Positions 1 through 40,914 of a DNA stretch of 40,914 bases are shown piece after piece. The notes under the pieces are model-generated. The model was not told where the DNA came from. It worked only from the letters and a program-made list of their open reading frames with translations, and did not search any database. The first letter of the stretch is position 1. Each line of letters starts with the position of its first letter. The stretch is taken from the NCBI GenBank assembly GCA_017390195.1, contig JAFPCR010000088.1:1-40914 (forward strand), in the 5' to 3' direction. The translations under genes were made by a program, and so were the position numbers. This DNA comes from Clostridia bacterium (lineage in GTDB: Bacteria; Bacillota; Clostridia; Oscillospirales; CAG-272).

Positions 1-1098
1 GCATTAGGATAGTCCTTGATGTCAAAGCCTAGATCTTTATATGCTGTGTGCATCGGCAACGGCTTATAGTGAACATTGCAGGCAATACCCGCCTCTGCCA
101 TTTTGATGATGATCTCTCGACGCTCTTCATCAGTAGCTCCCGGGACCCTTGTAATATAAAGATGTCCGCTTGATGTATGCTCATCGGTATAATGCGGCAA
201 CACTTCCACACCGATAGGCTTCAAGACTGCATCATATTTTTCGATGATCTCTTTTCTTCTTGCCAACATAGAAGGATAACGTTCAAACTGTGCAAGTCCG
301 ACTGCTGCGGCGATATCGGTCATATTACACTTATAGAGGGGAGCGACAATATCATACTCCCATGCACCGAGCTGCGTCTTTGCAAGGGCATCTTTGGACT
401 GTCCGTGAAGAGAAAGAAGCTGTGCCTGTTTATATATTGCTTCATCGTCAATGCCGTCAATATGTCGCCATGTCATCGCACCGCCCTCTGCGGTCGTGAG
501 GTTTTTAACAGCATGGAAGCTAAAATTTGTAAAATCGGCTATCGAACCGACCATCTTACCCTGCCGATCCGCACCGAACGCATGAGCCGCATCTGCTACT
601 ATAGCAATTCTGCCGAGCTTTTCCTGAATCTCGTTAGACGGTTTGAAAAGGTGCTTCTTGCGTTCCACGACCTCAAAAATACGATCGTAATCACAAGGAA
701 CACCTCCCAAATCAACAGGAATGATTGCCTTTGTTTTTTCTGTAATGGCAGCTTCAAGGGCATCATAATCCATTTCAAGGCTATCCTTTTGACAGTCCAC
801 CATCACGACCTTTGCCCCTACATGGCAGACGACCGAAGCGGACGCAGTATATGTATATGCAGTTGTTATAACCTCGTCACCGCAACCGACCCCGAGAATA
901 CGCAAGGAGACCTCGGCACAAGCGGTCTGTGAATTAAGGCATACACTTTTAGGTGTATCGAGCCATTCAGCGATCTTCTTTTCAAGGAGCTTCGTCTTAG
1001 GACCCGTAGTGATCCAACCGGAACGAAGAGCATCTGCCACTAATTCAATTTCAGCTTCGCTGATATCGGGGGGGGAAAGGAATATTAAACTTCTTCAT
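1..1098 (-). CDS. DegT/DnrJ/EryC1/StrS-family PLP-dependent sugar aminotransferase; 3' end runs off the window; frameshift near the start
   Basis: Not in the ORF track. Manual minus-strand translation gives SPPDISEAEIELVADALRSGWITTGPKTK, GDEVITTAYTYTAS, the PLP-lysine motif SFHAVKNLTTAEGG and CNVHYKPLP, all in one frame from about 1094 to the window edge. The ATG at 1098 (MKKFNIPF) is out of frame with it. Confidence 0.9.
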
Positions 1099-1179
1099 AA
1101 TAGCACCATTTCTTTCTTGCTTGATATTTTAAGAGTGCGAGACATTTAAAAGCAATACTACCGCAGTATGATCTTCTAC

Positions 1180-1208
1180 ATTATATCATAATTATGCTTT
1201 TGTGTCAA
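1180..1208 (-). promoter_or_regulatory. sigmaA promoter of the aminotransferase gene
   Basis: TTGACA-17 nt-TATAAT with TGn extension on the minus strand. Confidence 0.8.
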
Positions 1209-1392
1209 TGCAAATCAAAGAACTTTCGCTTTAAACAAACAAATTTTTTGACGTTTTTCAATAAAATATTTTGGCATTATTACCATACCCATTGTAAAAT
1301 CGGATTTTTGCTTAACGGTTTTATTTTTAAACAAAAAAACATTTTCTGAAATTGCAATCAAAGCCGATCTATACTTGTAATAATAAAATAAG

Positions 1393-1433
1393 CAAGGCTT
1401 CGAAGTGAGGTATATCCTCTCTCCGAAGCCTTG
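1393..1433 (-). terminator. Intrinsic terminator after the aldo/keto reductase
   Basis: caaggcttcg...cgaagccttg hairpin followed by a T-rich tract on the minus strand. Confidence 0.7.
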
Positions 1434-1467
1434 TCAAAAAGCAAAATGACTTCTGCTCCCGATACCG

Positions 1468-2460
1468 TCATAAAACTATTTCGTCTATCAAGTCGAGTTC
1501 CTCTTTGGTAAACTCGGTGTTTTTGAGCATACCGATATTGTCAAGTATCTGCTCCGGCTTTGATGCCCCAACAAGCACACTCGTTACGTTCTTGTGGCTG
1601 TACACCCACGCAAGTGACATTTGTGCGAGGCTCTGCCCTCTCTTTTTTGCAAGCTCATTGAGCTTTTGTATCTTCAAAAGATTTCCCTCGGTCAGACTCT
1701 TTTCGTTCAAAAATCTTCCGTCTGTGCGAACACGGCTGTCCTCGGGGATACCGTGAAGATATCTGTCAGTAAGCATTCCCTGTGCAAGCGGGCTGAATAT
1801 TATAAGTCCCTTTTTATCCTCACCGCAGGCGTTCAGAAGTTGATTGCTTTCAATCGTTCTGTCCATGATGGAATATCGGTTTTGATTGATAACAAAGGGG
1901 CATTTCAATTCTTTAAGTATGGCTGCCGCAGCTTTCATAGTCTCACCGTCGTAGTTTGAAAGTCCTACATAAAGTGCCTTTCCGCTCTTCACGATGCTGT
2001 CGAGTGCTCCCATAGTCTCTTCAAGCGGTGTGTCCTTATCCATACGGTGATGGTAGAATATATCCACATAGTCAAGTCCCATACGGCGAAGGCTTTGATC
2101 TATACTTGCTATAAGATATTTTCTGCTTCCAAAGTCACCGTAAGGCCCCTGCCACATATAATAACCAGCCTTGGTGCTTACGATCAGCTCATCACGGTAT
2201 GCAGACATATGATCCTTCAATATCCTGCCGAAGTTGCGTTCTGCCGAACCCGCCTCAGGCCCGTAATTGTTAGCAAGGTCGAAGTGTGTTATGCCGTTAT
2301 CAAAGGCGGTAAAACACATTTTACACATATTATCAAAATCCGCATTATCCCCAAAGTTGTGCCAAAGCCCCAGCGACACCGCACCAAGCTTCAGGCCGCT
2401 TTCTCCGCATTTATTGTATTTCATCTCGGAATAGCGTTCGTTGTTTGCAATATAACTCAT
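1468..2460 (-). CDS. Aldo/keto reductase (YghZ/Gpr-like L-glyceraldehyde-3-phosphate reductase)
   Basis: SLGLWHNFG, FDLANNYGP, STKAGY and YVDIFYHHR motifs; GGAG RBS. Confidence 0.9.
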   Translation of the reverse strand: MSYIANNERYSEMKYNKCGESGLKLGAVSLGLWHNFGDNADFDNMCKMCFTAFDNGITHFDLANNYGPEAGSAERNFGRILKDHMSAYRDELIVSTKAGYYMWQGPYGDFGSRKYLIASIDQSLRRMGLDYVDIFYHHRMDKDTPLEETMGALDSIVKSGKALYVGLSNYDGETMKAAAAILKELKCPFVINQNRYSIMDRTIESNQLLNACGEDKKGLIIFSPLAQGMLTDRYLHGIPEDSRVRTDGRFLNEKSLTEGNLLKIQKLNELAKKRGQSLAQMSLAWVYSHKNVTSVLVGASKPEQILDNIGMLKNTEFTKEELDLIDEIVL

Positions 2461-2504
2461 ATTTTTCTCCGTTCTATTTTTTTAAATTCAGGGCACAGGG
2501 ATGA

Positions 2505-4409
2505 TTACATCTGTTCAACTTCCTCGGAAAGCACCGTCCATTCGGCTACAAGGGGTTCTATTTTATCGTCAAGCTCTTTTTCCTTTTGGTTAAGCTCTTC
2601 GACTTTTTTATAGTCCGCATAAAGAGACGGATCATTCTCAAACTCGGCATTGAGTTGCTCTTTCTCTTTTTCGAGCAGGTCTATCTTTTCTTCCAAAACT
2701 GCGATCCTGTGCAGTTTTTTGTTCTTTTCTTTTTCGTTTGAGACAAATCTGACCTTTTTGGGCTTAACCTCTTCAACCTTTTCGGCAAACTCGGTCATAT
2801 CGGGTTTCGGCTTGATCTTTTCATATTCTGCGTAGGTATAGGGATAAAGCGAAAGCCCTGACCCGTCGAACACCGCAAGACGTGTACATACTCTGTCTAC
2901 AAAATATCTGTCATGCGACACTGTTATCACCGTTCCGCTGTATTCCTTGAGCATATTTTCGAGAGCGTTCTTGCCAATTATATCCATATGGTTTGTCGGC
3001 TCGTCTAAGATGAGCAGGTTTGGCTTTTTCTTAAATATCTTACACAGTGCAAGTCTTACCTTCTCTCCGCCCGATAGGTTCCCGACGATCTTAAAAACAT
3101 CCTCTCCCGTGAACAAAAACGAGGCAAGCGAGCTTCTGCACTCCCCGTTAGAAAGACCGGGAAAAGAATTTTGAAAGTCCTCCAACACCGTCAAGGGAGA
3201 ATAGTTTTGTGTCATAGTCTGGTCGAAATAGCCTATGTTGACGTGAAGTCCTTTCTTTATATCCCCCGAAATGGCGGGGATAATTCCCATAATGGTTTTA
3301 ATAAGCGTAGACTTTCCCGTACCGTTTCTTCCGATGATACCGAGCTTTTCACCACGCTTTATAAGTGTGTCGATCTCGCCGAGCGGTCTGTCATATCCAA
3401 AGACCAGCTTGTTCAGCCAAAGTGCCTTTTCGACACTTTCCTCGCTAGGTGTAAAACCCGCCCTGAACGCCGTCGTATCAAAGGCAAACGGAACTTCGGC
3501 AGGTCCCATTTTACTGAGCAATTTGATCTTTGACTGTGCCATCCTTGCCTTGGTCGGTTTGTATCTGAAGCGTTCAACTAACGCCGATAGTCTTGCGATC
3601 TCCTTTTGCTTTAAGATCGCATCCTTTAATGCCTTGTCGTAGTCCTGCTGCTTTTGAATTGTAAACGACGTATAGTTGCCGTTATAACACTTTGTCTCAC
3701 CGTACTCGATCTCGTATACCTTGGAAACGGTCTTGTCCAAAAACATTCTGTCGTGAGACACTACGATAAAGGCGTTCTTATACCCTATCAAATAGTTTTC
3801 AAGCCACTCTATCGCCTCTAAGTCAAGATGGTTCGTCGGCTCGTCCAAAAGCAGTACTTCGGGCTTTGAAAGCAACAATGTAAGCAGTGCAATCTTGGTT
3901 CGTTGTCCTCCCGAAAACTCGCACAGAGGCTTTTTCAGATCTGTCTCGCTAAATCCGAAAGCCTTTGCCGCCACATGATATTCCTTTTTATAGGTGTATC
4001 CGCCAAGTCTTTCGTAATCTTCGTTTAGCCGTGAAAATGCGTTGACCGTCTTTTCACAGGAATCTGTCGAAAGCTTTTCAGTGTAAGCCTTTATTTTGTC
4101 CTCTATTTCCAAAAGCTCCGCATATGCAGAAAGAAGCTCGTCCTCAAGCGTTATATCCGAAAGTCCGTCAAAGCTCTGCTTCAGCGTTCCGATGACTGCT
4201 CCGCCCGTTTTTGAGAATGAAAAATCAGACGTACCCGTACCGGGGACAAGCTCGACCTCACCTGAGATAGCTTTGAGCAGTGTAGTCTTACCGCAACCGT
4301 TTCTTCCGACTATGGCAACCTTTTCTTTATTATTCAGCGTAAAATTTATTTCTGTTAAAATAGGCTCGCCGTCGTATTCGACCGAACCGTTAACGATGGA
4401 TATCTGCAT
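2505..4409 (-). CDS. ABC-F family ATPase
   Basis: Two ABC domains (GRNGCGKTT, FSGGQ, LLDEPTNHLD; GRNGTGKST, LSGGE, LDEPTNH), no TM helices, C-terminal coiled coil. Confidence 0.92.
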   Translation of the reverse strand: MQISIVNGSVEYDGEPILTEINFTLNNKEKVAIVGRNGCGKTTLLKAISGEVELVPGTGTSDFSFSKTGGAVIGTLKQSFDGLSDITLEDELLSAYAELLEIEDKIKAYTEKLSTDSCEKTVNAFSRLNEDYERLGGYTYKKEYHVAAKAFGFSETDLKKPLCEFSGGQRTKIALLTLLLSKPEVLLLDEPTNHLDLEAIEWLENYLIGYKNAFIVVSHDRMFLDKTVSKVYEIEYGETKCYNGNYTSFTIQKQQDYDKALKDAILKQKEIARLSALVERFRYKPTKARMAQSKIKLLSKMGPAEVPFAFDTTAFRAGFTPSEESVEKALWLNKLVFGYDRPLGEIDTLIKRGEKLGIIGRNGTGKSTLIKTIMGIIPAISGDIKKGLHVNIGYFDQTMTQNYSPLTVLEDFQNSFPGLSNGECRSSLASFLFTGEDVFKIVGNLSGGEKVRLALCKIFKKKPNLLILDEPTNHMDIIGKNALENMLKEYSGTVITVSHDRYFVDRVCTRLAVFDGSGLSLYPYTYAEYEKIKPKPDMTEFAEKVEEVKPKKVRFVSNEKEKNKKLHRIAVLEEKIDLLEKEKEQLNAEFENDPSLYADYKKVEELNQKEKELDDKIEPLVAEWTVLSEEVEQM

Positions 4410-4475
4410 AGTTATATTAAAGTTCCTTTGATATTAGTGCATTTGTTGTTTGCAGAGTTTAATGGCCTCCGTAAC

Positions 4476-4988
4476 TTAATCGTAAAAAACTCTGCCCTCG
4501 TTGATCACGGTCTTTTCCTTTTCCTCCTTGGCGTAACCGAGAACGCAAAAGCCTATGCCCTCAACATCATCCTCGATACCCCATTTTTTGAGGAGCTTCT
4601 TTCCTTCGTCGCTCTCAAATATCTCTTTTGCACGGTGTATCCATCTCGAATCAACGCCCAACGCCCATGCGGCGTTCATAAGATTCCCCATGGCAAGACC
4701 GCCGTCGTATATATAGGTACACTCTTTCTTTACCAAAACTATGATCAGATCTTTTGCTCCGTAGAAATGGTCGTGTTCCATTGAACCAACAGCGGCATTC
4801 ATAGCAGACAGCTTTGACACAGTGTCATCATTAGTCACTACTACAAATCGAGGAGTCTGCATATTTCTTCCCGTAGGTGCATTAAGACCTGCGGCTACGA
4901 TCTGATCGATCAATTCTCTGTCAACGTGCCTGTCCTGATAGCATTTGCAGCTCTTTCTGCTTATAAGATCTTTTACTGTTTCATTCAT
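4476..4988 (-). CDS. Nitroreductase family protein
   Basis: RKSCK, AGLNAPTGRNMQ and LMNAAWALGVDSRWI motifs. Confidence 0.88.
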   Translation of the reverse strand: MNETVKDLISRKSCKCYQDRHVDRELIDQIVAAGLNAPTGRNMQTPRFVVVTNDDTVSKLSAMNAAVGSMEHDHFYGAKDLIIVLVKKECTYIYDGGLAMGNLMNAAWALGVDSRWIHRAKEIFESDEGKKLLKKWGIEDDVEGIGFCVLGYAKEEKEKTVINEGRVFYD

Positions 4989-5138
4989 GACGGTTTCTCC
5001 TATGATAATTCATTTGCATTATAGTACATTTTATCATTTTCCTATTTGAATTTCAATCGTCTTTTAAAATTTATGTCAAAGAGTTTTTCCCAAAGTCCCA
5101 TCGAAAATAGATAGAGTATCCACATTTCGACAAAAGTC

Positions 5139-5167
5139 TTGCAAAAAATATCTTTATATGATATAAT
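5139..5167 (+). promoter_or_regulatory. sigmaA promoter
   Basis: TTGCAA-17 nt-TATAAT with TGn. Confidence 0.7.
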
Positions 5168-5219
5168 ATAGCCGTTGTTTGTGTCTATAATCATTTAAAA
5201 AGCAGAAAGGATTTTATCT

Positions 5220-6011
5220 ATGGGCGATCTTCTCAATATGAAGTGGGGGACTTTTACCCCTCAGCACTTTATTTCCTTGGTTGTCAGTTTGGCTCTCTCG
5301 GTCAGTCTTCACTTTATTCTCAGAAAAAAGAGTGACAAGACAAAACGCTTGGTGCTGTTTATTTTATCCTTCCTCGGACCTATCGCACTTTTGCATGATA
5401 TGTCATGGGGATTGAGAACATCTATGCTGCTCTATCTTCCCTTTCACTTGTGTTCATTTAATGCGATCCTTACACCCATTCTCGTCTGGACTCGAAACCG
5501 TTTCCTCGGAAATCTTATTCCTCTTTTCAGTGTAGGATCGGCTCTTTCGCTTATCTTCAACACCGTTCAGGCAGAATACTCGATATTCAGCTTCGTTTTC
5601 CTGTTCCATTTTATCTCTCACACGATCGGATACTGTATTCCATTCCTTATGTTCTCGCTCGGATTGGTCAAGCCACACCCCAAATATATTCTTCCCTGCG
5701 TCGGCACGACATTCGGGCTTTATACGATCGCTCACTTTGTCAATCTCTTTGTAAATGAGATCCTCAAGGCACAGAATATCCTTGACAGCACAGGAACGCT
5801 TTACCAGGTCAATTATATGTTTTCTCTTGACCCACAGGGCAACCCCGTACTTATGCTCTGCTGGAACTTGATCCCTTACCAGTATTTCTATATGCTCGCA
5901 GTTATTCCCATCATTGCTCTTGCGTTCGGCTCAATGAATATCGGCTTTATTATCCGATACATCAAAAGTAAACGCAATCACGAGAACGAGCCTTTGGCAA
6001 TAGAAGAATAG
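5220..6011 (+). CDS. YwaF-like integral membrane protein
   Basis: Several TM helices; WGTFTPQH, LPFHLCS, FISH and NYMF motifs typical of the YwaF/TMEM164-like family. Confidence 0.75.
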   Translation: MGDLLNMKWGTFTPQHFISLVVSLALSVSLHFILRKKSDKTKRLVLFILSFLGPIALLHDMSWGLRTSMLLYLPFHLCSFNAILTPILVWTRNRFLGNLIPLFSVGSALSLIFNTVQAEYSIFSFVFLFHFISHTIGYCIPFLMFSLGLVKPHPKYILPCVGTTFGLYTIAHFVNLFVNEILKAQNILDSTGTLYQVNYMFSLDPQGNPVLMLCWNLIPYQYFYMLAVIPIIALAFGSMNIGFIIRYIKSKRNHENEPLAIEE

Positions 6012-6055
6012 ACAAAAACAGGCTGATCCACTTCAGTGGATCAGCCTGTTTTTGT
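6012..6055. terminator. Bidirectional terminator between convergent genes
   Basis: Perfect 21-bp inverted repeat acaaaaacaggctgatccact-tc-agtggatcagcctgtttttgt. Confidence 0.85.
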
Positions 6056-6136
6056 TTGCTTAAAGCTGAAAGTCAGCCGATGCGATATTTCTTTCTTGTG
6101 TTGCCCGGAAAGCTCCGTTTGACCTCTCCGTATATG

Positions 6137-7084
6137 TTATATTTTAATATTTTTAATTGTATCCTTGAGTACTTCTGCACTCCTTCTGAGCAATTTGATC
6201 TCTTCGTCACTGAGAGGAAGAATAACACGGCTGCGAATTCCCTCATTTCCTACAACTGCAAGTGCACTGAGACACACATCGTCAATGCCGTACTCGCCGT
6301 GCATCATAGTGGAAACAGTCATCGTTGTATCGATACCGCTGAGCAGTGCCTTTACTATGTATGAAACAGACATAGATACTGCATAGAATGTAGCACCCTT
6401 TCTTGCGATTACTCGGCTTCCCGATTTACGTACATATTCTTCGATCTCAGCATAATCAAGTGGCGGAATGACTCTGTTCTCACTCTTGAATCTGTCATGA
6501 CACTGGGCTATCGGAACGTTCGAAATGTTGGCAAGAGACCACGGAATGAAGCAAGAATCACCATGCTCGCCGAGAACGTATGCGTGTACGTTGCTCTGGT
6601 TGATCGAGAAATACTCGGAAAGTCTTGCACGGAGACGTGACGTATCAAGGATCGTACCGGAACCGATAATGCGATGCTCGGGAATACCTGAGCATTTGCA
6701 GAATACATATGTAAGTATATCAACGGGGTTGCTTACGATAAGGTACACAGCGTCAGGTGCTGCATACTTTGTAACCTCTCCGATGATACCCTTCATGATA
6801 CCTACGTTGGTCTGGGTAAGCTCGAGACGTGTCTGACCTGATTTTCTCGGAATTCCTGATGTTATAATAACGATGTTCGCACCCTTGATGTCAGAATACG
6901 AGCCTGCGTGAACTGTACAGGGGTTGCAGAATGAAACGCCCTGTCTTATGTCCAATGCTTCACCGAGAGCTTTCGCTTCATTGATATCTACCATAACTAT
7001 TTCAGACGCAAGTCCATTTACCGTAAGTGTGTAGGCAACGGTAGATCCAACGTTACCGCTTCCTATAATGGCAATTTTGTTCAT
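6137..7084 (-). CDS. ldh: L-lactate dehydrogenase
   Basis: GSGNVG Rossmann motif; GQTRLEL, SNPVD, GTILDTSR, LGEHGDS and KGATFYAV. Confidence 0.92.
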   Translation of the reverse strand: MNKIAIIGSGNVGSTVAYTLTVNGLASEIVMVDINEAKALGEALDIRQGVSFCNPCTVHAGSYSDIKGANIVIITSGIPRKSGQTRLELTQTNVGIMKGIIGEVTKYAAPDAVYLIVSNPVDILTYVFCKCSGIPEHRIIGSGTILDTSRLRARLSEYFSINQSNVHAYVLGEHGDSCFIPWSLANISNVPIAQCHDRFKSENRVIPPLDYAEIEEYVRKSGSRVIARKGATFYAVSMSVSYIVKALLSGIDTTMTVSTMMHGEYGIDDVCLSALAVVGNEGIRSRVILPLSDEEIKLLRRSAEVLKDTIKNIKI

Positions 7085-7209
7085 AGTGAAATTCTCCTGT
7101 TTTGATATTGTTTCTGTTGCTTATTTTTTATTTTTAACTGCCGTACTGTTGATATACCCGAACCCAAGTGATTTCAACGGTGTTGGCGTTTTTGTTTTCG
7201 AAATGCTTT

Positions 7210-7974
7210 TTAAATTTCCCGTTTTTCAACTTTTTTCAAGCATATATCATACCCGAAAAGCAGATTTTTCACATCGTGACAATCCGAGGAGAAAACGAGC
7301 TTCTTATTCGCTTTTTTGAGTCTTTCGATTATCTCGTCGCTCGGATAAACGTCCTTTTTGTATCCTCTTGCGATCGCACCGGTGTTTATCTCAAAGGCAA
7401 CAGCCTCTTTTTCGAGCATCTCCAATGCGCCGAAGCAAGCATCACGGTATCTTTTGTCGTCTGTATCGAACAGCGTGTTTCCGTCGTTGTAGATAGTTAT
7501 TAGATCAAAATGCCCTACTATGTCGCATTTTGTTTTTTGATAAACGTCCGAAACGGTTCGGTAGTAGTCTTCGACAAACGAATAGTAGTCGCCGCAGTAA
7601 TAACGCTCGACTATCTCCTTTTGAGATTCCATGCTTTCGTCGATCGGCAGATATACACCGTCTTTTTTTACATAGTGTACCGAGCCTATCACATAATCGT
7701 AATCGTCTGTGGGTTCTGACGCATAATAATCCTGCTCTATTCCGAGATATATCCTGATCCTTTCGCCGTATTTTTCTTTGAGACGGCGGATCTCGTCCTT
7801 GTAATTTTGAGTTGCGTCAAGCGACATACAGTAGCTCTCATCAAAGAAAGTATACGAATGTCCCGAAAATCCTATCTCGGCACAACCGAGCCTGATAGCC
7901 TCAAGCACAAGCTCCTCGGGGGTGTTTTTCCCATCGCAAAATGTTGTATGCGTGTGATAGTTACACTTTATCAT
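7210..7974 (-). CDS. hisK: PHP-family histidinol-phosphatase
   Basis: HTHTTFCDG, GSVH, GHFD and SSDCH motifs; last gene of the his operon, overlapping the hisIE stop. Confidence 0.85.
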   Translation of the reverse strand: MIKCNYHTHTTFCDGKNTPEELVLEAIRLGCAEIGFSGHSYTFFDESYCMSLDATQNYKDEIRRLKEKYGERIRIYLGIEQDYYASEPTDDYDYVIGSVHYVKKDGVYLPIDESMESQKEIVERYYCGDYYSFVEDYYRTVSDVYQKTKCDIVGHFDLITIYNDGNTLFDTDDKRYRDACFGALEMLEKEAVAFEINTGAIARGYKKDVYPSDEIIERLKKANKKLVFSSDCHDVKNLLFGYDICLKKVEKREI

Positions 7975-8621
7975 TTTGTCATTTTCTCTTGCTTTACTTT
8001 GTGGTCGATAATGTGACGTGATGCAAGCTCTCTGTGTACGTCCTCAACGGTGATCCCCATCTGTACCATAAGCACCATTGCATGATATGCAAGGTCTGCA
8101 AGCTCGTATACAGTCTCGTTTTTATCGTCTGCCTTGCCTGCGATAATGACCTCTGTACATTCCTCACCGACTTTTTTCAAAATTTTGTCGATTCCCTTCT
8201 GGAAAAGATAGGTTGTATAAGAACCCTCGGGCATATTTTCTTTTCTTCCCATAAGAAGATCGTAAAGTCCCTGCAAAGAAAACTCCCCAAGCTCTTCACT
8301 CTGCCAAACGGGCTTTGTGAAGCAGGAATCTGTTCCCGTATGGCATGCAGGGCCGTCTTTTTCAACAACGACGACCAGAGCGTCATTGTCACAATCGGCA
8401 GTGATGCTAACGATATGCTGATAGTTTCCGCTCGTCTCACCCTTTAACCAAAGCTTTTGTCTTGAACGGCTGAAAAAGCAGGTGAGTCCCTTTTCCATCG
8501 AGATCTCCAGACTTTCTTTGTTCATGTATGCGACCGTCAATACTTTTTTTGTTATCGAATCGACCACAACTGCGGGAATAAGTCCGTCTTTATCAAATTT
8601 AAGTTCATTTACATCGATCAT
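7971..8621 (-). CDS. hisIE: Bifunctional phosphoribosyl-AMP cyclohydrolase / phosphoribosyl-ATP pyrophosphatase
   Basis: WLKGETSG, DCDNDAL, ACHTG and SYT...KKVGEE motifs. Confidence 0.95.
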   Translation of the reverse strand: MIDVNELKFDKDGLIPAVVVDSITKKVLTVAYMNKESLEISMEKGLTCFFSRSRQKLWLKGETSGNYQHIVSITADCDNDALVVVVEKDGPACHTGTDSCFTKPVWQSEELGEFSLQGLYDLLMGRKENMPEGSYTTYLFQKGIDKILKKVGEECTEVIIAGKADDKNETVYELADLAYHAMVLMVQMGITVEDVHRELASRHIIDHKVKQEKMTK

Positions 8622-8689
8622 TTATATTACCGTAGGCTCTGCCAAGGCAGACGCCTTCCTTTCTCTGCGGCACACTTGCCGAAATTTTA

Positions 8690-9448
8690 TTACAGTCTTA
8701 CGCTTATATCATTTTTATGCAGTTCTTTTTTCAGATCAGGTATCTTGATCTCTCCAAAATGGAACACCGAGGCTGCAAGGCCTGCATCTATGTCGGGTAT
8801 CTCGTTGAACAGATCAACGAAATCACGCACGCACCCCGCTCCGCCCGAAGCGATAACAGGCACGTTCACGGCATCGCAGACAGCTTTCAGCATCTCGATA
8901 TCAAAGCCTTTTTTCACTCCGTCGGTATCTATCGAATTGACTACGACCTCACCCGCTCCAAGCTCTACGCATTTCTTTATCCAAGCAATCGCTTCCATGC
9001 CTGTATTTTCTCTGCCACCCTTGGAAAACACGGTAAATTTGCCGTCAACACGCTTGATATCGGCAGAAATAACAACGCACTGATTTCCGTATTTTTGAGC
9101 TGCTCTGCGGATCAAGTCGGGATCTTTTATCGCTCCCGAATTTACGCTGACCTTATCGGCACCGCATTTGAGAACACGGTCAAAGTCCTCTGTCGTGTTG
9201 ATCCCTCCGCCTACCGTAAGCGGAATGAAAATAGTGCTTGCCACTTCTCTCAAAATATCAGTAAACAGACGTCTACCCTCAAATGACGCAGTGATATCGT
9301 AAAAGACCAGCTCGTCAGCTCCGTTATCCGAATAATATTTTGCCAATTCAACGGGCGACGAAACGTCCGAAAGTCCCGAAAAGTTTACTCCCTTTACCAC
9401 CCTGCCGTCTTTTACGTCAAGGCAGGGTATGATGCGTTTTTTTATCAT
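8690..9448 (-). CDS. hisF: Imidazole glycerol phosphate synthase cyclase subunit
   Basis: RIIPCLDV, GADEL, TVGGGI and ASGGAG motifs. Confidence 0.97.
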   Translation of the reverse strand: MIKKRIIPCLDVKDGRVVKGVNFSGLSDVSSPVELAKYYSDNGADELVFYDITASFEGRRLFTDILREVASTIFIPLTVGGGINTTEDFDRVLKCGADKVSVNSGAIKDPDLIRRAAQKYGNQCVVISADIKRVDGKFTVFSKGGRENTGMEAIAWIKKCVELGAGEVVVNSIDTDGVKKGFDIEMLKAVCDAVNVPVIASGGAGCVRDFVDLFNEIPDIDAGLAASVFHFGEIKIPDLKKELHKNDISVRL

Positions 9449-10158
9449 TTGGCGACCTCCAACGCTTCCACAAGGTCGATCGCTCCGGTGTAGTAAGCCT
9501 TGCCTATGATAGCACCGTACAGTCCCATCTCGGCTAACTTCTGTATATCCTCGATGCCCGAAACTCCACCCGATGCGGTGATGTCAACAGTGTACTTTTC
9601 AGAAAGCTCACGGTACATTCCGAGATTCGTTCCCTTCATTGCACCGTCCTTTGAGATGTCGGTACAGATAATGTTTTTTACTCCGAGCTTTTGCATTTTG
9701 AGGACAAAAGCATCAAGCGTGATCTCGGTCTTTTCTATCCAGCCCTTGATGGCGATAAATCCGTCCTTCACGTCTGCACCTACGGCGATCTTCGAGCCGT
9801 ACTTTTCTATTGCGGTCTTTAGAAAATCCTCATCGTTTACAGCAGCCGTGCCGAGTATCACTCTCTGCACCCCCGCCGCAAAATATCTGTCTACCGTCTC
9901 CATACTTCTGATACCGCCGCCTATCTCGCAAAACAGCGAGGTCTTTTTTGCGATCTCTTCAACTATGCAAAGATTAGGTGTCGTTCCGTCCTTTGCTCCC
10001 TCCAGATCCACCATATGTATGTGTGTAGCTCCGCAGGCTTCAAAATCACGTGCGATCTCAAGCGGATCGTCACTGTAAACAGTCATATTTTCGTAATCGC
10101 CCTTGTAAAGACGAACTGCTTTTTTATCGTATAGATCTATTGCAGGAAATAAAATCAT
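9445..10158 (-). CDS. hisA: ProFAR isomerase
   Basis: FPAIDL, HMVDLEGA, GGGIRS and TDISKDG motifs. Confidence 0.96.
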   Translation of the reverse strand: MILFPAIDLYDKKAVRLYKGDYENMTVYSDDPLEIARDFEACGATHIHMVDLEGAKDGTTPNLCIVEEIAKKTSLFCEIGGGIRSMETVDRYFAAGVQRVILGTAAVNDEDFLKTAIEKYGSKIAVGADVKDGFIAIKGWIEKTEITLDAFVLKMQKLGVKNIICTDISKDGAMKGTNLGMYRELSEKYTVDITASGGVSGIEDIQKLAEMGLYGAIIGKAYYTGAIDLVEALEVAK

Positions 10159-10163
10159 CTTCT

Positions 10164-10775
10164 TTAATTCTCCTCACAAAAAGCACGCAGTATATTAAGT
10201 CCGACCGCTCCGCTCTTTTCGGGGTGGAACTGACAGCCCATAACATTACCGTTCTGCACTGCCGCAGTCAGCTCTATTCCGTATTCCGAGGTAGCGATCA
10301 CGCTTTCGTCGCAATCCGCTGCGTAAAACGAATGAACGAAATAGACACAATCGCCCTCTTTTATATATTTGAACAAGCTGCTCGATCCCCGAAAATGCAA
10401 AGCGTTCCACCCGATGTGCGGTATCTTCAGGTTGGCAGGAACAGCCCCCTCTATAGGAACGACATTTCCTTTGAGCAATCCGAGTCCTTCATGCTCTCCG
10501 TATTCATAGCTTTTTTCAAACAACAGCTGCATACCGAGACATATACCCATGATCGGCTTTCCGCTCTTTGCAAGCTCAATGACCAATCTGTCCATTCCGC
10601 TGTCGTGCAGTTTTTTTGCCGCATCGGAAAATGCTCCCACTCCGGGCAAAATTATTCTGTCTGCGTTTCTTATAACATCCTTATCCGACGTGATAATAGC
10701 GTCGGCACCTATGCTCTTGAACGAGGAAACCAGCGAAAAAAGATTTCCTACTCCGTAATCAATAATGGCTATCAT
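10164..10775 (-). CDS. hisH: Imidazole glycerol phosphate synthase glutaminase subunit
   Basis: PGVGAF, GICLGMQLL, PHIGWN and QFHPEKS motifs. Confidence 0.97.
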   Translation of the reverse strand: MIAIIDYGVGNLFSLVSSFKSIGADAIITSDKDVIRNADRIILPGVGAFSDAAKKLHDSGMDRLVIELAKSGKPIMGICLGMQLLFEKSYEYGEHEGLGLLKGNVVPIEGAVPANLKIPHIGWNALHFRGSSSLFKYIKEGDCVYFVHSFYAADCDESVIATSEYGIELTAAVQNGNVMGCQFHPEKSGAVGLNILRAFCEEN

Positions 10776-11362
10776 TCAATAAGCCCCTTAGTAGACGGTA
10801 TCTCGTCTTTTGCCTCTATGTCGCACGAGACTGCAGTTCTCAGGCTTCTTGCGACAGACTTAAATGAGCCTTCAATAATGTGATGTGAATTGCTTCCTGC
10901 AAGCTGTCTTATGTGAAGTGTGAGCTTTGCGTTTCTTGCAAAGGCTATCCAAAATTCCTCTGTAAGCTCGGTGTCGAAATTACCTACTCTCTGTGTCGGG
11001 ATATTGAGAGCATAATAGCATTCTCCCCTGCCCGAAATGTCCAAGGCACTTAATATCAATGCCTCATCCATAGGCAGAATAGTTTGACCGTAACGCTTGA
11101 TACCCCTCTTGTCGCCCAATGCCTGTCGCACCGCCTGACCCAAGGCAATTCCTATATCCTCGACCGAGTGGTGAAAATCGACCTCAACATCTCCTTTGCA
11201 GTATACGGTCAGGTCAAAACGTGCATGACGTGCGAAAAGGTTCATCATATGGTCAAGGAATCCGACGCCCGTATTTCCCTCAAATTTTCCCTCGCCGTCA
11301 AGGTTCAGTTTTATTTGTATATCTGTTTCGCCTGTTTTTCTGTTTATTTCGGATATTCTCAT
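10772..11362 (-). CDS. hisB: Imidazoleglycerol-phosphate dehydratase
   Basis: GFLDHM, DFHHSVED and NSHHIIE motifs. Confidence 0.96.
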   Translation of the reverse strand: MRISEINRKTGETDIQIKLNLDGEGKFEGNTGVGFLDHMMNLFARHARFDLTVYCKGDVEVDFHHSVEDIGIALGQAVRQALGDKRGIKRYGQTILPMDEALILSALDISGRGECYYALNIPTQRVGNFDTELTEEFWIAFARNAKLTLHIRQLAGSNSHHIIEGSFKSVARSLRTAVSCDIEAKDEIPSTKGLIE

Positions 11363-12425
11363 TGAACGTACTCCTTTAATACAGATTTTGTTTTTTGCAG
11401 GAACAGCTCCATCTGCTCCTCCGTTCCTATCGTGATCCTGTTATATTCCTTGATACGTGGCAGACTAAAGTGACGGATAAGGACTCCCTTCTCCTTTAAA
11501 CGTCTGTAAAGCTCCTCGCCTTCGATTTTATCCGACCTTGCAAAAACGAAGTTAGTCTTTGAATCTATCACCTCAAAGCCGAGTTTTCTAAGCTCTTCGG
11601 TTACATATTCTCTTGTTTTTGCGATCTTCTTGCAATTTTCCATATAATAGCCGTTATCGCACAATGCCGCAACACCTGCCGCCGCTGTAATACGGTTTAC
11701 GTTATAGGGGTTTACCGAATACTTTACCGTATTCAAGTCGGCGATAAGTGCGGCATTTCCAATACCGAAGCCAAGCCTTGCACCTGCCATTGAGCGTGAT
11801 TTTGAAAATGTGCCTGTGACCAAAAGGTTGTCATATCTGTCTACCAACGAAACCGCACTCTCCGCTCCGAAATCAACATTGCTTCATCTATGATAACAAC
11901 ATTATCGGGATTGCTCTTGACTATTTTCTCTATCTTATCAAGCGATAGATAAAGTCCTGTAGGTGCGTTCGGATTTGCTATTACGACAGTCTTGTTTACC
12001 CCTATATAGTCCTTTTCGTCAATGCTGAAATCAGCCTCCAGAGGTATCTCCTCATATGGAATATGATTCAACTGTGCAAACACAGGATAAAAGCCATATG
12101 TTATGTCGGGAAATACCAGCGGATGTTCATCATCGGCAAATGCCATAAATGCAAAATTCAAGACCTCGTCCGAACCGTTCGTCATAATTATCTGCTCGGG
12201 CTTGACCGAAAAGACTTCTGCCATTTTTTGACGCAGAGCCTTGCATTCAGGGTCGGAATAAAGCTGAAGCCTGCCTGCCTCTTTTGACACCGCCTCTCGA
12301 ACAGAATCCGACGGAGCGTAAGGAGATTCGTTTGTGTTAAGCTTTATATATGGCATATCCTGTGGCTGTTCGCCGGGTGTATATGGCGTGAGGCTTGAAT
12401 ATTTATCTGAAAACAATCTGCTCAT
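11359..12425 (-). pseudogene. hisC: Histidinol-phosphate aminotransferase split by a 1-nt deletion (or a sequencing error)
   Basis: N-half has KLNTNESPY and NPNAPTG; C-half has TFSKSRSMAGARLG. Adding one T at about 11879/11880 restores DEAYVDFGAESAVSLVDRYDN. Confidence 0.88.
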
Positions 12426-13705
12426 TTCTTGTCTGCAAAACGCACTGTCGCACTTCTTGCGTGTGCGTTAAGTCCCTCTTTATTTGCAAAATAGGCTACC
12501 TTGTCGGCAACCTTTGAAAGTGCCTCTGCCGTATAGTAAGTAAACTGCGACTTCTTCACGAAATCGTCTACCGACAACGGTGATGAAAATCTTGCAGTTC
12601 CGCTCGTCGGCAAGGTGTGGTTAGGCCCTGCAAAATAGTCCCCCAACGCCTCGGGGCAGTATTTGCCCATGAATATTGAGCCTGCGTGCTTTATCTTGTC
12701 AAGATAATCAAAGGGATTGTCCACGCAAAGCTCAAGATGCTCGGGAGCGATCTCGTTCGCTATGTCGATAGCGAGCATCAAATTGTCCTCTGCAACGATG
12801 ATCTTTCCGTTGTTGTCAACAGATGCTCTTGCTATCTCGGCTCTCGGAAGCATGGGTATCTGTTCTTCAAGCTCGTCACTTACCTTTTGGGCAAAGCCGT
12901 AGCTGTCTGTCACAAGCACCGCACTTGCCATCTTATCGTGTTCAGCCTGAGAAAGCAGGTCTGCCGCAACGAACTTGGGGTCGCACGTAGAGTCGGCAAC
13001 TACAAGTATCTCGCTCGGTCCTGCGATCATGTCGATCGAGACCTTTCCGAATACCTGTTTCTTCGCCTCGGCAACATAAGCATTACCCGGCCCTACTATC
13101 TTATCTACCTTCGGGATACTTTCAGTTCCGTAAGCAAGTGCCGCCACTGCCTGAGCACCGCCAACCTTGAACACACGGTCAACACCTGCGATCCTTGCCG
13201 CCGCCAATATTACGGGAGCGACCTTTCCGTTTGCCGAAGGCGGTGTTACCATTACTATCTCTTTGCAACCTGCTATCTTTGCGGGTATGCTGTCCATAAG
13301 CACCGTCGAGGGATATGCCGCAGTTCCTCCGGGAACGTAAAGTCCTACCTTTTCGATCGGCATGATCTTCTGCCCCGTAACAACACCGTCTGTATTGTTG
13401 ATCACAAAGCTCGTTCTCACCTGCTTTTCGTGGAAAGCACGGATATTTACTGCCGCCTCTCTCAAAATGTCCAAGAATTCGGTCTCGACACATTCAAAGG
13501 CTTCATCGATCTCCTCTTTTGTAACCTCGAGCGAAGTAAGCGTTGCTTTGTCAAACCTCGAGGCATACTCATAAAGAGCAGAGTCTCCGTTTTTTATAAC
13601 GTTTGCAATGATATCCGATACCACCGACTCAACATTTGAGTTTATATTTTCTCTTGCAAAGATCTCATCATTTGAGACCTCTCCGTATTTGTATATTTTA
13701 ATCAT
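12422..13705 (-). CDS. hisD: Histidinol dehydrogenase
   Basis: YVPGG, GGAQA, IDMIAGPSE, SQAEHD and APEHLE motifs; start moved to ATG 13705 behind GGAG. Confidence 0.96.
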   Translation of the reverse strand: MIKIYKYGEVSNDEIFARENINSNVESVVSDIIANVIKNGDSALYEYASRFDKATLTSLEVTKEEIDEAFECVETEFLDILREAAVNIRAFHEKQVRTSFVINNTDGVVTGQKIMPIEKVGLYVPGGTAAYPSTVLMDSIPAKIAGCKEIVMVTPPSANGKVAPVILAAARIAGVDRVFKVGGAQAVAALAYGTESIPKVDKIVGPGNAYVAEAKKQVFGKVSIDMIAGPSEILVVADSTCDPKFVAADLLSQAEHDKMASAVLVTDSYGFAQKVSDELEEQIPMLPRAEIARASVDNNGKIIVAEDNLMLAIDIANEIAPEHLELCVDNPFDYLDKIKHAGSIFMGKYCPEALGDYFAGPNHTLPTSGTARFSSPLSVDDFVKKSQFTYYTAEALSKVADKVAYFANKEGLNAHARSATVRFADKK

Positions 13706-13738
13706 ATTCAACTCCACGTAGCCGCCCGCGGCTGCTGT

Positions 13739-14359
13739 TTATTTTAACTGTTCTTTGATCGCCTGAACGATCTGCTCTATCTGCGTACCCTTGAACTTGA
13801 AGCTCGACTTGTTTGCGATAAACCTCGCACTTATCGGAAGTATAGTCGTCTTGACCTCAAGGTTGTTTTCCTTCAGTGTCGTTCCTGTCTCCACAATATC
13901 GACGATAACATCGGAAAGTCCGACTATGGGGGCGATCTCAATAGAACCGTTCAGCTTAATGATATCTATGTCTCTGCCTATCTTTGTATAATAGTCGGTT
14001 GCGATATTCGGGAATTTTGTCGCTACTCGCAATGCCTTTATGCCATCGTCGTAAAACTCCTTAGGTCCTGCCACCGCCATGTTGCACTTGCCCAGATTCA
14101 GATCGAGCAGTTCATATACATTTGGCTGATATTCGAGAAGTATATCCTTTCCCGCAACTCCTATGTCAGCCGCTCCTCTTTCAACATATATCGGAACATC
14201 GGATGGCTTTACCAAAAAATATTTTATACCCTTTTCTTCATTGACAAACACGAGCTTGCGGTTGTTCTCTTTGATCGACGGACATTCATATCCCGCCGCT
14301 TCAAACATCGCATACACCTTTTCTCCGAGTCTGCCCTTCGGTAATGCAACATTCAGCAT
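13739..14359 (-). CDS. hisG: ATP phosphoribosyltransferase, short form
   Basis: ALPKGRL, ATKFPN and IVDIVETGTTLKEN; 206 aa with no C-terminal regulatory domain. Confidence 0.96.
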   Translation of the reverse strand: MLNVALPKGRLGEKVYAMFEAAGYECPSIKENNRKLVFVNEEKGIKYFLVKPSDVPIYVERGAADIGVAGKDILLEYQPNVYELLDLNLGKCNMAVAGPKEFYDDGIKALRVATKFPNIATDYYTKIGRDIDIIKLNGSIEIAPIVGLSDVIVDIVETGTTLKENNLEVKTTILPISARFIANKSSFKFKGTQIEQIVQAIKEQLK

Positions 14360-15459
14360 ATCTTATCTACCTCGCTGACCTTTATTATTTGGCGGCAACG
14401 TACAGACGGATCGGCAGAACGTTGAGCGCTGACCGTCATTCCCTTTTCGCAAATACTGCGTACTGCCCTTGCCACATCTATCTTGCTGTTGCCGTCACCG
14501 TAAAGCAAAACGACATCGACATCATAGGCATTTTGTTTCGACGGCATCTGCTCAAGCAGGTCAAGATACAGAGCAAATCCTATCGCTCTCGACTGTCTGC
14601 CCATCTTCGCCATGAGCTTGTCATACTGACCGCCCGACAAGATGCCCTCGCATATGCCATTCAAAAATCCCTTGAAAACAAATCCGTTGTAGTAGCTCAT
14701 ATCATTCACTACCGAGAAATCAAACAGTATCTTGTCCTTGTACGGAGTCTCATCAAGCATTTTAGACAGCATTTTGAGTTCATTCAAAGCATCGTTTGCC
14801 ACGCCTGTGCATATCTCACTCAATTTTCCGATAACTGCGTCTCTCTTACCGTAAGCATAGATAAAGCCCGAAAGCTTTTCGCAGTTCTCTTCGCTTACCT
14901 CATATTTTTCACACAAACGCTGTAAGTCGTGAGGGTTCTTTTCTGCTATATAACGCAATGCCTGATTGCGGAAGGCTGCATCGGGGCATACAGAGTCGAG
15001 AAATGCCGACAGTATGTCAAGATGCGATATTTCAAGAACGAAATCCTGCGAGATCATAGACAGACTTTCTGCCGCAAGCGATATTACCTCAAAGAAATCG
15101 TAGAGGTCGAGGTCGCCTACGCACTCAAGTCCTGATTGCATGATCTCCTTGTAATGATGCGTATTCTCGGACACACGGTACACATTTTCGTTGTAGTATA
15201 CCTTCTGCTTGACACCCTCCCCGTCTTCTCCGTTCTTGATTATAGAGAGCGTAACGTCGGGCTTTAATGCAAGCAGTCTGCCGTTTGTATCATTAAATGT
15301 AATTATACGGTCGCTTACCAAAAAATCTTTGTTTTGAACGTAAAGCTCATATTCTTCAAATTTGCTCATTTTATACGGCAAATATCCGTATGTACCGTAC
15401 AGAGAACGCAGAGCAAATATCGCTCTCTCCTCTGTTTTTAAAAACTTCTCGTCGATCAT
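14353..15459 (-). CDS. hisZ: ATP phosphoribosyltransferase regulatory subunit
   Basis: HisRS-like LALKPDVTLSI, EIMQSGLE, SYYNG and GGQYD; precedes short hisG; start at 15459 behind GGGAG. Confidence 0.92.
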   Translation of the reverse strand: MIDEKFLKTEERAIFALRSLYGTYGYLPYKMSKFEEYELYVQNKDFLVSDRIITFNDTNGRLLALKPDVTLSIIKNGEDGEGVKQKVYYNENVYRVSENTHHYKEIMQSGLECVGDLDLYDFFEVISLAAESLSMISQDFVLEISHLDILSAFLDSVCPDAAFRNQALRYIAEKNPHDLQRLCEKYEVSEENCEKLSGFIYAYGKRDAVIGKLSEICTGVANDALNELKMLSKMLDETPYKDKILFDFSVVNDMSYYNGFVFKGFLNGICEGILSGGQYDKLMAKMGRQSRAIGFALYLDLLEQMPSKQNAYDVDVVLLYGDGNSKIDVARAVRSICEKGMTVSAQRSADPSVRCRQIIKVSEVDKIC

Positions 15460-15491
15460 CTTTATCTCCCTAACCACGTCGGCATTTTACA

Positions 15492-15791
15492 TTATTTTTG
15501 TTCTTTGTTTTCTCCAAGTCTCGCAATAACGGTCTTGTAGCCGCCCGCTCCGTATTCACAGCACTTGCTTACTCGGCTGATAGTCGCCGTACTTGCACCC
15601 GTTTCTGTGTTTATAACGGTATAACTTATTCCCTTTGAGAGCATTTTTGCCACGGACAGTCTCTGTGAAAGGTCAAGCACCTCTTTTATTGTACATAGAT
15701 CCTCTAAAAAAGCATAACATTCTTCTTTCGTTTCCAAAGAGAGCAATGCGTCGCAAAGCTCATCAGTCTCATTGCTGTGCCAATTTGCCAT
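15492..15791 (-). CDS. yerC: YerC/YecD TrpR-like transcription factor, likely the histidine repressor HisR
   Basis: CYAFLEDLCTIKE...QRL.VA.ML...GASTATISRV; first gene of the his operon; start at 15791 behind GGGG. Confidence 0.88.
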   Translation of the reverse strand: MANWHSNETDELCDALLSLETKEECYAFLEDLCTIKEVLDLSQRLSVAKMLSKGISYTVINTETGASTATISRVSKCCEYGAGGYKTVIARLGENKEQK

Positions 15792-15870
15792 ATAAATCCC
15801 CCACTTCGCCGCACACAGCGGCACACTTTTCGGTGAAAATCCTATTCTTATTTTTTGTTCTCTGCTTACG

Positions 15871-15890
15871 CACTTTATCAAAGCAGAGCG
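15871..15890. promoter_or_regulatory. Candidate HisR operator
   Basis: CACTTTA-N6-CAGAGCG resembles the YACTTTA-N6-TAAAGTR palindrome recalled for HisR; lies just downstream of the -10 box. Confidence 0.55.
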
Positions 15891-15902
15891 TTAATAGGAT
15901 AA

Positions 15903-15930
15903 ATTATACACTCTTTTTTAAATATGTCAA
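15903..15930 (-). promoter_or_regulatory. sigmaA promoter of the his operon
   Basis: TTGACA-16 nt-TATAAT. Confidence 0.75.
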
Positions 15931-15994
15931 TAGGTATACGAAATTTTTCACATATATTTCTTAATTTAATTATATATAAAATCAATTATATTTA

Positions 15995-16039
15995 AAAACG
16001 CTCTCGTGTCAAGGGAATTCCTTAAAACGAAAGCGTTTT
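15995..16039 (-). terminator. Terminator after bsh
   Basis: aaaacgct...agcgtttt imperfect hairpin with a T-run on the minus strand. Confidence 0.6.
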
Positions 16040-16053
16040 CTTCTTTATTTATT

Positions 16054-17028
16054 TTAATTTTGATATTTTATCTGCTCCTCGCAAATAAGCGGATAGCGGA
16101 TAAGCCTGTCCGAGTCGAGCTGTTCTTTTCTCATGTCCACTGCCGTTATCTGATGATCGTTGTATGACGTATAATAATATATTCCACGGTCGGCATTACA
16201 GCATGACGTGTATATCGTTATATGGTATTTCCCGCCGTCGGATTCGCAACAACCGTTTGGCACCTCCACCGAGCCGAGAATATGAAACAATTGACTCACA
16301 CTTTCACTTTCTGAGTCTCCCGACACCGAGTTCATCTTGAAAAAAGCCGCACGGACAAATCTTGACTGTGAGGACATATCTCCGGGAAGTCCGATAGCTC
16401 CCATACCCCGACTGTAAACATTCAGCACAAGCTTTTCGGCAAAATTATTTTTCGGGGCTTTAGGCGACAAGGTCATGTAATTGTTGAGATTGAACATCTG
16501 CACCTCAAATAGCGGATTATTGGTCAAAACTCCTACGGTGTTGTCATAGACCTTGATACCCTCTTTTACAGATTCAACGGTTATCGCCCCGTCTCTGTCG
16601 GCAATTATCCAATGAAGCTGTGCCACGGGAAATTTGTCCATAAAGGCAGCCTTGGTCAGATTTATTCCCGCTAAAAGCTCCCTCGCCTCTTTTACAGTCG
16701 AACACTGTGACAATACCCACGGAACAAATTCAAACTGTGCAACATTGTCCCTGCTCGGCATTTCATCTCGGTAATGTGCATTCCCGACAAAGTTAAGCCC
16801 CGCCATGCAAAGCCCCTTTTCGTTTACTGCGTCGTAATAGAGCGGATATTCATCCTCAATATGTGCCATTCCTATCATAGCATAGTGACTTTTCATTTCA
16901 CCCATGCTCACAAAGCGAAATGTATAATTTCGAGGTGTTACTGTTATCTCCTCGCCGTATGAACAGTCATAATCCAAGGTTCTCCCAAAATAAAGATCCT
17001 TTGTTTTATATGTTACCGCCGTACACAT
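16054..17028 (-). CDS. bsh: Choloylglycine hydrolase (bile salt hydrolase / penicillin V acylase family Ntn hydrolase), 324 aa
   Basis: MCTA N-terminal nucleophile; FGRTLD, DAVNEKGL, VLTNNP and GLPGD.SS.SRFVRA. The true start is ATG 17028, not 17346. Confidence 0.9.
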   Translation of the reverse strand: MCTAVTYKTKDLYFGRTLDYDCSYGEEITVTPRNYTFRFVSMGEMKSHYAMIGMAHIEDEYPLYYDAVNEKGLCMAGLNFVGNAHYRDEMPSRDNVAQFEFVPWVLSQCSTVKEARELLAGINLTKAAFMDKFPVAQLHWIIADRDGAITVESVKEGIKVYDNTVGVLTNNPLFEVQMFNLNNYMTLSPKAPKNNFAEKLVLNVYSRGMGAIGLPGDMSSQSRFVRAAFFKMNSVSGDSESESVSQLFHILGSVEVPNGCCESDGGKYHITIYTSCCNADRGIYYYTSYNDHQITAVDMRKEQLDSDRLIRYPLICEEQIKYQN

Positions 17029-17060
17029 TCTTTTACTACACTGCCTTCCATATTTTGATT

Positions 17061-17090
17061 TATTATGGTGAAGTTCAGGTGGGAATATTC
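17061..17090 (-). promoter_or_regulatory. Candidate sigmaG (forespore) promoter of bsh
   Basis: GAATA-18 nt-CATAATA, matching the Bacillus sigmaG consensus GHATA-N18-CATAHTA. Confidence 0.5.
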
Positions 17091-17127
17091 CTCTGAGAAT
17101 GAAAATACCTTTGCTTTCGAAATAAAT

Positions 17128-17159
17128 AAAAAAAGTCGCATCAAATTGATACGACTTTT
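17128..17159 (-). terminator. Intrinsic terminator of the ssrA transcript
   Basis: AAAAGTCGTATCA-ATT-TGATGCGACTTTTTTT. Confidence 0.85.
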
Positions 17160-17259
17160 GGGATGTAGCAATCGGAATTGTATCCGAATCACACCATCGT
17201 GGTGTGAGGTTTGGCATTACACTGCACTCCCTCGATAATTGGGGGCAGGCACTGCCTGC

Positions 17260-17657
17260 TGGTGGAGACGAGGGGAATCGAACCCCTGTCCGAAAGCCTC
17301 TTGACATAACTTTCTCCGTGGGCAGCTTGTCCTTTAAATTTCCCACTCGGCGGCGACGACAAGCAGTCTCCGCTTTGCAGTAGCCCTTTTGTCCATGATC
17401 GAGGCAAGGGCGAATACCCGATTCATGTTCACCGTTACAATGACGCTCAGTCCCGAATCACGGTACTTTCGGGAGGAACGGGTGACCCACAGGTCACAGC
17501 CTGCCAAATGAAGCTCTCAATACGAGAGCGTTCATTTAGGCAGCAAGTGCAACTTTATTGTTGTCGTTTAATTTTTAAGTTTAGGCATTATTACGGGATT
17601 ACCCAGCCCGCCACGCTTATCATGCCTCAAAACCCCCGTCGAAACCATTACGTCCCC
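17260..17657 (-). ncRNA. ssrA: tmRNA, 398 nt, tag peptide (A)DNNKVALAA encoded at 17565-17536
   Basis: 5' GGGGACG pairs with 3' CGTCTCC-ACCA including the G3:U alanine determinant; T-arm GGGGTTCGATTCCCC; tag ORF ends ALAA-TAA. Confidence 0.96.
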
Positions 17658-17698
17658 ATATAATGTAATAAAAATTTCCCGTGTTTCGAGACCTTATT

Positions 17699-17727
17699 AT
17701 TATATATTATCCGCACTCTTTTGTCAA
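17699..17727 (-). promoter_or_regulatory. sigmaA promoter of ssrA
   Basis: TTGACA-17 nt-TATAAT. Confidence 0.85.
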
Positions 17728-17742
17728 CATATTTAAGACGAC

Positions 17743-17777
17743 AAAAATCGGCCATTAAAGCAATTTAACAGCCGATC
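17743..17777 (-). terminator. Terminator after the membrane protein gene
   Basis: ATCGGCTGTTAAA-TTGC-TTTAATGGCCGAT followed by a T-run; G:U pairs favour the minus strand. Confidence 0.75.
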
Positions 17778-17787
17778 TTCCTTATTT

Positions 17788-18405
17788 TTACTTTTTCCCA
17801 TTGCGTTTTTCTTCTTTTTTCTGTGCCTTTTCAAGCTCCTTACGTCGTGCTATTTCGGGATTCTTAACTATAAATATGTTCGTCAGGTGCCTATCGTAAG
17901 ACCCGAGCATATACGCCAAGAAGGAGACCGCCAGCGACGGGATCATGATCACAAAATACGAGATCGCATAAGAATTCAAAGGACTTCCCGCAACATTCAA
18001 GGAAAGCAGTCCTGTATACATACCCTCAATTGCCAAGGCGATCACACTGCCTACTCCGCCCACCGAGCCGAATACCTGGGGGAAAACAAATCCAAGCGTT
18101 GCCAAAACAGCCAACACTGCATTGGGGATATTGGCGAAGATGCCCATATAGAGACCTACGAAAACATTTCGTTCTTCTCTTCCACCGTTTATTGCTATAC
18201 AGTCTTTAGAGCCGACCTCCCAGCAAAGACCGTAGATCAGGAACAAATAAAACACTATCGCTCCGATACTCGTAGTTATCTGCAATGCCTTATTATCAGA
18301 CATTCCAGTTGCTATTGCAAGTCCGAGTCCGAATATCGCAATTGCGACCTGTGTTACAAACATTTTGACTATAGTATATGAATGCTTCTTAAAAACGCCG
18401 CCCAT
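17788..18405 (-). CDS. Hypothetical integral membrane protein (about 5 TM helices)
   Basis: Hydrophobic helices, charged C-terminal tail, AAAGGA RBS and its own terminator. Confidence 0.75.
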   Translation of the reverse strand: MGGVFKKHSYTIVKMFVTQVAIAIFGLGLAIATGMSDNKALQITTSIGAIVFYLFLIYGLCWEVGSKDCIAINGGREERNVFVGLYMGIFANIPNAVLAVLATLGFVFPQVFGSVGGVGSVIALAIEGMYTGLLSLNVAGSPLNSYAISYFVIMIPSLAVSFLAYMLGSYDRHLTNIFIVKNPEIARRKELEKAQKKEEKRNGKK

Positions 18406-18634
18406 AAAAATGTTTTCCTTTCTTGTGTTGATTTTACAAGTTTACAGGTAAGAATTTCTTTTGAAATCAATACAAAGCAAATCTTCAGGTATCATTATAA
18501 ATAATAACTCTCCCCTTTTCAACAAAACTCTGCGAAAATTTACAGTTTCGAAACTAAATACTTTCTATTTGTTGTATAATATAATCAAACGTGTTATATT
18601 TTGTATAATACAGATATGAATTATCGGAGGTTTT

Positions 18635-19633
18635 ATGGCATACGCAATTTCGATCGATGAATTTTCCGACACTGTTCGTGAATTTGCTTCATACAAGCTC
18701 GTTATTCAAAACTGTTCAAAAAAGACTGTTGATGAATATCTTCTTGATCTGCGGACATTCTTTCGCTACATAATCGCCAAGCGAAGCGGAATTTCCCCAA
18801 AATCCGAAGAATTCGAACAGATAAACATTAGGCAGGCAGACCTTGATTTTCTGCGTTCCATACGGCAGGACGACATATATGATTTCCTTTTATACACAGG
18901 AACTCAGCGTCAGAATCAGTGGTCGGCAAAATCGAGAAAGCTATCGGCGATCAAGGCACTTTACCGTTTCCTTGTCGTAAAACGTGGATTTCTAAAGGAC
19001 AACCCTGCGGCAAACATCGAATCTCCAAAGCCGAAGCGTTCCCTGCCCAAGTATTTATCAATCGAAGAATGTATGATGCTCCTCGATGCTGTGAAAAACG
19101 ATAAAGAGTCGAAATCAAAAACACGTGACTATGCCATTGTCACTCTCTTTTTAAATTGCGGTATGCGTCTTTCGGAATTGGTCGGCATAAATCTCTCTGA
19201 TATCGACCGTGAGCTGCGTTCGCTGACGGTTACGGGAAAAGGCAACAAGGAAAGGATCGTATATCTAAACGATGCCTGCCGCTCTGCCCTCGCAGATCAC
19301 CTTTCGGAACGTCTGTGCGAAAGCAATAGAACCGTCGGAACGAATGCTCTTTTCATCAGCTCACGTGGACAGCGGATAAGTGCGAAAACCGTTCAGTGGA
19401 TGGTATACAAATATCTCGATATGGCCGGGCTTGAATCCAAGCACTATTCGGTTCACAAGTTGCGTCACACCGCCGCAACTCTTATGTATCAGACAGGTGA
19501 GGTAGATGTCAGGGTCCTAAAGGATATTCTCGGGCATGAGCAGTTGAACACTACCCAGATATACACCCATGTCAGCAACGCAAGCATGGAAAATGCCATG
19601 TCTAAAAATCCGCTTTCAAAAATAAAAAAATAA
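18635..19633 (+). CDS. xerC: XerC-like tyrosine recombinase
   Basis: GMRLSEL, GKGNKER, HKLRH and LGHEQLNTTQIY catalytic set; N-terminal SAM-like region; GGAGG RBS. Confidence 0.85.
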   Translation: MAYAISIDEFSDTVREFASYKLVIQNCSKKTVDEYLLDLRTFFRYIIAKRSGISPKSEEFEQINIRQADLDFLRSIRQDDIYDFLLYTGTQRQNQWSAKSRKLSAIKALYRFLVVKRGFLKDNPAANIESPKPKRSLPKYLSIEECMMLLDAVKNDKESKSKTRDYAIVTLFLNCGMRLSELVGINLSDIDRELRSLTVTGKGNKERIVYLNDACRSALADHLSERLCESNRTVGTNALFISSRGQRISAKTVQWMVYKYLDMAGLESKHYSVHKLRHTAATLMYQTGEVDVRVLKDILGHEQLNTTQIYTHVSNASMENAMSKNPLSKIKK

Positions 19634-19811
19634 ATTTCAAGCAAAATCGAATAGATAATATTACCTTTTTTATTTCACATAAAACGAAGAAAAAAAGCCG
19701 ACAATATCTTTGACGGAATGATAAAATCAAGTTGTCTTCAATTTAAATATCTATTTTTGTTGAGAAACTCGGTTTGTCATCCGAAAAAGGCATATTATGG
19801 AGGAAGCTCTA

Positions 19812-20030
19812 ATGGTTATGGACCGCATCGCTCTTCTTCTTTCTGTAATCGGTTCACTTAACTGGGGATTGGTCGGCATATTTAGATTTGACCTGGTCGC
19901 ATGGATCTTCGGCGGTTCGGGTGCGATCGGAAGCCGCATAATTTATACGATCATTGCCTTAGCCGGCATATGGTGCATTACTCTTGTTTTCCGTGCAAGA
20001 GACGCTTTCAAGTCTTTTGACGAAGAATAA
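19812..20030 (+). CDS. DUF378 (YuzA-like) small membrane protein
   Basis: IGSLNWGLVGIF.FDLVA.IFG...SRIIY motif; GGAGG RBS 8 nt upstream of ATG 19812. Confidence 0.88.
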   Translation: MVMDRIALLLSVIGSLNWGLVGIFRFDLVAWIFGGSGAIGSRIIYTIIALAGIWCITLVFRARDAFKSFDEE

Positions 20031-20098
20031 CTGCGGAGTCTTATCTTTCGGCAGATAATTATTTGCCCAAAACCGATTAAAAAGAATAGATCAAAAAC

Positions 20099-20139
20099 AG
20101 GGGTGAGCCAAATGCAAAATGCATTTGATACTCACCCCT
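20099..20139. repeat. Intergenic palindrome family A, copy 1 (probable terminator)
   Basis: aggggtgag-c-caaatgca-aaa-tgcatttg-ata-ctcacccct; nearly identical to 31119-31158. Confidence 0.8.
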
Positions 20140-20147
20140 ACGCTTTA

Positions 20148-21527
20148 TTACTTTCTGTCTTTGAGTTCGATATAATCCTCAGATGAAGAAATGCACTTGT
20201 ATCCCGGACGGATAATGCGTTTAGATGTGCAAAGCTCCTCCATACGGTGTGCACACCAGCCCGCAACACGTGCAATAGCAAACAAAGGTGTGTACATCTC
20301 TATCGGAATGTTGAGCATCTTATAAATAAGTCCCGAATACAGATCGACATTAGCACATATATCCTTGTGCGTACCCTTGTAGTCGTTGATTATATCGGGA
20401 GATATACGCTCTACCATTTCGATCAGATCATAATCCTTTTCAAAGCCTCTGTCATATGCAAATTTCTTTGCGTATGATTTGAGCATAACGGTTCTGGGAT
20501 CGGATTTGGTGTAAACTGCATGTCCCATTCCGTATATCAAGCCGCCATTGTCATATTCCTTTCCTTCAAGTATTCTCTTGAGGAAGCAGGAAACCTCGTC
20601 AACGTTGGTCGTGTCTGATACCTTGCTCTTGATACAGTCGAACATCTCCTGAACCTTGATATTAGCACCTCCGTGCTTAGGTCCCTTCAATGCACCGATC
20701 GCCGCACCGAGTGCAGCATATGTATCTGTTCCCGACGATGAAAGCACACGGCATGCAAACGCCGAGTTGTTTCCTCCGCCATGCTCAGCGTGGATCACCA
20801 GACACATATCAAGCAGTCTTGCTTCTTCTTCGGTGAAACTCTTGTCAGGACGTGAAATCCTCAAAAAGTTCTGTGCTGTACCCAAATTGTTCTTGGGGTT
20901 TATCAAGTGAAGGCTTCTGCCCTGAAATTCGTTGCGGTAAACTGCATACGCATGTGCTGCGATAACGGGCATTCTTGCCACAATCTCCATGCTCTGTCTG
21001 AGCATATTTTCGAGCGATGTGTCGTCTGCACGGTCGTCGTATGAATAGAGTGAAAGCACACTTGTCGCCATCTTGTTCATTATCGAACGTGACGGAGCTT
21101 TCATTATTACATCTTCGGTAAATCTTGCAGGAAGATTTCTGTATTCGTTGAGCAGACCCGTAAATTCCTCAAGCTGACTCTCTGTCGGGAGCTTACCGAA
21201 GAAAAGCAGATAGATACATTCCTCAAATCCGTATCTGTCCTCCAAAATAGCGTGATTTATAAGATCAGAGACGTTATATCCACGGTATTCAAGCACACCG
21301 TCTACCGGGGTTTTCTCCCCTTCGTTTATAATATATCCGTGTGCCTTTCCTATCTTTGTCACACCTGCGGTAACTCCCGATCCGTCAGCCTCACGGAGAC
21401 CTCTTTTTACGTGATAGTTGTCAAAGGCACTTGCAGGGATACTATATGCCCCTCGTGCGTGTTCAAGCAAATGCTCAAAACGCTCTCTGCTTTCGTCTTT
21501 ATTCATTTTCATTTTTTCGTCGTTCAT
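20148..21527 (-). CDS. gltA: Citrate synthase (Si-type family)
   Basis: HAEHGGGNNS, LKGPKHGGAN, GMGHAVY..SDPR and ANVDLYSG; start at 21527 behind GGGAGG. Confidence 0.93.
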   Translation of the reverse strand: MNDEKMKMNKDESRERFEHLLEHARGAYSIPASAFDNYHVKRGLREADGSGVTAGVTKIGKAHGYIINEGEKTPVDGVLEYRGYNVSDLINHAILEDRYGFEECIYLLFFGKLPTESQLEEFTGLLNEYRNLPARFTEDVIMKAPSRSIMNKMATSVLSLYSYDDRADDTSLENMLRQSMEIVARMPVIAAHAYAVYRNEFQGRSLHLINPKNNLGTAQNFLRISRPDKSFTEEEARLLDMCLVIHAEHGGGNNSAFACRVLSSSGTDTYAALGAAIGALKGPKHGGANIKVQEMFDCIKSKVSDTTNVDEVSCFLKRILEGKEYDNGGLIYGMGHAVYTKSDPRTVMLKSYAKKFAYDRGFEKDYDLIEMVERISPDIINDYKGTHKDICANVDLYSGLIYKMLNIPIEMYTPLFAIARVAGWCAHRMEELCTSKRIIRPGYKCISSSEDYIELKDRK

Positions 21528-21729
21528 CGAAAGACCTCCCTGCGTAATAAATCTCAATATAGAACTTATTATACCACATTTTTGCAATTTTACAATAGGA
21601 AAAATGCAAATTCTTTGATTTTTTTACATACAAACGCTACTTTAGTATGCAAATAATGCAAAAGCACAAACCAAAACGTGCATTTCGGAGCACCGCATTT
21701 GTGAGTTTCGATCCTTTTGCGTATCGCAA

Positions 21730-21772
21730 AAACAAGAAATACCTCTCGCATAGCGAGAGGTATTTCTTGTTT
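21730..21772 (-). terminator. tRNA terminator; palindrome family B, copy 1
   Basis: Perfect 20-bp arms aaacaagaaatacctctcgc-ata-gcgagaggtatttcttgttt. Confidence 0.85.
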
Positions 21773-21858
21773 GGTGCCGGTGGCGGGGGTCGAACCCGCA
21801 CCCTGTCGCCAGGACTGGATTTTGAGTCCAGCACGTCTGCCAATTCCATCACACCGGC
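21772..21858 (-). tRNA. tRNA-Leu(CAA), 87 nt, CCA encoded
   Basis: GCCGGTG/CACCGGC acceptor stem; CTGGA-CTCAAAA-TCCAG anticodon arm; long variable arm; GTTCGA T-loop. Confidence 0.97.
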
Positions 21859-21949
21859 TTTTCGGTTTTCGACAACCTCAACTCGACGCTTTGGTTGCGA
21901 TGCGATGTGTTCAGACAGGCAATTCCCTGCCTATTCGCACATCGCACCT

Positions 21950-21979
21950 ATTATACCACAGCAACTTTTAAAATGTCAA
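21950..21979 (-). promoter_or_regulatory. sigmaA promoter of tRNA-Leu
   Basis: TTGACA-18 nt-TATAAT with TGn. Confidence 0.75.
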
Positions 21980-22015
21980 GTACTAAAATCATTTTTGTGG
22001 GCAGAATTTCAAAAA

Positions 22016-23977
22016 TTATTCAAGCTCGAATTTACCTGTATAAAGCTGATAATATTTGCCCTTTTCCTCTATCAGCTTATCATGTGTTCCACGCTCTATT
22101 ATCCTACCATTTTCGAGAACCATGATAACATCGGAGTTCTTAACGGTAGACAGCCTGTGTGCTATTACAAAGACCGTTCTTCCCTTCATAAGTCCGTCCA
22201 TGCCCTTTTGAACGAGTGCCTCTGTACGTGTATCGATGGATGACGTTGCCTCGTCGAGGATCATTACGGGCGGGTCTGCAACTGCCGCACGGGCGATAGA
22301 CAGAAGCTGTCTCTGACCTTGAGAAAGATTCGTTCCGTTTGCGGTAAGCATCGTATTATATCCCTCGGGCAGACGGGTTATAAAGTCATCTGCGTTTGCC
22401 AGCTTTGCGGCGGCGATACATTCCTCATCGGTAGCGTCAAGCTTTCCGTATCGGATATTATCCATAACAGTTCCCGTAAAGAGATTCGTATCCTGCAAAA
22501 CGACTCCGAGCGAGCGTCGCAGGTCTGCCTTTTTGATCTTGTTGATATTTATTCCGTCATATCTTATCTTTCCGTCATCTATATCGTAGAAACGGTTGAT
22601 AAGGTTTGTAATGGTCGTCTTTCCTGCACCGGTAGCACCGACAAAAGCCACCTTCTGTCCCGGCTTTGCATAAAGCGTGATGTCACTCAGGACCTGCTTT
22701 TCGGGTACATATCCGAAGTCCATATGCTCTATCGTGACTTCGCCACGAAGCTCGGTATAGGTGATGCTTCCGTCACCGTGCTGGTGCTTCCATGCCCAAA
22801 GTCCTGTTCTCTCTGCGGTCTCAACGATCTCGCCATTCTCACGCGTTGCGTTGACAAGCACTACATATCCCTCGTCCTTCTCAGGCTCGGTGTCGAGCAA
22901 TTCGAACACACGTTTTGCACCCGCCATAGCCATAACTACCGAGTTTATCTGCTGAGAGACCTGACTCACGTTGTTGGTAAATTGCTTGGATATATTAAGG
23001 AACGGAACTACTACTGCTATCTTCTGAATAGTACTCATATATTCGATCCCGCCGAGCGATACGTTCGGAATACCCTCGCTGACAACAATGATGCCGCCAA
23101 CAAAGGCAACAAGCACATACAGAATGTTTCCTATATTGCCCATGATAGGCATAAGAATATTCGCAAATCTGTTTGCGTTTGTAGCATCGTGGCAAAGCTC
23201 GTCATTTATCTTATCAAATTTTTCGACGCTCTTTTCCTCATAGCAAAAGACCTTGACGACCTTCTGACCGTTCATCATTTCTTCGACAAAGCCCTCTTCC
23301 TTTGCTATCGAACGCTGCATCCTGATGAAGTTACCTGCACTTTTTCCCCCTATGCCTTTAGCCGCCATCACCATTGCAACACTTGCAAGTGCAACGACGA
23401 GTGCCATCCACGCACTGAGATACAGCATATTGAATATCAAGGAGCAAACTATAAGTGCCGCTTGGATAAGATGCGGCAACGTAACCGACACAAGCTCACG
23501 CACGGTATCGATATCGTTTGTATAATGCGACATTATATCGCCGTGTGCATTAGTATCGAAATAGCGTATCGGGAAATCCTGCATTTTGAGGAACATCTTC
23601 TTACGCATACTGTTAAGGAAGCTCTGTGTTACGACTGCCATTACTCTGGTATATATGAATGATGCCAGCCAACCTGTCGCATAGATACAGAGCATTGTTG
23701 TCACAAGTGTGATCAGCCTTATGTATACAGCATCGAGTCCGAGCTGAAGTCCGTCGTTTATGAGCAGTATATACTGTTCCATAAACAGACCCGCTATAGT
23801 CGATGCCAACGACACGACTACGATACAGGCAGTGACAAATATCATCTGCACCTTGTATTCCTTGAACAACAGCTTGAGTATTCTGAAAATAACTCCTATC
23901 GGGGGGGCTGCTTTTGTGCCTGATGCCGTATTGTTATTTTCATTCAAGTGAGCTTTAGCCTTGACATTAGTCTTCAT
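22016..23977 (-). CDS. Heterodimeric ABC exporter subunit (TMD+NBD, canonical Walker B and H-switch)
   Basis: GATGAGKTT, LSQGQ, LDEATSS and IAHRL; N-terminal TM helices. Confidence 0.92.
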   Translation of the reverse strand: MKTNVKAKAHLNENNNTASGTKAAPPIGVIFRILKLLFKEYKVQMIFVTACIVVVSLASTIAGLFMEQYILLINDGLQLGLDAVYIRLITLVTTMLCIYATGWLASFIYTRVMAVVTQSFLNSMRKKMFLKMQDFPIRYFDTNAHGDIMSHYTNDIDTVRELVSVTLPHLIQAALIVCSLIFNMLYLSAWMALVVALASVAMVMAAKGIGGKSAGNFIRMQRSIAKEEGFVEEMMNGQKVVKVFCYEEKSVEKFDKINDELCHDATNANRFANILMPIMGNIGNILYVLVAFVGGIIVVSEGIPNVSLGGIEYMSTIQKIAVVVPFLNISKQFTNNVSQVSQQINSVVMAMAGAKRVFELLDTEPEKDEGYVVLVNATRENGEIVETAERTGLWAWKHQHGDGSITYTELRGEVTIEHMDFGYVPEKQVLSDITLYAKPGQKVAFVGATGAGKTTITNLINRFYDIDDGKIRYDGININKIKKADLRRSLGVVLQDTNLFTGTVMDNIRYGKLDATDEECIAAAKLANADDFITRLPEGYNTMLTANGTNLSQGQRQLLSIARAAVADPPVMILDEATSSIDTRTEALVQKGMDGLMKGRTVFVIAHRLSTVKNSDVIMVLENGRIIERGTHDKLIEEKGKYYQLYTGKFELE

Positions 23978-25712
23978 CGCTTTCCGCCCCCTTTGTCTGA
24001 GATTCATAAATTCCCCTATATATAGGACTTATACACAAAAGCTCCTCATGAGTTCCCATAGACTCTATCTTTCCGCCGTCAAGAACGATTATCTTGTCTG
24101 CGTGTTCAACTGAGGAAACTCGCTGAGCTATGATGATCTTTGTAGTGTCGGGTATCTCCTCGGCAAACGCCTTGCGTATTATAGCATCGGTCTTTGTATC
24201 GACCGCACTCGTGGAGTCATCAAGGATAAGTATCTTCGGCTTTTTGAGCAACGCACGGGCAATGCAAAGTCTCTGCTTTTGTCCGCCCGAAACGTTAGTA
24301 CCGCCCTGTGTGATATTTGTATCATAACCGTAGGGGAAGGTCTTTATAAACTCGTCTGCCTGTGCAAGACGGCAGATACGTTCCATTTCCTCGTCGGTAG
24401 CGTTCTCATTTCCCCAACGCAGATTCTCTTTGATCGTTCCCGAGAAAAGAACGTTCTTTTGCAATACCATTGCGACCTGATTTCTCAAGGTCTCGATGTC
24501 GTAATCACGAACATCCACTCCTCCGACCTTAACGCTTCCCTGACCTACATCGTAGAGTCTCGGAATAAGCTGAACCAAGCTCGTCTTACCGCTTCCCGTT
24601 CCGCCTATGATACCGACCGTCTCGCCTGATGCTATAGTCAGATTTATATCGGCAAGCGACTGCCTTTCCGCCTTTTCGGAATATGAGAAGCTTACATTAT
24701 CAAATACGATACTTCCGTCAGCGATCTCGTTTATCGGATTTTCGGGATTTTTGATGCTGCTCTCCTCGTCGAGGACTTCAACTATTCTGTTTGCAGATTC
24801 GAGTGACATAGTTATCATCACTATTATCATCGAGAGCATCATAAGGCTCATAAGTATCTGTGCACCATATGTAAGAAGTGTCGAAAATCCTGCAATATCG
24901 AGATCGGCTCCGCTCGATGTGATGATCAACTGTGAGCCGAAGAAGCAAACCAAGAGCATCAGTACATTGAAGCAGAACTGCATCAAGGGGCTGTTAAGTG
25001 CGAGTATCTTTTCTGCACGTGTAAAGTCCTGACAGACCTCGTCGGATGCCTTTGCAAACTTTTTCTTTTCGTAATCCTCACGAACAAAGGATTTAACGAC
25101 TCTCATACCCGAAACGTTTTCCTGAACCGATTCGTTAAGCTTGTCGTATTTTTTGAAAACCTTTTTGAATATGGGAAAGGCTTTTTTGATAATTAAAGCA
25201 AGTCCTACCGCAAGCACCGGTATTATGACCGCAAATGCTACCGACATCTTAGGACTCGTTACGATCGCCATCGTAAGTGCAAACATGAGCATGAGCGGAC
25301 ATCGAACGGCTGTTCTGATTATCATCATATACGCCATCTGAACATATGAAACGTCTGTCGTAAGACGGGTCACAAGTCCCGGTGTCGAAAACTTGTCCAT
25401 GTTCGCAAAGGAATAGCCCTGTATCTTGCTGTACATATCGTGTCGCAGATTCTTTGAAAAACCGCAGGCTGCAACAGCAGCAAAGTTACCCGACAACGCA
25501 CCGCACGAAAGTGACGCCAACGCAAGAGCGATAAGTATAAGTCCATATTTAACTATAGTAAGTATATCACATTGGTTTTGTATGTTTCGTACAAGTTGGG
25601 CAGTAACAAGAGGGATAAAACACTCTATCACTACCTCTGCTGATACAAAAATCGGAGCCAAAATTGATGCTTTTTTGTATTCCCGTATACTTCGGGCCAA
25701 TTTTTTTATCAT
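23967..25712 (-). CDS. Heterodimeric ABC exporter subunit (TMD+NBD, degenerate site)
   Basis: GGTGSGKTS, VSGGQ, LDDSTSAVD and IAQRV, the non-canonical pattern of TM287/LmrC-type subunits. Confidence 0.92.
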   Translation of the reverse strand: MIKKLARSIREYKKASILAPIFVSAEVVIECFIPLVTAQLVRNIQNQCDILTIVKYGLILIALALASLSCGALSGNFAAVAACGFSKNLRHDMYSKIQGYSFANMDKFSTPGLVTRLTTDVSYVQMAYMMIIRTAVRCPLMLMFALTMAIVTSPKMSVAFAVIIPVLAVGLALIIKKAFPIFKKVFKKYDKLNESVQENVSGMRVVKSFVREDYEKKKFAKASDEVCQDFTRAEKILALNSPLMQFCFNVLMLLVCFFGSQLIITSSGADLDIAGFSTLLTYGAQILMSLMMLSMIIVMITMSLESANRIVEVLDEESSIKNPENPINEIADGSIVFDNVSFSYSEKAERQSLADINLTIASGETVGIIGGTGSGKTSLVQLIPRLYDVGQGSVKVGGVDVRDYDIETLRNQVAMVLQKNVLFSGTIKENLRWGNENATDEEMERICRLAQADEFIKTFPYGYDTNITQGGTNVSGGQKQRLCIARALLKKPKILILDDSTSAVDTKTDAIIRKAFAEEIPDTTKIIIAQRVSSVEHADKIIVLDGGKIESMGTHEELLCISPIYRGIYESQTKGAESDED

Positions 25713-25823
25713 CTGAATAATTCCTTTCACAAATTCGGTTATATATCTTCCCTAAGACAAAAACGAGTTTCAAGTGAAGCCTACACCTTGAATTTAAAGC
25801 ATATTTAATTCAAAACATATTTT

Positions 25824-25853
25824 ATTATATATTTCATCATACTCACATGTCAA
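25824..25853 (-). promoter_or_regulatory. sigmaA promoter of the ABC exporter pair
   Basis: TTGACA-18 nt-TATAAT. Confidence 0.65.
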
Positions 25854-25934
25854 CGCTCGGCAAGTAAAATTTACAATAATTTTAAATGACACACCATCAA
25901 ATATCACAATTTGGGAAAAGTCAGACATCGCCCT

Positions 25935-25964
25935 GTCGCACAATGCACCCGAACAGAATATATT
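25935..25964 (+). promoter_or_regulatory. Possible mother-cell (sigmaE-like) promoter of the sleC cluster
   Basis: GTCGCACA-14 nt-AATATATT, with geometry like sigmaE promoters; weak -35 match. Confidence 0.35.
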
Positions 25965-25998
25965 TATTAAAAAGACTTTTTTTGGGGAGGTATTTTAA

Positions 25999-26463
25999 AT
26001 GAATGATAATATCAGCAACGGTAACATCTTTTCAAATGTTCCGCCCGAATACACACAGACAGGTTATCTTATAGTAAGAGTATCGACGGCAAGAGGAGCA
26101 ATACCGCTTGAAAACGCCACCGTGACCGTGCGTGGATATGACCCGTCAACGATTCCCGATGTCAGCTCGGGAGTGCTTGTTTCAACACGTACGAACCCCG
26201 ACGGAAGCACCGTCCGCATCGCTCTTCCGGCACTTCCGAAGGCTCTTTCACAGGAATCGGGTAACGGAAAAAGCTTTGCCACATATAACATTGACGTAGC
26301 GGCACCCGGATACTATCTGCAAAGCAATATCAACGTGCCGATATTCGAGGGGATAACGGCAGTCCAGAACAGTTATCTTATTCCTTTGCCCGAAAACACG
26401 ACAATCGGTAATGAATATTACGACAGAATAAGATATTTCGAGGGAGAAAACCCGAATCTGTAA
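25999..26463 (+). CDS. Stand-alone SleC N-terminal pre-domain-like protein (carboxypeptidase-regulatory-like beta sandwich)
   Basis: GYLIVRV...PLENATVTV...TNPDG....LPA.....S......ATYNIDVAAPGY follows the recalled N-terminal pattern of clostridial SleC; GGGGAGG RBS. Confidence 0.75.
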   Translation: MNDNISNGNIFSNVPPEYTQTGYLIVRVSTARGAIPLENATVTVRGYDPSTIPDVSSGVLVSTRTNPDGSTVRIALPALPKALSQESGNGKSFATYNIDVAAPGYYLQSNINVPIFEGITAVQNSYLIPLPENTTIGNEYYDRIRYFEGENPNL

Positions 26464-26522
26464 GCAAACTCCAATTTTTGAAGAAAGGATCTTTTGCCAA
26501 TGCAAAAGCCACGGTAACAGTC

Positions 26523-27920
26523 ATGCCGACGACCCCTGTCATTCCTCAGTTTATCACCGTACACCTCGGTGCTCCCGACGAAGAGGCACTGAATGTGACG
26601 GTTCCGTTTATGGATTATGTGAAAAATGTAGCATCGAGCGAGATATACCCCACATGGCCCGAAAATTCAATACGTGCAAATATTTATGCACAGATATCCT
26701 TTGCTTTGAACCGTATATACACCGAATACTACCGTTCGAGAGGATACGATTTCGATATAACAAATTCTACTGCGTTCGACCAATTTTTCGTTGACGAACG
26801 TAACATATTTGAGAATATATCACAGACGGTATCCGAAATATTCGACAGCTATATCCGCCGTCAAGGGTTCATAGAACCTCTGTTCGCACAGTATTGCAAC
26901 GGAACTACGGTGACCTGCAACGGTCTGTCTCAATGGGGTACGGTAGACCTTGCGAACCAAGGGCTTACACCGTATGAGATACTTCAGTTTTACTACGGCA
27001 ACGATATCGATATAGTAACCGATGTACCCGTACAGAACGTGACGGCATCTCTTCCACCTAACCCCTTGAGAATAGGCTCTGTCGGCGATGATGTAAGACA
27101 AATACAAATAAGGCTGAACCGCATCTCAGACAACTACCCCTCGATCCCTAAAATATATCCCACCGACGGAATTTTTACGACAGACACATTTAATGCAGTA
27201 ACGACATTCCAGCAAATATTCAACCTGACTCCCGACGGAGTCGTCGGCAGAGCTACGTGGTATTCAATACAGATGATCTACAATGCCGTGAAACGTCTGA
27301 ATGAGATAAATTCTGAGGGTCTGCGGCTTGATGAGATCTCAAAGCAGTTTCCCTCGGTTCTTTCGCTCGGGTCAAGAGGTGCGGGAGTTCAGACCCTCCA
27401 ATATTTTTTAACATATCTTTCGAACTATTACAATTCTATTCCCCCCGTAGCCATTGACGGTGTGTTCGGGGAAAGCACTCGTGCCGCCGTAATAGACCTG
27501 CAAAACACCTTCGGGCTTACTCCCGACGGAATCGTCGGTGCTAATACGTGGGACACTATGTATAACGCCTATGTTGATATAGTCTCAACTATTCCTCTGA
27601 AGTATGTCGAGGGAAACATCGTTCCGTTTCAAGGAAACATTTTGCGGATCGGCTCAGAATCCGACGAGGTAAGACTTCTTCAGGAATACCTCAACTATAT
27701 CGCAAACGTATATACAGAGATACCTCAGGTAAATGTGACCGGATTTTTCGGAACGAGGACACAGGAGGCGGTCATCGTATTTCAACGTCTGTTCGGTCTT
27801 GAACAAAACGGTCTTGTCGGCTCTGTAACATGGAATGCCATAACAGATGTTTACAGTGACATATTCAACGGCTCTCGTCTGAATGAGGGTCAGCACCCCG
27901 GATACGAGATCGGAGCATAA
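26523..27920 (+). CDS. sleC: SleC-like spore cortex-lytic enzyme: SpoIID-type catalytic domain plus three PG_binding_1 domains
   Basis: PVIPQFITVH, DYVKNVASSEIYPTWP, SFALNRIYTEYYR, AQYCNG, SQWG and three DG.FG/DG.VG..TW-type repeats; exact start uncertain (26478 or 26523). Confidence 0.88.
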   Translation: MPTTPVIPQFITVHLGAPDEEALNVTVPFMDYVKNVASSEIYPTWPENSIRANIYAQISFALNRIYTEYYRSRGYDFDITNSTAFDQFFVDERNIFENISQTVSEIFDSYIRRQGFIEPLFAQYCNGTTVTCNGLSQWGTVDLANQGLTPYEILQFYYGNDIDIVTDVPVQNVTASLPPNPLRIGSVGDDVRQIQIRLNRISDNYPSIPKIYPTDGIFTTDTFNAVTTFQQIFNLTPDGVVGRATWYSIQMIYNAVKRLNEINSEGLRLDEISKQFPSVLSLGSRGAGVQTLQYFLTYLSNYYNSIPPVAIDGVFGESTRAAVIDLQNTFGLTPDGIVGANTWDTMYNAYVDIVSTIPLKYVEGNIVPFQGNILRIGSESDEVRLLQEYLNYIANVYTEIPQVNVTGFFGTRTQEAVIVFQRLFGLEQNGLVGSVTWNAITDVYSDIFNGSRLNEGQHPGYEIGA

Positions 27921-28004
27921 AAACAAAACGAATCTCTTCCACGTCAGTCATACGGCACAAATTCAACGAAAGGCTGCCTTTCACGAAAAGGCATGATATA
28001 CAGT

Positions 28005-28547
28005 ATGGATAACAGACCTAACGAAATAGAAGCCATTTCAAATCTTCAACGCTATCTGCGACGTATTTTTGAATCCGACCCCAACATCGATACGATACCG
28101 ATAGATGGGATATTTGAATCGGCAACACGCAATGCCCTCACCAAATTTCAAATAATGAACGGACTGCCCGCCACGGGAATTGCCGACATCGACACATGGG
28201 AGCTGCTCTATGCACGCTTCCTTGAGGAAAATGAAAGAGTGGCAAAGCCCGAAAAGGTAATGATATTTCCGCCGTATCCCAAAGACTATGCAATGTCTTA
28301 CGGAGACAACTTTTTCAGCATACTCGTCCTGCAACATATGCTTTCCGAGCTTTCGGCAAATTACGACGGAACGAACGGTGAATACGAACGTATAAATCTC
28401 GGCGGAGTCTACGACGACGAAACGCTCTCAGCCGTCACCGATTTTCAAAACAGACACGGTCTTGATGCAACGGGTGCGGTAGATAAGATCACGTGGAACC
28501 GCATAGTTACCGAATACAACATATTATTTGAAGACATACAACAGTAA
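28005..28547 (+). CDS. Protein consisting of two PG_binding_1 domains only
   Basis: LQRYL..DGIF..ATRNAL..FQ...GL.ATG.AD..TW, repeated as LQHML..GVYD.ET..AV.DFQ..HGL.ATG.VD..TW; start at 27993 or 28005. Confidence 0.85.
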   Translation: MDNRPNEIEAISNLQRYLRRIFESDPNIDTIPIDGIFESATRNALTKFQIMNGLPATGIADIDTWELLYARFLEENERVAKPEKVMIFPPYPKDYAMSYGDNFFSILVLQHMLSELSANYDGTNGEYERINLGGVYDDETLSAVTDFQNRHGLDATGAVDKITWNRIVTEYNILFEDIQQ

Positions 28548-28669
28548 AATATAGATCTGCGACCGACATCGACATATATTTTGCCATACTGTGAGGTACA
28601 ATAATACCAAATAAAAGATCCGACCGATCACGGTCTCGGATACGTTAATTATAAAAAGGACGGATATTT

Positions 28670-31114
28670 ATGGCAAATAAATTCACTCAAAAGGCACAGT
28701 CAGCATTACGCCGTTCTCTCGATGTGGCATCGGAGCTTGGGCATTCATATATCGGCTCCGAGCATCTGTTGCTCGGACTTGCGGCAGAAAGTGACGGTAC
28801 GGCTTCACGCCTGCTCTCGGAGCGTGGGGCGACCTATGACAAGATACGAAAGCTCGTTATAGGGATAACAGGCTCGGGAAACCGTTGTCCCGTTTCATCC
28901 TCGGATATGACCCCAAGAGTCAAAAAGATAATAGAGCTTTCTGCCACCGAGGCTCAAAAGGGGGGGCAGACATTTATCGGGACCGAGCATATGCTTTTGG
29001 CTCTCATAGATGAGCGTGACTGCGTAGGTGTAAAGGTACTCGAAAGTATACCCGTATCGATCGCAGAGCTGTCAACAGATATTCAAAATTTCATCAGCTC
29101 GTGCAAGGAAAGGACTTCAGGTGTCCGAAATACACGTGAACGACGAGACGAGCGAAAAGAGCATACCATTTCCACACTTTCGGCGTTCAGCAGAAATCTG
29201 ACGAATGCCGCAAAGGCGGGAAAGCTCGACCCTATAATCGGACGTGACAGTGAGACTCAACGGCTCATACAAATTCTTTCACGCCGAACGAAGAACAATC
29301 CCTGCCTGACAGGTGAACCCGGAGTTGGAAAGACTGCCGTTGTCGAGGGACTCGCACAGAGGATCGCTGACGGAAATGTTCCCGACAACTTAAAGGACAA
29401 AAAGATAATCACTCTCGACATCCCCGCCATGATCGCAGGTGCAAAATACCGTGGCGAATTTGAAGAACGCATGAAAAATGTGATGAGCGATGTTGCCAAA
29501 GACCCGTCGATCATCCTCTTCATCGACGAGATCCATACCCTGATAGGTGCAGGAGCTGCTGAGGGGGCAGTCGATGCCGCAAACATCATAAAGCCTGCCT
29601 TGGCACGTGGAGAGATGCAGCTCATCGGTGCGACAACGATATCGGAATACAGAAAGCATATTGAAAAGGATGCCGCTCTTGAACGCAGATTTCAGCCCGT
29701 AAACGTCAGCGAGCCGAGCGAGAGCGAGGCAATAAAAATATTGCTCGGACTCCGTGACAAATACGAGGCTCACCACGGACTGAAAATAGACGACTCGGCG
29801 ATATATGCCGCAGTTCATCTATCATCAAGATATATCACCGACCGATTTCTTCCCGATAAGGCAATAGACCTGCTCGACGAGGCAGCATCAAAAATGAGGA
29901 TACTTGCCCTGACCACACCGCCCGAATTTCACCGCATCGAGGAACGCATCTCCGATATTTCCCGAGAAATGGAATCTGCCATATCTGCTCAAAATTTTGA
30001 GAGAGCCGCAAAGCTGCGTGACGAGGAGACTCGGCTGAACGCAGAATACGAGATAATGAAGGAAAACAGAAACTCCCGTTCGGATTCAGACGTGCTGACA
30101 GTCACTGACGTAAATATAGCCGATGTCGTGACATTGTGGACAACGATCCCCGTCAGTAGGCTTATGGAGGAAGAAAACGAACGTCTCTTGCACCTTGACG
30201 ACCTTTTGCGTGAAAAAGTCATCGGTCAGGATGAAGCCGTAGAAGCGACCGCACGTGCGATACGACGTGGCAGGCTCGGGCTCAAGGACCCTCACCGTCC
30301 GATAGGCTCTCTTATCTTTCTCGGTCAGAGCGGTGTCGGAAAGACCGAGCTTGCAAAATCTTTGGCTGAAATTCTTTTCGGCTCACGTTCCTCTATAATA
30401 AGACTTGATATGTCGGAGTATATGGAGAAGCACAGTATTTCAAAGCTTATAGGCTCGCCTCCCGGATATGTAGGGTACGACGAGGGCGGTCAGCTTACCG
30501 AAAAGATCCGAAGAAAGCCCTATTCTGTTGTGCTGTTCGATGAGATAGAAAAGGCTCACCCCGACATTTTCAACGCACTCCTACAGGTGCTTGATGACGG
30601 TATTCTCACCGATTCTCAAGGTCGGCATATTGATTTTTCAAACACGGTGATCATAATGACCTCAAATATAGGGGCATCGACAAAAAGCACAAGTCTGCTC
30701 GGGTTCGCCTCCTCGGCAGAATCAGAACGTGCAGAAAATGCCGCTTCACGTGAGCGGATACTGTCGGCTTTACGCCGAACATTTCGCCCTGAATTTCTGA
30801 ACCGTGTTGACGATATAATCGTTTTCAACTCGCTAAACCGCCAAAGCATTGAAAAAATATCGAAGATAATGCTGAACGACCTGAAAAAACGCATATCTCC
30901 GCTCGGAATAGAGGTCGATTTCTCAGACAACGCCGTAAATAGGATCATGGAAAAGGGATTTGATTCCTCAAACGGGGCAAGACCGCTCCGCCGTACCATC
31001 TCTCGCCTGATCGAAGACAAACTCGCCACGGCGATCCTCGACGGAAGTGTCAAAGCTCCCTGCCGTATTACCGTCGATATAGACGGCGATAATACACTTT
31101 TCATTCCGTCATAA
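28670..31114 (+). CDS. clpC: ATP-dependent Clp protease ATPase subunit ClpC
   Basis: Double Clp-N repeat, [11 protein letters not shown]-like [19 protein letters not shown] and an LLGF ClpP-docking loop. Confidence 0.93.
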
Positions 31115-31118
31115 AAAT

Positions 31119-31158
31119 GAGGGTGAGTCAAATGCAAAAATGCATTTGACTCACCCTC
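31119..31158. repeat. Intergenic palindrome family A, copy 2 (probable terminator)
   Basis: Perfect 18-bp arms gagggtgagtcaaatgca-aaaa-tgcatttgactcaccctc between convergent clpC and pncB. Confidence 0.85.
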
Positions 31159-31169
31159 TGTTGTTGTAT

Positions 31170-32624
31170 TTAATTTCTGTGTCCGCTCAATTTAAGCATT
31201 TCGGCTTTGATATTCCAAAGCTTTTGAGAAAGGTCAACATAATAGTTATGGGGGTTGTTGAAACGGCGTACCTCGTCCCATATTCCCTCTATTTCTTTCT
31301 TGCAATGTGAACGGATCTCCTCAAGCGTCGGAAGCTCATATACCTGCTCTCCGTTTTTGAATATCGGAACGAGCAGTTCTGTTGCGGTAAAGTTTTCAAG
31401 AACTTTACGCTTCCATGTATGCTCGGGGTCGAATATCTCAAGCGGTTTGGTGTCGTCAATGACTTCATCGTAAACACAGATCAAGTCAGCCTCGGCTTTG
31501 CCCGTATCTTTGCTGCGGAGTCTGTAGACCTTTTTGAAATGCGGTGTTGTGATCTTCCCTACATTCTCGCTTATCTTTATCTTGGGTATTATATTTCCGT
31601 CCTTGTCCTCAACTGCACAAAGCTTGTAAACTCCGCCGAACACGGGGTCTGTCTTTGATGTGATGAGACGTTCGCCAACACCGAAAGCATCGACTTCGGC
31701 ACCCTGACGTATCAACTCACGTATGACATATTCATCAAGGGAGTTTGATACGATGATCCTACACTCATCAAGTCCCTCCTCGTCAAGCCTTTGTCTTATC
31801 TTCTTTGTCAGATAAGTTACGTCTCCCGAATCAAGTCTGACTCCGCATTTTTTTATTCCGAGAGGCTGTAAGACCTCTTTAAATGCACGTATAGCATTTA
31901 CAAGTCCGGATTCAAGTGCGTTGTAGGTGTCTATCAGGAGTGTTGCGTTGTTGGGGTAAAGCTCGCAATACGTCTTAAATGCAGTATATTCATCATCGAA
32001 CATCTGCACCCACGAATGTGCCATTGTACCTGTAGCCGGTACTCCGTAAACCTCATCGGTGATCGTACAGGCGGTAGAACCGCATCCTCCGATATAAGCA
32101 GCCCTTGCACCGAGGATCGCAGCATCTGCACCCTGTGCTCTGCGTGAACCGAACTCGCTTATTGCTCTTCCCTTTGCGGCACGGGTGATCCTTGCCGCCT
32201 TGGTTGCGATAAGTGACTGGTGATTCATCATCATAAGAACGTATGTCTCGATAAACTGTGCCTCGACCGCATTTGCACGTACTGTCATAAGCGGCTCGCC
32301 GGGGAAAACAACAGTTCCCTCGGGAACGGCATAAATATCTCCCGTGAATTTAAAGCCACGCAAATAGTCAAGGAACTCCTCGCAGAAAACATTCTTTGAA
32401 CGAAGGAATTCTATATCATCTTCGTCGAATTTCAGATCCTTTATATATTCAATGACCTGTTCAAGTCCCGCAACAATGGCAAAGCCTCCGTTATCGGGAT
32501 TGTTTCGGTAGAACACATCAAAATATAATATTTTATCCTTCATTCCGCAACGAAAATAACCGTTACCCATCGTAAGCTCGTAGAAGTCACAGAGCATTGT
32601 AAGGTTTCTTTTTATGTCTTTCAT
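31170..32624 (-). CDS. pncB: Nicotinate phosphoribosyltransferase
   Basis: DFYELTM, EFGSRRAQG, GTMAHSW, LIDTY and GVRLDSGD motifs. Confidence 0.95.
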   Translation of the reverse strand: MKDIKRNLTMLCDFYELTMGNGYFRCGMKDKILYFDVFYRNNPDNGGFAIVAGLEQVIEYIKDLKFDEDDIEFLRSKNVFCEEFLDYLRGFKFTGDIYAVPEGTVVFPGEPLMTVRANAVEAQFIETYVLMMMNHQSLIATKAARITRAAKGRAISEFGSRRAQGADAAILGARAAYIGGCGSTACTITDEVYGVPATGTMAHSWVQMFDDEYTAFKTYCELYPNNATLLIDTYNALESGLVNAIRAFKEVLQPLGIKKCGVRLDSGDVTYLTKKIRQRLDEEGLDECRIIVSNSLDEYVIRELIRQGAEVDAFGVGERLITSKTDPVFGGVYKLCAVEDKDGNIIPKIKISENVGKITTPHFKKVYRLRSKDTGKAEADLICVYDEVIDDTKPLEIFDPEHTWKRKVLENFTATELLVPIFKNGEQVYELPTLEEIRSHCKKEIEGIWDEVRRFNNPHNYYVDLSQKLWNIKAEMLKLSGHRN

Positions 32625-32670
32625 GTTTTCTCCACTTTCGTTTTTGTAAAATTTTTACTTTATGGCAATT

Positions 32671-32715
32671 ATTTTACCATTAAGTGTTGTATTTTTCAAG
32701 GTTTAAAGTTATAAT
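32671..32715. promoter_or_regulatory. Overlapping divergent sigmaA promoters of pncB and nadE
   Basis: Minus strand TTGAAA(32699-32694)-17-TAAAAT; plus strand TTGTAT(32687-32692)-17-TATAAT. Confidence 0.65.
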
Positions 32716-32759
32716 AAACATAAAAAATGTGTAATTTTTTTAAGTGAGGCTGATTTTTT

Positions 32760-34706
32760 ATGAAAAACGGATTCATTTCGGTAGCCGCCGCAACCCCTCA
32801 TATCTGTCTGTGCGACTGTAAAAAGAACGCAGAGCAGTTTGTAAAGACGGCAAAAAATGCAGTTGAAAACAAAGTAAAGATCCTCGTTTTCCCCGAGCTG
32901 TCGCTTACCGGATATACCTGTTCCGACCTGTTTTTGTCGGACACGTTGGTAAACGGAGCTCTCGATGCTCTCAAATATTATATTGATAACACCGCTGAGT
33001 ATGATCTTGTCTCGCTTGTCGGTCTGCCTGTACAAAGCAAGGACAAGCTCTACAACTGTGCTGCTGTTTGCTGTGGCGGACGGCTTTTGGGACTCGTTCC
33101 AAAGAGCAATATCCCGAGCTATGGGGAATTCTATGAAGGAAGACATTTTGCCCCCTCGCCCGATACAGTGACGGAATTTGAATTTGACGGATACAGCGTT
33201 CCGTTAGGCTCGAAGATACTCTTTGAATGTAAAACCTTGAAGTCGCTGACTCTCGGAGTCGAGATATGCGAGGACTTGTGGGTATCTGTTCCCCCGTCAG
33301 CCGCTCTTGCCGAGGCAGGTGCAACGGTCATTGCAAACCTGTCGGCCTCAAACGAGACCGTCGGCAAGGACTCTTATCGCTTAGCTCTGGTAAATTCTCA
33401 ATCGGCACGTATCAGAGGCGGATATATCTACGCTAACTGCGGCGAGGGCGAATCTACAACAGATCTGGTCTTTTCGGGTCACAGCGTCATAAGCGAAAAC
33501 GGCATCGCTCTTGCAGAACGCAAGCCCTTTGATTTTTCATTCGGCGAATTGCTCATCAGCGAAATAGATACACAAAGAATAGTCCATGAAAGACTTCGTA
33601 TCAATACACATCAAAGCAATAACAGCAACGGTTATGTAAAGGCCGGATTTTCTCTCAAAGAAGAGGAAACTCCCCTCACCCGCAAAACAGATGCTCACCC
33701 CTTTGTTCCCTCGGACACAATGGAAAGAGAAAAGCGTTGCGAAACGATCCTCTCTATCCAGTCCCAAGGACTCAAGCAGAGGATCGAACGTTCATATGCA
33801 AAGAAATGCGTTGTCGGTATCTCAGGCGGTCTCGATTCCTGCCTTGCACTTTTGATAACGGTCAGAGCGGTAGACTCACTCGGGCTTGACAGAAAGAGCG
33901 TCCTCGGAGTTACGATGCCCTGCTTCGGCACGACATCGAGAACAAAAAGCAATGCCGAAAAGCTCTGCTCGGAGCTTGGTATCGACTTCAAGGAGGTCAA
34001 TATCACCGACGCCGTAAATGTTCATTTCAAAGATATAGGACATGACAGTGAAGACCGAAATGTTGTTTACGAAAACGCTCAGGCACGTGAACGCACTCAA
34101 GTTCTCATGGATCTGGCAAATTCCTGCAACGGACTCGTTATCGGCACGGGAGACCTTTCCGAGCTTGCTCTCGGTTGGGCGACCTATAACGGCGACCATA
34201 TGTCGATGTACGGTGTGAACGCATCTGTTCCGAAAACTCTTGTACGTCACATCGTCTCATACTGTGCTGACAAGGCAGAGGCAGGGGCAAAGAGCGAGCT
34301 TGCTGCTGTGCTGAGAGATATCCTTGCAACACCCGTCAGCCCCGAGCTTCTTCCCGCCGACAACAAAGGTAACATCAGTCAGGTCACGGAAGATATCGTC
34401 GGTCCTTATGAGATCCACGATTTTTACCTCTATAATATGGTACGCTTCGGGTTTACCCCCGACAAGCTCTTCAGGCTCGCCTGCCGTGCATTTGACGGGG
34501 TGTATGACAAGAAAACGCTCTTGCATTGGCTCGAGGTTTTCCTACGCCGCTTCTTTGCTCAACAGTTCAAACGCAGCTGCCTGCCCGACGGCCCGAAGGT
34601 CGGCTCTGTAGCCCTTTCCCCCAGAGGAGATTGGAGAATGCCGAGCGATGCAAGTTCGGCACTTTGGCTCTCTTATGTAGAAGAATTGAAAAAAACGATC
34701 AAATAA
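32760..34706 (+). CDS. nadE: Glutamine-dependent NAD+ synthetase
   Basis: Nitrilase-fold FPELSLTGY and EICEDLW; synthetase GISGGLDS, ENAQARERT and SPEL. Confidence 0.96.
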   Translation: MKNGFISVAAATPHICLCDCKKNAEQFVKTAKNAVENKVKILVFPELSLTGYTCSDLFLSDTLVNGALDALKYYIDNTAEYDLVSLVGLPVQSKDKLYNCAAVCCGGRLLGLVPKSNIPSYGEFYEGRHFAPSPDTVTEFEFDGYSVPLGSKILFECKTLKSLTLGVEICEDLWVSVPPSAALAEAGATVIANLSASNETVGKDSYRLALVNSQSARIRGGYIYANCGEGESTTDLVFSGHSVISENGIALAERKPFDFSFGELLISEIDTQRIVHERLRINTHQSNNSNGYVKAGFSLKEEETPLTRKTDAHPFVPSDTMEREKRCETILSIQSQGLKQRIERSYAKKCVVGISGGLDSCLALLITVRAVDSLGLDRKSVLGVTMPCFGTTSRTKSNAEKLCSELGIDFKEVNITDAVNVHFKDIGHDSEDRNVVYENAQARERTQVLMDLANSCNGLVIGTGDLSELALGWATYNGDHMSMYGVNASVPKTLVRHIVSYCADKAEAGAKSELAAVLRDILATPVSPELLPADNKGNISQVTEDIVGPYEIHDFYLYNMVRFGFTPDKLFRLACRAFDGVYDKKTLLHWLEVFLRRFFAQQFKRSCLPDGPKVGSVALSPRGDWRMPSDASSALWLSYVEELKKTIK

Positions 34707-34736
34707 CCACAGATTATATACGGAGGTCATATAACA

Positions 34737-35984
34737 ATGAACAACTACGATTACGCAAAACAACGCTATGCAGAGATCGGTATCGACACCGAAGAAGCAA
34801 TAGCAAGGCTTCAGAATACACCCATATCCATTCACTGCTGGCAGGGCGACGATGTGCGTGGCTTTGAGGGTGCTACATCTCTTGACGGTGGCATTCAGAC
34901 CACGGGTAACTATCCCGGAGTCGCAAGGAATGCCGAAGAGCTTATGGAAGACTTCGACAAGATGCTCTCGCTCGTTCCCGGCAAAAAACGTATAAATCTT
35001 CACGCAAACTATGCTTTCTTTGAGGGCAAAAACAAGGTTGACCGTGATGCCCTCACCCCCGAAAACTTCAAAAAGTGGGTCGAGTTTGCAAAAGAAAGGA
35101 ATCTCGGAATAGATTTCAACCCTACATTCTTCTCCCACCCCATGGCATCGAGCGGACTTACACTTTCTAACCCCAACGACGAGATAAGAAATTTCTGGAT
35201 ACGCCACGGAATTGCCTGCCTGCGTATCGCTGAATATTTCGCACGAGAGCTTGGCACTCCCTGTCTGCTCAACTTTTGGATCCCCGACGGATACAAAGAA
35301 ACTCCTGCCGACAGATTCGGCCCTCGCCAAAGATTCGCAGACTCCTTGGATAAGATCCTTGCAACAGGATATGACAAGAGCCTCGTTTACATATCTCTCG
35401 AATCAAAAGTGTTCGGCATAGGTGTTGAATCATACACAGTCGGTTCGTCGGAATTTTGCGTAAACTATGCCGCTTCAAGAGGCATCATAAGTCTTATGGA
35501 CAACGGACATTATCACCCCACCGAGGTCGTGTCGGATAAGATATCTTCTATGCTCCTCTTCAATGAAAAGATAGCACTTCACATCACAAGAGGCGTTCGC
35601 TGGGACAGTGACCATGTCGTTCTCTTTGATGACGAAACAAAGGAGATCGCACGTGAGATAGTACGCAACGATGCACTTGACCGTGTATTCATTGCAACAG
35701 ACTATTTCGATGCAAGCATCAACCGTATTGCCGCATGGGTGATCGGAGCAAGAAATGTTCAAAAGGCTCTTCTATGTGCGTTGCTCGCCCCCGACAAAAA
35801 GCTCAAGGAGCTTCAGGACAGCGGAAGCTTTACCGAGATGCTCATGCTCAACGAGGAGTTGAAATTCTTACCCTTCGCCGAAGTATGGCATGAGTTCTGC
35901 CGCAGAAACGGCATCATAGCAGACAGATCATGGTTTGACAGCATCAAGGAGTATGAAAAAGACGTACTCTCAAAGAGAATTTGA
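34737..35984 (+). CDS. rhaA: L-rhamnose isomerase
   Basis: SIHCWQGDDV.GFE, ESKVFGIGVESYTVGS, GHYHPTE and RGVRWDSDHVV motifs. Confidence 0.95.
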   Translation: MNNYDYAKQRYAEIGIDTEEAIARLQNTPISIHCWQGDDVRGFEGATSLDGGIQTTGNYPGVARNAEELMEDFDKMLSLVPGKKRINLHANYAFFEGKNKVDRDALTPENFKKWVEFAKERNLGIDFNPTFFSHPMASSGLTLSNPNDEIRNFWIRHGIACLRIAEYFARELGTPCLLNFWIPDGYKETPADRFGPRQRFADSLDKILATGYDKSLVYISLESKVFGIGVESYTVGSSEFCVNYAASRGIISLMDNGHYHPTEVVSDKISSMLLFNEKIALHITRGVRWDSDHVVLFDDETKEIAREIVRNDALDRVFIATDYFDASINRIAAWVIGARNVQKALLCALLAPDKKLKELQDSGSFTEMLMLNEELKFLPFAEVWHEFCRRNGIIADRSWFDSIKEYEKDVLSKRI

Positions 35985-36031
35985 CTCATACTCAAACAAT
36001 ATAATCGTCACTTTACATTGAGGAGAAAAAA

Positions 36032-36799
36032 TTGAGTAAAGCCGAAAACAACAATCAAAGCAACAGCACAGCACGAAAAAGAAAGATAATTCTTTTATGT
36101 TCGCTGATTTTATTTGTAGCAATAATAATGCTCCTTGCTTTCTTTATAAGCAAGCCACTTATAAACTCAATAACCAGCCCCGAGGGTCGCCTTGAATTCA
36201 AGGAATGGATAAGCTCTCTCGGATTTGCCGGAAAACTGATAGTAATAGGTCTTATGGCTCTGCAGCTTATTTTGGCGGTGATCCCCGGTGGACCCGTACA
36301 GATCGTAACGGGTATTACCTACGGTGTCGTAGAAGGCACGATACTATGTGAGCTCGGAATAATCCTCGGATCGACTATCGTATTTTTCACGGTACGCAAA
36401 TTAGGCAGAAAGTTTATCTACCTGTTTATAAAGGAAGAAGACATCGAAAAAATATCTTTTCTGCAAGACGAGCAGAAGCTCAATCTTATTTCTTTCGTGC
36501 TGATGGTGATCCCGGGAGCTCCGAAGGACGCACTTACCTATTTTCTCGGTCTGACAAAGATGAAATATTATGTGTTCATTATGATCTCGGTCATCGGAAG
36601 GCTCCCTGCCCTCATAATGTCCACCATGACGGGAAGCTCGGTGCTTGAAGGAAATTGGATAACGGCATTGATAATAGCGATATCGGTCGGTTTTGTTTTC
36701 ATTGTCGGTATCCTGATCTACGGCTACATCGTAAAAAAGCACAACAAAGCAAAGAAACTCAAACAAGAAAATTCTCCAAAGCTTGACGAAAACGATTAA
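36032..36799 (+). CDS. TVP38/TMEM64 (DedA/VTT) family membrane protein
   Basis: LQ..LAVIPGG, G..YG, IPGAPKD and GRLP motifs; GAGGAG RBS before a TTG start. Confidence 0.88.
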   Translation: MSKAENNNQSNSTARKRKIILLCSLILFVAIIMLLAFFISKPLINSITSPEGRLEFKEWISSLGFAGKLIVIGLMALQLILAVIPGGPVQIVTGITYGVVEGTILCELGIILGSTIVFFTVRKLGRKFIYLFIKEEDIEKISFLQDEQKLNLISFVLMVIPGAPKDALTYFLGLTKMKYYVFIMISVIGRLPALIMSTMTGSSVLEGNWITALIIAISVGFVFIVGILIYGYIVKKHNKAKKLKQENSPKLDEND

Positions 36800-36846
36800 A
36801 ACAGAAGATATCCCCTCGCTATGCGGGGGGATATCTTCTGTTTTAA
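36796..36846. terminator. Bidirectional terminator; palindrome family B, copy 2
   Basis: ttaaaacagaagatatcccctcgc-tat-gcggggggatatcttctgttttaa, overlapping both convergent stop codons. Confidence 0.85.
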
Positions 36847-37406
36847 AGGAATATGCGACGCAGTTGTTTGCCCTTCATGGCAGATTCGAGAGTTGACGGA
36901 AGCAGGTCGAATTCAGCGACAAGGGAATGAGGCTTTTTGTCGGGGTCGTCTTGCCTCATCGGAACAAAATAAACGAATTTTTTTGACATCAATGCGGCTA
37001 TATTTTTGAGATTAGCCGACATCGCATCATTTGATGCAAGTGCGATCACGAGTGGTCTGTCCGAACGCAGATGTGCCTTAGCCGCCATACAGACCGTGCC
37101 GTCTGTTATACCCGATGCGATCTTTGCCAAAGTGTTTCCCGTACACGGACTGATTACCAGAGCATCAAGTCTCAGGCTCGGGCCTATCGGCTCTGCCTCT
37201 ACAATGCTGTGAACTATTTCGGAAGATGTAATTTCCTTTATCTTGTTTTTTATATCCTGACATTTTCCAAAGCGTGTATCTGTACTGTATGCGGTCTCAC
37301 TCATAATAGGGAGAACCTCATAACCGCTCCGTACAAGCCCCTCAAGTGTGGAAAGCGACTGCTCTATGGTACAAAACGAACCGCAAAAAGCGTAGCCTAT
37401 CATCAT
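36843..37406 (-). CDS. spoVFB: Dipicolinate synthase subunit B
   Basis: GYAFCGSFCT, TDTRFG, AEPIGP, PCTGNTLAK and QDDP.KKP.SL motifs. Confidence 0.95.
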   Translation of the reverse strand: MMIGYAFCGSFCTIEQSLSTLEGLVRSGYEVLPIMSETAYSTDTRFGKCQDIKNKIKEITSSEIVHSIVEAEPIGPSLRLDALVISPCTGNTLAKIASGITDGTVCMAAKAHLRSDRPLVIALASNDAMSANLKNIAALMSKKFVYFVPMRQDDPDKKPHSLVAEFDLLPSTLESAMKGKQLRRIFL

Positions 37407-37441
37407 TAACGCACCCCTTTTCTGCAATTTCTATATCTCAT

Positions 37442-38356
37442 CTAAAGAGTAGCAATAATAAAATCCCCTATGATCATGCCTGCTGTTGCCGCAGAATAAC
37501 GTGACGGAAGGGATAAAGCACGTATCGTGCGTATTTTATACATATTTGCCGCATCTGTATCAACTCCTCCGGGAGCGGAGGCAAGATCGATTATGATACT
37601 GCTTTTTTTCATCGAGCTGAGAATTTTTTCGTCTATTATCCAATGCGGAACGGTGTTGAAAATGATATCCGAATCAGCCAAATCCAGAGCAAGTGATGAC
37701 GGTTCATCTCCGTCCGAGATTTTCCCGATACCAAAGCCCAATGCCTCTGCCCATGTGATATCTATGGACTTTCTCGCACAAACGGTAACAGAAGCACCGA
37801 AGGACTTAAGTCTGTCGCAAAGTATCTTGCCTATTCTGCCAAAGCCCAGCACGGCACACCTTGAACCCCACAGCGAGATATCTGTCTCACTTATGGCAAT
37901 GCTGATCGCACCTTCAGCCGTCAAAACAGCATTTTTTATCTGAAGCTCCTCTGATTCAAAATAATCGTATACCTCAATACCTGCAATTTCCCATTTTTCT
38001 CTAAACGACGGCGAAAGCTTTCCACCGAAAACAGAAAAGCACTCCCCTTTTTCGTTTTTGGCAATACAACTTCTTATAATGCTTGGCAGATCATTGACAA
38101 GAACATCTTCCCCTCGGTGCATCGTACAGTTTATGTAACCGTTTTCGTCTGCTGTCGGAAACGGCAGTGCTACTGCGTCACAGCCTTTGAGTGTTTCTGA
38201 AATACTATCAAAAAAAACGAAGTCATTATGTTCTTTTTCTCCACTCTCGAAAACACGCCATGCGTTGACGCAATAGCCGTTTTCGGCGAGTCTCCTGCCC
38301 ACCGAGATCTGCCTCATATCCCCGCCGAGCAACGCAATTTTTTTATTCTTTCTCAT
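37442..38356 (-). CDS. spoVFA: Dipicolinate synthase subunit A
   Basis: GGDMRQ, NAVLTAEGA, GFGRIG and IDLASAPGG motifs; upstream of spoVFB. Confidence 0.92.
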   Translation of the reverse strand: MRKNKKIALLGGDMRQISVGRRLAENGYCVNAWRVFESGEKEHNDFVFFDSISETLKGCDAVALPFPTADENGYINCTMHRGEDVLVNDLPSIIRSCIAKNEKGECFSVFGGKLSPSFREKWEIAGIEVYDYFESEELQIKNAVLTAEGAISIAISETDISLWGSRCAVLGFGRIGKILCDRLKSFGASVTVCARKSIDITWAEALGFGIGKISDGDEPSSLALDLADSDIIFNTVPHWIIDEKILSSMKKSSIIIDLASAPGGVDTDAANMYKIRTIRALSLPSRYSAATAGMIIGDFIIATL

Positions 38357-38423
38357 ATCTTGATCTCCATGACATCACATCAATTATTTATTGTTAACAT
38401 ACTCGGTTCGTAACTCACATTAA

Positions 38424-38452
38424 ATAATATGCCGAGATCAAGATTTTAGTGC
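38424..38452 (-). promoter_or_regulatory. sigmaK promoter of spoVFAB
   Basis: GCAC-17 nt-CATATTAT matches the sigmaK consensus; spoVF is sigmaK-dependent in Bacillus subtilis. Confidence 0.75.
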
Positions 38453-38499
38453 TTATCCGCAAAAAAACGTGCAGAATGAGAGCTTCATGCTAAATTCGG

Positions 38500-40782
38500 T
38501 CATTCGATCAAAAAATGTCGAACTCCGTCATAAACCTCAACAACGCAGTCTTTCGGCACGAACGCCTTTGGATTAAGTGCGTTTTCTTCGCTTCCATATA
38601 AAACGAGTCTTGTTCCTCTACCACACTCGATATTAGCCGGTTTTTGAACGGAAGCACCGTGTTCTCCGAAGATAACATACTCCGAATCTATCATAATGCA
38701 CTTCACATTGTACGCCATGTCACTTATATCACTGAGACCGTTGCTCAGATATGTTAAGTCTACTCCGTCTTTTTCGTAATTGACCATTACTGTAAGATGT
38801 AGATCGGAGCGATTGTAGCTCCTTATCACGCACAAATTCCCTGCGGCAAGTTCAAGCCTGTCCTCCCAATCAAAGACCTCTATCTCCACTCCGCATCTGT
38901 CTGCGATCTCATATGCCTCACGGTAAATTTCACTTTTGTCTGCGACAGTTTCTTCGTATAAATATATTCGCCTTACGATATTGCTTGACAGTATATATTC
39001 AAGCGAGGACAGGTGATTTTTGTGCAGATGTGTTATTATCAAAGCCTCTATTTCGGTCTTGTTCGCCTCTTTTATTTGCGAAAGTAGTTGCCTGTATGAA
39101 GAATATCTGCCGTTTGATATGTCGCACACTACTGCTTCCGAGCCCCCCGAATTTATCAGGAGGAAATCGTTATCGTTGTTACTGACAAAGGCTATATCGG
39201 TCTGCCCCGTTGACATTATCCTGACGATCCCGATTCCCACGCTCAAAGCGATGGCAAGTAGTGCCGTAGGAATGACGAATATAATTTTCTTTCTCACCTT
39301 TACCGTAAGTAAGATCGCCATGGCTGATGCAAATGCGATCATAATGTAAAATACAAATCCGTAATTGAGCGACACAACAATTCCGTGCCATGACGACATC
39401 GAGTCTATCAAAAATATAGTAAGCTGACAAAGCATACGTATTATAAATGACAGCGCATATGCTATCGGAGCTATCATATTAACAAATATTAATATGAGCG
39501 AAAGCACGACCGATGCCGTGACGAGAGGAGAGGCTATAAGAGTCGAAAGTACAGACAATAGCGATATCTGACCGAAATAAAGCCAAGACAGGACAACGAC
39601 AAACACGAACGCCACTATCGAGATAAGCAACGATGATATGACATATGTGAGTATCTTTCTCGGGACAACGGCAAAACGGCTGAACTTCTTTAAGCAAAAT
39701 TCGTTTATCGGGGTACTGAAAACGACCAGCCCGAATGTTGCAAACCACGAAAGCCAAAATCCGCAGTCAAGAACAGACGACGGCGAAAGCATGATTATCA
39801 ATGCTCCCGAAATACCGAGAGCCGTCAAGGTGTCCGAATCTGCCGAGATCATATGTGAAATATAGACAACTATAAGCATTATGACCGCACGGCACGCCGA
39901 AAGTGCAAAGCCCGTCAGTGCTAAATAAAAGAGCGAGGTGGCACAGAGCAACGGACATCTGATAAGCTTGGATACGCAAAGCTTTTTGAGCAATATCTCT
40001 ACCGCTCCCATAATTATCGTAAAGTGCATACCGCTCAGTGCCAAAAGGTGGGACACTCCGCAACGGTTAAAGTCAAACCGTATCTCATCCGAAATAAGTG
40101 TGCGATTTCCAAGCAAAAGTGCAGAGGCAAGATTCCCCTCTTCGCCTCCTATGTTACAGGTTAAAATATCAGATGCAAAAGCATTCATATCTGCCATCAC
40201 AGTTGAAAATGTAACATTGTTGCGATCGATCACCGTCGCTCTGTCAAGTGCATCAAGTGAAACAAAAAATCCGTTTGCTAAAAAATAAGAATAATCCGAG
40301 TCAGTCTGCCCTTGTGACATTATATCGTAAACATATGCAGAAAATTTTATACGGTTTCCCGTCTCAAGATATTCTTTGTTCGGGAAAACAACGACCGCCT
40401 TGCCGTAGGCCTTTTCATCGTTCACCGAGACCAGACCGACATTGTATGATGACATATATGAATACGAATAATTTTCAGACAATACCACCGCTTCAAAGCA
40501 CTGCTCTGTCCCATGGTACGAGGACATTTTTTCATATTCGACACCAAAGTACCAAAAGGATTCAAATGATGCTAAAGAAAGTGCTATACTTACGATCGAG
40601 ATGAGCAATATCTTTTTGCGTTTTTTTACAATGGATAGGATAAGAATAAAAACCGCCAAAGCCGCAAACACGACGCCTATGTACAGTGCTATATTATAAA
40701 ATTTAAAACAATACAATATCACCGACATTCCCATAAAAGCCGTACAGGCAAGGAACATAGGGCGACGTCTGAAGATCTGCAT
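38500..40782 (-). CDS. comEC: ComEC/Rec2 DNA uptake channel protein with a degenerate beta-lactamase-like domain
   Basis: ALLLGNR, GVSHLLALSGMH, S.CRA.IM and GFWLSW.AT motifs; many TM helices; start likely 40782 behind GGAG. Confidence 0.9.
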   Translation of the reverse strand: MQIFRRRPMFLACTAFMGMSVILYCFKFYNIALYIGVVFAALAVFILILSIVKKRKKILLISIVSIALSLASFESFWYFGVEYEKMSSYHGTEQCFEAVVLSENYSYSYMSSYNVGLVSVNDEKAYGKAVVVFPNKEYLETGNRIKFSAYVYDIMSQGQTDSDYSYFLANGFFVSLDALDRATVIDRNNVTFSTVMADMNAFASDILTCNIGGEEGNLASALLLGNRTLISDEIRFDFNRCGVSHLLALSGMHFTIIMGAVEILLKKLCVSKLIRCPLLCATSLFYLALTGFALSACRAVIMLIVVYISHMISADSDTLTALGISGALIIMLSPSSVLDCGFWLSWFATFGLVVFSTPINEFCLKKFSRFAVVPRKILTYVISSLLISIVAFVFVVVLSWLYFGQISLLSVLSTLIASPLVTASVVLSLILIFVNMIAPIAYALSFIIRMLCQLTIFLIDSMSSWHGIVVSLNYGFVFYIMIAFASAMAILLTVKVRKKIIFVIPTALLAIALSVGIGIVRIMSTGQTDIAFVSNNDNDFLLINSGGSEAVVCDISNGRYSSYRQLLSQIKEANKTEIEALIITHLHKNHLSSLEYILSSNIVRRIYLYEETVADKSEIYREAYEIADRCGVEIEVFDWEDRLELAAGNLCVIRSYNRSDLHLTVMVNYEKDGVDLTYLSNGLSDISDMAYNVKCIMIDSEYVIFGEHGASVQKPANIECGRGTRLVLYGSEENALNPKAFVPKDCVVEVYDGVRHFLIE

Positions 40783-40852
40783 AGGGGGCTCCATAAGTTC
40801 GGGTACGAAATAAAAAGCAAGATAAAACGAGCTTAAAAACAAAACGTTTTAC

Positions 40853-40881
40853 ATTATACAGCATTTTACATAAATAGTCAA
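40853..40881 (-). promoter_or_regulatory. sigmaA promoter of comEC
   Basis: TTGACT-17 nt-TATAAT. Confidence 0.7.
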
Positions 40882-40914
40882 ATTTTTCAAAATAAAAAAA
40901 CAAGTCGTTGCAAC

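Follow-up and report, generated by a model that had tools for sequence, protein, structure and literature searches.

The window analyzed here, a stretch of 40,914 nucleotides from a Clostridia bacterium, carries on its forward strand two adjacent genes related to SleC, followed by a third gene for a protein with peptidoglycan-binding domains (Table 1). In Clostridium perfringens and C. difficile, SleC is a one-chain zymogen that is activated when Csp proteases remove its pro-region. According to the original prediction, the pre-domain is encoded here by a separate 154-aa gene with its own ribosome-binding site and stop codon, and the sequence bears this out (ATG, GGGGAGG 9 nt upstream, TAA).

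Table 1. Features of the two-gene SleC locus (positions refer to the window)
Feature	Position	Strand	Description or basis
Shine-Dalgarno-like GGGGAGG	25984..25990	+	9 nt 5′ of the ATG of the small gene; direct reading of the sequence
Small subunit gene	25999..26463	+	154 aa and TAA; homologous to the SleC pre-domain and to the initial part of the pro-peptide
Small subunit, beta-sandwich (transthyretin-like) domain, aa 20-127	26056..26379	+	AF2 model, Foldseek
Small subunit, C-terminal tail (aa 128-154; last residues EGENPNL)	26380..26460	+	Alignment to the beginning of the classical pro-peptide, as far as PNTL
Intergenic spacer, 59 nt	26464..26522	+	Between small and catalytic genes
Catalytic subunit gene (ATG 26523; 465 aa)	26523..27920	+	SleC-type SpoIID-like lytic transglycosylase domain and three PG_binding_1 domains
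Catalytic domain, aa 1-186	26523..27080	+	Aligns with 9h68 chain residues 212-~400
SSEIYPTW motif, aa 38-45	26634..26657	+	Invariant columns; within the modelled small-subunit interface
Three PG_binding_1 domains	~27066-27281, ~27354-27569, ~27642-27848	+	Pfam PF01471, E 2.5e-46, 3 stretches
Third gene, 184 aa, two PG_binding_1 domains	27993..28547	+	PF01471, E 8.5e-25, 2 stretches

Searches of Pfam (E up to 0.1) and NCBIfam with the small protein matched no family, and database names for its relatives are limited to 'hypothetical' or 'carboxypeptidase regulatory-like'. The single sequence matched the structure of the C. difficile SleC zymogen (PDB 9h68) with E 0.0017, and a profile built from 45 small proteins did so with E 1.1e-18, covering native residues 1-116. 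An HMM of the small proteins also matched the N-termini of 15 fused SleCs from a class-wide genome sample (E 3.7e-19 to 2.1e-31). In the AF2 monomer model, strands run from E20-30 through E120-127 with pLDDT mostly above 90, and the tail has pLDDT values of 51-65. Foldseek returned 9h68 as the best match of this model (E 4e-8, TMq 0.64), followed by transthyretin-like folds. The N-terminal pre-domain of SleC (a beta-sandwich, the DUF3869 region) is thus present on a separate polypeptide, and the proposed homology of the 154-aa protein holds. At E up to 1e-10, the profile matches 2,847 representatives of 50%-identity clusters. A previously unannotated protein family is given a name by this homology.

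The original prediction placed the catalytic gene in a different frame and its start near the mature N-terminus of SleC. This agrees with the alignment, in which the Met of ATG 26523 stands opposite 9h68 chain residue 213 (native C. difficile SleC residue ~156); the gene contains neither pre-domain nor pro-peptide. The ORF lister had placed its start at TTG 26478. We dropped this codon in favor of ATG 26523 (MPTTPVIPQFITVH), since in each of the 70 listed orthologous catalytic ORFs the start codon stands only a few residues ahead of P-x-IPE-x-ITVHLG. The catalytic ORF matched 9h68 over aa 15-278 (phmmer, E 4.3e-73), and the catalytic motif NVASSEIYPTWPE is conserved both in this comparison and in the orthologue alignment. 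Residues S38, E40, P43, T44, and W45 of SSEIYPTW were invariant in 40 sequences; by analogy with SpoIID, we take E40 to be the catalytic Glu. Matches to the SpoIID/LytB profiles stayed below the cut-offs (PF08486, 21.3 bits where 23 are needed; TIGR02669, 39.1 of 83.3 bits), and the catalytic domain is only distantly related to this family. The three predicted peptidoglycan-binding domains were all recovered.

The last residue of the small protein is the Leu of P-x-N-L, a motif that in the classical pro-peptide stands some 12 residues from its start, and in the MAFFT alignment the P-x-(N/D)-L of the split tails falls in the PNTL columns of fused SleCs. At 91 of 144 orthologous loci, the small ORF terminates exactly in Leu (53 end otherwise). 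C. difficile SleC is cut by YabG after R119 and proSleC begins with QSELI, according to published accounts (PMC6464247; bioRxiv 10.1101/2024.06.10.598338); PNTL therefore lies inside the pro-peptide. The prediction that no inhibitory pro-segment is recognizable was right for the last ~25 residues (x-G-N-Y-P-P-K-I-P-E...G-V-V-L in 14 canonical fused SleCs), which are missing from the split form, but not for the first ~12, which survive as the C-terminal end of the small protein. Instead of a complete pro-peptide linking pre-domain and mature enzyme, only the part up to P-x-N-L is retained. Possibly, the missing ~25 residues are the inhibitory ones. In C. difficile, the pre-domain is lost before spore maturity and the pro-peptide alone holds proSleC inactive; given this early removal, the pre-domain is not known as an inhibitor.

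The genome containing the window is a fragmented MAG-like assembly (122 contigs, 71.6% complete), and the original prediction had cautioned that an indel error could join the two genes. ORF inspection confirmed that no stop interrupts the catalytic frame upstream as far as 26415, so that it overlaps the 3′ end of the small ORF; the two genes are parted by the stop at 26461-26463 and by their different frames, and one indel within 26415-26463 would fuse them. No such error was found. Contigs from three sequencing runs, belonging to three other studies, cover 25950-27150 gap-free and differ by 10-17 substitutions. A contig of a further run shows only a compensating pair of intergenic indels (at 26468 and at 26471) plus the in-frame loss of 3 nt at 26527.

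The orthologues are split as well. Beyond the window's own locus, the two-gene arrangement was present at 144 orthologous loci from different species, divided at the same point and covering all three frame relations between the small and the catalytic gene (55 same, 38 +1, 51 +2). Stop codons of the small genes were TAA at 79, TAG at 18, and TGA at 47 of these loci, and 16 of the 55 same-frame loci had at least two in-frame stops between the genes. Among the 80 named loci, 77 were split, three were unevaluable, and a single fused ORF occurred at none (77/77 evaluable).

The pair was found in 18 of 19 relatives; the arrangement that the original prediction described is therefore usual in a large clade of Clostridia and not a peculiarity of this genome. 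We surveyed a sample of 300 genomes of the class, dropping four fragmentary matches (two at contig ends in one genome, two in another, one of these with stops) and leaving one genome unscored. The catalytic domain was matched in 65 of the 300 genomes, and 51 of these 65 SleC-positive genomes were of the split type; loci of this clade were split in 29/29 and 21/22 cases (50/51). A tree of the catalytic domains unites the 14 canonical fused SleCs (support 0.997) and places the split form in a separate clade. One fused sequence, which breaks off 80 nt from a contig end, had too short a catalytic match and was excluded, and the tree, being midpoint-rooted without an outgroup, does not set the direction (fission or fusion). 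In our view, the two-gene SleC is almost certainly real. Cultured, non-pathogenic carriers include Fumia xinanensis NSJ-33 and Acutalibacteraceae bacterium SVS042.

The small and catalytic genes appear to form an operon, probably with the third gene as a further member. A separate downstream ORF with two PG_binding_1 domains occurs in 47 of the 80 named loci, and this conserved neighbor is likely an accessory of the SleC module. From the stop of the small gene to the start of the catalytic-domain match, the spacer measures 0 to 332 nt (77 named loci). A candidate regulatory hairpin at 26491-26508 was rejected, as the spacer folds no better than shuffled sequences (z-score −0.33). We also noted a 5-codon mini-ORF at ATG 26501, with GAAAGGA upstream of it. 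Mother-cell-type promoter motifs are enriched 5′ of the small genes: using general sigma-E/K consensus patterns, CATA[CT]A.T was found in 32 of 105 upstream regions (shuffles: mean 4.4, max 9) and AC-N16-18-CATAnnnTA in 15 of 105 (mean 1.3, max 5), counts that are overstated because the loci are related. Upstream of the window's own small gene there was no exact match to a sigma-E/K motif, and a search of the plus strand around the operon for sigma-70-type promoters and terminators gave nothing convincing.

As the original prediction had it, no csp genes lie in the window, and its genome (71.6% complete) gave no match to PF00082 (S8 protease), PF18425, or Csp. In the classical systems, csp genes are often neighbors of sleC. 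In the class sample, Csp was present in 1 of 51 split-type and in 12 of 13 fused-type genomes; the lone Csp-positive split-type genome also has a fused copy beside csp. PF18425 was found in 0 of 41 relatives compared with 12 of 301 genomes in the class. Seven of 18 relatives with the split pair had no S8 protease match of any kind. Four S8 ORFs from other relatives were considered as hidden Csps and rejected: their S8 domain is uninterrupted and the CspB pro-domain (present in a control locus) is missing, one carries a dockerin, and two have signal-peptide-like hydrophobic N-termini. They are ordinary subtilases.

The protease YabG, by which C. difficile removes the pre-domain, was likewise undetected in nearly all carriers: PF05582 matched in 1 of 51 split-type genomes, where the match carries an internal stop, and in 8 of 13 fused-type genomes. 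It was also absent from the five genomes examined for YabG. These Csp and YabG associations are confounded by phylogeny, as the families are not independent. With two-gene SleCs in Clostridia that lack both proteases, the split form should be switched on differently from one-chain SleC, and we hold its independence of Csp and YabG to be very probable. Other spore genes were found in this genome and four relatives: GerA in 5/5, SleB/CwlJ-type Hydrolase_2 in 5/5, and SpoIVA in 4/5. CwlD-like and PdaA-like genes were seen in the genome or its relatives, with matches below the equivalog cut-offs. In this context of GerA, SpoIVA, CwlD-like, and PdaA-like genes, cortex hydrolysis at germination is a putative function of the split SleC.

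A structure prediction of the complex, as suggested in the original prediction, gave a score of 0.90 for the small and catalytic proteins, compared with 0.19 for the best of three controls; among benchmark cases, 116 of the 157 solved complexes and 2 of the 215 mismatched pairs attain the mark applied. Agreement of contacts between runs was at least 74%, and the partner pLDDT was at least 75. The modelled interface involves residues 38-45, 88, 90-98, 100, 126, 128, 137-138, and 141 of the catalytic protein and residues 24-25, 81, 84-88, 92-93, 110, 113-114, 116-126, 147-149, 151-152, and 154 of the small subunit. This pass may be a memory of 9h68, a solved chain holding both parts; what the model shows is likeness, not binding of these two chains.

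Both parts are homologous to SleC, the fission point is conserved, and carriers lack detectable Csp and YabG. On balance, we lean towards a two-subunit SleC whose pre-domain subunit both chaperones the enzyme and keeps it latent, working in trans and independently of Csp and YabG. Both proteins would be produced in the mother cell, where the catalytic gene would yield an enzyme already in its 'mature' form, i.e. a catalytic domain with three peptidoglycan-binding domains. The small subunit would dock non-covalently on the catalytic domain over SSEIYPTW, much as the pre-domain does in the one-chain zymogen, aid folding of the enzyme, and hold it latent in the dormant spore. At germination, loss or displacement of the small subunit would free the enzyme without Csp cleavage. 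YabG would be unnecessary, since nothing needs to be cut off. Comparative genomics and the complex model both point to a chaperone or inhibitor in place of proteolysis, and judging from the model, binding and control of the catalytic subunit by the small one is somewhat favored. The mother-cell timing and the trigger at germination are presumed as well.

We put forward more tentatively, and with considerable doubt, a protease-free non-covalent zymogen: the pre-domain would stay bound in the dormant spore with the carboxylate of P-x-N-L in or beside the catalytic groove, and its displacement, e.g. after GerA-dependent release of Ca-DPA, would trigger germination. SleC-type enzymes would then most often be controlled in this way, and the protease cascade of C. 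difficile and C. perfringens would be the exception.

Among the alternatives, the strongest, though in our view rather unlikely, is that the small protein serves as a chaperone only. It would help folding in the mother cell and not be kept in the spore; the mature enzyme would be stored, restrained, as SleB and CwlJ are in Bacillus, by the cortex state or by different partners, and become active after GerA-triggered Ca-DPA release. The classical pre-domain is indeed removed during sporulation. A folding role has been proposed for the C. perfringens pre-peptide, and the title of a report by Okamura from 2000 reportedly states that the pre-peptide is needed for producing active enzyme. The GerA receptors in all five genomes and the loss of the pro-peptide part nearest the Csp site would also fit. 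However, conservation of the tail, including the exact C-terminal Leu, is strong, and the modelled docking covers the invariant SSEIYPTW; together these suggest more than transient folding help.

Considerably less probable is a role outside germination, with the pair acting as a SpoIID-like lytic transglycosylase during engulfment or cortex remodelling in sporulation, in lysis of the mother cell, or in wall turnover of vegetative cells. Its catalytic fold is also that of SpoIID, to which the weak Pfam and NCBIfam matches point, and the SleB/CwlJ-type hydrolase of the carriers could be their main cortex-lytic enzyme. Yet the catalytic domain is 48-56% identical to Csp-linked fused SleCs and far closer to SleC (9h68, E 4.3e-73) than to SpoIID (E 4e-4), and the pre-domain, the tail motif, and the PG_binding_1 architecture are those of SleC. 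Fusion of both ORFs into one zymogen by programmed frameshift or stop read-through, for which the adjacency of the genes and their overlapping open frames might speak, is very improbable: the frame relations and stop codons vary over the 144 loci, several same-frame loci have at least two stops in between, and the spacers vary in length and lack significant structure. An error of sequencing or assembly, or a one-chain pseudogene broken only recently, has hardly any probability left despite the fragmented assembly and the single indel that would suffice, given three concurring assemblies, the shared split point of the orthologues, two intact ORFs, and an invariant catalytic motif.

Knowledge of SleC control stems from two pathogens, in which Csp, together with YabG in C. 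difficile, cuts a one-chain zymogen, and it tells little about how the many spore-forming gut commensals open their cortex. Many gut commensals are among the carriers without Csp and YabG. A split SleC without both proteases in a large clade offers a concrete alternative switch, and a SleC homologue in a genome does not imply germination of the Csp type in the bile-acid style.

Our literature searches found no description of a split SleC. Galperin et al. (bioRxiv 10.1101/2022.02.25.481979), in the part available, report SleC homologues in many clostridia, mention SleB-YpeB, and add nothing further on the form of SleC. Compared with the SleC zymogen (9h68), the split form has the same elements, namely pre-domain, P-x-(N/T)-L segment, catalytic domain, PG_binding_1 domain(s), and a spore-former context, and presumably performs the same reaction on cortex peptidoglycan. 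It differs in that (i) it consists of two polypeptides and not of a single-chain prepro-protein; (ii) the last ~25 pro-peptide residues leading to the mature N-terminus are absent; (iii) there are three PG_binding_1 domains instead of one; (iv) an extra conserved gene with two PG_binding_1 domains follows; and (v) its carriers lack detectable Csp and YabG and it forms its own clade in the catalytic-domain tree.

In outline, the arrangement resembles SleB-YpeB of Bacillus, a bicistronic pair of a cortex-lytic enzyme and a partner needed for its stability. In both cases, a cortex-lytic enzyme without a covalent pro-peptide is co-encoded with a non-catalytic partner. There is no sequence relation, however: SleB is a Hydrolase_2 protein and YpeB a membrane-anchored PepSY protein, whereas here the enzyme's own ancestor supplied the partner, in the form of its detached pre-domain. 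A further likeness is to pro-domains acting in trans, such as that of subtilisin, which stays bound after cleavage. By analogy, the small subunit may be a separate folding helper and steric inhibitor whose C-terminal residues reach into the active site, and the idea of the tail as a plug derives from this comparison. The CspB pro-domain, too, stays bound after cleavage (PMC3567191, PMC13434707). Unlike the pro-domains of subtilisin and CspB, which belong to the same chain and are released by autoprocessing, the small subunit is separated genetically, and the enzyme that it would restrain is not a protease but one that cleaves glycan strands.

In the window, the parts of the spore cortex-lytic enzyme SleC, classically a one-chain zymogen (pre-domain, pro-peptide, catalytic domain, PG-binding), lie on two separate genes. 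The original prediction had taken the small ORF for a SleC pre-domain and the following ORF, in another frame, for a catalytic gene with three PG-binding domains; both identifications were confirmed. The catalytic ORF matched the C. difficile SleC zymogen structure (PDB 9h68) with E = 4.3e-73 and contains three PG_binding_1 stretches (Pfam, E = 2.5e-46), while its SpoIID match stayed below the Pfam threshold. For the small ORF, no Pfam family was matched and the single sequence gave a weak match to 9h68 (E = 0.0017), but a profile built from 45 small proteins aligned with native residues 1-116 (E = 1.1e-18). The small-protein HMM also matched the N-termini of 15 fused SleC ORFs of our class sample (E = 3.7e-19 to 2.1e-31). 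An AF2 model of the small protein is a beta-sandwich (pLDDT 83.5), for which Foldseek ranked the four 9h68 chains best (E = 4e-8, TMq 0.63-0.64), with transthyretin-like domains coming next.

Genes of the SleC module and neighbouring features in the window
Feature	Position	Strand	Description
Choloylglycine (bile-salt) hydrolase family gene	16054-17343	-	Neighbour
Phage-type integrase	18635-19630	+	Neighbour
Small ORF	25999-26463	+	154 aa; ATG start, TAA stop, GGGGAGG 9 nt upstream
Catalytic ORF	26523 (ATG) to 27920	+	465 aa; frame differs from small ORF; spacer 59 nt
Third ORF	27993-28547	+	184 aa; two PG_binding_1 domains and nothing else (Pfam)
ClpC-like AAA+ ATPase	28670-31111	+	Directly downstream of SleC module

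The ORF listing started the catalytic gene at TTG 26478. We chose the ATG at 26523 (MPTTPVIPQFITVH...) because of the N-termini of orthologous catalytic ORFs: in all 70 listed, P-x-IPE-x-ITVHLG appears no more than a few residues after the start codon. As the 9h68 chain is tagged (chain residue 58 is native Met1), this Met lies opposite native residue ~156, in agreement with the prediction that the gene begins near the mature N-terminus. The spacer also contains GAAAGGA and, 10 nt on, a 5-codon mini-ORF (ATG 26501 to TAA 26518; together 26485-26518), ending 4 nt short of the catalytic ATG. This element could provide translational coupling. No significant hairpin fold was detected in the spacer around the mini-ORF.

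The catalytic frame stays open back to 26415, so that a single indel could join both genes, a concern already raised with the original prediction. Across 25950-27150, however, contigs from three different studies (runs X1, X2, and X5) differed by 10-17 substitutions and zero gaps, preserving the split. A contig from a further run (X3) carried a 1-nt deletion at 26468 and a 1-nt insertion behind 26471, both within the spacer, as well as an in-frame 3-nt deletion at 26527, just after the catalytic start codon. The latter, in one population variant, fits the variable distance of 1-8 residues between Met and P-x-IPE among orthologues. The small protein was matched in 25 genomes (40 relatives and the own genome searched). 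Its gene lay directly upstream of the catalytic gene in all 19 relatives' loci fetched, with an intervening stop in 18 of them. Over 144 split loci (the window's own excluded), the two ORFs shared a frame in 55 cases, and the catalytic ORF was shifted by +1 in 38 and by +2 in 51; the small ORFs ended with TAA (79), TAG (18), or TGA (47). Spacers ranged from 0 to 332 nt in 77 named loci. The independent contigs, the relatives' loci, and the spread of frames and stops rule out a sequencing or assembly error as origin of the split; together with the spacer spread, they also make programmed recoding that would join the ORFs very unlikely.

Our class sample of 300 scored genomes had catalytic-domain matches in 65; 66 of the 70 matched places were examined, leaving out four fragments (two each in G271 and G244). 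Two kinds of SleC were found. A canonical fused group (14 loci, 48-56% identity) combines both domains in a single chain of 418-474 aa, whereas in the group with 60-71% identity all 29 loci of one set and 21 of 22 of the other were split. The sole exception, L091 (G081:C31), is a fused ORF of 800 aa. It has a P-E-Q-L motif and a linker of ~20 residues, and its host genome also carries canonical SleC, Csp, and YabG. Another fused frame, L016 (G025:C1; small-protein HMM E = 1.3e-29), is 334 aa long and stops short 80 nt from the contig end. Both fall inside the split clade or next to it, and may be intermediates or re-fusions. In the catalytic-domain tree, the 14 canonical fused sequences formed one clade (support 0.997) and L091 was sister to 68 split sequences (support 0.93); being midpoint-rooted without outgroup, the tree gives no direction of change.

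Among named genome records, 77 of 80 loci were split and none fused, the other three having too little upstream sequence. They stem from MAGs of Oscillospiraceae, Acutalibacteraceae, and Eubacteriales, from Ca. Flemingiibacterium, Ca. Avimonas, Butyricicoccus, and Anaerotignum, and include the isolates Fumia xinanensis NSJ-33 and Acutalibacteraceae SVS042. Going by these carriers, the window's organism is an Oscillospirales-like gut bacterium. Thus, as these loci and those of the relatives document, the two-gene SleC is ordinary within its own clade. The small-protein family comprised 3,997 representatives at E ≤ 1e-3 (2,847 at ≤ 1e-10, 302 at ≤ 1e-30), named 'hypothetical' or 'carboxypeptidase regulatory-like domain-containing' in the database. 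Among the best 150, only P0123 (1,878 aa, 18 stretches) continues far enough beyond its best-scoring match to accommodate a catalytic domain; P0121 (311 aa, 2 stretches) has 148 residues at that position, and in many others the match extends to the final residue. As P0121 and P0123 carry the fold repeatedly, the pre-domain is used outside SleC too.

Immediately after the catalytic gene, 47 of the 80 named loci have a two-PG_binding_1 protein as an ORF of its own, so the module may comprise three genes, of which this one is probably part. For the remainder, the best match lay inside the catalytic ORF once, two were ambiguous, and in 30 nothing matched at E ≤ 1e-20, in some of them because flank was lacking.

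Judging by gene content, split-SleC carriers are spore-formers. The own genome (G000) and four relatives encode GerA (5/5), a SleB/CwlJ-type hydrolase (5/5), and SpoIVA (4/5), as well as CwlD-like and PdaA-like genes scoring under the equivalog cut-offs. Mother-cell-type promoter motifs, based on what we take to be the consensus, were enriched 30-60 nt upstream of the small genes: CATA[CT]A.T occurred in 32 of 105 upstream regions (shuffles: mean 4.4, maximum 9). The window's own upstream region contains no exact match.

The original prediction had noted a lack of csp genes in the window and pointed to a survey of split carriers. In the class sample, 13 genomes had a full-length Csp match (E 1e-42 or better), and Csp was found in 12 of 13 fused-type versus 1 of 51 split-type genomes. 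In the latter (G317), a second, fused SleC copy adjoins csp. The own genome (71.6% complete) had no match to PF00082, PF18425, or the full-length Csp query. PF18425 was found in none of 41 relatives versus 12 of 301 class genomes, the latter serving as positive control. Seven of 18 relatives with a verified split pair (93-98% complete) lacked any S8 protease, and four S8 ORFs from other relatives were ordinary subtilases without Csp pro-domain. YabG (PF05582) was not found in G000 or the four relatives (0/5; relatives 97-98% complete) and was present in 8 of 13 fused-type versus 1 of 51 split-type genomes, the one match (G295) having an internal stop. The association of split SleC with the absence of both proteases is strong, though confounded by descent. 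YabG is described in PMC10681294 as part of the sporulation signature. PF05582 was matched in just 50 of 300 class-sample genomes, and in 0/4 near-complete relatives although SpoIVA and GerA were present.

In C. difficile, preproSleC is described as cut by YabG after R119, giving proSleC with the N-terminus QSELI (PMC6464247; bioRxiv 10.1101/2024.06.10.598338). Fused SleCs of our sample read, in three consecutive blocks, ...R-Q-x-x, x-(I/V)-x-x-x-P-N-T-L-x-G-N-Y-P-P-K-I-P-E-...-G-V-V-L-x, and P-V-V-P-E. With MAFFT, the P-x-(N/D)-L at the C-terminus of the small proteins fell into the PNTL columns, and the Leu of this motif is the very last residue in 91 of 144 small ORFs. From this alignment and the YabG site, the small subunit corresponds to the pre-domain plus the first ~12 pro-peptide residues. 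The original view that no pro-segment is present therefore holds for the last ~25 residues, which are missing, but not for these ~12, kept as the small protein's tail. With the mature terminus placed at what we assume to be the exact Csp cleavage site, the catalytic subunit begins at the expected start of the mature enzyme.

A structure prediction of the complex, also suggested originally, was positive: small protein and catalytic residues 1-190 scored 0.90 (best of three controls 0.19), a mark that 116 of 157 solved complexes reached, compared with 2 of 215 mismatched pairs. Runs shared at least 74% of contacts, with partner pLDDT of at least 75. The modelled interface includes residues 116-126 and tail residues 147-154 of the small subunit and, on the catalytic side, residues 38-45 (SSEIYPTW), five of which are invariant in 40 sequences, among them E40, presumably the catalytic Glu by analogy with SpoIID. 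Since 9h68 has both parts in one chain, this pass may reflect memory, and the model indicates likeness to 9h68 rather than binding of the two chains.

No description of a two-gene SleC was found in the literature searched (the 9h68 structure paper lying outside its coverage); the arrangement is of real interest for germination of gut commensals. The main rival reading is that the small protein acts as a chaperone only and that control of the enzyme resembles that of Bacillus SleB and CwlJ. On the basis of sequence and model, we favor a two-subunit SleC, in which the pre-domain subunit probably serves in trans as folding helper and latency factor: it would aid folding of the catalytic subunit and keep it latent independently of Csp and YabG, the proteases acting on classical SleC.
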